From assembly GCA_016935075.1 (NCBI GenBank), contig JAFGRP010000052.1, forward strand, positions 1 to 40,994: a DNA stretch of 40,994 nt, written 5' to 3'. This DNA comes from Deltaproteobacteria bacterium (GTDB lineage Bacteria > Desulfobacterota > Syntrophia > Syntrophales > UBA5619). Positions 1 through 40,994 of the stretch are shown here, piece by piece (position 1 is the first letter of the stretch; each line of letters opens with the position of its first letter). The position numbers and the translations under genes are program-made. Under the pieces are notes generated by a model that saw only the letters and a list, made by a program, of their open reading frames with translations, made no database searches and had not been told where the DNA came from.

Positions 1-79
<79 letters not shown>

Positions 80-154
80 TAATCCTGAAGGAGATTCCTC
101 TCCTCAATTTACTCGTGTACAAAGGACCCACAAATCAATTATCCCACTATTCAA

Positions 155-167
155 TTTCCAAAGAGCC
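155..167 (-). promoter_or_regulatory. rrn leader boxA antitermination element
   Basis: Minus strand GGCTCTTTGGAAA resembles the boxA consensus TGCTCTTTAACA, at the expected position upstream of 16S. Confidence 0.65.
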
Positions 168-271
168 AGTTAGAAACGAGCCGGTAGATCTAAGCCAATT
201 CCGATTTCCTGTCAAGAACAATTTCAAAAAACTTTCCGTCTCGCGACCCACTCCATTTGGGGTGGAAAGGT

Positions 272-301
272 ATTATAGATTCATTGAGACCTTGATGTCA
301 A
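272..301 (-). promoter_or_regulatory. rrn sigma70 promoter
   Basis: TTGACA (301-296), 18-nt spacer, TATAAT (277-272). Confidence 0.75.
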
Positions 302-348
302 GCGGAAATCTAAATTTTCTTTTCTCAACCCACTCTGTCAACGAACAA

Positions 349-383
349 GCGCGGCTTCTACCCCACCCGCCTCCAGGAGTCAA
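349..383 (-). promoter_or_regulatory. upstream rrn promoter with GC-rich discriminator
   Basis: TTGACT (383-378), 17 nt, TAGAAG (360-355), followed by CCGCGC. Confidence 0.55.
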
Positions 384-471
384 GCATTAATTTCAACTTT
401 CTTTTGAACCATTCTATACGGTCGGAATTAAACGATATGATTTCAAGCTGCCGGTCTGTGAAACGATCATT

Positions 472-1791
472 TTATCCCCTCACGGAGAGAATCACATACC
501 GTTTTTTCCCCTTTCGCAGACGAATTTCACTTTTCCCGTCCAGGTCGGCAAGACCGATTCTTTCATCGAAGGCCTTGATCTGCCGGTCATTGACATAGCC
601 GCCCCCCTGGGCGATGAGACGTCTCGCCTCCCCGCGGGAGGAACAGAGGCCGGCATCCTGGAACAGCTCAAATGCGGGGATCCCTCCGTCTAATCTGCTA
701 TGTTCTATCGGTATAGAAACGTACCCCGATGCTTTAACCGTTAAAGCCGGAATTTCAACATTTGACTTTCCTATTACATCAGGTCTTGGAATCGTACTGG
801 ACGGGAACAAATCCTTTTCGATCGGTCGGCTGCCGAAAAGCTGTACAGTCTGTTCATATGCCCCCACCGCCGCCGCCTGGCCATGGGTGATCTTCGTCGC
901 CTCAAAGGCCAGAACAGCTTTCGCCATATTGAGGCGGGCGTCGGCCAGCGTTTTCACTTCCTCGATCTCCTCCATCGGCAGGAATGTAAAGAGGGCGAGG
1001 AAACGCCCCACATCCGCATCCTCGGTGTTGATCCAGTACTGGTAATATTCATAGGGAGACGTCATTTCGGCATCGAGCCAGACGGTCCCCTTTTCGGTCT
1101 TTCCCATCTTGTGCCCCTGGGACGTGGAGATCAGGGGAAAGGTCATGCTGTATGTCGTTTTTCCCTCAATCCTGCGGATCAGGTCGATCCCGGCCACCAT
1201 GTTGCCCCACTGGTCGTTGCCCCCCATCTGCATGAGACATCCGTACTTTTGAAACAGATGGAGAAAATCGTAGGCCTGCAGGAGCATGTAATTGAATTCG
1301 ATGAAATTGAGCCCCGCCTCCAGGCGGATGCGGTAACTTTCGGCGGCGAGCATTCGGTTCACGCTGAAGTGGCGTCCGATATCCCTGAGAAACTCGATAT
1401 AATGGAGTCGTGTAAGCCAGTCGGCGTTGTTGAGCAAAACGGCCCTGCCTTTCCTGAAATCGATGTACCGGGAGAGCTGCGTCTTCAAGCATCCCGTGTT
1501 GTGATCGATCTGCTCCCGGGTCAGAATCTGGCGCATTTCCGTCTTGCCGGAGGGATCGCCGATCAGGGCTGTGCCGCCGCCGACGAGGGCGATCGGCCGG
1601 TGGCCGTGCCTCTGCATATGGACCAGCGACATGATCGGGACCAGAGATCCGATATGCAGGCTGGTCGCCGTCGGATCAAAACCGACATAACAGGTGATGG
1701 ATTTTTGGTCCAGAAGTTCCCGGATCTGAGGCTCATCCGTGATCTGTTCGATAAAACCCCTCTCCCGGAATACATCGTACACGCTCTTCAA
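472..1791 (-). CDS. tyrS: tyrosine--tRNA ligase
   Basis: YVGFDPTATSLHIGS (HIGH-like), KMGKT (KMSKS-like), C-terminal S4 domain; TTG start at 1791 with GGAGG RBS (ORF-track start 1893 likely too long). Confidence 0.97.
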   Translation of the reverse strand: MKSVYDVFRERGFIEQITDEPQIRELLDQKSITCYVGFDPTATSLHIGSLVPIMSLVHMQRHGHRPIALVGGGTALIGDPSGKTEMRQILTREQIDHNTGCLKTQLSRYIDFRKGRAVLLNNADWLTRLHYIEFLRDIGRHFSVNRMLAAESYRIRLEAGLNFIEFNYMLLQAYDFLHLFQKYGCLMQMGGNDQWGNMVAGIDLIRRIEGKTTYSMTFPLISTSQGHKMGKTEKGTVWLDAEMTSPYEYYQYWINTEDADVGRFLALFTFLPMEEIEEVKTLADARLNMAKAVLAFEATKITHGQAAAVGAYEQTVQLFGSRPIEKDLFPSSTIPRPDVIGKSNVEIPALTVKASGYVSIPIEHSRLDGGIPAFELFQDAGLCSSRGEARRLIAQGGGYVNDRQIKAFDERIGLADLDGKSEIRLRKGKKRYVILSVRG

Positions 1792-1858
1792 CGCCTCGCC
1801 TCCATTTTCCAAAAAACGCCGGCAACATCCCAAATCTCCGCGTAAAAGGCCCCAGGAT

Positions 1859-2656
1859 TCAGAATGAGCGCCCCGGCTCCGCCAACAATACATTCAACCT
1901 TTCCAGCGCCGTCGCCCGACCGTCGGCGGCGGCCTCTACCAAAACTCCCTGGAGGCGGACGTCCCCCTTGGCAACATCGAACTTGATTGGAATCTGCAGG
2001 AGAAATCGCCGCAGGATGCTGTCCTTATTAATCCCGATCACGGAATCGAATGGACCCGTCATGCCGACGTCGGTGATGTACGCGGCACCCCCGGGAAGAA
2101 TCCTTTCATCCGCCGTCTGTACATGGGTGTGGGTCCCCAGAACCGCCGTGACCCTGCCGTCCAGATACCAGCCCATGGCGATCTTCTCCGAAGTCGCCTC
2201 TGCGTGCATATCCACGATGATCACCCGGGCCTTCTTCCTCAATTTCTCAATCTCCCGCCCGGCCGTCCGGAAGGGGCAGTCGAGGGGATGCATGAAAACC
2301 CGGCCCGCCATATTGAGCACCCCGACAGGAATTCCTCCCGGAGCATGAACCACCACGCTTCCCCGACCGGGCGACCCTTCGGGATAATTGGCCGGCCGGA
2401 GCAGCGTCTCGTAATCGTCCACGAATTCCATGACCTCTTTTTTATCCCAGATATGGTTCCCGGAGGTCAGGACATCGATATGGGCCCCATACAGCTCTTC
2501 GACGATCTCCGCAGTCACGCCGAATCCTGCCGCGGCATTTTCGCAGTTGGCAATGACGAAATCGATCCGGCGTTCCTCGATGATCCCGGGGAGAAGTTCG
2601 CGGACGGCCCTTCGCCCAGGCTTGCCCACTATATCCCCAATAAAGAGTATCTTCAT
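1859..2656 (-). CDS. ymdB: YmdB/TIGR00282 family metallophosphoesterase
   Basis: GDIVGKPGR, NCENAA, GNH, HAEATSEK, GTHTHVQTAD motifs; canonical position after rny. Confidence 0.93.
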   Translation of the reverse strand: MKILFIGDIVGKPGRRAVRELLPGIIEERRIDFVIANCENAAAGFGVTAEIVEELYGAHIDVLTSGNHIWDKKEVMEFVDDYETLLRPANYPEGSPGRGSVVVHAPGGIPVGVLNMAGRVFMHPLDCPFRTAGREIEKLRKKARVIIVDMHAEATSEKIAMGWYLDGRVTAVLGTHTHVQTADERILPGGAAYITDVGMTGPFDSVIGINKDSILRRFLLQIPIKFDVAKGDVRLQGVLVEAAADGRATALERLNVLLAEPGRSF

Positions 2657-2665
2657 GAAGATATC

Positions 2666-4240
2666 CTATCGCGCAAAATCAGAAACGCGCGTTTCCCGGA
2701 TTACGGTCACCTTGATCTGTCCGGGGTATGCCAGCTCCGCCTCGATTTTCTTGACGATGTCCTTGCAGAGCATCACCGTGTCATTGTCGGAAATTTTCTC
2801 ATTCTCAACCATAATCCGGATTTCTCTCCCGGCCTGGATCGCAAAGCACTTGTCGACGCCGTTGAACGATTTCGCAATATTTTCAAGCTCTTCCAAACGC
2901 TTGACGTAACTCTCCAGCATCTCCCGCCGCGCCCCCGGTCTTGCCGCCGACAACGTATCCGCCGCCTGGACCAAAACACCCAGCAGGGTGTTGGTCCTGC
3001 CGTCGTCATGGTGGGTGGCGATGGCCTGGACGATGCGCGGGGTTTCACCGAACCGTTTCGCATAATCGGCGCCAATGCCGGCGTGGGTTCCTTCTACCTT
3101 GTGATCGATGGCCTTCCCGATATCGTGCAGGAGCCCCGCCCTTTTCGCTTCCTTAATGTTCATCTTCAGTTCGGCCGCCATCATTCCCGTTAGATGGGCA
3201 ACCTCAATGGAATGATGGAGAACGTTCTGGGAATAGCTCGTCCGAAACTTGAGGCTGCCGAGCAGAGTGATCAGTTCGGGATGCAGATCATGGACACCGA
3301 CATCGAAGGAGGTTCTCTCTCCGGTTTCCTTGATGATCGAATCCACCTCCAACCGGACCTTCTTGACGATCTCTTCGATCCGGCCCGGATGGATTCGACC
3401 GTCCGTGATCAATCTCTCCAAGGAAAGGCGAGCCACTTCGCGCCGCACCGGATCGAAGCTGGAAAGCACAACCGCCTCCGGCGTATCATCGACGATCAGG
3501 TCGATCCCCGTCGCCGCCTCAATCGCCCGGATGTTCCTTCCCTCCCGGCCGATAATTCTCCCCTTCATCTCATCATTGGGAAGGTTGACTACCGAGACCG
3601 TGTTTTCGGCCACATAATCACCCGCATAGCGCTGAATCGCATAGGCAATGACCTCCCGCGCCGTATTGTCGGCCGTCCGCCGGGCCTCCTCCTCGATCTT
3701 CCGGATCATCAGAGCGGCATCCCGCTTCGCCGCCTCTTCCATCGACTGAATCAGGAGCTTCTTCGCCTCATCCGAGGTAATGCCGGCGATCTGTTCCAGC
3801 TTGATCTTCTGCTCTTCCAGTATCCGGTCGGCGCGTTCGTGCTTTTCGTTGAGCTGGGATTCCCTGTGCAGGATCGCCTTTTCCCGGTTTTCGATCGCGG
3901 TTTCCTTTTGAGACAGAAGATCGCTCCTCCGTTCGAGATTTTCTTCCTTGGACCGGATTCTTCGTTCCAGGGCGTCGAGTTCGCTCTTTCGGTCCCGCGT
4001 ATCCTTCTCAAACTCGCTTTTGGCCTTGAGCAGGTTCTCCTTCGCCTGGAGGATGGCCTCCTTCTTGATGTTCTCGGCCTCCTTCTTCGACTCCTCGATG
4101 ATCCTCGCCGAGAGGTTCTCACAGGATTCCAGTTTTTTTCGGGAAATCTGCTGTTTGATCATGAATCCCAGCACCCCGCCGACGGCCAGCACCACCAGCA
4201 GAGACAGGATTAACATACCGTTATATAACAAAGTTTTCAC
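2666..4240 (-). CDS. rny: ribonuclease Y
   Basis: N-terminal TM plus coiled coil, KH domain ([13 protein letters not shown]), HD domain (LLHDIGK); GTG start with AAGGAG RBS. Confidence 0.97.
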
Positions 4241-4344
4241 CTCCTTGACATTTTACGAACGCAAATCGACTGCCAGCGATGGATTAATTCGGGATTTCAG
4301 AGGAAAGGAACGCGCTTGAAGCGGTGGGGATGGGTTCAAAAAAA

Positions 4345-4536
4345 CCCCCGCCGATGCCGTGTCAACCACCTTTTTGAACCAGTTGAAAAGTGGGGGCCTA
4401 ATGTTGCCGCTTCAGGCTTTCCACCTTCCGATTCCGCGGACTTCCGGCGGACATGCACACGGCGGACAAGGAAAGGTCCCCGGTTCCCAGGTGTTGGCTC
4501 AAAAAACGAATGTTAATCACGCACATCGCAGGGGAT
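4345..4536 (-). ncRNA. ssrS: 6S RNA
   Basis: About 190 nt directly downstream of zapA; closing stem CCCCTGCGATGTGCGTG / CACGGCATCGGCGGGGG; TGAGCCAACA and GGTTCAA segments typical of 6S. Confidence 0.88.
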
Positions 4537-4543
4537 AATCAGT

Positions 4544-4825
4544 TTACCTTATATCGTTAATCAAGTGGATCAATTGTTCCGCTCTGCTCTCCAATCGGTT
4601 ATATCCGTCTTCTTCTTTTGTTCCCAGCATCTGCAAATACTCATCCGCAATGTTTAATGCGGCCAGGATGGCAATGTTCAAGGCGTCCCTGCTGCCGGCG
4701 GCTTTTCCTGCCTCCTCCACCTTGCCACTGACAAACCTGATAACACTCGCTACATGCTCATCCCCCGAATCGCTTATCACTGAGAGTTCCTGCCCCAGTA
4801 TCCTCACATCAAAGCGCTTTTTCAA
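4544..4825 (-). CDS. zapA: cell division protein ZapA
   Basis: VRILGQEL...AILAALNIADE motif; upstream of 6S RNA. Confidence 0.9.
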   Translation of the reverse strand: MKKRFDVRILGQELSVISDSGDEHVASVIRFVSGKVEEAGKAAGSRDALNIAILAALNIADEYLQMLGTKEEDGYNRLESRAEQLIHLINDIR

Positions 4826-4846
4826 TGGACGACCTCAAGGTTTGTT

Positions 4847-5074
4847 TTAGGGCGACTTTATCTCCTGAAGCAAATCAAGAAGCGAGTCCACCTTTGTGCG
4901 TACAGCGTCCCTTTCTTCTCTCAACCCCCCCATTTTTTTATTTGCTTCATCCAGCTCCGTAGTTTTATTTTGCAGCAGTTCTTCCAACTCCAGGTTCCTT
5001 TTTTTCAGCAGCACGTAATCACCGATCAGACCGTTGATCTTCTTTTCCAACTCATCGAACTTCAGAAATTCCAC
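4847..5074 (-). CDS. zapB: ZapB-like coiled-coil cell division protein
   Basis: Short coiled coil FDELEKKINGLI...VRTKVDSLL upstream of zapA; GTG start inferred. Confidence 0.75.
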   Translation of the reverse strand: MEFLKFDELEKKINGLIGDYVLLKKRNLELEELLQNKTTELDEANKKMGGLREERDAVRTKVDSLLDLLQEIKSP

Positions 5075-5155
5075 AATTCCACCCGTTTTCCTTTGATATT
5101 CAAGATGAATGATTCTGCCGGACCTGGACGCCGGCACCGCGCAATTTTCGGGATG

Positions 5156-5184
5156 ATTATGCCTATCCGGCCCACGAAAGTCAA
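5156..5184 (-). promoter_or_regulatory. sigma70 promoter for zapB-zapA-ssrS-rny
   Basis: TTGACT, 17 nt, CATAAT. Confidence 0.6.
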
Positions 5185-5241
5185 GACCTTATTTCGGCGT
5201 TTTCTCCGCCGGAAGAGGATCGGATGGTTGAGGGGATTTGT

Positions 5242-6294
5242 TTATGCGGTCACTTCGGCCCGCCGAGAATCGCCGCCTTCCGTTTCCGTGCCCGATCCGC
5301 ACACCCCGGGACCGGAACATGCGATGGGGGGTTCCCCGATTTGCTGAAAATAGTCCTGCAGGGCCTTCCATGCCGAGTCCCGATCGCTGATGCGCCCCGC
5401 CGCCTGGCGAAACTGGGCGCCGCCTTTAAGCCCCTTCGTATACCAGAGGAGGTGTTTCCGGAAGTCCCGGGTACCGATTTTTTCGCCGTAAAAATCGATG
5501 GCCAGCATCAGATGACGCCGGATGATCTCTTCCCGCTCCGCAATGGACGGCTCGGAGATCCCGGTTCCGGACAGGTGGGACAGGACATTTCCGATGAGCC
5601 AGGGATTCCCCAGGGTTCCTCTCCCCACCATGATCCCGTCGCAGCCGGTCTCCCGGAACATCCGGGCGGCATCCTCCGGACAGCGGATATCGCCGCTCCC
5701 GACCACGGGGATCCGGAGCCGCCCCTTGAGGGTCGCAATCAGCCTCCAGTCCGACCGTCCCCCGAAACCCTGGTCGGCCGTGCGGGGATGGAGGATGACG
5801 GCATCCACACCGCATTCCTGGGCGATTTGCCCAATCTCGACGGCATTGACCTGACGGGTGGTCCACCCGGCGCGGATCTTCACCGTCAGGGGCAGGGTCG
5901 ACGCCTTTCTTACGGCTCGCAGGACGGCGGCCGCGCGTTCCGGATCCCTCATCAGCGACGCCCCGGAACCGCTCTTGGCGACTTTCTTCACCGGACAGCC
6001 CATATTCACGTCCAGAAGGTCGGCCCCCCGTTCCGCGGCAATCCCCGCGGCCGCGGCAAGCGTTTCCGGATCGCAGCCGAAGAGTTGGACTCCGAGCGGC
6101 CGGTCCTCGGGCGAAGAGACCAGATAGCGGAGGGTCTTGCCGGATCCCCGAACCAGGCCGGTGGCGCTGATCATTTCGGTAAACGCCAGGCCGCAGCCGA
6201 ACGAACGGGCAACCATCCGGAAGGGAAGATCGGTGATCCCTGCCATCGGGGCGAGAAAAACGCCATTCTTCAAATGCAGACAACCGATGTTCAT
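5242..6294 (-). CDS. dusB: tRNA-dihydrouridine synthase B
   Basis: LAPMAGITD, DVNMGCP, TVKIRAGW, HPRT, SGDI motifs. Confidence 0.93.
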   Translation of the reverse strand: MNIGCLHLKNGVFLAPMAGITDLPFRMVARSFGCGLAFTEMISATGLVRGSGKTLRYLVSSPEDRPLGVQLFGCDPETLAAAAGIAAERGADLLDVNMGCPVKKVAKSGSGASLMRDPERAAAVLRAVRKASTLPLTVKIRAGWTTRQVNAVEIGQIAQECGVDAVILHPRTADQGFGGRSDWRLIATLKGRLRIPVVGSGDIRCPEDAARMFRETGCDGIMVGRGTLGNPWLIGNVLSHLSGTGISEPSIAEREEIIRRHLMLAIDFYGEKIGTRDFRKHLLWYTKGLKGGAQFRQAAGRISDRDSAWKALQDYFQQIGEPPIACSGPGVCGSGTETEGGDSRRAEVTA

Positions 6295-6321
6295 AAGATA
6301 TTTCCAGAAAGAATCAAATGT

Positions 6322-7092
6322 TCACCGGGATTTGCGCGCCGCCATGCGGCGACCCGCCCTCTCCAGTTCCCCAGCCGTGTTGATCCCCATGACCTCCACA
6401 GGATCGGGCGCCAGGGACGAACTCGCCCGCAGTCCATTATTGCATGCAATTTCAATAATATCGGTCAGATAATATTCCCTCTGGACGTTCCGATTGCCAA
6501 GACCGGCGACCGCAGGGAACAGGAAGCGGCTCTCCACGCAGTAAATTCCCGTATTGATCTCGCGGATCCTCTTCTCCTCCGGCGCAGCGTCTTTTTCTTC
6601 GACGATCTTCACAACGCGTCCGCCGTCGGTCTTGACCACCCGGCCATAACCGGCCGGGTTCCCCGGAATCGTCGTCAGAACCGTGACGGCCGCCCCCTCC
6701 GACCGATGGCGGTCATACAGAGACATGACCGTCTCCGGCCGGATCAGCGGGACATCGCCACAGAGGATGACGACCGTGCCGTCATGGTCCCGGAAGGTCT
6801 CCGCCGCCTGAAGGACGGCATGGCCGGTTCCCAACTGCTCCTGCTGTTCCGCAAAAATCAACCCCTGATCCTGGAATTCCTCACGGATCCGTCCCGCCTG
6901 ATGGCCGATAACGACGACGATCTTCTCCGCACCTGCCGCACGGGCCGCCGCGACCGGATAGGCCAGCATCGGAAGCCCGCAGAGGGGGTGCAGCACCTTT
7001 GCAAGGTCGGATTTCATCCTCTTCCCTTTCCCTGCTGCCAGGATGATCGCGGAGAATCCCCGCTTTCCCCGGGTATCGCCCTTGCCGTTCAT
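6322..7092 (-). CDS. GlmU-like N-acetylglucosamine-1-phosphate uridylyltransferase, N-terminal domain only
   Basis: LAAGKGKRMKS..KVLH, QLGTGHAV, GYGR, EINTG, EYYLTD; ends at 256 aa without the hexapeptide acetyltransferase domain. Confidence 0.88.
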   Translation of the reverse strand: MNGKGDTRGKRGFSAIILAAGKGKRMKSDLAKVLHPLCGLPMLAYPVAAARAAGAEKIVVVIGHQAGRIREEFQDQGLIFAEQQEQLGTGHAVLQAAETFRDHDGTVVILCGDVPLIRPETVMSLYDRHRSEGAAVTVLTTIPGNPAGYGRVVKTDGGRVVKIVEEKDAAPEEKRIREINTGIYCVESRFLFPAVAGLGNRNVQREYYLTDIIEIACNNGLRASSSLAPDPVEVMGINTAGELERAGRRMAARKSR

Positions 7093-7359
7093 GCCTCATC
7101 CACCCTATCTCAATCTGATCTTTTCCGCCCCGGGTCCGGGATCCATCCCTCATGGATCCCCGTTCGTAGTCGAACAACCGTTTAGGGTGGAAACTTACCA
7201 GATTCCACGGGGAAAAGACAAACGATTTATCTTCGTCGCTTTATCGCCCCCGCCTGTAAATCCGTCTTGCGGTTTCCTGCTTTGGATTTGTTTGACTCCG
7301 GTCCTGTTTTTCGATATGTGTGATCCACACGTTCACAATACAGCGGAAGGAGATCCTTC

Positions 7360-8694
7360 ATGACCCATGTCCTGCTGATCGGCAACGGGGCCCGCGAACA
7401 CGCGATCGCCGAAACAATCCGGCGCTCGCAACGGGAACCCCGCCTCTATTCCTTCATGAAAACGAACAATCCCGGCATTGCCTCACTTTCGGAGGAGGTC
7501 TGCCTCGGCCGGTACGATGATCCGGATGCCGTCGTCGCTTTCGCCCGTGAGTCCGATGTCGCCTTTGCCGTCATCGGTCCCGAAGACCCCCTGAGCCGCG
7601 GCGTCGTGGATGCCCTTGAAGCCGCAGGCATCCCGGCGGTGGGACCGACCCGGTCACTGGCCCGTCTGGAAACGTCAAAATCATTCACAAGAAACCTGCT
7701 CGAAAAATACGGAATCCCCGGAAATCCGCTTTTCCGGAATTTCCGCTCTGCCGACGGCATCGAGGCCTTCTTGGATGAATTGGACGGCATCGTCCTCAAA
7801 CCGGACGGCCTGACCGGCGGCAAGGGGGTCCTCGTCCAGGGGGACCATTTCCGGACGCGCGACGAGGCGTTCGACCTCTGTTGCGGCATTCTCAAGAGCC
7901 ACCCCGGTGTAACCGTCGAGGAGAAACTGGAGGGAGAGGAATTCTCCCTGCAATGCCTCTGCGACGGCCGGACGGTGGTGGCAACCCCGCCGGTTCAGGA
8001 CCACAAACGGCGCTTCGCCGACGACCGCGGCCCGAATACAGGCGGGATGGGCTCCTACTCCGCCGCCGACCACCTTCTCCCCTTCCTGGACGTCTCCGCC
8101 GTCGCCGACGGCCTGGCGATCACCCGACAGGTCGCCGAGGCGATCCGCCGGGAGACGGGCGTCCCCTACAAGGGTGTCATGTACGGCGGCTTCATGATCA
8201 CCCGTTCCGGGGTGAAGCTGATCGAATACAACGCCCGCTTCGGAGATCCCGAGGCGATGAACATCCTGCCGCTGCTCCGGACCGATTTTATCGATATCTG
8301 CCGGGCAATCATCGACGGACAGTTGGACCGCCTGGATATTGTATTTGAAAAAAAGGCGACGGTATGCAAGTATGCCGTCCCGAAGGGCTACGGTCTCCCC
8401 CCGGATCACCCGGATGCCGCCTCCACATCCTCCCGGATCGAGATCGGCGACGTGGGCGAGGCCAGACTTTACTATTCGTCCATCGACCGGAGGCCGGACG
8501 GTCTTTACATGACCCCATCGCGGGCGATCGGGGTCGTCGGGATCGCCGACAGTCTGGGTGAGGCGGAACGGGTGGCCGAAAAGGCCGTAAACGCCATCCG
8601 CGGTCCCGTGGATCACCGGCGGGACATCGGCACCGAACCGCTCCTCAGGAAGCGGATTCAGCACATGAAAATACTCAAGGGAGAGTCGACATAA
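7360..8694 (+). CDS. purD: phosphoribosylamine--glycine ligase
   Basis: [36 protein letters not shown]. Confidence 0.95.
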
Positions 8695-8710
8695 ATCACA
8701 GGAGGTCAGC

Positions 8711-9334
8711 ATGCGTCAAAACACCATCAAGAGGGTCGTGATCAGCGTGACGGACAAGAAGGGGATCGTCGAATTCGCCCAGGGGCTCCAGCCCTTCGGC
8801 GTGGAGATCCTCTCCACGGGCGGAACGGCGGCGCAGCTTCGGAAAAGCGGCGTCCCGGTCACCGACGTGTCGGATTACACCGGTTTTCCGGAGATGATGG
8901 ACGGAAGGCTCAAAACCCTCCATCCGAAGATCCACGGCGGCCTTCTGGCGCTCCGGGACAACGAGGGCCATATGGAAGCCCTCCGGAAACACGGGATCAA
9001 TCTGATCGATATGGTCGTCATCAACCTCTACCGCTTCGAGGACACGGTCGCGCAGGAGGGCTGCACGCTGGCACACGCCGTCGAAAACATCGACATCGGC
9101 GGCCCCACGATGCTCCGCGCGGCCTCCAAAAACTGGCGCTTTGTCTCCGTCGTGACCGATCCGGGGGATTACCTGAAGATTCTGGAGGAGATGAAGGAGA
9201 CGGGGGGAAAGATTTCCGAGGCGACCAACTTCGAGCTGGCCAAGAAAACCTTTCAGCTCACATCACGTTACGACGGCGCCATCTCCAGGTACCTCGGGCA
9301 GTTCAGCGGTGAAAACGCGGCCAAGATGCGATGA
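8711..9334 (+). CDS. purH: stand-alone IMP cyclohydrolase (N-terminal MGS-like half of PurH)
   Basis: [40 protein letters not shown]; 207 aa with no transformylase domain. Confidence 0.88.
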
Positions 9335-9502
9335 TCCGGGACGGCGGCAAACACATGGCGGCACCGCTCGCCGCCGGAATGCGGCAGTTCGGCGTGCACG
9401 GATAGGGGAAACGGAGGGGCGGGGTTTTCCCCGGCGTTCTTCGCGCCCGGGGGAACGGTCCGCCGTTAAGACCTCCGGAAATATGCAGAGGGGTTAAAAG
9501 GT

Positions 9503-10006
9503 ATGCAGGAAAACAGGGAAGTCGTCGTCAGCGTCGTCATGGGAAGCGATTCCGATCTTCCCGTCATGGAGGAGACCGTCAAGGTACTGGAGGAATTTTC
9601 CATCCCTCATGAGCTCTATCTGACCTCAGCCCACCGGACGCCGGAGCGGACGGCGCAGTTCGCCCGCGGGGCGACCAAACGGGGGGTCCGGGTCATCATC
9701 GTCGGCGCCGGCGCCGCCGCCCACCTGGCCGGGGTGATCGCGTCCCAGACACTGCTGCCGGTGATCGGGGTGCCCATCGACGCCACATCGCTCCGGGGAA
9801 TGGACGCCCTATTCGCCACGGTCCAGATGCCGGGGGGAATCCCCGTTGCGACCATGGCCATCGGCAAGGCGGGGGCGAAAAATGCCGCCCTGTTTGCAGT
9901 CCGGATCCTGGCTCTGGGGGATGCCGACCTTCTGAAGAAACTCCACGTCTATATCCGGAAGATGGCGCGGGAGGTTGAACGGAAGCACGAGAACCTGAAG
10001 AAATGA
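9503..10006 (+). CDS. purE: N5-carboxyaminoimidazole ribonucleotide mutase
   Basis: MGSDSD, SAHRTP, AAHLAG, VQMPGGIPVAT. Confidence 0.96.
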   Translation: MQENREVVVSVVMGSDSDLPVMEETVKVLEEFSIPHELYLTSAHRTPERTAQFARGATKRGVRVIIVGAGAAAHLAGVIASQTLLPVIGVPIDATSLRGMDALFATVQMPGGIPVATMAIGKAGAKNAALFAVRILALGDADLLKKLHVYIRKMAREVERKHENLKK

Positions 10007-10007
10007 T

Positions 10008-10652
10008 ATGACCCTCCGCCTGAAAATCGACCCCGGGAAAATCGATGGGGAAAAACTCGCGGAGGCCGTCCGGATCTTGCGCGAGGGAGGCGTCGTCGCC
10101 TTTCCGACGGAAACCTTTTACGGCCTGGGAGCCGACGCGCGAAACGAAACGGCCGTGGAGAAGATCTTCCGGATCAAGGGACGGGATTTCCGCAACCCAA
10201 TCGCGTTGATCGTCACCGAAGAAAAGGATGTGATCCCTCTCGTGGAGGAAATCCCGTCGGCGGCAACCCTTCTCATGAAAACATTCTGGCCGGGTCCGCT
10301 CACGCTGATTTTCCGGGCCGCTCCCCCGGTTTCATCCCGCCTCACGGGCGGCACGGGAAAGATCGGCATCCGGGTCTCCAGCCATCCCATTGCCCGTTTT
10401 CTGGCCGCAGGCATCACCGGCCCTCTGACGGCAACGAGCGCCAATCCCTCGGGCGGTCAGGAATGTATCTCTGCCGACGCCGTCATCCGCGCCCTGGACG
10501 ATCTTCCCGATGTGGTGATCGACTGCGGGACGACGCCGGGGGGCAGGGGCTCCACGATTCTCGACGCCACCCTCTTTCCACCCCGCATCCTTCGCGAGGG
10601 CGCCATCCCTCACGGTCTTATCGTGAAAGCCCTGTCCCGGACAGAAGATTGA
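10008..10652 (+). CDS. tsaC: L-threonylcarbamoyladenylate synthase (YrdC/Sua5 domain)
   Basis: FPTETFYGL, KGR, WPGPLT, TSANPSG, STI, LREGAI. Confidence 0.93.
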   Translation: MTLRLKIDPGKIDGEKLAEAVRILREGGVVAFPTETFYGLGADARNETAVEKIFRIKGRDFRNPIALIVTEEKDVIPLVEEIPSAATLLMKTFWPGPLTLIFRAAPPVSSRLTGGTGKIGIRVSSHPIARFLAAGITGPLTATSANPSGGQECISADAVIRALDDLPDVVIDCGTTPGGRGSTILDATLFPPRILREGAIPHGLIVKALSRTED

Positions 10653-11105
10653 TCTTCACGTGAAATATCAGTTAGTTATTGTAGTCGTTATTAGAGATTG
10701 ATGCGATTGTGTAGTCGCTTTCGCGTGTAAATCTTCAACATAAGCTGAGAGCGGGGTGCTATTTTATCTTGACTTTCCATTTGAATAAAAGCACTCATAA
10801 ACCGTCGTTTCTTACATTCGCTCAGTAAACCCATTAACCTTCCCCTTAACCTTATGGAGAGTAAAAATGAGAAGGTGGAGTTACAAAGAGTGCACCATGT
10901 AAAGCCTCTAAGGAAGTCCAAAACCTTTCTTGGGGGTTTTTTTAATTCACCTCCCGATGAATCTTCAAAAGGGATAACGAGAAGATGCTTCCGGAAGGTG
11001 CCGTTATTTCGGTTTCCATAGATGTTTCCAGAATTCGGTTGGGGCTTATGCTTTACGATGCTCAGAATATTTGTTTTCATTTAGAAAGAAAATAAGGAGG
11101 GAAAT

Positions 11106-11297
11106 ATGTTCAATAAAAGGAGCTACATGGGTAGGAGTCTTCTGTTATTATTTTCAATTCTCCCTTTATTTTTCCTCCTCTGGCCCTTTATCGCATACAG
11201 TTAGGAATCTTGCCCGACAGGCCAGACCAATGAAATAAACGAGGTAAGGGGTAAGGATCCTCTCTGTGTCGTCAATGCTCTGACGCGCTGCGCGTAA
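11106..11297 (+). pseudogene. remnant of a secreted-protein gene (signal peptide then in-frame TAG)
   Basis: AAGGAGGG RBS; MFNKRSYMGRSLLLLFSILPLFFLLWPFIAYS then TAG at 11202-11204, frame then open to 11297. Confidence 0.35.
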
Positions 11298-11330
11298 ACA
11301 GGCGCCGTGCCTTATAGGAAGGGGTTTTAG

Positions 11331-12542
11331 ATGATCAGGCGTCTACTCACGACTGTCCTCCTGCTGGTTTCGATCATTGTTGCCGGTTGCACGGCCGGGA
11401 GCTCTGGATCCGGCTTTGATCCCGAGTTGGCCGCTCGCCTACAGGCCGCACTCAACCAGTCCGTCACCGATTTCCAACTCCCGGGCGCCGTGCTGGCCGT
11501 GCGAAGCCCCGACGGCCGGATCTGGACTGGCACCAGTGGACTGGCCCAGGTCGCCGGTGCGGTGTTCGTCGACGGAACGCCGGCGGGCGATGAAAACGTT
11601 CCCATGTCCCTCGACCTTCATTTCCACATCGGCAGCCTGACAAAGTCATTCACCGCCACCGTCATCTTGCAACTCGTCGACGAGGGCAAACTCGCTCTGG
11701 ACGATACGGTCGAGCAGGTGATCGCCCATTGGTTGCCGGAGTACTTTGACTTCGCGATCCCTTATGCCAACGCGATCACGGTCCGCCACCTACTATCCAT
11801 GCGCAGCGGCATGGGCAACTATTCTTTCACAAGCAAGTTCCGCGAGGCGGCCAACGAAGACCCGTTGCGACAGTGGGACCCCAGGGAACTCATCCGGATC
11901 GGCATGGAGAGCGCGGACACTCCGGCCTACCTGCCGGATACCCGGCTCGACTACAACAATGCCAACTTTATCCTGCTGGGAATCTTCATCGAGCAGATTA
12001 CGGGGCACAAGTATGCCGAGGAGATTGAGCGTCGAATCCTCGATCCGCTTGGTCTGACCCAAACCTCGATTCCGGCCGACGCAGCTATGCCCGAACCCTA
12101 TGCCCGCGGCTACCAGTACGACGACGGCCAGGGAGCGTTGCTGGACCTCTCCCTCGTGACTGATCCCTCTTGGGGCTGGGCCGCCGGCAGCATGATCTCC
12201 ACGGTCGGAAACCTGCTGGACTGGGTCCCGGCCCTGGTCGATGGCACACTCATCAGTCCGGCATTGCAGCATGAACGGCTTCAACTCCGGGCGGGCGAGA
12301 TCCACGAGATGGGAACCGTCGAGTACGGCCTGGGCATCTACGACGACGGTGGCGCACTCGGGCACGGAGGCGACTACTCCGGCTTCTACACGGCGTACGG
12401 CGTCCGCTACTCAGGGTACGATATCGCCATTCTGGAGAACGGCAAGTTACAACAGACTGGTGAACCGATCGGCATTCCGTCGCGGGCGATTCTCTTCCGG
12501 ATGATGAAGGTACTGGGGTCCGCAGGTTTCAATGACGTGTAA
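11331..12542 (+). CDS. serine hydrolase, beta-lactamase/D-Ala-D-Ala carboxypeptidase (S12) family lipoprotein
   Basis: Lipobox VAGC; SxxK (SLTK), YxN (YNN) and HGG motifs. Confidence 0.88.
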   Translation: MIRRLLTTVLLLVSIIVAGCTAGSSGSGFDPELAARLQAALNQSVTDFQLPGAVLAVRSPDGRIWTGTSGLAQVAGAVFVDGTPAGDENVPMSLDLHFHIGSLTKSFTATVILQLVDEGKLALDDTVEQVIAHWLPEYFDFAIPYANAITVRHLLSMRSGMGNYSFTSKFREAANEDPLRQWDPRELIRIGMESADTPAYLPDTRLDYNNANFILLGIFIEQITGHKYAEEIERRILDPLGLTQTSIPADAAMPEPYARGYQYDDGQGALLDLSLVTDPSWGWAAGSMISTVGNLLDWVPALVDGTLISPALQHERLQLRAGEIHEMGTVEYGLGIYDDGGALGHGGDYSGFYTAYGVRYSGYDIAILENGKLQQTGEPIGIPSRAILFRMMKVLGSAGFNDV

Positions 12543-12597
12543 GGAATTGAACCATGGGAACAGGTGGGCAACTGGCTGTGAAAACAGGTCAGGCATC

Positions 12598-12656
12598 GCC
12601 GAATAACTGCCTGGAGCGGACGCAATAAGCCCGGCTGCTCACGCGGACAGTAACAC
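12598..12656 (+). repeat. degenerate attC-like imperfect palindrome (59 bp)
   Basis: GCCGAAT...CTGCCTG(G)AGCGG...CTGCTCACGCGG...GTAACAC; both R boxes deviate from consensus. Confidence 0.4.
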
Positions 12657-12860
12657 GCAACTTCTTTCGCAGTCATAAGGACAAATCTCATATATTCTGA
12701 CCCGTTGTCCACTTACGGCGAATGATAATTTGTGCTATGCTTCTTCCTGAAAAGCAATACAAACAAAATCATAAGCGTGAGAATATCTTCGATTCATATC
12801 TTATGATGGGAACATCGATGATCCGCTTTAAAGAATCCTGTCCGTTTCAGAGGAGAAGCC

Positions 12861-14603
12861 ATGGTTGATGAGACAATTATTCCAAATTCCTTCAAACATA
12901 CCAATAGTTTTCGTCTGATGAGTCTTTACGGAGACAAAGCCGGCAGCGTGATGGAAAGGCTGCTCAAAATCATGAGAACCCATCTTGCCGCCTGTCCCGT
13001 AACGCACGTGAAGCGTTGGTCCGAACAAGATGTTATTCTGATAACCTACGCAGACAGCATTATTGATCCGGAGCAAACACCTCTGCAGGCGCTCTATCGA
13101 TTCATGAATACCTACCTGCGCGAGCAGTTCAGCGGAGTTCATGTGCTGCCCTTTTTCCCCTTCAGTTCCGACGACGGTTTTTCCGTGGTGGATTACCACC
13201 AGGTGGATCCCAGGCTGGGCAGCTGGGATGATATTGTCCAAATCGGCGATAATTTCGACTTGATGACCGACTTGGTGCTCAACCATGTGTCACGGCGGAG
13301 CTTATGGTTCAAGGATTTCATAGAAAACCAGGGCCGGAGAAAGGACTACTTCATCGAACTGGATCCTGACCAGGACGTTTCGATGGTGACACGCCCAAGG
13401 ACTCACAAGCTGGCTGTTCCGGTTGAAACGATGAGTGGATTGAAGCACGTCTGGGCGACTTTCAGCGGCGACCAGATCGATTTGAATTACACGAACCCCG
13501 ATGTTCTGCTGGAGATGATTGAAGTTCTGCTTTTCTATGTCCGAAAGGGCGCCCGATTTGTTCGCTTGGACGCCGTCGGTTTTCTCTGGAAATGCATCGG
13601 GACGACATGCATCAACCTTCAGGAAACCCACCAAGTCATAAGGATTTTCCGTGATGTTCTCGAAGTGGTTGCACCGCAGGTCGTGTTGATTTCGGAAACC
13701 AATGTCCCTGAAGGGGAGAACCTCAGTTATTTCGGTGACGGCCGCGAAGCGCACATGGTTTACCAGTTCAGCCTCCCGCCTCTGCTGCTTCACGCCCTGC
13801 AGAAGGGAACCTCCCGATATTTGCGGCAGTGGGCGGAAGCAATGCCCCCTACCCCGCCAGGATGCACGTATCTCAATTTCTCCACATCCCATGATGGTAT
13901 CGGGTTGCGGCCCGCAGCAGGCCTGTTGCCTGCCGAAGAGATTGCCGACCTGGTGGAGTCGATCAAGGGGTACGGTGGCCAAATCAGTATGAAAGCGGAC
14001 GGCACCGGCTCCACAAGCCCTTACGAAATCAACGTTTCTCTTTTTGATGCTTTGATGGGATTCAAGAAAGATCGCGACCAGTGGCAGATTCCCCGTTTCT
14101 TCTGCTCACAGATCATCAACCTTTCCTTAAAAGGCATCCCGGCGATCTACATCCACAGTCTGACCGCAACCCCCAATGATTTTAAAAAAGTGGAACAGAC
14201 CGGCGCCTCCAGGGCCATTAACCGCCATCAGTGGGATTACCGCCGTCTGAAGGATCTTATTACCAATCAACACACCCCAAATGGTGTGGTCTTTAGTGAA
14301 TTCCGCCGCCTGCTCCGGAACCGACGCTTCCAGATGGCCTTTCACCCGGAGGCCGATCAGGAGATCCTGGATCTCGGTGACGGTCTCTTCGGTGTCCGCA
14401 GAACCAGCCTGACCGGCAATCAGGTTATTTTCGCGGTCAGTAATGTTACCGACATCACCCAGGAACTCTTGCTCAATGACATTCAGAGTATCAAGCATTA
14501 CCAGTCCTTTTACGACCTGATCAGCCGCAGAGACATTGATGGTTCGCGGACAAGTCTGCGATTGCATCCCTATCAATCGGTGTGGCTGACGGTCATTACT
14601 TGA
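12861..14603 (+). CDS. GH13_18 sugar phosphorylase, probably glucosylglycerate phosphorylase (YcjM-like)
   Basis: HVLPFFPFSSDDGF, RLDAVGF nucleophile, ISETNVP acid/base, SHDGIG, PYEINV. Confidence 0.88.
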   Translation: MVDETIIPNSFKHTNSFRLMSLYGDKAGSVMERLLKIMRTHLAACPVTHVKRWSEQDVILITYADSIIDPEQTPLQALYRFMNTYLREQFSGVHVLPFFPFSSDDGFSVVDYHQVDPRLGSWDDIVQIGDNFDLMTDLVLNHVSRRSLWFKDFIENQGRRKDYFIELDPDQDVSMVTRPRTHKLAVPVETMSGLKHVWATFSGDQIDLNYTNPDVLLEMIEVLLFYVRKGARFVRLDAVGFLWKCIGTTCINLQETHQVIRIFRDVLEVVAPQVVLISETNVPEGENLSYFGDGREAHMVYQFSLPPLLLHALQKGTSRYLRQWAEAMPPTPPGCTYLNFSTSHDGIGLRPAAGLLPAEEIADLVESIKGYGGQISMKADGTGSTSPYEINVSLFDALMGFKKDRDQWQIPRFFCSQIINLSLKGIPAIYIHSLTATPNDFKKVEQTGASRAINRHQWDYRRLKDLITNQHTPNGVVFSEFRRLLRNRRFQMAFHPEADQEILDLGDGLFGVRRTSLTGNQVIFAVSNVTDITQELLLNDIQSIKHYQSFYDLISRRDIDGSRTSLRLHPYQSVWLTVIT

Positions 14604-14778
14604 GATGCTCAATCACGGCTGTCTAAAATAATCTGAGAGAGGGGAATCAACTCTTTAAACTGCTTAATTTCAATTGGAAATAAATGGCGATCACCTTGAC
14701 ATACAAGACGATATTTGAGTAGTAGTAAGCCGTGAAAAGCAAATGCCTATCCCTCGTCAATCCGCAGGAGGTGATTAC

Positions 14779-16449
14779 ATGAAGTGTATTCGTATGTTAT
14801 TGGCAGCTTCTATGCTGATGTTTATTTTTGCAGGGCAGGTGTATGCTGAAACAATTAAGCCCCTGTCGGCGGAAAAGCGGCAGGAGTATGTTGCGCTGAG
14901 TCCCTTTGAATTTAAGAATATGCTAATTGATAGAGCGGGGGAAAACGGCAAACCAATTCTTGATGCAGGTCGCGGGAATCCAAACTTTCTGAACACGCGT
15001 TCGCGCTTGGCCTTTAGCATGCTGCACCGTTTTGCGGTTGAATGTTCGATTCGATATGATGCGCCGAAGGATCTTGGTTTTTCTCCAACGACGTCGGTTG
15101 GTATGGCAGACCGTTTTACAGTATTTCTGATAAAAGAGCCGGATAAGGGGACGGCTAAATTTCTGATGAACGCCATGGCCTATTGTTCGGATAAGCTGGG
15201 GATTGCTCCTGATACGTTTGCGACCGATATGGTTGATGCCATTCTCGGCGATCATTATCCAACACCATCGCGCATGCTGAATACGCCTGCAACTATTGTT
15301 GAGGCCTATTTGAAGTCGATTCATTTCACGAAAGGAAATACACCGGCAGGTTCATTTGATTTGTTTGCAACAGAAGGTGCCACTGCGGCGATGATCTATG
15401 TGTTCAATACGCTTAAAGAGAATTTTATTCTGACGCCCGGGGATGAGATTGCCATTATTACGCCGATTTTCTCTCCATATCTTGAAATTCCTGTACTCAA
15501 AGATTTCGAACTCAATCCTATTTATGTTGCTGGTTCTGAAAATACGGACTGGCAGGTTTCCGACGAAGAGTTGAATAAGTTGAGAAGCAAAAAAATCAAA
15601 GCGCTGTTTATGGTAAATCCGATGAATCCGGGTGCTGTGAGTATGAGTGCGAAAAGTGTCCAGAAAATCGCCGAACTCATTAAGAAGGAACGGTCCGACC
15701 TTATTGTGCTGACAGACACGGTTTATTGTCCTTTTGTGAATGAGTTTCACGATCTGCTTGAGGCGGTCCCGCAGAATTGTATTGGTGTATTTTCTTATTC
15801 TAAATATTTTGGTGTGACCGGCTGGCGGCTGGGAGTGATTTTTGTTAATCGGCGCAACATCATTGATCGGATGATTGCCGCGCTTCCCTCAGATAAGACA
15901 GCTCTTTTAAACAGGCGTTATTCTATTGATTCGACGGAGCCGGAAAAGATCCGCTTCATCGATCGTCTTCTGATGGACAGCCGCGATGTGGCGCTGGCAC
16001 ACACGGGTGGACTTTCTACGCCGCAGCAGTGTGTAATGTCGTTATTTGCGCTGTATGATCTATTGGACAGTAATCATGTGTATAAGAAAAGTATTCAGTC
16101 GCTGTTGAGCAAGCGGATGAGCAATCTTTATTCATCACTGAAGATGGATTCGCCGTCGGGAGCCGAACAGACTCAGTATTATAATCTGGTGAATATTCTG
16201 GCGCTGGCGGAGCGTCTGCATGGGGCTGATTTTTCAAAATACCTGACCGATATCTATTCTCCGTTTGGTTTTCTGCTGGAGCTTGCGGCTCGTTATCAAA
16301 CGATTCTGCTGCCTGGTGTGGGTTTTGCGGGCCCTGAGTGGTCGGTGCGCGTTTCTCTTGCGAACCTTCCTGATGGTCATTATATCGCAATCAGCAAAAA
16401 TCTGGTTGCTCTTCTGGACGAATATTATGCAGGCTGGCAGAACAAATAA
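14779..16449 (+). CDS. aspD: L-aspartate 4(beta)-decarboxylase/aminotransferase with N-terminal signal peptide
   Basis: LSPFEFKN, AGRGNPN, FATEGATAAM, SYSKYFGVTGWRLG (PLP Lys), HTGGLSTPQQ, RVSLANL; ATG 14779 with GGAGG RBS. Confidence 0.9.
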   Translation: MKCIRMLLAASMLMFIFAGQVYAETIKPLSAEKRQEYVALSPFEFKNMLIDRAGENGKPILDAGRGNPNFLNTRSRLAFSMLHRFAVECSIRYDAPKDLGFSPTTSVGMADRFTVFLIKEPDKGTAKFLMNAMAYCSDKLGIAPDTFATDMVDAILGDHYPTPSRMLNTPATIVEAYLKSIHFTKGNTPAGSFDLFATEGATAAMIYVFNTLKENFILTPGDEIAIITPIFSPYLEIPVLKDFELNPIYVAGSENTDWQVSDEELNKLRSKKIKALFMVNPMNPGAVSMSAKSVQKIAELIKKERSDLIVLTDTVYCPFVNEFHDLLEAVPQNCIGVFSYSKYFGVTGWRLGVIFVNRRNIIDRMIAALPSDKTALLNRRYSIDSTEPEKIRFIDRLLMDSRDVALAHTGGLSTPQQCVMSLFALYDLLDSNHVYKKSIQSLLSKRMSNLYSSLKMDSPSGAEQTQYYNLVNILALAERLHGADFSKYLTDIYSPFGFLLELAARYQTILLPGVGFAGPEWSVRVSLANLPDGHYIAISKNLVALLDEYYAGWQNK

Positions 16450-16512
16450 TCCTCAATGAAAAACAGAGATATAACTCTCACCAAAAACTGACGGGGGCAA
16501 CAGGACAGCGGT

Positions 16513-17229
16513 TCATGAAAATATGACATGCACCGGACCTTTTCTCTTCCTGGATCCCGATTCAAGGGCTTCCCCGGCAAGCTCCCCCACGGTATGGCTT
16601 TTCAGTTTCCCGTGGTCATAAAGGACGATCTCCGAGGGATCGCCCCTCAGGGTCGATAGCCTCTCTGTTGCCTCTTCCACGCGCAGGATGCCCGCTGCGC
16701 GCGCGGCGAGTCCCCGAACCTCCGGGTCTTCCGAATTCAGATAGGGCAAGAGGTATCCGGGAGCCTCCCATTTCTTGAGGAGCTCGGGCCTGGTTTCGGC
16801 AAGACGGCCGATACCCCACATGAGACCCCGTTGCAACGGGAGAAGTTCCAGATATGATCCGTCTTCCCGCATATAGGAAACCAGAATATGGGCATATTCC
16901 TCTGCGAGCCCTTCATGGTTGGCCATGATCTCCGCCATCGCTTCCGGGACCCCCCAGCCTATGTTTCCCGACTCGTCGTTCAAGCTCCACATCAGCCGGC
17001 GCATGATGTTGCGCGCGGCCTCCATGTCTTCCCTGGCCAACATCGCGATAACCAAACCGAGAGCGGAGACGGCATGCCACTTGACGTTGCCGCTGGCATG
17101 GGAAAGACCGGCAATAAGGGGAGAGACCGCCTTACGGGGCGGAAGGCGCCGCACCTCGGCCAGAACCGCATCGAGCGGTTCCGTCTTCAACCGGGAGATG
17201 ATCCTCCTCTTGAAATCCGTTGCGGCCAT
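16513..17229 (-). CDS. HEAT-repeat protein, DVU0298-like family
   Basis: MRRLMWSLNDESGNIGWGVPEAMAEI; HEAT-like helices (YLNSEDPEVRGLAA). Confidence 0.8.
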   Translation of the reverse strand: MAATDFKRRIISRLKTEPLDAVLAEVRRLPPRKAVSPLIAGLSHASGNVKWHAVSALGLVIAMLAREDMEAARNIMRRLMWSLNDESGNIGWGVPEAMAEIMANHEGLAEEYAHILVSYMREDGSYLELLPLQRGLMWGIGRLAETRPELLKKWEAPGYLLPYLNSEDPEVRGLAARAAGILRVEEATERLSTLRGDPSEIVLYDHGKLKSHTVGELAGEALESGSRKRKGPVHVIFS

Positions 17230-17535
17230 GAGCCTTGACCCATTTAAAAAATTGAACTCGGGAATTTGCTGGATGCGCGCCTGAAAAAGGGGCGAAAACC
17301 GCCGTCCCGTCCTGAAGGATGCTCCGGTAAATCAATACCTTCCCTTCGATTACTTTGGCAATCGTGATCCCTCCGCACGCTGGACATTTTTCGACCCTGC
17401 GCCACCTCGCTTCACTGTAGGGACAGGGTACCCCGAAAAATCCCCAATGCGCTCGTCCGGGATCCGATTGCCAGGCTACACAATAATCTTCTCTCATGAA
17501 TGTGCCGTTATGGAATCGGCCTCCACCGCCGATCT

Positions 17536-18579
17536 TCAGGGAAGACGGTCGAAACCCGCCGGCATCACCGTTGTCTTGACCGCCCCGGCCTGTTCCTGGC
17601 TGAAGACGATCATGAAGGGGATCTCGCCGTTCGGTGCGATCCGCTCATTGGAGACGTCGCTCCCCTGGGGTATGGAAAGTTCCCTCTGAATCTCGACCTC
17701 CGCCATGGCGCCCAACTCCACATCCGTCAGGAGATTTCCGCAGGAGACGGTCTTCTCCCCGAGAACGACGTCATAGGCATCAGCGATGACCAGACGGACC
17801 CGGATCCTCGCCAGGGGATAGGGCGCCTGGTTGACGGCAAACCCCTCGATAACACGGAGGTTTCCCATGAGTAGATTCGCCACGGAACGTTGACGGACGT
17901 CCCTGATGCGCACCGGTGCCAGAACCGTTTCACCGCTTTTCTTCTCCGCACCGATGAGATTTTCGAGAACGGGTACCCCCCGCACCCATGGAGACACCCA
18001 CATCAACGCCCGGTTCCGGAGCTCCGGCATGAGATAGAGAGAAACCGCTCCCGCGACGATCACCAGAAAGACCACCAGGGCAATCAGCTTCAGGATCATC
18101 CGGCCCCACCGCTTCCGCCCCGTCCCATCCTCCACGGCCTCCTCTTCTTCCTCTTCTTCCTCTGCGGCCTCTTCTTCCCTTTCCACGCCGGTGACCGGAC
18201 CACCGAGGGGTTCCTTCCCCAGATCCTCTTCTATATCATCCGGCAGACTCTCTTCCAGCACCCCAAGCGAGGGTTCCTTTTCGAACTCAACCACCGGCGT
18301 TTGTTCGACACCGGCTCTCGGCTGTAGAGGAATTTCCGCCTCCCCCTCGGTCGGTATCGGACCTTTTTCCCCGACCGGAAAACGATCGCCCGGCGTGCGT
18401 TTGGCATCACTGATCCTTACGGAGGGAATCTCCGATTCCGCTGCGGGAAAATCGCCGGTGGGCCTTTCCTGAAAGAAGACGTGCTGGCAACGGCTGCACC
18501 GCACCCAGATGCCATCCCCTTCCATTAATTTCTCGTCAAACCGGAACCGGGTTTCACATTTCCGACACTGGATAATCAT
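17536..18579 (-). CDS. zinc-ribbon (MJ0042-type) / DUF3426-like membrane protein
   Basis: MIIQCRKCETRF...VRCSRCQHVF, acidic linker, single TM, C-terminal GEIPFMIVF; overlaps hpt stop. Confidence 0.85.
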   Translation of the reverse strand: MIIQCRKCETRFRFDEKLMEGDGIWVRCSRCQHVFFQERPTGDFPAAESEIPSVRISDAKRTPGDRFPVGEKGPIPTEGEAEIPLQPRAGVEQTPVVEFEKEPSLGVLEESLPDDIEEDLGKEPLGGPVTGVEREEEAAEEEEEEEEAVEDGTGRKRWGRMILKLIALVVFLVIVAGAVSLYLMPELRNRALMWVSPWVRGVPVLENLIGAEKKSGETVLAPVRIRDVRQRSVANLLMGNLRVIEGFAVNQAPYPLARIRVRLVIADAYDVVLGEKTVSCGNLLTDVELGAMAEVEIQRELSIPQGSDVSNERIAPNGEIPFMIVFSQEQAGAVKTTVMPAGFDRLP

Positions 18580-19121
18580 ATGCCCTCCCCCTCAGATGAT
18601 GTCCCAAGCACGCAAACATCCGGAAGAAAACGGAATTTCTCATTATAATCGAGTCCATATCCGACCACGAAACGATCCGGGATGGAAAACCCCACATAGT
18701 CCGCCGTGAAGGGGACCCGTCTCCTCTCCCGCTTGTCGAGAAAGGCGCAGACCTTGAGCGATGCCGGCTGCCGCTTCTGCAGAATCTCCACCAGACGGGA
18801 AAGGGTGAGACCGGTATCAACGATATCCTCCACGATAAGAACATCGTGTCCCGCAATCGGCGTCTCCAGATCCTTGCCGATCCGGATCTCTCCCGAGCTG
18901 ACGGATCCCGTGCCATAGCTGGCCAGCCGGACAAAATCGACCCGGCACGGGACAGCGAGCGCACGGATCAGATCGGCCATAAAAATGAAGGCGCCATTGA
19001 GGATGCCGACGACCAGCGGCTCTTTCCCTTTATAATCCCGGGAAATCTGAGCCGCAAGCTCCGCGACCCTCCGTTCAATGGCCCCCTTCGTGAAGAGGAT
19101 CTCCGTTGCCGCCTCCCTCAT
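18576..19121 (-). CDS. hpt: hypoxanthine phosphoribosyltransferase
   Basis: GILNGAFIFMADL, VLIVEDIVDTG, FVVGYGLDY; ATG 19121 preferred over ORF-track start. Confidence 0.95.
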   Translation of the reverse strand: MREAATEILFTKGAIERRVAELAAQISRDYKGKEPLVVGILNGAFIFMADLIRALAVPCRVDFVRLASYGTGSVSSGEIRIGKDLETPIAGHDVLIVEDIVDTGLTLSRLVEILQKRQPASLKVCAFLDKRERRRVPFTADYVGFSIPDRFVVGYGLDYNEKFRFLPDVCVLGTSSEGEGI

Positions 19122-19162
19122 TTCTGCACCCGGGGAAAAACGTTGCCGCCTCTTTATTCCGC

Positions 19163-19189
19163 GGAGACACGATGCGGTATCATGTCCCC
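19163..19189. repeat. 27-bp palindromic REP-like element (copy 1, hpt 5' UTR)
   Basis: GGAGACACGATGCGGTATCATGTCCCC. Confidence 0.8.
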
Positions 19190-19284
19190 GTCGGTCCATA
19201 CATCACCGTCCTGGAGAAACTCTTACGCCGCTGTTTCATCGGACCCATCGGCATCGGTCCGAAAAAAAGCAGCCACCCAGCCGC

Positions 19285-19313
19285 ACACTAAACGACGCCG
19301 GGCGACCTGTCAA
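19285..19313 (-). promoter_or_regulatory. sigma70 promoter for hpt operon
   Basis: TTGACA, 17 nt, TAGTGT. Confidence 0.6.
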
Positions 19314-19423
19314 CGAAAATCAGAATCGAGGAACGAGATTGCAGATCCAGGGCAAAGATGATAATGGAGGCATGGAAATCGAAACTTAACCCTGCCGATA
19401 CCGGAAATTCCTGACAGAGAATT

Positions 19424-19587
19424 GACGGCATCGTAAAAAGTCCGGATGCTGCGTTGCGTTTCATCCTTCGTCATTGCGGCGTACGCCAAAAGTACGCCTC
19501 ATTCCTCAGAATTCGCGCGCCTTGCCTTCGGCCTTTTTACGAAGCCGTCCCATTTTCACGGCTTTTAGGATTTTTTACGAGGTCATC
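19424..19587. mobile_element. non-autonomous MITE-like element with 17-bp terminal inverted repeats and AGAATT direct repeats
   Basis: Left GACGGCATCGTAAAAAG; inner right end CTTTTTACGAAGCCGTC (19533-19549, 16/17 match); outer right end TTTTTTACGAGGTCATC (19571-19587); AGAATT at 19418-19423 and 19588-19593. Confidence 0.7.
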
Positions 19588-19597
19588 AGAATTGAAC

Positions 19598-22153
19598 ATG
19601 GGCGATCCGTCCGCAACATATTCCGGCGATCTTCTTCTCGCCGTCGAAAAGCCCAGCCGCTATACCGGAGGCGAGGTCAATGCCGTCCGGAAGGACCCGG
19701 GGAGCGGCCAACTGCGTTTCGCACTCGCCTTCCCCGACACCTATGAGGTCGGGATGTCCCACCTCGGACTCCAGATCCTCTACGCCGTCCTGAACGGCCG
19801 GCCGGAGGTCGCCTGCGAGCGCTGTTACGCCCCCTGGCCGGACATGGAAGGGGAGTTGCGCCGCCGCCGGCTGCCCCTCTGCTCCCTGGAGTCGCAGCGG
19901 CCGCTCCATGCCTTCGACATCGTCGGATTTTCCCTTCAATACGAGCTCTCCTACACGAACGTTCTCATGATGCTCGAATTGGGCGGGATTCCACTCCGCA
20001 GCGGGGAGCGGGATGAGGCACACCCCCTGGTCATCGCCGGCGGCCCTTCTGCCTTCAACCCCGCTCCGATGAGCGCCTTCATCGACGCCTTCGTCATCGG
20101 CGAGGGAGAGGAGGCGGTCACGGAAATCGCCGACACCGTCACGGCCATCCGGCGCCGGGGCGGGAAGAGACGGGAACAGATCGAGGCCCTGGGCGCGCTC
20201 CGCGGGGTTTACGTTCCGGCCATCCATACCGGAAACGAAAAAATCGGAAAGCGGATCATCACCGATCCGGACGCCTGGCGCCAGCCCCTCTGCCCCGTCG
20301 TCCCCCTGATGAAAACCATCCACGACCGGGTGACCCTGGAGATCGCCAGGGGCTGTACGCGGGGTTGCCGCTTCTGCCAGGCGGGGATGGTCTGGCGACC
20401 GGTCCGCGAACGGACGCCCGCCGTCCTCGAGGAGATGGCCGAGGCGATGCTTCGGGCGACGGGGCACGGCGAGATCTCCCTCCTCTCCCTGAGTTCCGGA
20501 GACTACTCCCGGATCGAACCCCTGCTCACGACGCTCATGGATCGTTATTACACCCGGCGGGTCGCTATCGCGCTCCCATCGCTCCGCGCCGAAACCCTCA
20601 CGCCCCGGCTGATTGAAGGGATCCGGCGGGTCCGGAAGACCAGCTTCACCCTCGCTCCCGAGGCGGGAACACAGCGCCTCCGCGACGTGATCAACAAGGG
20701 GAATACGGAAGAGGAACTCCTCGCCACAACGGAGCGGGTCTTCGCAGCCGGCTGGAAAGCGGTGAAACTCTACTTCATGCTCGGCCTTCCCGGCGAGCGG
20801 GAGGAAGACCTTGAGGGAATCGCCGAACTCGCCCATCGGGCCGTCCGGACGGCAAAGAACCGGGGTCAGATCACGGTCAGCCTTTCAACTTTCGTGCCCA
20901 AGCCCCACACCCCCTTCCAGTGGCAGCGTCAAATCGACATCGGAGAGATCGTCGGCCGGCAGGAATTTTTCAAGGGACGCCTGAAGAACCGGAACATCAG
21001 CGTCAAATGGCATGACGCCCGGATGAGCCTCCTTGAGGGAATCTTCTCCCGCGGGGGGCAGGAGACCGGCGATCTGATTGAGAAGGCCTTCCATCTCGGC
21101 TGCCGCTTCGACGGCTGGAGCGACCGTCTCCGCTTTGACCTTTGGGAAGAGGCGCTCCGCCGGACGGGGATCGTCGCCGGGGCATATCTTCGTGAACGTC
21201 CCCATTCGGATATCTTCCCCTGGGATCGGATCGATTGCGGCGTCAGCCGGGATTTTCTCCTGGCCGAGGCCAAAAAGGCCGAAGGAGGCGAAGCGACGCC
21301 GGACTGCCGGACCGGACCCTGCAGCGATTGCGGAGTCTGCGATCACCGGACGGGGACACGATGCGGCATCGTGTCTCCTGTGATCGCCCCTGCGGACGCA
21401 CCCGTCGGAACCCTTGTCTCCACTTTCGCCGGCCGGGGGGCCGCCGAGAGGCCGGAAAAGGCCTTCCGCCTCCGGTTCACGAAATTGGGCCCGGCCCGGT
21501 TTCTCTCCCATATGGAACTCTCCTCAGCCCTCGGCCGGGCGATGGTCCTGGGCGGGATCTCCTTTGTCTATTCGCAGGGGTTCCATCCCCATCCGCGGAT
21601 CTCTTTTGCCGGGGCAACGGCTGTGGGTATGGAAAGCCGGGGCGAATTCGCGGACATCCGTATCCATGATCCCCAAGCGGCGCTGAATATCCTCATGGCC
21701 CGGATCAATACCGGCCTGCCCTCCGGTGTCGCGGTCACGGCAATGCGGGAACTCACGCTGCATGATTTCTCCCTCACCGAGTTGGTTAAGGGATTCGTTT
21801 ACGATTTGATTCTGCCGGATGGAATCGGCGAGGAAGTTCTGGAACGATTCGAAGCCGATATTTCCCGGTTTCTAGGCATGGAGCGCTTCCCCGTCCACCG
21901 GATGGCGAACGCAAAAACGATCATCAAGGAAATCCGTCCCCTCGTTGCAGACCTCGCCATGGACCGGTCTTCCCGCCGGATCATCCTTTCCGCGCATTGC
22001 GGTCCGGAGGGGACGGTCCGCCCCACCGAGCTTCTGACCGCTCTCTTCGGGCTTTCCCCCGCGGCGGCCCATGGGGTCCGCATTGTCAAGACGGCCACCC
22101 GTCCGGCCGATTTCGCCGGTCCGGACGACCGGAAAATCTTTATGGGGACATGA
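19598..22153 (+). CDS. TIGR03960-family B12-binding radical SAM protein fused to TIGR03936/DUF2344 domain
   Basis: KPSRYTGGE, FPDTYEVGMSHLG, CxxxCxxC (GCTRGCRFCQAG), C-terminal FLSHMEL..YSQGFHPHPRISF; ATG 19598. Confidence 0.92.
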   Translation: MGDPSATYSGDLLLAVEKPSRYTGGEVNAVRKDPGSGQLRFALAFPDTYEVGMSHLGLQILYAVLNGRPEVACERCYAPWPDMEGELRRRRLPLCSLESQRPLHAFDIVGFSLQYELSYTNVLMMLELGGIPLRSGERDEAHPLVIAGGPSAFNPAPMSAFIDAFVIGEGEEAVTEIADTVTAIRRRGGKRREQIEALGALRGVYVPAIHTGNEKIGKRIITDPDAWRQPLCPVVPLMKTIHDRVTLEIARGCTRGCRFCQAGMVWRPVRERTPAVLEEMAEAMLRATGHGEISLLSLSSGDYSRIEPLLTTLMDRYYTRRVAIALPSLRAETLTPRLIEGIRRVRKTSFTLAPEAGTQRLRDVINKGNTEEELLATTERVFAAGWKAVKLYFMLGLPGEREEDLEGIAELAHRAVRTAKNRGQITVSLSTFVPKPHTPFQWQRQIDIGEIVGRQEFFKGRLKNRNISVKWHDARMSLLEGIFSRGGQETGDLIEKAFHLGCRFDGWSDRLRFDLWEEALRRTGIVAGAYLRERPHSDIFPWDRIDCGVSRDFLLAEAKKAEGGEATPDCRTGPCSDCGVCDHRTGTRCGIVSPVIAPADAPVGTLVSTFAGRGAAERPEKAFRLRFTKLGPARFLSHMELSSALGRAMVLGGISFVYSQGFHPHPRISFAGATAVGMESRGEFADIRIHDPQAALNILMARINTGLPSGVAVTAMRELTLHDFSLTELVKGFVYDLILPDGIGEEVLERFEADISRFLGMERFPVHRMANAKTIIKEIRPLVADLAMDRSSRRIILSAHCGPEGTVRPTELLTALFGLSPAAAHGVRIVKTATRPADFAGPDDRKIFMGT
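21352..21378. repeat. 27-bp palindromic element (copy 2, in-frame inside radical SAM CDS)
   Basis: GGGGACACGATGCGGCATCGTGTCTCC, encoding GTRCGIVSP. Confidence 0.85.
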
Positions 22154-22195
22154 TGCCGCATCGTGTCCCCACCGATGATGCCGCATCGTGTCCCC
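22144..22195. repeat. 27-bp palindromic element (copy 3) plus partial tandem copy
   Basis: GGGGACATGATGCCGCATCGTGTCCCC (22144-22170), then TGATGCCGCATCGTGTCCCC (22176-22195); contains the radical SAM stop codon. Confidence 0.85.
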
Positions 22196-22210
22196 ACTCT
22201 ATAAATTTAC

Positions 22211-22240
22211 TTGACAAATGCACCCTGCTTTCGTTATGGT
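22211..22240 (+). promoter_or_regulatory. sigma70 promoter for rplU-rpmA
   Basis: TTGACA, 18 nt, TATGGT. Confidence 0.55.
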
Positions 22241-22273
22241 GCGAATCCAAAATTTTTTAGAAGGATATAAACC

Positions 22274-22585
22274 ATGTACGCAGTCATTAAAACGGGCGGT
22301 AAACAGCACAGGGTCTCCGTCGGAGATGTGATCGCCATCGAAAAGATCAGCGGCGACAAAGGGGAAGCGGTCGTTTTTGACCGGGTCCTGATGGTCGAGA
22401 AAGAGGGCGACATCCGGGTCGGGAGGCCCGTCGTCGAGGGCGCGAAGGTGGTCGGCGAGATTCTCGCCCAGACCCGAGGCGACAAACTTACCGTGTACAA
22501 GACGAAAAAAAGGAAAGGTTACCATAAAAAGACCGGTCACCGCCAGCTGTTGACCAGCATGAAGATCAGGGAAATATCCATTTAA
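22274..22585 (+). CDS. rplU: 50S ribosomal protein L21
   Basis: [14 protein letters not shown]...[14 protein letters not shown]. Confidence 0.98.
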
Positions 22586-22597
22586 GCGGAGGGCATT

Positions 22598-22855
22598 ATG
22601 GCACACAAGAAGGGACAGGGAAGCTCCCGGAATGGAAGAGACAGCAATTCCCAGCGGCGGGGCGTCAAGGCATTCGGCGGCGAGAAGATCAGCGCCGGTT
22701 CCATTATCGTTCGTCAGGTCGGCACCGTATTTCATCCCGGGAACAACGTCGGGCTTGGGAAAGACTATACCATTTTTTCGAAGATCGACGGCTTCGTGAA
22801 ATTCGAGCGACTCGATAAGAAGCGGAAGAAGGTCAGCGTCTACGCCGCGGCGTAG
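22598..22855 (+). CDS. rpmA: 50S ribosomal protein L27
   Basis: [16 protein letters not shown]. Confidence 0.98.
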
Positions 22856-23045
22856 GCATCTTTTCCAATCGATATTCTCCAAACAGGTCTTCATCCTGGT
22901 GACGGGCCGGCAGGCGATATGGCGCAACCGCCGAGCGGTCCTCCTGCCCTTCAGGAAGGCGGGCATCGGCTCTTACCCCGCGGCAACCTGATGACATCCC
23001 CCGTCCCTCCGCTCCCCCCGCAAGAAAAAGGCATAGGCAATTCTC

Positions 23046-24059
23046 ATGAAATTCATCGATGAGGCGAAGATTTACGTCAAAGCGGGCGACGGCGGGCGCG
23101 GTTGCGTCAGCTTCCGGCGGGAGAAGTTCATCCCCCGCGGGGGACCGGACGGCGGCGACGGCGGCCATGGGGGAGATGTCATCATCCGCGCATCCCTCGG
23201 CCGGCGAACCCTCCTCGATCTCAAATACCGCCAGCACCACGTGGCAAAACACGGCGGCCACGGCGAAGGGAGCAGGCGGACGGGAAAGGACTCCCGGGAC
23301 GTGGAGATTGTCGTCCCGGTAGGCACCGTCGTCCGGGATGCGGAAACGGGTGAACTCCTCTCTGATCTGGCCGCCGATGGGGCCTCCCTGATCGTCGCCA
23401 AGGGGGGCATGGGCGGCCGCGGCAACGCAAGGTTCGCCACGGCCACCCGTCAGACCCCGCGTTTCGCCCAGCCCGGCATCCCGGGCGAGGAGCGCTGGAT
23501 CACGCTCGAACTCAAGCTCCTGGCCGATGTGGGAATCGTCGGTCTCCCGAACGTCGGCAAATCGACCTTCATCTCCCGTATCTCCGCCGCCCGTCCCAAG
23601 ATCGCGGATTACCCCTTTACGACACTCGTCCCCCATCTCGGCATGGTCCGATACGGGGAGCACGAATCATTCGTGATCGCCGACATCCCGGGGCTGATCG
23701 AAGGGGCGCACGAGGGGATGGGGATGGGCATGCAGTTCCTGCGCCACGTTGAGCGGACCTCCGTTCTGCTCCATATCATCGACGTCTCACCTGAATCCCA
23801 CGAAGGCGCCTGGCATGACTACGAACTGATCAACCGCGAGCTGGAACTCTTCAGCGCCGATATGCTGAAGAAACAACAGGTCGTGGCAATCGGTAAACTC
23901 GATCTCCCCGCAACCCGGAAAGGGTGGAAGGATGCTGTTGACATCTTTGCACAAAAAGGAATAGAATTATTTGCCTTTTCATCTGTAACGGGAGAAGGGG
24001 TCCCGGAGGTGCTCCGGGAGCTCATCACGCTGATCTCCCCTCAGGCCGCGGAGACGTGA
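23046..24059 (+). CDS. obgE: GTPase ObgE/CgtA
   Basis: FIDEAKIYVKAGDGG, GGPDGGDGG, GLPNVGKST, YPFTTL, DIPGL. Confidence 0.97.
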   Translation: MKFIDEAKIYVKAGDGGRGCVSFRREKFIPRGGPDGGDGGHGGDVIIRASLGRRTLLDLKYRQHHVAKHGGHGEGSRRTGKDSRDVEIVVPVGTVVRDAETGELLSDLAADGASLIVAKGGMGGRGNARFATATRQTPRFAQPGIPGEERWITLELKLLADVGIVGLPNVGKSTFISRISAARPKIADYPFTTLVPHLGMVRYGEHESFVIADIPGLIEGAHEGMGMGMQFLRHVERTSVLLHIIDVSPESHEGAWHDYELINRELELFSADMLKKQQVVAIGKLDLPATRKGWKDAVDIFAQKGIELFAFSSVTGEGVPEVLRELITLISPQAAET

Positions 24060-24096
24060 TGCGGCCTGCGGGGACATGATGCGGCATCATGTCCCC
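24050..24096. repeat. partial plus full 27-bp palindromic element (copy 4)
   Basis: GGAGACGTGATGCGGC (24050-24065, contains obgE stop), then GGGGACATGATGCGGCATCATGTCCCC (24070-24096). Confidence 0.85.
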
Positions 24097-24139
24097 GAAA
24101 TGCAGACAAACGCAAGGCGTCGCCGGAGGGGAGGCGATT

Positions 24140-25288
24140 ATGACACGCAAAGAGCAACTCGCAAACGTCCGGAGGATCCTGGTCAAGGTCGGCAGCGCCG
24201 TTCTGACGGGCGAGGACGGCCTCGACCTCAACATCATCGAGCAACTGGTGGGCGACATCGCGGCCCTGCGCGAGCGGGGGTGCCAGGTCGTCCTGGTCAG
24301 TTCCGGCGCCATCGCCTCCGGGAAACACCGGATGGGAATCGAATGCAAACTCAAGAGTATCCCCCAGAAACAGGCAGCGGCCGCCGTCGGCCAGGGGAGG
24401 CTGATGCGGGTCTACTCCAACGCCTTCGGGAAACACGGTCTTTTTGTCGGCCAGGTTCTCCTGACGATGAGCGACATCACCGACCGCAAGCGTTTTCTGA
24501 ACATCCGCAACACCCTCTTCACCCTGTTGGAGTGGGGGGTCATCACGATCATCAACGAAAACGACACGGTGGCCGTCGATGAAATCAAGTTCGGCGACAA
24601 CGACAATCTGGCCGCGATGGTGGCCAATATCTGCGAGGCGCACCTCGTCATCAACCTGACGAGCACGGAAGGACTCTACGACCGGAACCCGGCCGAATCC
24701 AAGAAGGCTAAACTCATTCCCCTGGTCGTGGAAATCACCCCCGAAATCGAGGCCGCCGCAACCGAGGAGGCCACATCCGTCGGGATGGGCGGCATGAAGA
24801 GCAAGGTCCAGGCCGCGAAAAAGGTCACCGCCTCGGGCATCCCATACATCATCGCCCCCGGACGGCGCGCCGGTGTCCTTCAGGAAATCATGGACGGAAA
24901 GGAGACAGGCACCCTCTTCCTTCCGCCGGCGGAACACCTGAACAGCCGGAAATACTGGATCGCCTTCACACTGCGTTCCCGGGGCCGACTCTTCATCGAC
25001 GACGGCGCCAAAGAGGCCCTGATTGGGGACGGCAAGAGCCTGTTGCCCTCCGGCGTGACACAGGTCGAGGGGGATTTCGCCCCCGGGGATCCGGTTACCT
25101 GCGTGGATGCGGCGGGAAACGCGATCGCCAAGGGGCTGGTCAACTACAGTGCCGACGAGATCCGGAAAATCATGGGGCTCAAAAGCTCGCGCATCGAACA
25201 GGTCCTCGGCTACAAGGATTACGACGAGGTGATCCACCGGGACAACCTGGCCGTCACGGCACTGCAAGGCGGAAAGCCGACAACCTGA
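24140..25288 (+). CDS. proB: glutamate 5-kinase
   Basis: VKVGS, VSSGA, INENDTV, FGDNDNL, C-terminal PUA domain; ATG 24140 with GGAGG RBS. Confidence 0.96.
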   Translation: MTRKEQLANVRRILVKVGSAVLTGEDGLDLNIIEQLVGDIAALRERGCQVVLVSSGAIASGKHRMGIECKLKSIPQKQAAAAVGQGRLMRVYSNAFGKHGLFVGQVLLTMSDITDRKRFLNIRNTLFTLLEWGVITIINENDTVAVDEIKFGDNDNLAAMVANICEAHLVINLTSTEGLYDRNPAESKKAKLIPLVVEITPEIEAAATEEATSVGMGGMKSKVQAAKKVTASGIPYIIAPGRRAGVLQEIMDGKETGTLFLPPAEHLNSRKYWIAFTLRSRGRLFIDDGAKEALIGDGKSLLPSGVTQVEGDFAPGDPVTCVDAAGNAIAKGLVNYSADEIRKIMGLKSSRIEQVLGYKDYDEVIHRDNLAVTALQGGKPTT

Positions 25289-25343
25289 TTTCGGGCAGTC
25301 TGCGTGCGCTGTGCGGCCGCCGGGTTGAGAAAGTCGAAGAACA

Positions 25344-26057
25344 ATGGAAAGCGTTATCCTGGATCCCCTGGAATATCGAATCGATCGACCGTCCCTGCTG
25401 GCCGGGCTGCGCCTGAAAGAAGGCAGCGGACACGCGGAAACGGTCGAAGGATTGATCCGGGAGGCGCAGGCGGTCGCCCATCCCCGGGCGATCTACCGGA
25501 TGGCCTTCATCGAGTCGCGGGGCGATCGGCATGTGGTGGCCGAAGAACTCAGGTTTGAAAGCCGCATCCTGAGGGTGAATCTCGAAAACCTTCACCGTTT
25601 TTTTGCCTTCGCGGTCACATCGGGCCGTGAATTGGAAGCCTGGGCGAACGCCAAGACCGATCTTCTGGAACGATTCTGGGCGGATGCAATCGATCAGGCC
25701 GTGCTGACCTCCGCATGCCTGTTCCTGGACCGGCATCTGCAGGAACGCTACGGCCTGGCAAAAACGGCGCACATGAGTCCGGGCTCGTTGCCGGACTGGC
25801 CCCTGGAGGAGCAACGGGCCCTTTTCGACCTTCTGGGAGACAACCGAAAAATCATCGGCATAGAGCTGACGGAGAGTCTGCTCATGGTGCCCGTAAAATC
25901 CCTCTCGGGCATTGTCTTTACAAACGAGGACGGATTTGCCAGTTGCCGGCTCTGCCCGCGCAAAGGCTGCCCCGGTCGGAGGGTTTCATACGATCCGGAA
26001 CTCTACGACAAGAAATACCGGGATCCGTCGCCGACTTCTCACCCGGTGCAATCATAA
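25344..26057 (+). CDS. vitamin B12-dependent methionine synthase activation-domain-like protein
   Basis: MSPGSLPDWPLEEQRALF, IGIELTESLLMVPVKSLSGI, C-terminal CxxCxxxxC. Confidence 0.82.
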   Translation: MESVILDPLEYRIDRPSLLAGLRLKEGSGHAETVEGLIREAQAVAHPRAIYRMAFIESRGDRHVVAEELRFESRILRVNLENLHRFFAFAVTSGRELEAWANAKTDLLERFWADAIDQAVLTSACLFLDRHLQERYGLAKTAHMSPGSLPDWPLEEQRALFDLLGDNRKIIGIELTESLLMVPVKSLSGIVFTNEDGFASCRLCPRKGCPGRRVSYDPELYDKKYRDPSPTSHPVQS

Positions 26058-26205
26058 CGATCTCGTTAAAGGGTTTTAAAATCGCAGAAGATCCACCCCT
26101 CGAACGAAAAAGGAATATCCGGATTAAGGGAAAATCCTGTTGACATTTTGACAAACATAGATGATCGTGGCGTAAATATGGATCAAATGGGAAAATTCCA
26201 TTAAT

Positions 26206-26222
26206 GACGACCTCGTAAAAAA
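26206..26222. mobile_element. orphan end of the same MITE family as 19424-19587
   Basis: GACGACCTCGTAAAAAA is 16/17 identical to the reverse complement of 19571-19587; no clear partner end. Confidence 0.45.
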
Positions 26223-26433
26223 CCCTCATGCCACCGTGGCGGCACCACGAAGCATGAAAATAGGCTTTATTGCTTTTTTCGCTCTATTTTCATAATAAAC
26301 GATTATCGATTTACCCTATGAAGGCGGTTATCACTTGCAGAGCAAATTATTCTTTAGAGTGGCTTTGATCCTCTTAATCGCCTGGCCCCTGGGTATAGCG
26401 TTTGCCGGGGATGCGCACGTAAGGAGGTCCTCC

Positions 26434-27366
26434 ATGCAAACATTGCCCGTCATCTCCAAGGTCCTTCGAACGCCGGAGGAACGCTTTGCGAATCTGCCCG
26501 ATTTCCCATATATCCCTCATTACACCGAGGTGGGCGGGCTGCGCATCGCTCACATCGACGAGGGTCCGCGCACCGCGCCGCCTGTGCTGCTGATGCACGG
26601 CGAACCGACGTGGTCGTTTCTGTACCGCAAGATGATCCCTGTGCTGGTTGCTTCCGGCTTTCGTGTGATTGTTCCCGATCTGGTCGGCTTCGGACGCTCC
26701 GACAAGCCCGCCGACAAGGCGGACTATTCGTACCGGAACCAAGTCTTGTGGATGACGGAATGGATTGAGATGAACGACCTGCAGCGCCTGACGCTGTTCT
26801 GCCAGGACTGGGGGTCGCTCATCGGCCTGCGCATGGCTGCCGAGGCGCCGGACCGGTTCGATCGCATCGTGCTGGCCAATGGAGGGTTGCCGACGGGGAC
26901 CATGCCGATGCCGGCTGCTTTCAGGATCTGGCGAGCCTTCGCACGTTACAGCCCGTGGTTTCCGATCGGCCGGATCGTCAAGGCCGGCTGCGTCAACGGG
27001 CTGAGCCCCCGGGAGGTTGCCGCCTATGACGCGCCGTTTCCGTCGGCCGAGTATCTTGTTGCGGCGCGTCTGTTTCCGGGCTTCGTGCCGATCACCCCGG
27101 ACGATCCCGAGCGGCAAAACAACGAGCGTGCCTGGGAACTGTTCAAACGCTGGGACAAACCCTTCCTGACGCTGTTCAGCGACGGTGACCCGGTGACCCG
27201 CGGCGGCCAGGGAATCTGGCAGGAGCTGGTCCCGGGCGCTCAGGGACAACCCCATGCGGTGATACGCGACGCCGGGCATTTTTTGCAGGAGGACAAAGGC
27301 GCCGAGATTGCGCAGGCGATCGTCGCCTTTATAAAGGCCACCCCGGTGGACGAGAGGAAAATATGA
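26434..27366 (+). CDS. haloalkane dehalogenase (HLD-I / DhmA-like alpha/beta hydrolase)
   Basis: LRTPEERFANLPDF, HGEPTWSFLYRKM, QDWG nucleophile, FSDGDPV, AGHFLQED; AAGGAGG RBS before ATG 26434; alternative TTG start at 26335. Confidence 0.9.
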   Translation: MQTLPVISKVLRTPEERFANLPDFPYIPHYTEVGGLRIAHIDEGPRTAPPVLLMHGEPTWSFLYRKMIPVLVASGFRVIVPDLVGFGRSDKPADKADYSYRNQVLWMTEWIEMNDLQRLTLFCQDWGSLIGLRMAAEAPDRFDRIVLANGGLPTGTMPMPAAFRIWRAFARYSPWFPIGRIVKAGCVNGLSPREVAAYDAPFPSAEYLVAARLFPGFVPITPDDPERQNNERAWELFKRWDKPFLTLFSDGDPVTRGGQGIWQELVPGAQGQPHAVIRDAGHFLQEDKGAEIAQAIVAFIKATPVDERKI

Positions 27367-28559
27367 AACGAAGGGATTTTTTAAAGGGAATTGCAGGCCT
27401 GTCCGCCCTGGCCGTCAGCCCTTACAGCAGCAATAGTTACGGCGCCTCTCAGGAGCCACAGGAAGCCAAACCGCTTCCGACGGATCGGCAGGCCCTGGTA
27501 TCACTGGCGGGAGTGAGCCGGGGGGGGTCCGAAGAGGCGTTCAAGGCAGCCGTTCGGGAATCGGCCTCGGAAGCCACCGATTTTTCCTGGCTGTCGAAGG
27601 GTGATTCCCTGTTCATCAAACCGGCCTTGAATTCAGGTGTACCCTACCCGTCCACCACCAGTCCACTTGCCATCGCCGCCATGGTCGAACTCCTGAGGGA
27701 TAAAGGGGCGTCCCGGGTGATTGTGGGCGATATGTGCGGCATCGAACACGTGAAGCTCTCCCCGGATGGCCTTACCGGGAGTTCGCGCCGGCTGATGGAG
27801 GCTTCGGGCATGGCGAAGGCAGCTCAGGCAGCCGGGGCGGAGCTCCATTTTTTTGAGGAAGCCGGATGGGATGCCTTTTATGAAGACCCGATGGCCTCCG
27901 GCGCTCACTGGAAGCGCGGCCTGATGATGCCGCGAATCCTCAAGGAGGTCGATCACATCATCCTCATGCCCCGATGCGCCCGGCATGTCCTGGCCGGCAG
28001 CACACTGGGGCTGAAGGCGGCGGTAGGTTACTGGCGCACCGATACGCGCCTGGAATACCATCGGGATGCCGCCACCTTTCATGAAAAGACGGCCGAATCC
28101 AACACCGTTGAAACCCTGCTCAAGAAGCAGCGGCTCATTCTTTCCGCCGCCGACAAAATCCTCACCACCTTCGGTCCCGACGATGGATACGTCCATCAAC
28201 CTGAAATCGGCCTGGTCATCGCGTCAGAGTCCGTCGTCGCCCATGACATGGTGTCGCTGGCGTGGCTTTTGGAAAACAGGCGGCGCATCCCGGCGGAGAA
28301 GCAGGATGGATTTATTGATCACAGTCCCCTGGTGGCCAGCATTGCCAATGATTGGGTTGTTTTCAAGCTGGGGGGATTGAAAGCGGCGATCGCTTCAGAC
28401 AAGCTGATTAAAAACGACATCAAGACCGTCTGGGATGATCGGGTTCTCAATCATGCCTACACAATCTTCGGCGGTACGCCAAAGGTGGCCATTCAAGCGG
28501 CGAATGGAATGCTCTCCGATGCGTTGAAAAAGAGTCTGACCGGGATGATCATGGTTTGA
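27363..28559 (+). CDS. Tat-exported DUF362-domain protein
   Basis: MKRRDFLK twin-arginine signal; FIKPALN..P.TT.P, HVLAGSTLGLK motifs; ATGA overlap with upstream gene. Confidence 0.8.
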   Translation: MKRRDFLKGIAGLSALAVSPYSSNSYGASQEPQEAKPLPTDRQALVSLAGVSRGGSEEAFKAAVRESASEATDFSWLSKGDSLFIKPALNSGVPYPSTTSPLAIAAMVELLRDKGASRVIVGDMCGIEHVKLSPDGLTGSSRRLMEASGMAKAAQAAGAELHFFEEAGWDAFYEDPMASGAHWKRGLMMPRILKEVDHIILMPRCARHVLAGSTLGLKAAVGYWRTDTRLEYHRDAATFHEKTAESNTVETLLKKQRLILSAADKILTTFGPDDGYVHQPEIGLVIASESVVAHDMVSLAWLLENRRRIPAEKQDGFIDHSPLVASIANDWVVFKLGGLKAAIASDKLIKNDIKTVWDDRVLNHAYTIFGGTPKVAIQAANGMLSDALKKSLTGMIMV

Positions 28560-28601
28560 CGGGACCAGGGAAAGGCGGGGCATGAAGAGATCTCCGGCAA
28601 G

Positions 28602-29165
28602 CTAAAGGATATATTCGGAAAAGACCCGCCCCCTGGAATCGAAGCGGACCCCTTCCATCTCCAGAAGCGCCCTCTTCATCGGCAGGCCGCCGCCGAAGCC
28701 GCCGAGCGCGCCGTCGCTCCGGATCACGCGGTGACAGGGGATCACAAGGGAGAAAGGATTCCCGGCCATGGCGTTCCCCACAGCCCTCGCGCCACCATGC
28801 ACACCCAGCGCCGTCGCGAGCCCGCCGTATGTGACGACGCGTCCCCGCGGGATCTCCCGGCACGCGATCAGCGTGCGCCTCACAAAATCCTGCATCCCGT
28901 CGAGATCGAGTTCAACGGCGGAGAAGTCCACCTCCGCCCCGCGAAGAAAGGTTGAAAGCAGCCGGGGGAATTCTCCCGCTGCGGTTGCCGGCAGGGCGCC
29001 GCGAAATTCCTGCCGGATCCGGTCCGCCATCGAAACGCCCTCCTCCGGAAGGAGGATCCGCCGGATCCGGGAACAACGATCGGCGTATGTTACGATGCCG
29101 ATCTCGCCGAATGTCCAGGGAATGAGGTCATAGGTGTAAGAAACTTTTTCCCGATCCATGATCAT
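28602..29165 (-). CDS. ogt: methylated-DNA--protein-cysteine methyltransferase
   Basis: IPRGRVVTYG, ARAVGNA, IPCHRV active site. Confidence 0.92.
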   Translation of the reverse strand: MIMDREKVSYTYDLIPWTFGEIGIVTYADRCSRIRRILLPEEGVSMADRIRQEFRGALPATAAGEFPRLLSTFLRGAEVDFSAVELDLDGMQDFVRRTLIACREIPRGRVVTYGGLATALGVHGGARAVGNAMAGNPFSLVIPCHRVIRSDGALGGFGGGLPMKRALLEMEGVRFDSRGRVFSEYIL

Positions 29166-29190
29166 ACCTTCCTTTCCGGCAACAGTACCG

Positions 29191-31116
29191 CTATTCCTGA
29201 CCCGTGTCAAAAAACATGCGGATGCGGCGGGCGGTTTCCGCACCGACCCCCTCCACCTGCTGCAAATCCTCAACCGATGCCGCCCGGACCCGCCTCACGT
29301 CGCCGAAGAAAACGAGGAGCGCCTTCCTCCGCGCGGGGCCGATGCCCGGGATCCGGTCCAGAAGCGATTGCAGATCCGCCTTTTCCTTGATCTTCCGGTG
29401 GTAGGCGACGGCGAAGCGGTGTGCCTCGTCTCGGATCCGCTGGAGGAGGAAGAGGGCCGCGGGCCAGCGTGTGAGGTAAACGGGATCCTTCCGGCCCGGG
29501 AGATAGACGCGGTCCTCCTCTTTTCCCGGCGTCTGCGTTCGGCGACCCGGACCTGCAACCGGGGCAGGATCCCCGCTTTTCCCTTTGGCGTTCCCGGATG
29601 AATCGGTGCCTGCCGGGTCATCCCCGGCGATGTGCATCTCCCCGTCGTCTCGTTCCTTGGCCAGACCGATCACATCCAACCCCCCGATCCCGAGGTCCCT
29701 GAGGACGGCGAGAGCGACGCCAAGCTGCCCCTTCCCCCCGTCCACCATGATCAGATCGGGGAGGTTCTCCCGTTTTTCATAGCGCCGTCTCAGGACCTCG
29801 TACATCATCGCGTAGTCGTCGGCGCCGGGGACCGTCCGGATACGGAAGCGGCGGTACCCCTCCTTCGCGGGGACGCCGGCCGTGAAAGCGACCAGCGAAC
29901 CGACCGCATATTTCCCGCCGATGTTGGAGATGTCGAAGCACTCGATCCGCCGGGGGGCACTGTGAAGATGGAGTTTCGCCGCGAGCAGCCGGAGCGCCTC
30001 CTCGGGGCGGTCGGCGGCCAGGCGCGCGGTCTTGAGGGCGTTTTCCGCATTCCGCCCGGCGATTCCGACGAGCGCGAGACTCTCCCCCCGCTTCGGAGAA
30101 ACGAGGTTCACTCCCCTCCCCTTCTTCTCCGCAAGCCATTCCGCCAGAGCCTCGCCGTCTTCCAGCGCCGTCGGCACGACGACCTCGTCCGGGATATCCG
30201 CGACGCCGTCGTAATACCGCAGCAGCAGGGAGGAGAGGATCTCTCCGGTTTCAGCCCGGAGGCGGATCAGGGGGAAGGTCTTCTGGCCGATCATCCGGCC
30301 GCCGCGGACGAAGAGAACCGCGACCTGCGTCAGATCCCCCTCCCGGCAGAGGCCGAAAACGTCCCGGTTCCTGCCGGTCATGGAGACGATCCGCTGCCGC
30401 TCTAAAGTCTCCTCGACGGCCCCGATCCGGTCCCGGATGGCGGCCGCCTCCTCGAAACGAAGTTCCTCTGCCGCCGCGTTCATCCGGTCGTGAAGATCGC
30501 CGATCAGCGCCCTCTCCCGGCCTTCGAGAAAGGCGATGCCGTCCTTCACGAGGCGATGATAGGCGGCGGGCTCGATCCGGCCGACGCAGGGGGCACAGCA
30601 GCGCCCGATCTCGAATTCGAGGCAGGGGCGGCGGCGGGCCTTCAGCTCCCGGTCCCGGCAGCTTCTCAGGGGCAGGATCGTCTGGAGGAAGCGGAGGGTC
30701 TCCTTCGCGGCAGCGCCGGAGGGATAGGGGCCGAAATAGCGTGCGCCGTCCTTTTTCGGACGGCGCACGAGCTGAAAGCGGGGAAAGGATTCGGACGGAT
30801 CGATCCGGATGTTGTAATAGGACTTGTCGTCCCGGAAAAAGACGTTGTAGTGCGGCCGGTGCTCTTTGATCAGGTTGTTCTCAAGGATCAGCGCCTCTTT
30901 TTCCGTCCCGGTGAGAATGAACTCCAGATCCCGGACCCGGGAAACGAGGAAGGGAATCATCGCCCTGGAGTCGGTCCTGGCAAAATAGGCCCGGATCCTC
31001 GCCTTCAAGTCCCGGGCTTTTCCCACGTAGAGGACCGCCCCCGTCCCGTCCTTCATGAGATAGACGCCGGGACCGCGGGGGGCGTGCCGGATCTTCGTTT
31101 CCAGATCTCCGGTCAT
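29191..31116 (-). CDS. uvrC: excinuclease ABC subunit C
   Basis: GIY-YIG (PGVYLMK..LYVGKA), IECFDISN, DGGKGQL, RDEAHRFA, HhH tail. Confidence 0.96.
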   Translation of the reverse strand: MTGDLETKIRHAPRGPGVYLMKDGTGAVLYVGKARDLKARIRAYFARTDSRAMIPFLVSRVRDLEFILTGTEKEALILENNLIKEHRPHYNVFFRDDKSYYNIRIDPSESFPRFQLVRRPKKDGARYFGPYPSGAAAKETLRFLQTILPLRSCRDRELKARRRPCLEFEIGRCCAPCVGRIEPAAYHRLVKDGIAFLEGRERALIGDLHDRMNAAAEELRFEEAAAIRDRIGAVEETLERQRIVSMTGRNRDVFGLCREGDLTQVAVLFVRGGRMIGQKTFPLIRLRAETGEILSSLLLRYYDGVADIPDEVVVPTALEDGEALAEWLAEKKGRGVNLVSPKRGESLALVGIAGRNAENALKTARLAADRPEEALRLLAAKLHLHSAPRRIECFDISNIGGKYAVGSLVAFTAGVPAKEGYRRFRIRTVPGADDYAMMYEVLRRRYEKRENLPDLIMVDGGKGQLGVALAVLRDLGIGGLDVIGLAKERDDGEMHIAGDDPAGTDSSGNAKGKSGDPAPVAGPGRRTQTPGKEEDRVYLPGRKDPVYLTRWPAALFLLQRIRDEAHRFAVAYHRKIKEKADLQSLLDRIPGIGPARRKALLVFFGDVRRVRAASVEDLQQVEGVGAETARRIRMFFDTGQE

Positions 31117-31129
31117 GAACTTCGAGCCG

Positions 31130-32335
31130 TCACTTCCTCGTTTCCGCGCCCATTTTCTTCTGCAGGGCATCGCCAAGGGAACCGAAGGAGCCTGAGGTCT
31201 TGCCCACGTACTTGCTGAAATCCTCCGGTTCCTCCTCCCGCTCCTCTTCGGCGTCCCCGGCCAATGCCAGCGAGATGCGCTTGGCCTCCCGGTCGATCTT
31301 TTCGATCTTCACCGCAACGGCCTGCCCTTCTTTCAGGACCTCGGAGGGGTGGGTGATCCGCTTCCCGCGGCCCAGCCTGGAGATGTGGATCAGGCCGTCC
31401 ACGCCGGGGATCAGGGTCACAAAGGCGCCGAACTTGGTGAGTCGCGCCACGGTTCCCGTAAAGCCCGATCCCTCGGGGAATTCCGCTTCGACCCTTTCCC
31501 AGGGATCGGGGAGGTTCGACCGGAGGCTGAGTGAAATCCGGTTCTTTTCCCAGTCCAGTTTCAGGATGGCCGCCTCGATCTCCTGGCCGATGGCCAGTTT
31601 TTCCGCGATATCGCCCACATGCCCCCAGGCGATTTCGGAGATGGGGATGAGCCCCTGGATGCCGCCGAGATCGACGAAGGCCCCGAACTTCTGGAGGGAA
31701 ACGACTGTCCCCTTCACCGTCATCCCCTCCCGGAGCATCTCTTTCAAGGCATCCTTTTGCCTGGCCTGTTCCTCCTCCAGAAGCGCCCGGTGGGAGACGA
31801 CAACGTTTCGGCCCCGCTCCCCGTACTCGATGATCCGAAAGTTCAGGCGCTTCCCGATCCAGTCCGCCGGCGTCGCCACACGGAAGAGTCCCATCTGGGA
31901 GAAGGGGCAGAATCCCCGGACGTCGCCGGCCACGCGGACCTCAAATCCCCCCTTGACCTCCTTTTCGACCAGCCCCTCCACGGGAATCCCGTTCTGCGCC
32001 GCATCCGCCAGGAAGGTCCGGCCGGCCTCGCCGCTACCGACCTTGGTCGTAAACAGTTTTTCGTTATTCCGGGATGAAAGGAAATAGGCCCGGATCGTCT
32101 CGCCTTCCCTGACCGTCACGTTCCCCTCCGCGTCGAGAAATTCCCGCCGGTCCAGGTAGCCCTCGTGCTTCCCGCCCACGTCGATGAAGACCCATTCCGG
32201 CGTGATCTTCACGATCATCGCCTCCACGCGCTGGCCCGGCTTCAGCCAACCCTGGTCCATCCCACTTTCGTCCAGCAGTTCGGCGAAACTCTTCTCGCCT
32301 TCCCCTTCTTCCATCCTCTGAATGTTTTCCTCCAT
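31130..32335 (-). CDS. rpsA: 30S ribosomal protein S1, short paralog with about four S1 domains
   Basis: SFAELL, repeated FGAFV..G..GLI.IS S1 motifs, C-terminal GSLGDAL. Confidence 0.85.
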   Translation of the reverse strand: MEENIQRMEEGEGEKSFAELLDESGMDQGWLKPGQRVEAMIVKITPEWVFIDVGGKHEGYLDRREFLDAEGNVTVREGETIRAYFLSSRNNEKLFTTKVGSGEAGRTFLADAAQNGIPVEGLVEKEVKGGFEVRVAGDVRGFCPFSQMGLFRVATPADWIGKRLNFRIIEYGERGRNVVVSHRALLEEEQARQKDALKEMLREGMTVKGTVVSLQKFGAFVDLGGIQGLIPISEIAWGHVGDIAEKLAIGQEIEAAILKLDWEKNRISLSLRSNLPDPWERVEAEFPEGSGFTGTVARLTKFGAFVTLIPGVDGLIHISRLGRGKRITHPSEVLKEGQAVAVKIEKIDREAKRISLALAGDAEEEREEEPEDFSKYVGKTSGSFGSLGDALQKKMGAETRK

Positions 32336-32501
32336 GGTTCCCCTCATGCTAAAGAAAATATGATGACTCCGTAAAAAATACGGCCGTGCTTTGCTCAAAA
32401 TGCGCGGCATCTTGCCCCGATCGAAGCGCCCTGTCAAGCGCAAATCACCTTCCCCATTCGCCTGCCTTCGGAAAAGCGGCCGCATCCCCGCTTCCGGATA
32501 C

Positions 32502-33074
32502 TCACCGATCCGGGACGATGATCTCCTCTTCCGTCACGATCCGGTCTGCCGCAACATCATGGGAATCCACCGGAATATCCGCTACGATCTGGCAGGAAAA
32601 TGCCGCCCCGATTCGCGCCGCCCGCGGAACCTCCGGCAGAAAGCGGTCGTAGTAGCCGCCGCCGTAGCCGACACGGTATCCCCGCCGGTCAAAGGCCACG
32701 GCGGGAACGAGGACCGCATCGATCTCTCTTGGCAACACGGGCCGGATGGTCTCTACCTTCGGTTCGCGGATCCCGTAATGGCCGGTTTCCAGCTCCGCAA
32801 AACTGCCGAGCAAACACGGCGTCAGCCCCCGGCCTTCCGGGCGGCAGAGGGGAATGACGATCCGCTTCCCCGCATCCCATCCCCAGCGAAGCAGATCGTC
32901 GATCAGGACTTCGCTCCCGAAGCTGAGGAAGACCATCAGCGTGGACGCTTCCCGGAGTTCCCGGAGCTCCGTAAGCCGCCGGACGATCGCGCCGCTCTTC
33001 GCCGCGATCTCCTCCGCGGTTAGACCATCCCGGTGCGCAAGGACCCTTTTACGGATATCAGCCTTCAGATTCAT
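32502..33074 (-). CDS. ygfA: 5-formyltetrahydrofolate cyclo-ligase
   Basis: KADIRK, SEV, GIREP, VPAVAFDRRGYRVGYGGGYYDRFL. Confidence 0.93.
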   Translation of the reverse strand: MNLKADIRKRVLAHRDGLTAEEIAAKSGAIVRRLTELRELREASTLMVFLSFGSEVLIDDLLRWGWDAGKRIVIPLCRPEGRGLTPCLLGSFAELETGHYGIREPKVETIRPVLPREIDAVLVPAVAFDRRGYRVGYGGGYYDRFLPEVPRAARIGAAFSCQIVADIPVDSHDVAADRIVTEEEIIVPDR

Positions 33075-33295
33075 TGCCGGTAACTTTCTTCCTAACGACA
33101 AGCCGCTCGCTTCACGCCCGCTAACGCAAGGATGCGGTGTCCCCAAGGCATGCAATCATTTTTCTTTATCACGCCATCATGTCGATATCGCGAATTTCAA
33201 TCCCTTGGCGTGCTCCACGGCTGAGCAACATATCACAAATTGTGATATCCTCATGGCCTCCTCGCGGGTCAGCCCGGAAGAGCCGCTGCTCCCGT

Positions 33296-35299
33296 CTACC
33301 CCTCGCCGCCCATCTCGAGCATCAGCTTCGTCAGGTCGCGGATCCGGTCCCGGAGCTCCGCCGCCCTCTCAAACTCCAGCGCCTTGGCGGCCTGCTTCAT
33401 CTCCTCTTTCAATTTCCGGATCACGACGGGAAGCTCCTTCTCGGAGGCATAGGCCGCGGCCTCTTCCGAGACCACCGGTACGGTCACATAATCGGCCTCA
33501 TAGACGGAGCCGAGGATCCGGCGGATCTCGGTCCTGATGGTCTCCGGCGTGATCCCGTGCTCCTCGTTGAATCGCGCCTGCATGAGCCGCCGCCGTTTTG
33601 TTTCGTCGAGACAGGCCCGGATCGCGGCGGTAATCGTATCGGCGTACATGATCACCTGCCCCGCGACGTTCCGCGCCGCCCGGCCGCTCGTCTGGATCAG
33701 TGAACGGGCGGAGCGGAGGAATCCCTCCTTGTCGGCGTCGAGGATCGCCACGAGGGAGACCTCGGGGATGTCGAGCCCCTCTCTGAGCAGGTTCACGCCG
33801 ATGAGGCAGTCGAACTCGCCCATCCTGAGGTCGCGGATGATCTCCACCCGTTCCAGGGTGTGGACGTCCGAATGGAGGTACTTCACCCGGACGCCCAGCT
33901 CTTCGTAGTATGCGGTCAGGTTCTCCGCCATCCGCTTCGTCAGCGTCGTCACCAGAACGCGCTCTCCCCGTTCGGCCCGTTCCCGGATCTCCGCCAGCAG
34001 GTCGTCCACCTGACCGGTGACCGGCTTCACGACGATCTCCGGGTCCATCAGGCCCGTCGGCCTGATGATCTGCTCCATGGCCCGGCCGCCGGCCCTTTCC
34101 AGTTCGTAGGCCGCGGGCGTCGCGGAGACGCAGATCCGCTGGTTCGGAAAGGCGTCGAACTCGTCGAAGCGGAGCGGCCGGTTGTCCAGCGCCGAGGGAA
34201 GGCGGAAGCCATAGTTGACCAGGGTCTCCTTCCGCGCGCGGTCGCCCCGGTACATCCCGATGAGCTGCGGGATTGTCGCGTGGCTCTCGTCGATAAAGAT
34301 GAGGGCGTCCTTGGGGAGATACTCCATCAGCGTCGGGGGCGGTTGGCCGGGCTTGCGGCCGGTCAGGTGACGGGAGTAGTTCTCGATGCCCGAGCAGTAA
34401 CCCATTTCCTCCATCATTTCGATATCGAAATGGGTCCGCTGCTCCAGGCGTTGCGCCTCGAGGAGCTTGTTTTCCGCGTTGAGCTCCCGGAGCCGCTCAC
34501 CCAGTTCCTCGCGGATCGCCAGGATCGCCCGTTTGAGGTTATCCTGAGTGGTCACGTAGTGGCTGCCGGGGTAGATCGCCGTCCGATGGAGCGACTCCAG
34601 TTTTTTCCCCCGGAGCGGATCGACAATCGAAATCGCCTCCACCGTGTCCCCAAACAACTCCACGCGGATCGCCTTCTCCTCCTCGTAGGGGGGAAAGATC
34701 TCAACGACGTCGCCGCGGACGCGGAAGGTCCCGCGGTGGAAATCGATGTCGTTGCGCTCGTACTGGATCTCGATGAGGCGCGCAAGCATCGCGTCCCTCT
34801 GGATCTCCATCCCCGATTCGAGCAGCAGCAGCATCCCCTGGTAGGCCTCCGGGGAGCCGAGGCCGTAGATGCAGGAGACGCTGGCCACGATAATCACGTC
34901 CCGCCGGTCCAGCAGGTAATGGGTCGCCGCGTGGCGGAGCTTGTCGATCTCCTCGTTGATCGCGGAGTCCTTTTCGATGTAGGTGTCGGTGCTGGGGATG
35001 TAGGCTTCAGGCTGGTAGTAGTCGTAATAGCTGACGAAGTAGGCGACGGCGTTTTCCGGAAAGAGGGCCTTGAACTCCCCGTAGAGCTGGGCGGCGAGGG
35101 TCTTGTTGTGGGCGATGACCAAGGCGGGCCGGTCCACGGCGGCGATCACGTTCGCCATCGTGAAGGTTTTCCCGGAACCGGTCACGCCGAGAAGGACCTG
35201 GTGCTGCTCCCCGTTCTCCAGCCCCTCGACGAGGCCGGCGATCGCCTGCGGCTGATCCCCCCGTGGCTGAAACTCGCTGACCAGCCGAAACCCGCCCAT
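33296..35299 (-). CDS. uvrB: excinuclease ABC subunit B
   Basis: [32 protein letters not shown]-terminal UVR domain. Confidence 0.97.
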
Positions 35300-35619
35300 G
35301 TTCGCTCCTCCCCGTGCGCTGTATCCTGCCACAATTTCCCTTCTCTGGCAAGCCGCCATAAAAACCCGGGGACACCATCCCGGTTTACAGGAACCGGTTC
35401 CTCACGGATAAGGGAAAGCTTTTCCCCCATGGTTCATTCTCATCTGAATCGGGAGTTTGGTACGATGGCGGCTTTGAAGGGAGGCGACGTTGAAAAGCGG
35501 TGCCCTTGCGGAAAAGGCACGTAGGATAGCGCAAGGATCGGCTTCATCGGCAATCGCATCTGTTGCATGGAAGGAGGGGCTGCGGTCTGTTCAGGATGGC
35601 GCAGCCCCTCCTCCGATTT

Positions 35620-36087
35620 TCAGCTTGCGATCGTCGTACAATCACCGGGCCCGTAACCGGTGCCGTTCTTGGGACCGTCTCCACCGTTTCCCGTGCCGTC
35701 GCCGGGACCGTGCCCCAAACCGCTGCCGGCGCCGTCCGCCGTGCCGCCGCCGCCCGCACCGCTGCCGCTGCCCGTGCCATCGCAGGAGCCGTCTCCGGAA
35801 CCGTTCCCGCCGGCTGCACCGCCATTGCCGGAACCGTTGCCTCCCCGGGCCAGGATGAAATGAACATCCGCACTGACGGCCGCACATTCACCGGGGCCGT
35901 AACCCGTACCATCCTTGGGACCGTTGCCACCATTGCCCGCACCGTTACCGGGGCCGTGCCCCGCTCCCTTGGCGAGAACGAAACGACCCTCCGCACTCAT
36001 GCCGGCTCCGTTCGAACTCCAGGCCGGAACAGTCAAAAGGAACAGAACCATGACTGAAAAACCGATCATCCACACACGCTTCATCAT
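35620..36087 (-). CDS. secreted glycine-rich protein with two 26-aa internal repeats
   Basis: GGGAGG RBS, Sec signal (MMKRVWMIGFSVMVLFLLTVPAWS), repeats GHGPG(N/D)G(A/T)GNGG(N/D)GPK(D/N)GTGYGPG(E/D)C; ECF-type promoter upstream. Confidence 0.8.
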   Translation of the reverse strand: MMKRVWMIGFSVMVLFLLTVPAWSSNGAGMSAEGRFVLAKGAGHGPGNGAGNGGNGPKDGTGYGPGECAAVSADVHFILARGGNGSGNGGAAGGNGSGDGSCDGTGSGSGAGGGGTADGAGSGLGHGPGDGTGNGGDGPKNGTGYGPGDCTTIAS

Positions 36088-36209
36088 CTTACCTCCCATC
36101 CGTAAATTGTTGTTTGCCGTTTCGACCATTTCCTCCTCCCTGGAAACCGGAGGATTCGCATCAGGTCCCCGCAGGCGGCATTGCCCATCAAGCCGCCTTT
36201 TATGCCTCT

Positions 36210-36237
36210 ACAACGCGCCGCCCGCGGAAAGGTTACA
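36210..36237 (-). promoter_or_regulatory. ECF sigma promoter (drives Gly-rich gene)
   Basis: TGTAACC (36237-36231), N15, CGTTGT. Confidence 0.75.
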
Positions 36238-36417
36238 GGACTTTTTCAGCCCCGGGACAAGGACTCGATTTACAGGGAGATTCTCTCCTGATACGTATTG
36301 CCGGACCATTATCGGATTTACTCGTGCGGACGATTCATATATACTTCCACATCCGGGAAATCCTATTGGGTCCGCTACCAATTTAAGGTTTCTGCGACTT
36401 TTTATGAAGGTGCCGCG

Positions 36418-36445
36418 TGTAACCTTATGGCCCGCACGCCGTTAT
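36418..36445 (+). promoter_or_regulatory. ECF sigma autoregulatory promoter
   Basis: TGTAACC (36418-36424), N15, CGTTAT. Confidence 0.75.
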
Positions 36446-36455
36446 AAGGGTGAGC

Positions 36456-36932
36456 ATGGGTGAATATTCGCTGTTTTATCGGGATTGCAAAAACAGGATC
36501 TTCAACTATCTGATGCGCTTGACGGGCGATTCCGGTTTGGCCGGAGACATCATGCAGGAGACCTTTGCGCGGCATATCGAACATTACGGACGGGATAACC
36601 GGGACATCGCCCTGCTCTACAGGATCGCCCGGAATCTCTTTACGGACGAATGGAGAAGACGAAAGCATTTTACGGCCGGAGAAATGGAAGGTGAAGAACC
36701 CTTCCTGGACCAGGAGCATCGTCTCATGGTCCGGTCCGAATACCGCCGGGTGCTCTCCGCCATGAAGTTGCTCGACGAGGACGAGCGGGAGATTCTGGCC
36801 CTTGCCGCAGGCGAAGATCTCTCCTACAGGGAGATCGCGGCCCTCGTCGGCATCAGCGAGGTCAACGTGAAGGTAAAGGTTCACCGGGCGCGCCTCAAAC
36901 TCAGGGAAAAACTCAAGGAGGGAGACGGATGA
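36456..36932 (+). CDS. ECF RNA polymerase sigma-70 family factor
   Basis: Region 2 (AGDIMQETF..LYRIARN) and region 4 (LSYREIAALVGISEVNVKVKVHRAR); start is ATG 36456 or GTG 36450. Confidence 0.93.
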   Translation: MGEYSLFYRDCKNRIFNYLMRLTGDSGLAGDIMQETFARHIEHYGRDNRDIALLYRIARNLFTDEWRRRKHFTAGEMEGEEPFLDQEHRLMVRSEYRRVLSAMKLLDEDEREILALAAGEDLSYREIAALVGISEVNVKVKVHRARLKLREKLKEGDG

Positions 36933-37489
36933 GTTCCCACATGATCAGCATGTTCATCGACGACGAATTGACCCTCGACGACAAGATTGATTTCGTAGAG
37001 ACCATCCATGAATCGAGACCGTTCAAGGAGGAAACGGTCGAACTCCTCCAACAGGAACGGCTGCTTCGATCCGATCCTGTCGATCGTTACCCGGCAGCGG
37101 AAATCAGACCGAAACGTTTGTTTCCCCTTCGTTTTCTCCGCCCTCTCGGACTTGTGACCGCCGGAGCGGCGCTGTCGCTGCTCATCCTGTTTTTTCCCTT
37201 CACCCCGGACAAGGCGCCCGACACCCCCTATCGTTTCATCCTCTACCGCCCCGACGTCAGCCGCGTCGATATCACGGGCAGTTTCACCGGCTGGAAGACG
37301 GTTCCCATGAAACGGGCGGGTTTGAGCGGTTACTGGGAATACACCTCCAACCTGCCGCGCGGAGAACACCGGTTCGCTTACATTCTCAACGGCGCGGTGC
37401 GGCTGCCCGACCCGACCATCCAGACGCGGGAGGGAGATGATTTCGGCAGCGAGAATACCGTCCTCTCCATCGGAGGAACGGCTCTATGA
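36929..37489 (+). CDS. putative anti-sigma factor: Cys-less ZAS-like N-terminus, one TM helix, C-terminal glycogen-binding-like (CBM48/AMPK1_CBM) domain
   Basis: ISMFIDDEL; TM LGLVTAGAALSLLILFFPF; VDITGSFTGW..PM..GYW..LPRGEHRFAYILNG..PDP..DDFGSEN; ATGA overlap with sigma gene. Confidence 0.82.
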   Translation: MSSHMISMFIDDELTLDDKIDFVETIHESRPFKEETVELLQQERLLRSDPVDRYPAAEIRPKRLFPLRFLRPLGLVTAGAALSLLILFFPFTPDKAPDTPYRFILYRPDVSRVDITGSFTGWKTVPMKRAGLSGYWEYTSNLPRGEHRFAYILNGAVRLPDPTIQTREGDDFGSENTVLSIGGTAL

Positions 37490-37812
37490 TGCCTCTTCTT
37501 GCACGGCTCCTGACGATCGCTTTTCTCATTACCGGATGTGCGGGCCATTCCTTCAGCAGGGAGGGCGGCCGGGTTCACCTCCGCCTGAGGGACGGACTTG
37601 CCCGTGAAGTTCTTTTCTTCTCCTCTCTGGAGGGCTTCGGGCTCCAAAGGGCGCAGAAAACGGACGAAACGACCTGGGAGGTGACCGTCCCGAACAGCAG
37701 AGAGTTTACCTACTTCTACATCGTTGACGGAAAAGTTCATCTCCCCGACTGTCGATACCGGGAGAAAGACGATTTCGGGGCATACAACTGTTTATACAAG
37801 CCCGACACGTAG
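37486..37812 (+). CDS. lipoprotein with divergent glycogen-binding-like domain
   Basis: Lipobox ITGC; WEVTVP..FTYFYIVDG..PDC..KDDFGAYN parallels the upstream CBM-like domain; ATGA overlap. Confidence 0.78.
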   Translation: MMPLLARLLTIAFLITGCAGHSFSREGGRVHLRLRDGLAREVLFFSSLEGFGLQRAQKTDETTWEVTVPNSREFTYFYIVDGKVHLPDCRYREKDDFGAYNCLYKPDT

Positions 37813-37837
37813 TGTTTCTGAACCGGACCGGAAATTT

Positions 37838-37865
37838 TGTAACCAGGACCCGTTTCTCACGTTTT
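37838..37865 (+). promoter_or_regulatory. ECF sigma promoter (drives 37896 gene)
   Basis: TGTAACC (37838-37844), N15, CGTTTT. Confidence 0.75.
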
Positions 37866-37895
37866 ATGAACAAAAGACCAAAAGGAGTCTGAACA

Positions 37896-38819
37896 ATGAA
37901 GCCGATCATCATCGCCTTTTCCATCCTGCTTGCGGTTGCGACAGCGGGCTTCGGGGCCGATTGGAGCAGCCGGCTGCCCGCCGGGACATCGGACGCCGTC
38001 AGAGCCCGCATCGCGGATGCAATTCGTGCCGGTGTCGATTCCGACGCGGCAGTCGCGCTGGCGCGTCGAATGGAGGAAAATCGATTCGGCGAAGACCACA
38101 AGGTGCGCGTGTATGAAATCATCATGGCGGCCCGGCAGGCAAATCTGCCGGTCAGTCCCATCGTCAACAAAGCCTATGAGGGGATGGCAAAAAGGGTGGA
38201 GACTGAAAAGATCGTTCAAGCCATGGAAGCCGTCCGATCCCGCTATTCCATCTCATTTCAACAGGCAAGAGCCTTGACCGCCGAGGAAAGGCAGCGGCGG
38301 GCGCTTGGACAAACCATCGCAGAGGGACTGGCCGCCGGGATCCTGGAAAGAGATCTGGCGCGCATAACAGAGAATGTCAGGAAACAGACCCGACAGTTCG
38401 ATCGTGAACAGGCAAACTCGATTTCGCTGCTCTCTTTTCAGGTTGCCCGCGATATGGCAAGGTTCGGCGTCCTTTCGGGAACCTTGACGGACGTCATCTG
38501 CGGGGCCCTGCAAAACCGTTTTACGGCGCGCGAGATGGAGCGGATGCGAAACAGTTTCATCAACGAAGCCCGATACGGAAAGGCGGAAACCATTGCCCTG
38601 CAATTCGGCGCTCAGATCGGGGCCGGCTCCCGGGCAGAGGGGCTCGGATCAGGCGGAGCCGGAGCGGGGTCGGGGACCGAAGGCAGAGGAAACAGCGCCG
38701 GCGGAAGGGGCGACAACGGCAGTGACAGCGGCAGCGGCGGCAGCGGTGGCAGTGACAGCGGCAGCGGCGGCAGCGGTGGCAGTGGCGGCAGCGGCGGCAG
38801 CGGCGGCAGCGGAAGATAG
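37896..38819 (+). CDS. secreted alpha-helical hypothetical protein with Gly/Ser-rich tail
   Basis: AAGGAG RBS, Sec signal ending GFG-A, helical body, C-terminal GGS repeats. Confidence 0.82.
   Translation: MKPIIIAFSILLAVATAGFGADWSSRLPAGTSDAVRARIADAIRAGVDSDAAVALARRMEENRFGEDHKVRVYEIIMAARQANLPVSPIVNKAYEGMAKRVETEKIVQAMEAVRSRYSISFQQARALTAEERQRRALGQTIAEGLAAGILERDLARITENVRKQTRQFDREQANSISLLSFQVARDMARFGVLSGTLTDVICGALQNRFTAREMERMRNSFINEARYGKAETIALQFGAQIGAGSRAEGLGSGGAGAGSGTEGRGNSAGGRGDNGSDSGSGGSGGSDSGSGGSGGSGGSGGSGGSGR
38718..38810 (+). repeat. coding tandem repeats (2 x 30 bp, then 9-bp GGCGGCAGC units)
   Basis: GGCAGTGACAGCGGCAGCGGCGGCAGCGGT at 38718-38747 and 38748-38777, then GGCAGT and (GGCGGCAGC)3. 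Confidence 0.9.
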
Positions 38820-38970
38820 CCGTTCCTTTTGCCCCTTCAGCCAATGATCCTCTCGTCTCCGCCGCCGTCGGAGTCCGCCTTTGATCGATCCCGGCCCGGA
38901 AAGACGCGCATCCAAGGCGGGCGGCGATGCACATAAAAGCGGAAACGAGAACTCCCGAACCAAAATCCTC

Positions 38971-38999
38971 TTGACACACGGAACCGTTCTTCATATACT
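38971..38999 (+). promoter_or_regulatory. sigma70 promoter for protease gene
   Basis: TTGACA, 17 nt, TATACT. Confidence 0.7.
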
Positions 39000-39132
39000 C
39001 CCATCTGTGAAAAAGCGCTGTCTAATCAATAGAATGAACCTCCCCGCCACCATTGGAAGATTTGCCTGCCGTCTATTGACCGCGGCCCCTGCCCTGATCA
39101 TGGGCGCATCCCTTCAACCCGGAGAACCGTTT

Positions 39133-40994
39133 ATGAACCCGTCCCCCAAATCCCTGTCGGCCCAATGGCATATCCGCAATGGGGCCGCTTTCATATTGAT
39201 GTTGCTTCTCCTATTCAGCGCCCCTCCCCTGCACGCGCAGTTCTTCCGGGTGGTTCCCGATCGGGCAGAATCCCTCACCCGGCCCATTCGCGCCGGTCAC
39301 GATGCGTCGTCCCTCAAGCGGCGGCACGCCGGCGCATCTCCGAAACCGTTCTCGATTGCGATTCCCGCGCCCTCTCAGGGAAAAAGAGCCGCTGAAACCG
39401 CCGCCGTTTCTCTCCCGGGCACGCCGCATAGAATCGGCTTCGGCCGCGATGTCCCCCAACTGGGCAGCGCTGCGGATACGGCAGCCTGCCTTCAGTGGCA
39501 GAGCACCCCCCAAGCCGGCATGATCACGGCAATCAGCATCAGATCTCCGGAGGCTGTCGGCATCCGCCTGGGCATCCTGGTCCGCCGCCTGCCCGCCGAG
39601 GCCGTTGTGCGCTTCTATGCCCGGGGGGCGGAGGCCGCCTACGAAATCTCCGGCAGGGAAATGATGGAGTCCGTCCGGCGGAATCTGGAGGCGGGCGATG
39701 GCGGCGACGCCGCCCGTACCTGCTGGTCGCCCCATATCGACGGCGAGGAGGCAACCCTGGAAATCGAGCTGCCCCCGGGGATCGGCCCGGATAAGGTGGA
39801 AATCTCCATTCCCCGGGTTTCCCATTTTTTTCAACCCCCCCTGGCCGCACAGGGGGAAAACATCATTCACCAAACCGGAATAGGAGCTGCGGCCTCCTGT
39901 GAAATCGATGCCACCTGCTACTACGGCGTCTGGAGTCCCGCAAGCAACGCCACGGCGAGAATGATTTTTGTCGAAACGGACGGCCACAGTTATCTGTGTA
40001 CCGGGACACTGCTCAATGATACGGCATCGAGCGGAACGCCCTACTTCCTCAGCGCCCAGCACTGCATTTCACAGCAGGCTGTGGCATCGACGCTGCAGAC
40101 CTACTGGTTCTACCGATCCGCGTCCTGCAACAGCGGCACCCTCAATCCGGGAAGCACGACGCTGACCGGGGGTGCGGCGCTGCTGTATTCCGATTTGGAC
40201 ACCGACACATCCTTCATGAGATTGATCAATACCCCGCCCGCGGGGGCTACTTATATAGGATGGGACTCCAATGCGCCGGCGCTGGGAACCGCGGTGGCGG
40301 ACATTCATCATCCGAAAGGCGATTTGCAGAAAATCAGTTTCGGAACCATTCAATCGTATCAGGATTGCACCGCCACCGACCCGTCGGGTACCTTCACGTG
40401 CAGCGATGCGACGCAGACAAACGCGGAATATCTCGATGTGACGTTCACCATCGGCATCACGGAGGGCGGCAGCAGCGGCTCTGGGTTGTTCACGGCCAGT
40501 GGCGGGAGTCATTACCTGATCGGCCAGCTGCGCGGGGGAGACACGAGCTGCAGCAATCCGAACGGATCGAATTCCTACGGCCGGTTCGATATGGCCTATA
40601 ACACCGCGCTGTATCAATGGCTGAGCGTCGGTTCGACATCACCCCTCTACTTTCCCCACATAGCCACCAGCGCTCCCTGGCAAACGGAAATCGCCATCAT
40701 CAATACGGGCGATCAAAGCGTCACCGGTACGCTGAAAGCCTATAGCAACGCCGGCGGACAGCCCGTCGATACCGAGCCGGTCACGCTTGTCGCCCACGGC
40801 CGGAGACAGATCATCGTTGCCAATGAATTTACAAACCACACAAACATTGGCTATATCATCTTTAATGCAAATTCCGATGCGGTCCAGGGCTATACGAAGT
40901 TTTACAGAGAAGGGTACTATAGGGCGGCAATCCCCGCGGTCAAAGAGGTAAACACCTCGAACATCTATATCCCGCACATCGCCTCAACCGCGGA
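39133..40994 (+). CDS. secreted trypsin-like S1 protease, lysyl-endopeptidase-like, with propeptide and C-terminal repeat domains (partial; runs off window, absent from ORF track)
   Basis: Hand translation open to the window end: signal peptide (..PPLHA-Q), CTGTLLND..PYFLSAQHC (His), TDTSF (Asp), IHHPKGD, TEGGSSGSGLF (Ser), then LYFPHIA..WQTEIAIIN and IYIPHIA. Confidence 0.9.
   Translation, partial: MNPSPKSLSAQWHIRNGAAFILMLLLLFSAPPLHAQFFRVVPDRAESLTRPIRAGHDASSLKRRHAGASPKPFSIAIPAPSQGKRAAETAAVSLPGTPHRIGFGRDVPQLGSAADTAACLQWQSTPQAGMITAISIRSPEAVGIRLGILVRRLPAEAVVRFYARGAEAAYEISGREMMESVRRNLEAGDGGDAARTCWSPHIDGEEATLEIELPPGIGPDKVEISIPRVSHFFQPPLAAQGENIIHQTGIGAAASCEIDATCYYGVWSPASNATARMIFVETDGHSYLCTGTLLNDTASSGTPYFLSAQHCISQQAVASTLQTYWFYRSASCNSGTLNPGSTTLTGGAALLYSDLDTDTSFMRLINTPPAGATYIGWDSNAPALGTAVADIHHPKGDLQKISFGTIQSYQDCTATDPSGTFTCSDATQTNAEYLDVTFTIGITEGGSSGSGLFTASGGSHYLIGQLRGGDTSCSNPNGSNSYGRFDMAYNTALYQWLSVGSTSPLYFPHIATSAPWQTEIAIINTGDQSVTGTLKAYSNAGGQPVDTEPVTLVAHGRRQIIVANEFTNHTNIGYIIFNANSDAVQGYTKFYREGYYRAAIPAVKEVNTSNIYIPHIASTA

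Follow-up and report, generated by a model that had tools for sequence, protein, structure and literature searches.

A locus at positions 35620–38819 of a Deltaproteobacteria bacterium contig (GenBank: GCA_016935075.1, JAFGRP010000052.1, positions 1–40,994; this 40,994-nucleotide stretch is hereafter the window) is likely a self-contained, autoregulated ECF sigma cassette of Desulfobacterota, with paralogous β-sandwich sensors and secreted outputs (Table 1). The module is a real and widespread self-regulating switch in anaerobic sediment bacteria that acts only on a handful of secreted proteins rich in glycine. The ORFs for the sigma factor, the anti-sigma factor, and the lipoprotein overlap by 4 nt (ATGA) at both junctions, which upholds the translational coupling that a preliminary description of the DNA had claimed for this trio. 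Comparison with orthologues places the sigma start most likely at ATG 36456, while glyA most likely begins at ATG 36087, behind GGGAGG (5 nt upstream), rather than at 36129.

Table 1. Genes and promoter sites of the sigma cassette and its flanking output genes (window coordinates).
Feature	Position	Strand	Remarks
glyA, secreted Gly-rich protein	35620..36087	-	155 aa from ATG 36087; ORF list start 36129 gives 169 aa
glyA promoter, ECF-type, TGTAACC-N15-CGTT	36212..36237	-	matrix score 24.8 bits
Sigma operon promoter, ECF-type, autoregulatory	36418..36443	+	matrix score 25.4 bits
ECF sigma factor	36450..36932	+	probable start ATG 36456 gives 158 aa; GTG 36450 gives 160 aa
Anti-sigma factor, 186 aa	36929..37489	+	Cys-less N-terminus, one TM helix, AMPK1_CBM/CBM48 domain
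Lipoprotein, 108 aa, lipobox ITGC	37486..37812	+	diverged paralogue of the anti-sigma CBM48-like domain
glyB promoter, ECF-type	37838..37863	+	matrix score 24.0 bits
glyB, secreted 307-aa protein	37896..38819	+	signal peptide, helical repeats, Gly/Ser tail

Relatives of the anti-sigma factor occur in 362 of 185,579 species genomes, from which the best 80 loci were fetched. Among these best 80 of 362, the sigma factor is found in 80/80, the lipoprotein in 78/80, and glyB in 73/80, bearing out the expected co-occurrence elsewhere for these genes and the anti-sigma gene. Both loci without the lipoprotein stop at a contig edge, as do six of the seven without glyB; the seventh (L016) lacks glyB. 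No additional ORF family recurs in more than nine of the 80 loci. Three divergent members from whole genomes share these four genes and this promoter. The cassette (sigma, anti-sigma, lipoprotein, and glyB) is kept in Desulfobacterota amid changing neighborhoods, with Syntrophales, Desulfobacterales, Desulfatiglandales, Desulfobulbales, and other orders represented.

Three sites matching TGTAACC-N15-CGTT lie in the window, against 0.02 expected, and none of 100 shuffles reached three; the motif proposed to be common to the three transcription units is thereby confirmed. At the sigma promoter, ATG 36456 follows CGTT by only 12 nt, and the spacing is 10–13 nt in most loci. A matrix assembled from 149 sites, with one mismatch allowed in TGTAACC, has the consensus TGTAACCTTT-N12-CGTTata, in which only the flanks (TTT, ATA) are independent because the sites were picked by their core motif. 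When the 2.87-Mb genome was scanned with this matrix, the three window sites scored 24.0–25.4 bits and the next best 15.2, pointing to a tiny regulon; as the assembly is 90.7% complete, a further target could be unassembled. Of the 80 loci, 76 have a site ahead of sigma, 36 have one just past the lipoprotein stop, and 43 have one elsewhere; the first of these counts supports the predicted ECF autoregulation. In each of ten other cassette genomes there are zero to three exact sites, most of which lie at the cassette.

The sigma factor (160 aa) comprises regions 2 and 4 (Pfam Sigma70_r2 at 2.5e-10, r4_2 at 1.3e-14) and scores 83.7 bits against NCBIfam sigma70-ECF (cut-off 42.9); no NCBIfam equivalog model was reached. 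Its closest solved chains are SigE, SigL, SigW, and CnrH (E 5e-9 to 7e-7). Assignment to the ECF factors (group 4), which comprise only these two regions and span ~160–200 aa, follows from regions 2 and 4, a neighboring predicted anti-sigma gene, which adjoins sigma in all 80 loci, and an autoregulatory promoter of the AAC/CGT type.

The anti-sigma factor consists of a ZAS-like three-helix N-terminus (residues 1–48), a TM helix (~74–88 in the model), and a CBM48 domain (~99–181). The N-terminal helices are modeled at residues 2–10, 16–26, and 30–48 with pLDDT 57–81. Cys is missing from the first 60 residues in 69 of 80 family members while H27 is kept in 75, leaving the zf-HC2 ligand pattern H-x3-C-x2-C with its His and without its Cys. 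Weak zf-HC2 matches were returned for 10 of 24 family N-termini (best E 0.0052) and none for that of the window, and RseA_N gave a single weak match among 24 sequences (E 0.14). For the window N-terminus, Pfam yielded no anti-sigma family and a profile search of the PDB no solved anti-sigma; a Pfam scan of the protein at E≤0.1 gave no family besides CBM modules. The cytoplasmic N-terminus is probably related to the zinc-finger anti-sigma domain but without Cys, in line with the ZAS-like region lacking Cys ligands described earlier. Five R/K residues precede the TM helix and a +2/−2 balance follows it, a positive-inside pattern that places the N-terminus in the cytoplasm; together with the model helix, it predicts that the C-terminal CBM48-like domain is periplasmic. 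The earlier assignment of one TM helix and a C-terminal CBM48/AMPK-β-like domain thus agrees with Pfam, the charge pattern, and the model.

A sigma/anti-sigma layout of this kind is already catalogued as ECF278s1 (Casas-Pastor et al. 2021, PMC7826278), and the locus can no longer be called an undescribed system in that respect. The ECF278s1 entry covers Desulfovibrio and Syntrophobacter and gives, at +1, a one-helix anti-sigma with a periplasmic AMPK glycogen-recognition domain; glycogen sensing is a guess there, and a conserved ECF278 promoter is interpreted as pointing to autoregulation (PMC7826278). The entry, as excerpted, lists no studied member, and the earlier statement that no characterized example was known stands. 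Compared by description only, the two share a +1 single-TM anti-sigma with a periplasmic AMPK domain and a deltaproteobacterial host. Their promoters differ, with GTGAC/GTATA given for ECF278 and GTAACC/CGTTata in the window family; at the −35 position where ECF278 has G, none of the 149 sites has G and A reaches a frequency of 0.99. The motifs are similar enough that a sister subgroup is possible. Hosts differ as well, the four named orders and others here standing against Desulfovibrio and Syntrophobacter. Since the excerpted ECF278 entry has no genomic-context paragraph, the lipoprotein, glyB, and glyA are absent from its description. That text likewise mentions neither the paralogy of the lipoprotein nor the helical-repeat and Gly-rich outputs, nor the ferritin-like DUF2202 target seen in some genomes.

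Pfam AMPK1_CBM matches anti-sigma residues 106–181 (E 7.4e-10, 39.3 bits, cut-off 26.8), and the sensor profile matches the AMPK β1 CBM chain 1z0n (E 2.9e-7). The model, with pLDDT >90 over residues 100–180, was placed by Foldseek on 1z0m with an rmsd of 1.7–1.9 Å over ~83 residues (TM 0.85–0.87). By sequence and model, the sensor is predicted to be a CBM48/AMPK-β-type β-sandwich. It resembles the AMPK β CBM (PDB 1z0m, 1z0n, 4yef) in fold, in Pfam family, and in retaining the equivalents of W100, L146, G147, and N150. Across 80 sequences, W122 (W100 in AMPK β1) and N176 (N150) are present in 80 and F172 (L146) in 79; L146 and N150 are carbohydrate-contacting residues of AMPK β1. Unlike the AMPK β CBM, the window domain is fused to an anti-sigma domain, is predicted to be periplasmic, and has lost the K126 and W133 equivalents (Lys in 0/80, Trp in 1/80), so the full sugar-contact set (W100, K126, W133, L146, N150) is not preserved. 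Other invariant or nearly invariant residues are specific to the sensor family: Y135, D170, and D171 (80/80), W136 (78/80), and E175 (76/80).

These substitutions bear on whether the domain is a classical sensor that binds glycogen- or maltodextrin-like α-1,4-glucan and thereby toggles sigma. By fold and family, the domain belongs with glycogen- and starch-binding modules, it retains counterparts of W100, L146, G147, and N150, and glycogen sensing has been proposed for ECF278s1 in the ECF Hub supplement (PMC7826278). The closest relatives outside the family are tandem AMPK1_CBM/CBM48 arrays on GH13 α-amylase-type enzymes, with a GH13 Alpha-amylase catalytic domain on 4 of 20 array proteins examined; they have the motifs DDG[FY]GG.NS and G.W in common with the sensor. 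The amylase-linked repeats, however, retain both K126 and W133 equivalents, as YKF and DGxW. In AMPK β1, W100G and K126Q are reported to abolish glycogen binding and W133L to weaken it (PMC6274970). Furthermore, genes of glucan metabolism do not recur next to the cassette in the 80 loci, the promoter-bearing targets are not CAZymes, and the W100 equivalent is absent from the lipoprotein copy. We therefore regard a classical α-glucan sensor as unlikely. The conserved surface and the canonical sugar site overlap; part of that site is kept under strict selection and two of its key residues are gone, suggesting that ligand specificity has shifted away from α-1,4-glucan. Of the preliminary proposal of a periplasmic α-glucan or envelope sensor, the periplasmic CBM48-like sensor is retained, while the α-glucan part is weakened by the absence of the K126 and W133 equivalents in 80/80 and 79/80 sequences.

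The lipoprotein, predicted to be lipidated at a lipobox (L-I-T-G-C, residues 14–18), has no Pfam family, nor do glyA and glyB. Profile–profile alignment (hhalign) with the anti-sigma factor gave a probability of 98.5% (E 3.7e-15, 74 columns), and an E.DDFG..N motif is common to both proteins. The Trp of GSFTGW (the W100 equivalent) is replaced by F/Y in the lipoprotein, and C18, C89, and C102 are invariant across 29 lipoprotein sequences. As judged from this alignment, its mature part is a paralogous, diverged copy of the sensor β-sandwich, matching the second, GSF..W-less copy of the fold previously assigned to it.

Several characterized systems share parts of this organization. In SigI/RsgI of Clostridium thermocellum, a membrane anti-sigma exposes a carbohydrate-binding module and signals inward by proteolysis (PMC10328401, PMC6582324, PMC6852018). 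The window anti-sigma has a similar outline, with a carbohydrate-binding-type module predicted on the periplasmic side of the membrane, but its sigma partner matches ECF models only rather than being of the SigI type, and Pfam found neither the RsgI N-domain nor the autoproteolytic periplasmic domain. SigI/RsgI is also Gram-positive, lacks a lipoprotein partner, and controls cellulosomal enzymes instead of secreted Gly-rich proteins. The RpoE/RseA/RseB operon of E. coli encodes a sigma factor, an anti-sigma with one helix, and an accessory protein of the periplasm; it is autoregulated, and the sigma is released by regulated proteolysis. The operon composition is alike, whereas RseA and RseB have unrelated folds and the RpoE regulon is large compared with three promoters here. 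In CnrH/CnrY/CnrX of Cupriavidus metallidurans, CnrX is a helical metal sensor, CnrY a tiny anti-sigma, and the output an efflux pump. That system is likewise an ECF module of three proteins, in which the periplasmic sensor is a protein of its own and the regulon is local and very small, and CnrH (chain 4cxf) is matched by our sigma factor at E 6.6e-7; unlike the window module, it has no CBM fold.

For the autoregulated cassette, we propose that the anti-sigma factor would keep sigma at the membrane in the resting state. A periplasmic signal, sensed by both β-sandwiches, would inactivate the anti-sigma, most likely through regulated proteolysis as in other one-helix anti-sigmas, and the released sigma would boost its own operon along with the genes for the secreted outputs. 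The position and paralogy of the lipoprotein suggest that it may act as a co-sensor or modulator, comparable to RseB with RseA. We favor a ligand that is glycan-like or another envelope polymer, with specificity moved off classical α-1,4-glucan; the outputs are unrelated to glucan metabolism.

The flanking genes had been described as encoding secreted Gly-rich proteins. This holds for glyA, which has a signal peptide, 31% Gly, and two copies of GHGPG(D/N)G(T/A)GNGG(D/N)GPK(D/N)GTGYGPG(E/D)C; it matches no Pfam or NCBIfam family, and 15 of the 80 related loci encode a C-terminal motif of the glyA type. It holds in part for glyB, which consists mainly of helical repeats, with Gly/Ser restricted to the tail. 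The glyB model (pLDDT 86.2, 13 helices) has a confident helical-repeat domain at ~30–245 and a disordered Gly/Ser tail of the last ~55–60 residues (pLDDT <50) ending in R/K. No PDB fold matched glyB at E≤1e-3, and a wide search gave only designed helical repeats. Of 40 further promoter sites in 37 loci, 22 precede a signal-peptide-like ORF containing ≥15% Gly, compared with 40 of 3000 random positions in the control. Probably, the outputs serve to build or protect a layer outside the cytoplasm.

A very small regulon made of the module's own neighbors, with glyB as a core member (73/80 loci), is also what a feedback sensor would produce. Here the β-sandwiches would make putative contacts with each other or with the secreted Gly-rich products, and the module would monitor the export or accumulation of its own outputs, much as CpxP exerts feedback on Cpx and RseB guards RseA, instead of an external glycan. 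A precedent for such a loop comes from envelope-stress systems, where a helical inhibitor or chaperone of the periplasm is often induced, and the paralogy of sensor and lipoprotein, with E.DDFG..N in both, is consistent with a protein–protein arrangement. The conserved surface nevertheless lies on the canonical sugar site, where a small or polymeric ligand fits equally well, and we give this protein-partner reading a low probability.

The near-invariant D170, D171, and E175 raise another alternative, in which the acidic DD..E patch would detect a cation or a mineral surface, with outputs that bind metal or template it. In two genomes from different families, an unlinked promoter site lies ahead of a gene for a secreted ferritin-like DUF2202 protein; the 10 cassette genomes searched yielded no other DUF2202 gene, and a DUF2202 gene directly follows the cassette in 3 of 80 loci. 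DUF2202 is termed a ferritin-like protein of ferrosome clusters (bioRxiv 10.1101/2020.01.10.902569). His/Gln-rich tails occur at the ends of some third-site proteins (L017, L029, L038, L062). Several observations speak against a module for metal or mineral stress: DUF2202 is linked with the cassette in only five instances and is absent from the window's own genome (90.7% complete), neither the sensor nor glyB has a His/Cys cluster, and no metal transporter recurs near the cassette in the 80 loci. We consider it very improbable.

Within the autoregulated cassette that we favor, it is conceivable, if rather improbable, that a starch-binding fold has been repurposed, so that sensor and lipoprotein read a mineral- or metal-related envelope signal rather than α-glucan. 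If true, the module would give anaerobic Desulfobacterota a dedicated switch for a layer outside the cytoplasm that handles iron or minerals. In this layer, disordered proteins rich in Gly, Asp, and His would be combined with a helical-repeat scaffold and sometimes with a secreted ferritin-like DUF2202 protein.

The sigma-factor locus of the window is a real and compact ECF module, widespread but patchy in its occurrence. The sigma, anti-sigma and lipoprotein genes are flanked by two genes for secreted proteins, glyA and glyB, and had been proposed to be translationally coupled; an ATGA overlap is indeed found at both junctions of the trio. In NCBIfam the sigma matches only the general ECF superfamily, without reaching any equivalog cut-off. 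The AMPK1_CBM match of the anti-sigma spans residues 106–181 (E = 7.4e-10; 39.3 bits against a cut-off of 26.8), and Pfam searches with the glyA product, the lipoprotein and the glyB product returned no family. An Rfam search of 35400–39100 gave nothing at E ≤ 1. A GH13 alpha-amylase-family gene (12861–14603, +) lies 22 kb from the cassette amid housekeeping genes, with no link to the module seen.

Features of the locus in the window, and DUF2202 genes associated with cassettes in other genomes
Feature	Coordinates	Strand	Basis or remark
uvrB	33296–35359	−	borders the five-gene cluster on one side
glyA, Gly-rich ORF	35620–36129	−	ORF listing
ECF sigma	36450–36932	+	Pfam Sigma70_r2 and r4_2
Anti-sigma, 186-aa membrane protein	36929–37489	+	Pfam AMPK1_CBM
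Lipoprotein, 108 aa	37486–37812	+	no Pfam family
glyB, 307 aa	37896–38819	+	no Pfam family
Trypsin_2-type protease gene	38881–40992, runs off window	+	Trypsin_2 domain (E = 2.1e-7), large secreted protein
Promoter-bearing DUF2202 gene	G338:C4:169655–170400 (locus L089)		
Promoter-bearing DUF2202 gene	G209:C14:28626–29312 (locus L090)		
DUF2202 gene directly after cassette	L023, 5570–6133		
DUF2202 gene directly after cassette	L029, 6878–7513		
DUF2202 gene directly after cassette	L085, 6959–7501		

Full-length relatives of the anti-sigma (about 186 aa) number 234 in the protein collection at E ≤ 1e-3, and the named ones are listed as 'glycogen-binding domain-containing protein' of Syntrophales or Desulfobacterales. 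When one genome per species was scanned, a relative turned up in 362 genomes, and the best 80 of these loci were examined for co-occurrence of the genes. The sigma was present in all 80, the lipoprotein in 78 (both exceptions run into a contig end) and glyB in 73, where six of the seven exceptions likewise run into a contig end and one locus, L016, truly lacks the gene. Since every other gene family recurs in 9 of the 80 loci at most, and relatives of uvrB and the protease stand beside the cassette in none, both neighbors were rejected as members, and the sigma/anti-sigma/lipoprotein/glyB unit moves, or is retained, as one cassette whose neighborhood changes. The protease gene has its own near-consensus, sigma-70-like promoter (TTGACA-17-TATACT, 38971–38999). 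The most divergent members sampled retain all four genes along with the promoter; relatives of a distant member are named from Desulfobulbus, from Desulforhopalus and from a further genome in which the protein is annotated as 'hypothetical 5-AMP-activated protein kinase, beta-1 subunit'. Judging by their names, isolates of Desulfobacterales and Desulfobulbales are among the carriers of relatives. The distribution is patchy, as the cassette occurs in 10 of an even sample of 400 phylum genomes, in single copy in each, and is absent from all 13 genomes listed for the order to which the window belongs. Three copies (L008, L034 and L047) were found on contigs binned as Treponemataceae, Fibrobacteraceae and Bacteroidales. 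Transfer could place them there, but mis-binning seems likelier, given that they share 49–67% identity with copies from Desulfobacterota and lie on contigs of 1–6 kb.

A single promoter motif common to all three transcription units had been noticed in the preliminary description, and it withstood statistical scrutiny. The 41-kb window has three copies of TGTAACC-N15-CGTT, one ahead of each unit, against 0.02 expected, and none of 100 shuffled windows held three sites. A looser motif found two extra places in the whole 2.87-Mb assembly, compared with three for a reversed control. Both of these places were taken as chance, one on contig C188 (position 16074) with a spacing of 17 and one on contig C247 (position 158) within coding sequence and with no gene behind it; in the matrix scan neither rises above the listing floor of 14 bits. 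From 149 sites the consensus is TGTAACCTTTt-N11-CGTTata, and the corresponding matrix, circular in its core but not in its flanks, scores the window's three sites at 24.0–25.4 bits and the genome's next best at 15.2. Ten other cassette genomes contain 0–3 exact sites apiece, mostly at the cassette.

Among the 80 loci, a site lies upstream of the sigma in 76 (of the remaining four, two lack sequence upstream and one contains a run of N), directly after the lipoprotein stop, and hence ahead of glyB, in 36, and at further places in 43. The sigma start follows the CGTT of the −10 element by 10–13 nt in most loci (L007–L085), and by 12 nt in the window (36443–36458) if ATG 36456 is used. With so short a spacing, which leaves no room for a Shine-Dalgarno sequence, the mRNA of the sigma operon may have little or no leader. 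In many loci (L018, L019, L021, L024, L031, L040 and others), the TAA within the −35 word TGTAACC is the lipoprotein stop codon (ATG TAA CC), so that the glyB promoter overlaps the operon end; in the window, 26 nt separate them.

The anti-sigma model contains three N-terminal helices and a helix at residues 74–88. With five Arg/Lys residues ahead of this helix and a +2/−2 balance after it, the N-terminus is predicted to lie inside and the beta-sandwich in the periplasm. The N-terminal region is strongly conserved (ISMFIDDEL.LDDKIEFVE.VH), and its earlier description as ZAS-like without Cys ligands agrees with a His at the ZAS histidine place and the absence of cysteines. Pfam zf-HC2 is matched only weakly, in 10 of 24 members. 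The C-terminal domain, proposed to be CBM48/AMPK-beta-like, is placed in that fold by the above-cut-off Pfam match, by its family profile, which matches AMPK beta1 CBM chains (1z0n at E = 2.9e-7), and by the AlphaFold model, which is confident over residues 100–180 (pLDDT >90) and superposes on 1z0m at 1.7–1.9 Å.

Whether this sensor domain recognizes alpha-glucans, as the preliminary description had suggested, is a question on which the evidence divides. The CBM fold speaks for it, as do the equivalents of three AMPK beta1 residues in a HMMER alignment: W100 and N150 correspond to W122 and N176, invariant across 80 family members, and L146 to F172, kept in 79. Against it, K126 aligns with A150, a position occupied by S, T, C or A and by K in 0 of 80, and W133 aligns with V157, where Trp occurs in 1 of 80. 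In the isolated AMPK beta1 CBM, glycogen binding is abolished by W100G and K126Q and weakened by W133L, according to an excerpt of a review (PMC6274970). New invariant residues (Y135, W136, D170, D171 and E175) are found in the sensor. Part of the sugar site is kept under strict selection, two key contacts are lost, and classical alpha-glucan binding is probably no longer retained. In an exhaustive search, the nearest relatives outside the anti-sigma family were tandem arrays of 4–18 AMPK1_CBM/CBM48 modules (P0121, with 1812 aa, P0122, P0148, P0167, P0194, P0221 and P0235), some of which also contain GH13 alpha-amylase or pullulanase domains, or TPRs, in fusion with the modules; among 20 proteins examined, four had a GH13 catalytic domain and three had TPRs. 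The array modules share DDG[FY]GG.NS and G.W with the sensor and have kept the Lys and the second Trp. Because its nearest outside relatives are such tandem or GH13-linked modules with shared motifs, the sensor traces back to genuine glucan-binding modules of the extracytoplasmic kind.

By profile comparison, the lipoprotein and the sensor domain are paralogues (probability 98.5%, E = 3.7e-15), in keeping with the reading of the lipoprotein as a diverged second copy of the fold without GSF..W: it bears an E.DDFG..N motif, and the first Trp is replaced by Phe or Tyr. The lipobox Cys and two more Cys are invariant. A complex prediction for anti-sigma residues 96–186 with the mature lipoprotein scored 0.01 against a mark of 0.32, which is evidence neither way.

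Both flanking genes had been described as encoding secreted Gly-rich proteins. This holds for glyA, and for glyB only in its tail. In the confident glyB model (pLDDT 86), thirteen helices make up a repeat domain at about 30–245. Behind it comes a disordered Gly/Ser tail, whose last residue is R or K in almost every one of 29 aligned orthologues. The tail (38640–38816 in the window) varies from about 40 to 170 residues and nearly always closes with one or two basic residues (R, K, HK, RK or NK). Foldseek against the PDB found no match to the glyB fold at E ≤ 1e-3, a wide structure search returned designed helical repeats only (best Z 9.5, in a range common for helical repeats), and in the Atlas glyB matched nothing but hypothetical Thermodesulfobacteriota proteins, while no match to glyA scored above 0.87.

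The fifth gene is a class rather than a single family, because the glyA end motif G(H/Y)GPGDGTGN.G.GPQDGTG(Y/F)G closes a protein in 15 of 80 loci, other fifth-gene proteins end in His/Gln-rich or Thr/Gln-rich tails, and L014 and L015 encode a different secreted repeat protein. Its place also varies, being either divergent upstream, as in the window, L007 and L013, or downstream of glyB. Of 40 further promoter sites, spread over 37 loci, 22 have within the next 200 nt an ORF that begins like a signal peptide and contains 15% Gly or more, compared with 40 of 3000 random positions, under a crude signal-peptide rule that missed several clear cases. Leaders of glyA-type genes measure about 85–130 nt from promoter to start codon, often 122–128 nt (36088–36211, −, in the window, and about 25 loci); RNAalifold on nine of them gave 0 conserved pairs.

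An accessory target came as a surprise: in each of two genomes from different families, an unlinked promoter site precedes a secreted DUF2202 gene (E = 6.8e-32 and 5.9e-44), and these two are the only DUF2202 genes found in ten cassette genomes searched; further DUF2202 genes directly follow the cassette. The window's genome (90.7% complete) contains none. The closest solved chain is the uncharacterised MJ0754, and an excerpt of one preprint describes DUF2202 as a ferritin-like protein of ferrosome gene clusters (bioRxiv 10.1101/2020.01.10.902569).

Contigs 90–97% like parts of the locus were present in one metatranscriptome library, covering 35764–36170 (glyA), 36836–37228 (spanning the sigma/anti-sigma junction), and 37860–38174 and 38437–38587 (glyB). 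They come from a relative, with DNA carry-over possible, and give a weak hint that a cassette of this sort is transcribed. Short pieces in RNA runs X11 (two) and X12 (one), at 90–95% likeness, have no bearing on expression.

The sigma would belong either to ECF278s1, an ECF Hub subgroup whose one-helix anti-sigma bears the same periplasmic domain, or to a sister group; compared with ECF278, the module's promoter has another −35 word and a longer −10 element. ECF278 is described in the supplement of the ECF classification paper (PMC7826278), which gives neither a studied member nor a context paragraph for it. ECF231 has the same −35 word, TGTAACCTT, and was ruled out because that group belongs to Bacteroidetes and its anti-sigma has HEAT repeats. 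The best-studied system working alike is the unrelated SigI/RsgI of cellulolytic clostridia, whose anti-sigmas carry polysaccharide-sensing CBMs. Literature searches found no paper on an anti-sigma with AMPK1_CBM, an ECF sigma with a glycogen-binding-domain anti-sigma, or ECF278. Among the papers listed for CBM48 with anti-sigma, the subjects, judged by title and opening of the abstract, were cellulosomes or other topics. The comparison with catalogued groups covered part of the PMC7826278 supplement, and further groups there may be missed. The claim of an undescribed system is accordingly narrowed: the sigma/anti-sigma architecture is already catalogued in PMC7826278, and the paralogous lipoprotein, the outputs and the three-promoter regulon are uncatalogued there. 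Overall, the preliminary observation is confirmed and extended, and its interpretation is supported in part.

ECF sigma factors rank with the most common signalling devices of bacteria, and to our knowledge the signal or the output of most catalogued groups is not known. The module is a cleanly defined ECF system: its four to five genes form a portable cassette, its regulon comprises about three promoters, and a reporter test would therefore need few parts. Its sensor would represent a well-understood sugar-binding fold caught mid-change, and the loss of two key sugar-binding residues makes it a good case for a CBM turning into a signalling domain. Its secreted Gly-rich and helical-repeat outputs are without known relatives and belong to organisms that shape anoxic sediments, namely sulfate reducers and syntrophs. 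Should the ferritin-like link prove true, the module would indicate a function in extracytoplasmic metal handling that is so far unstudied.
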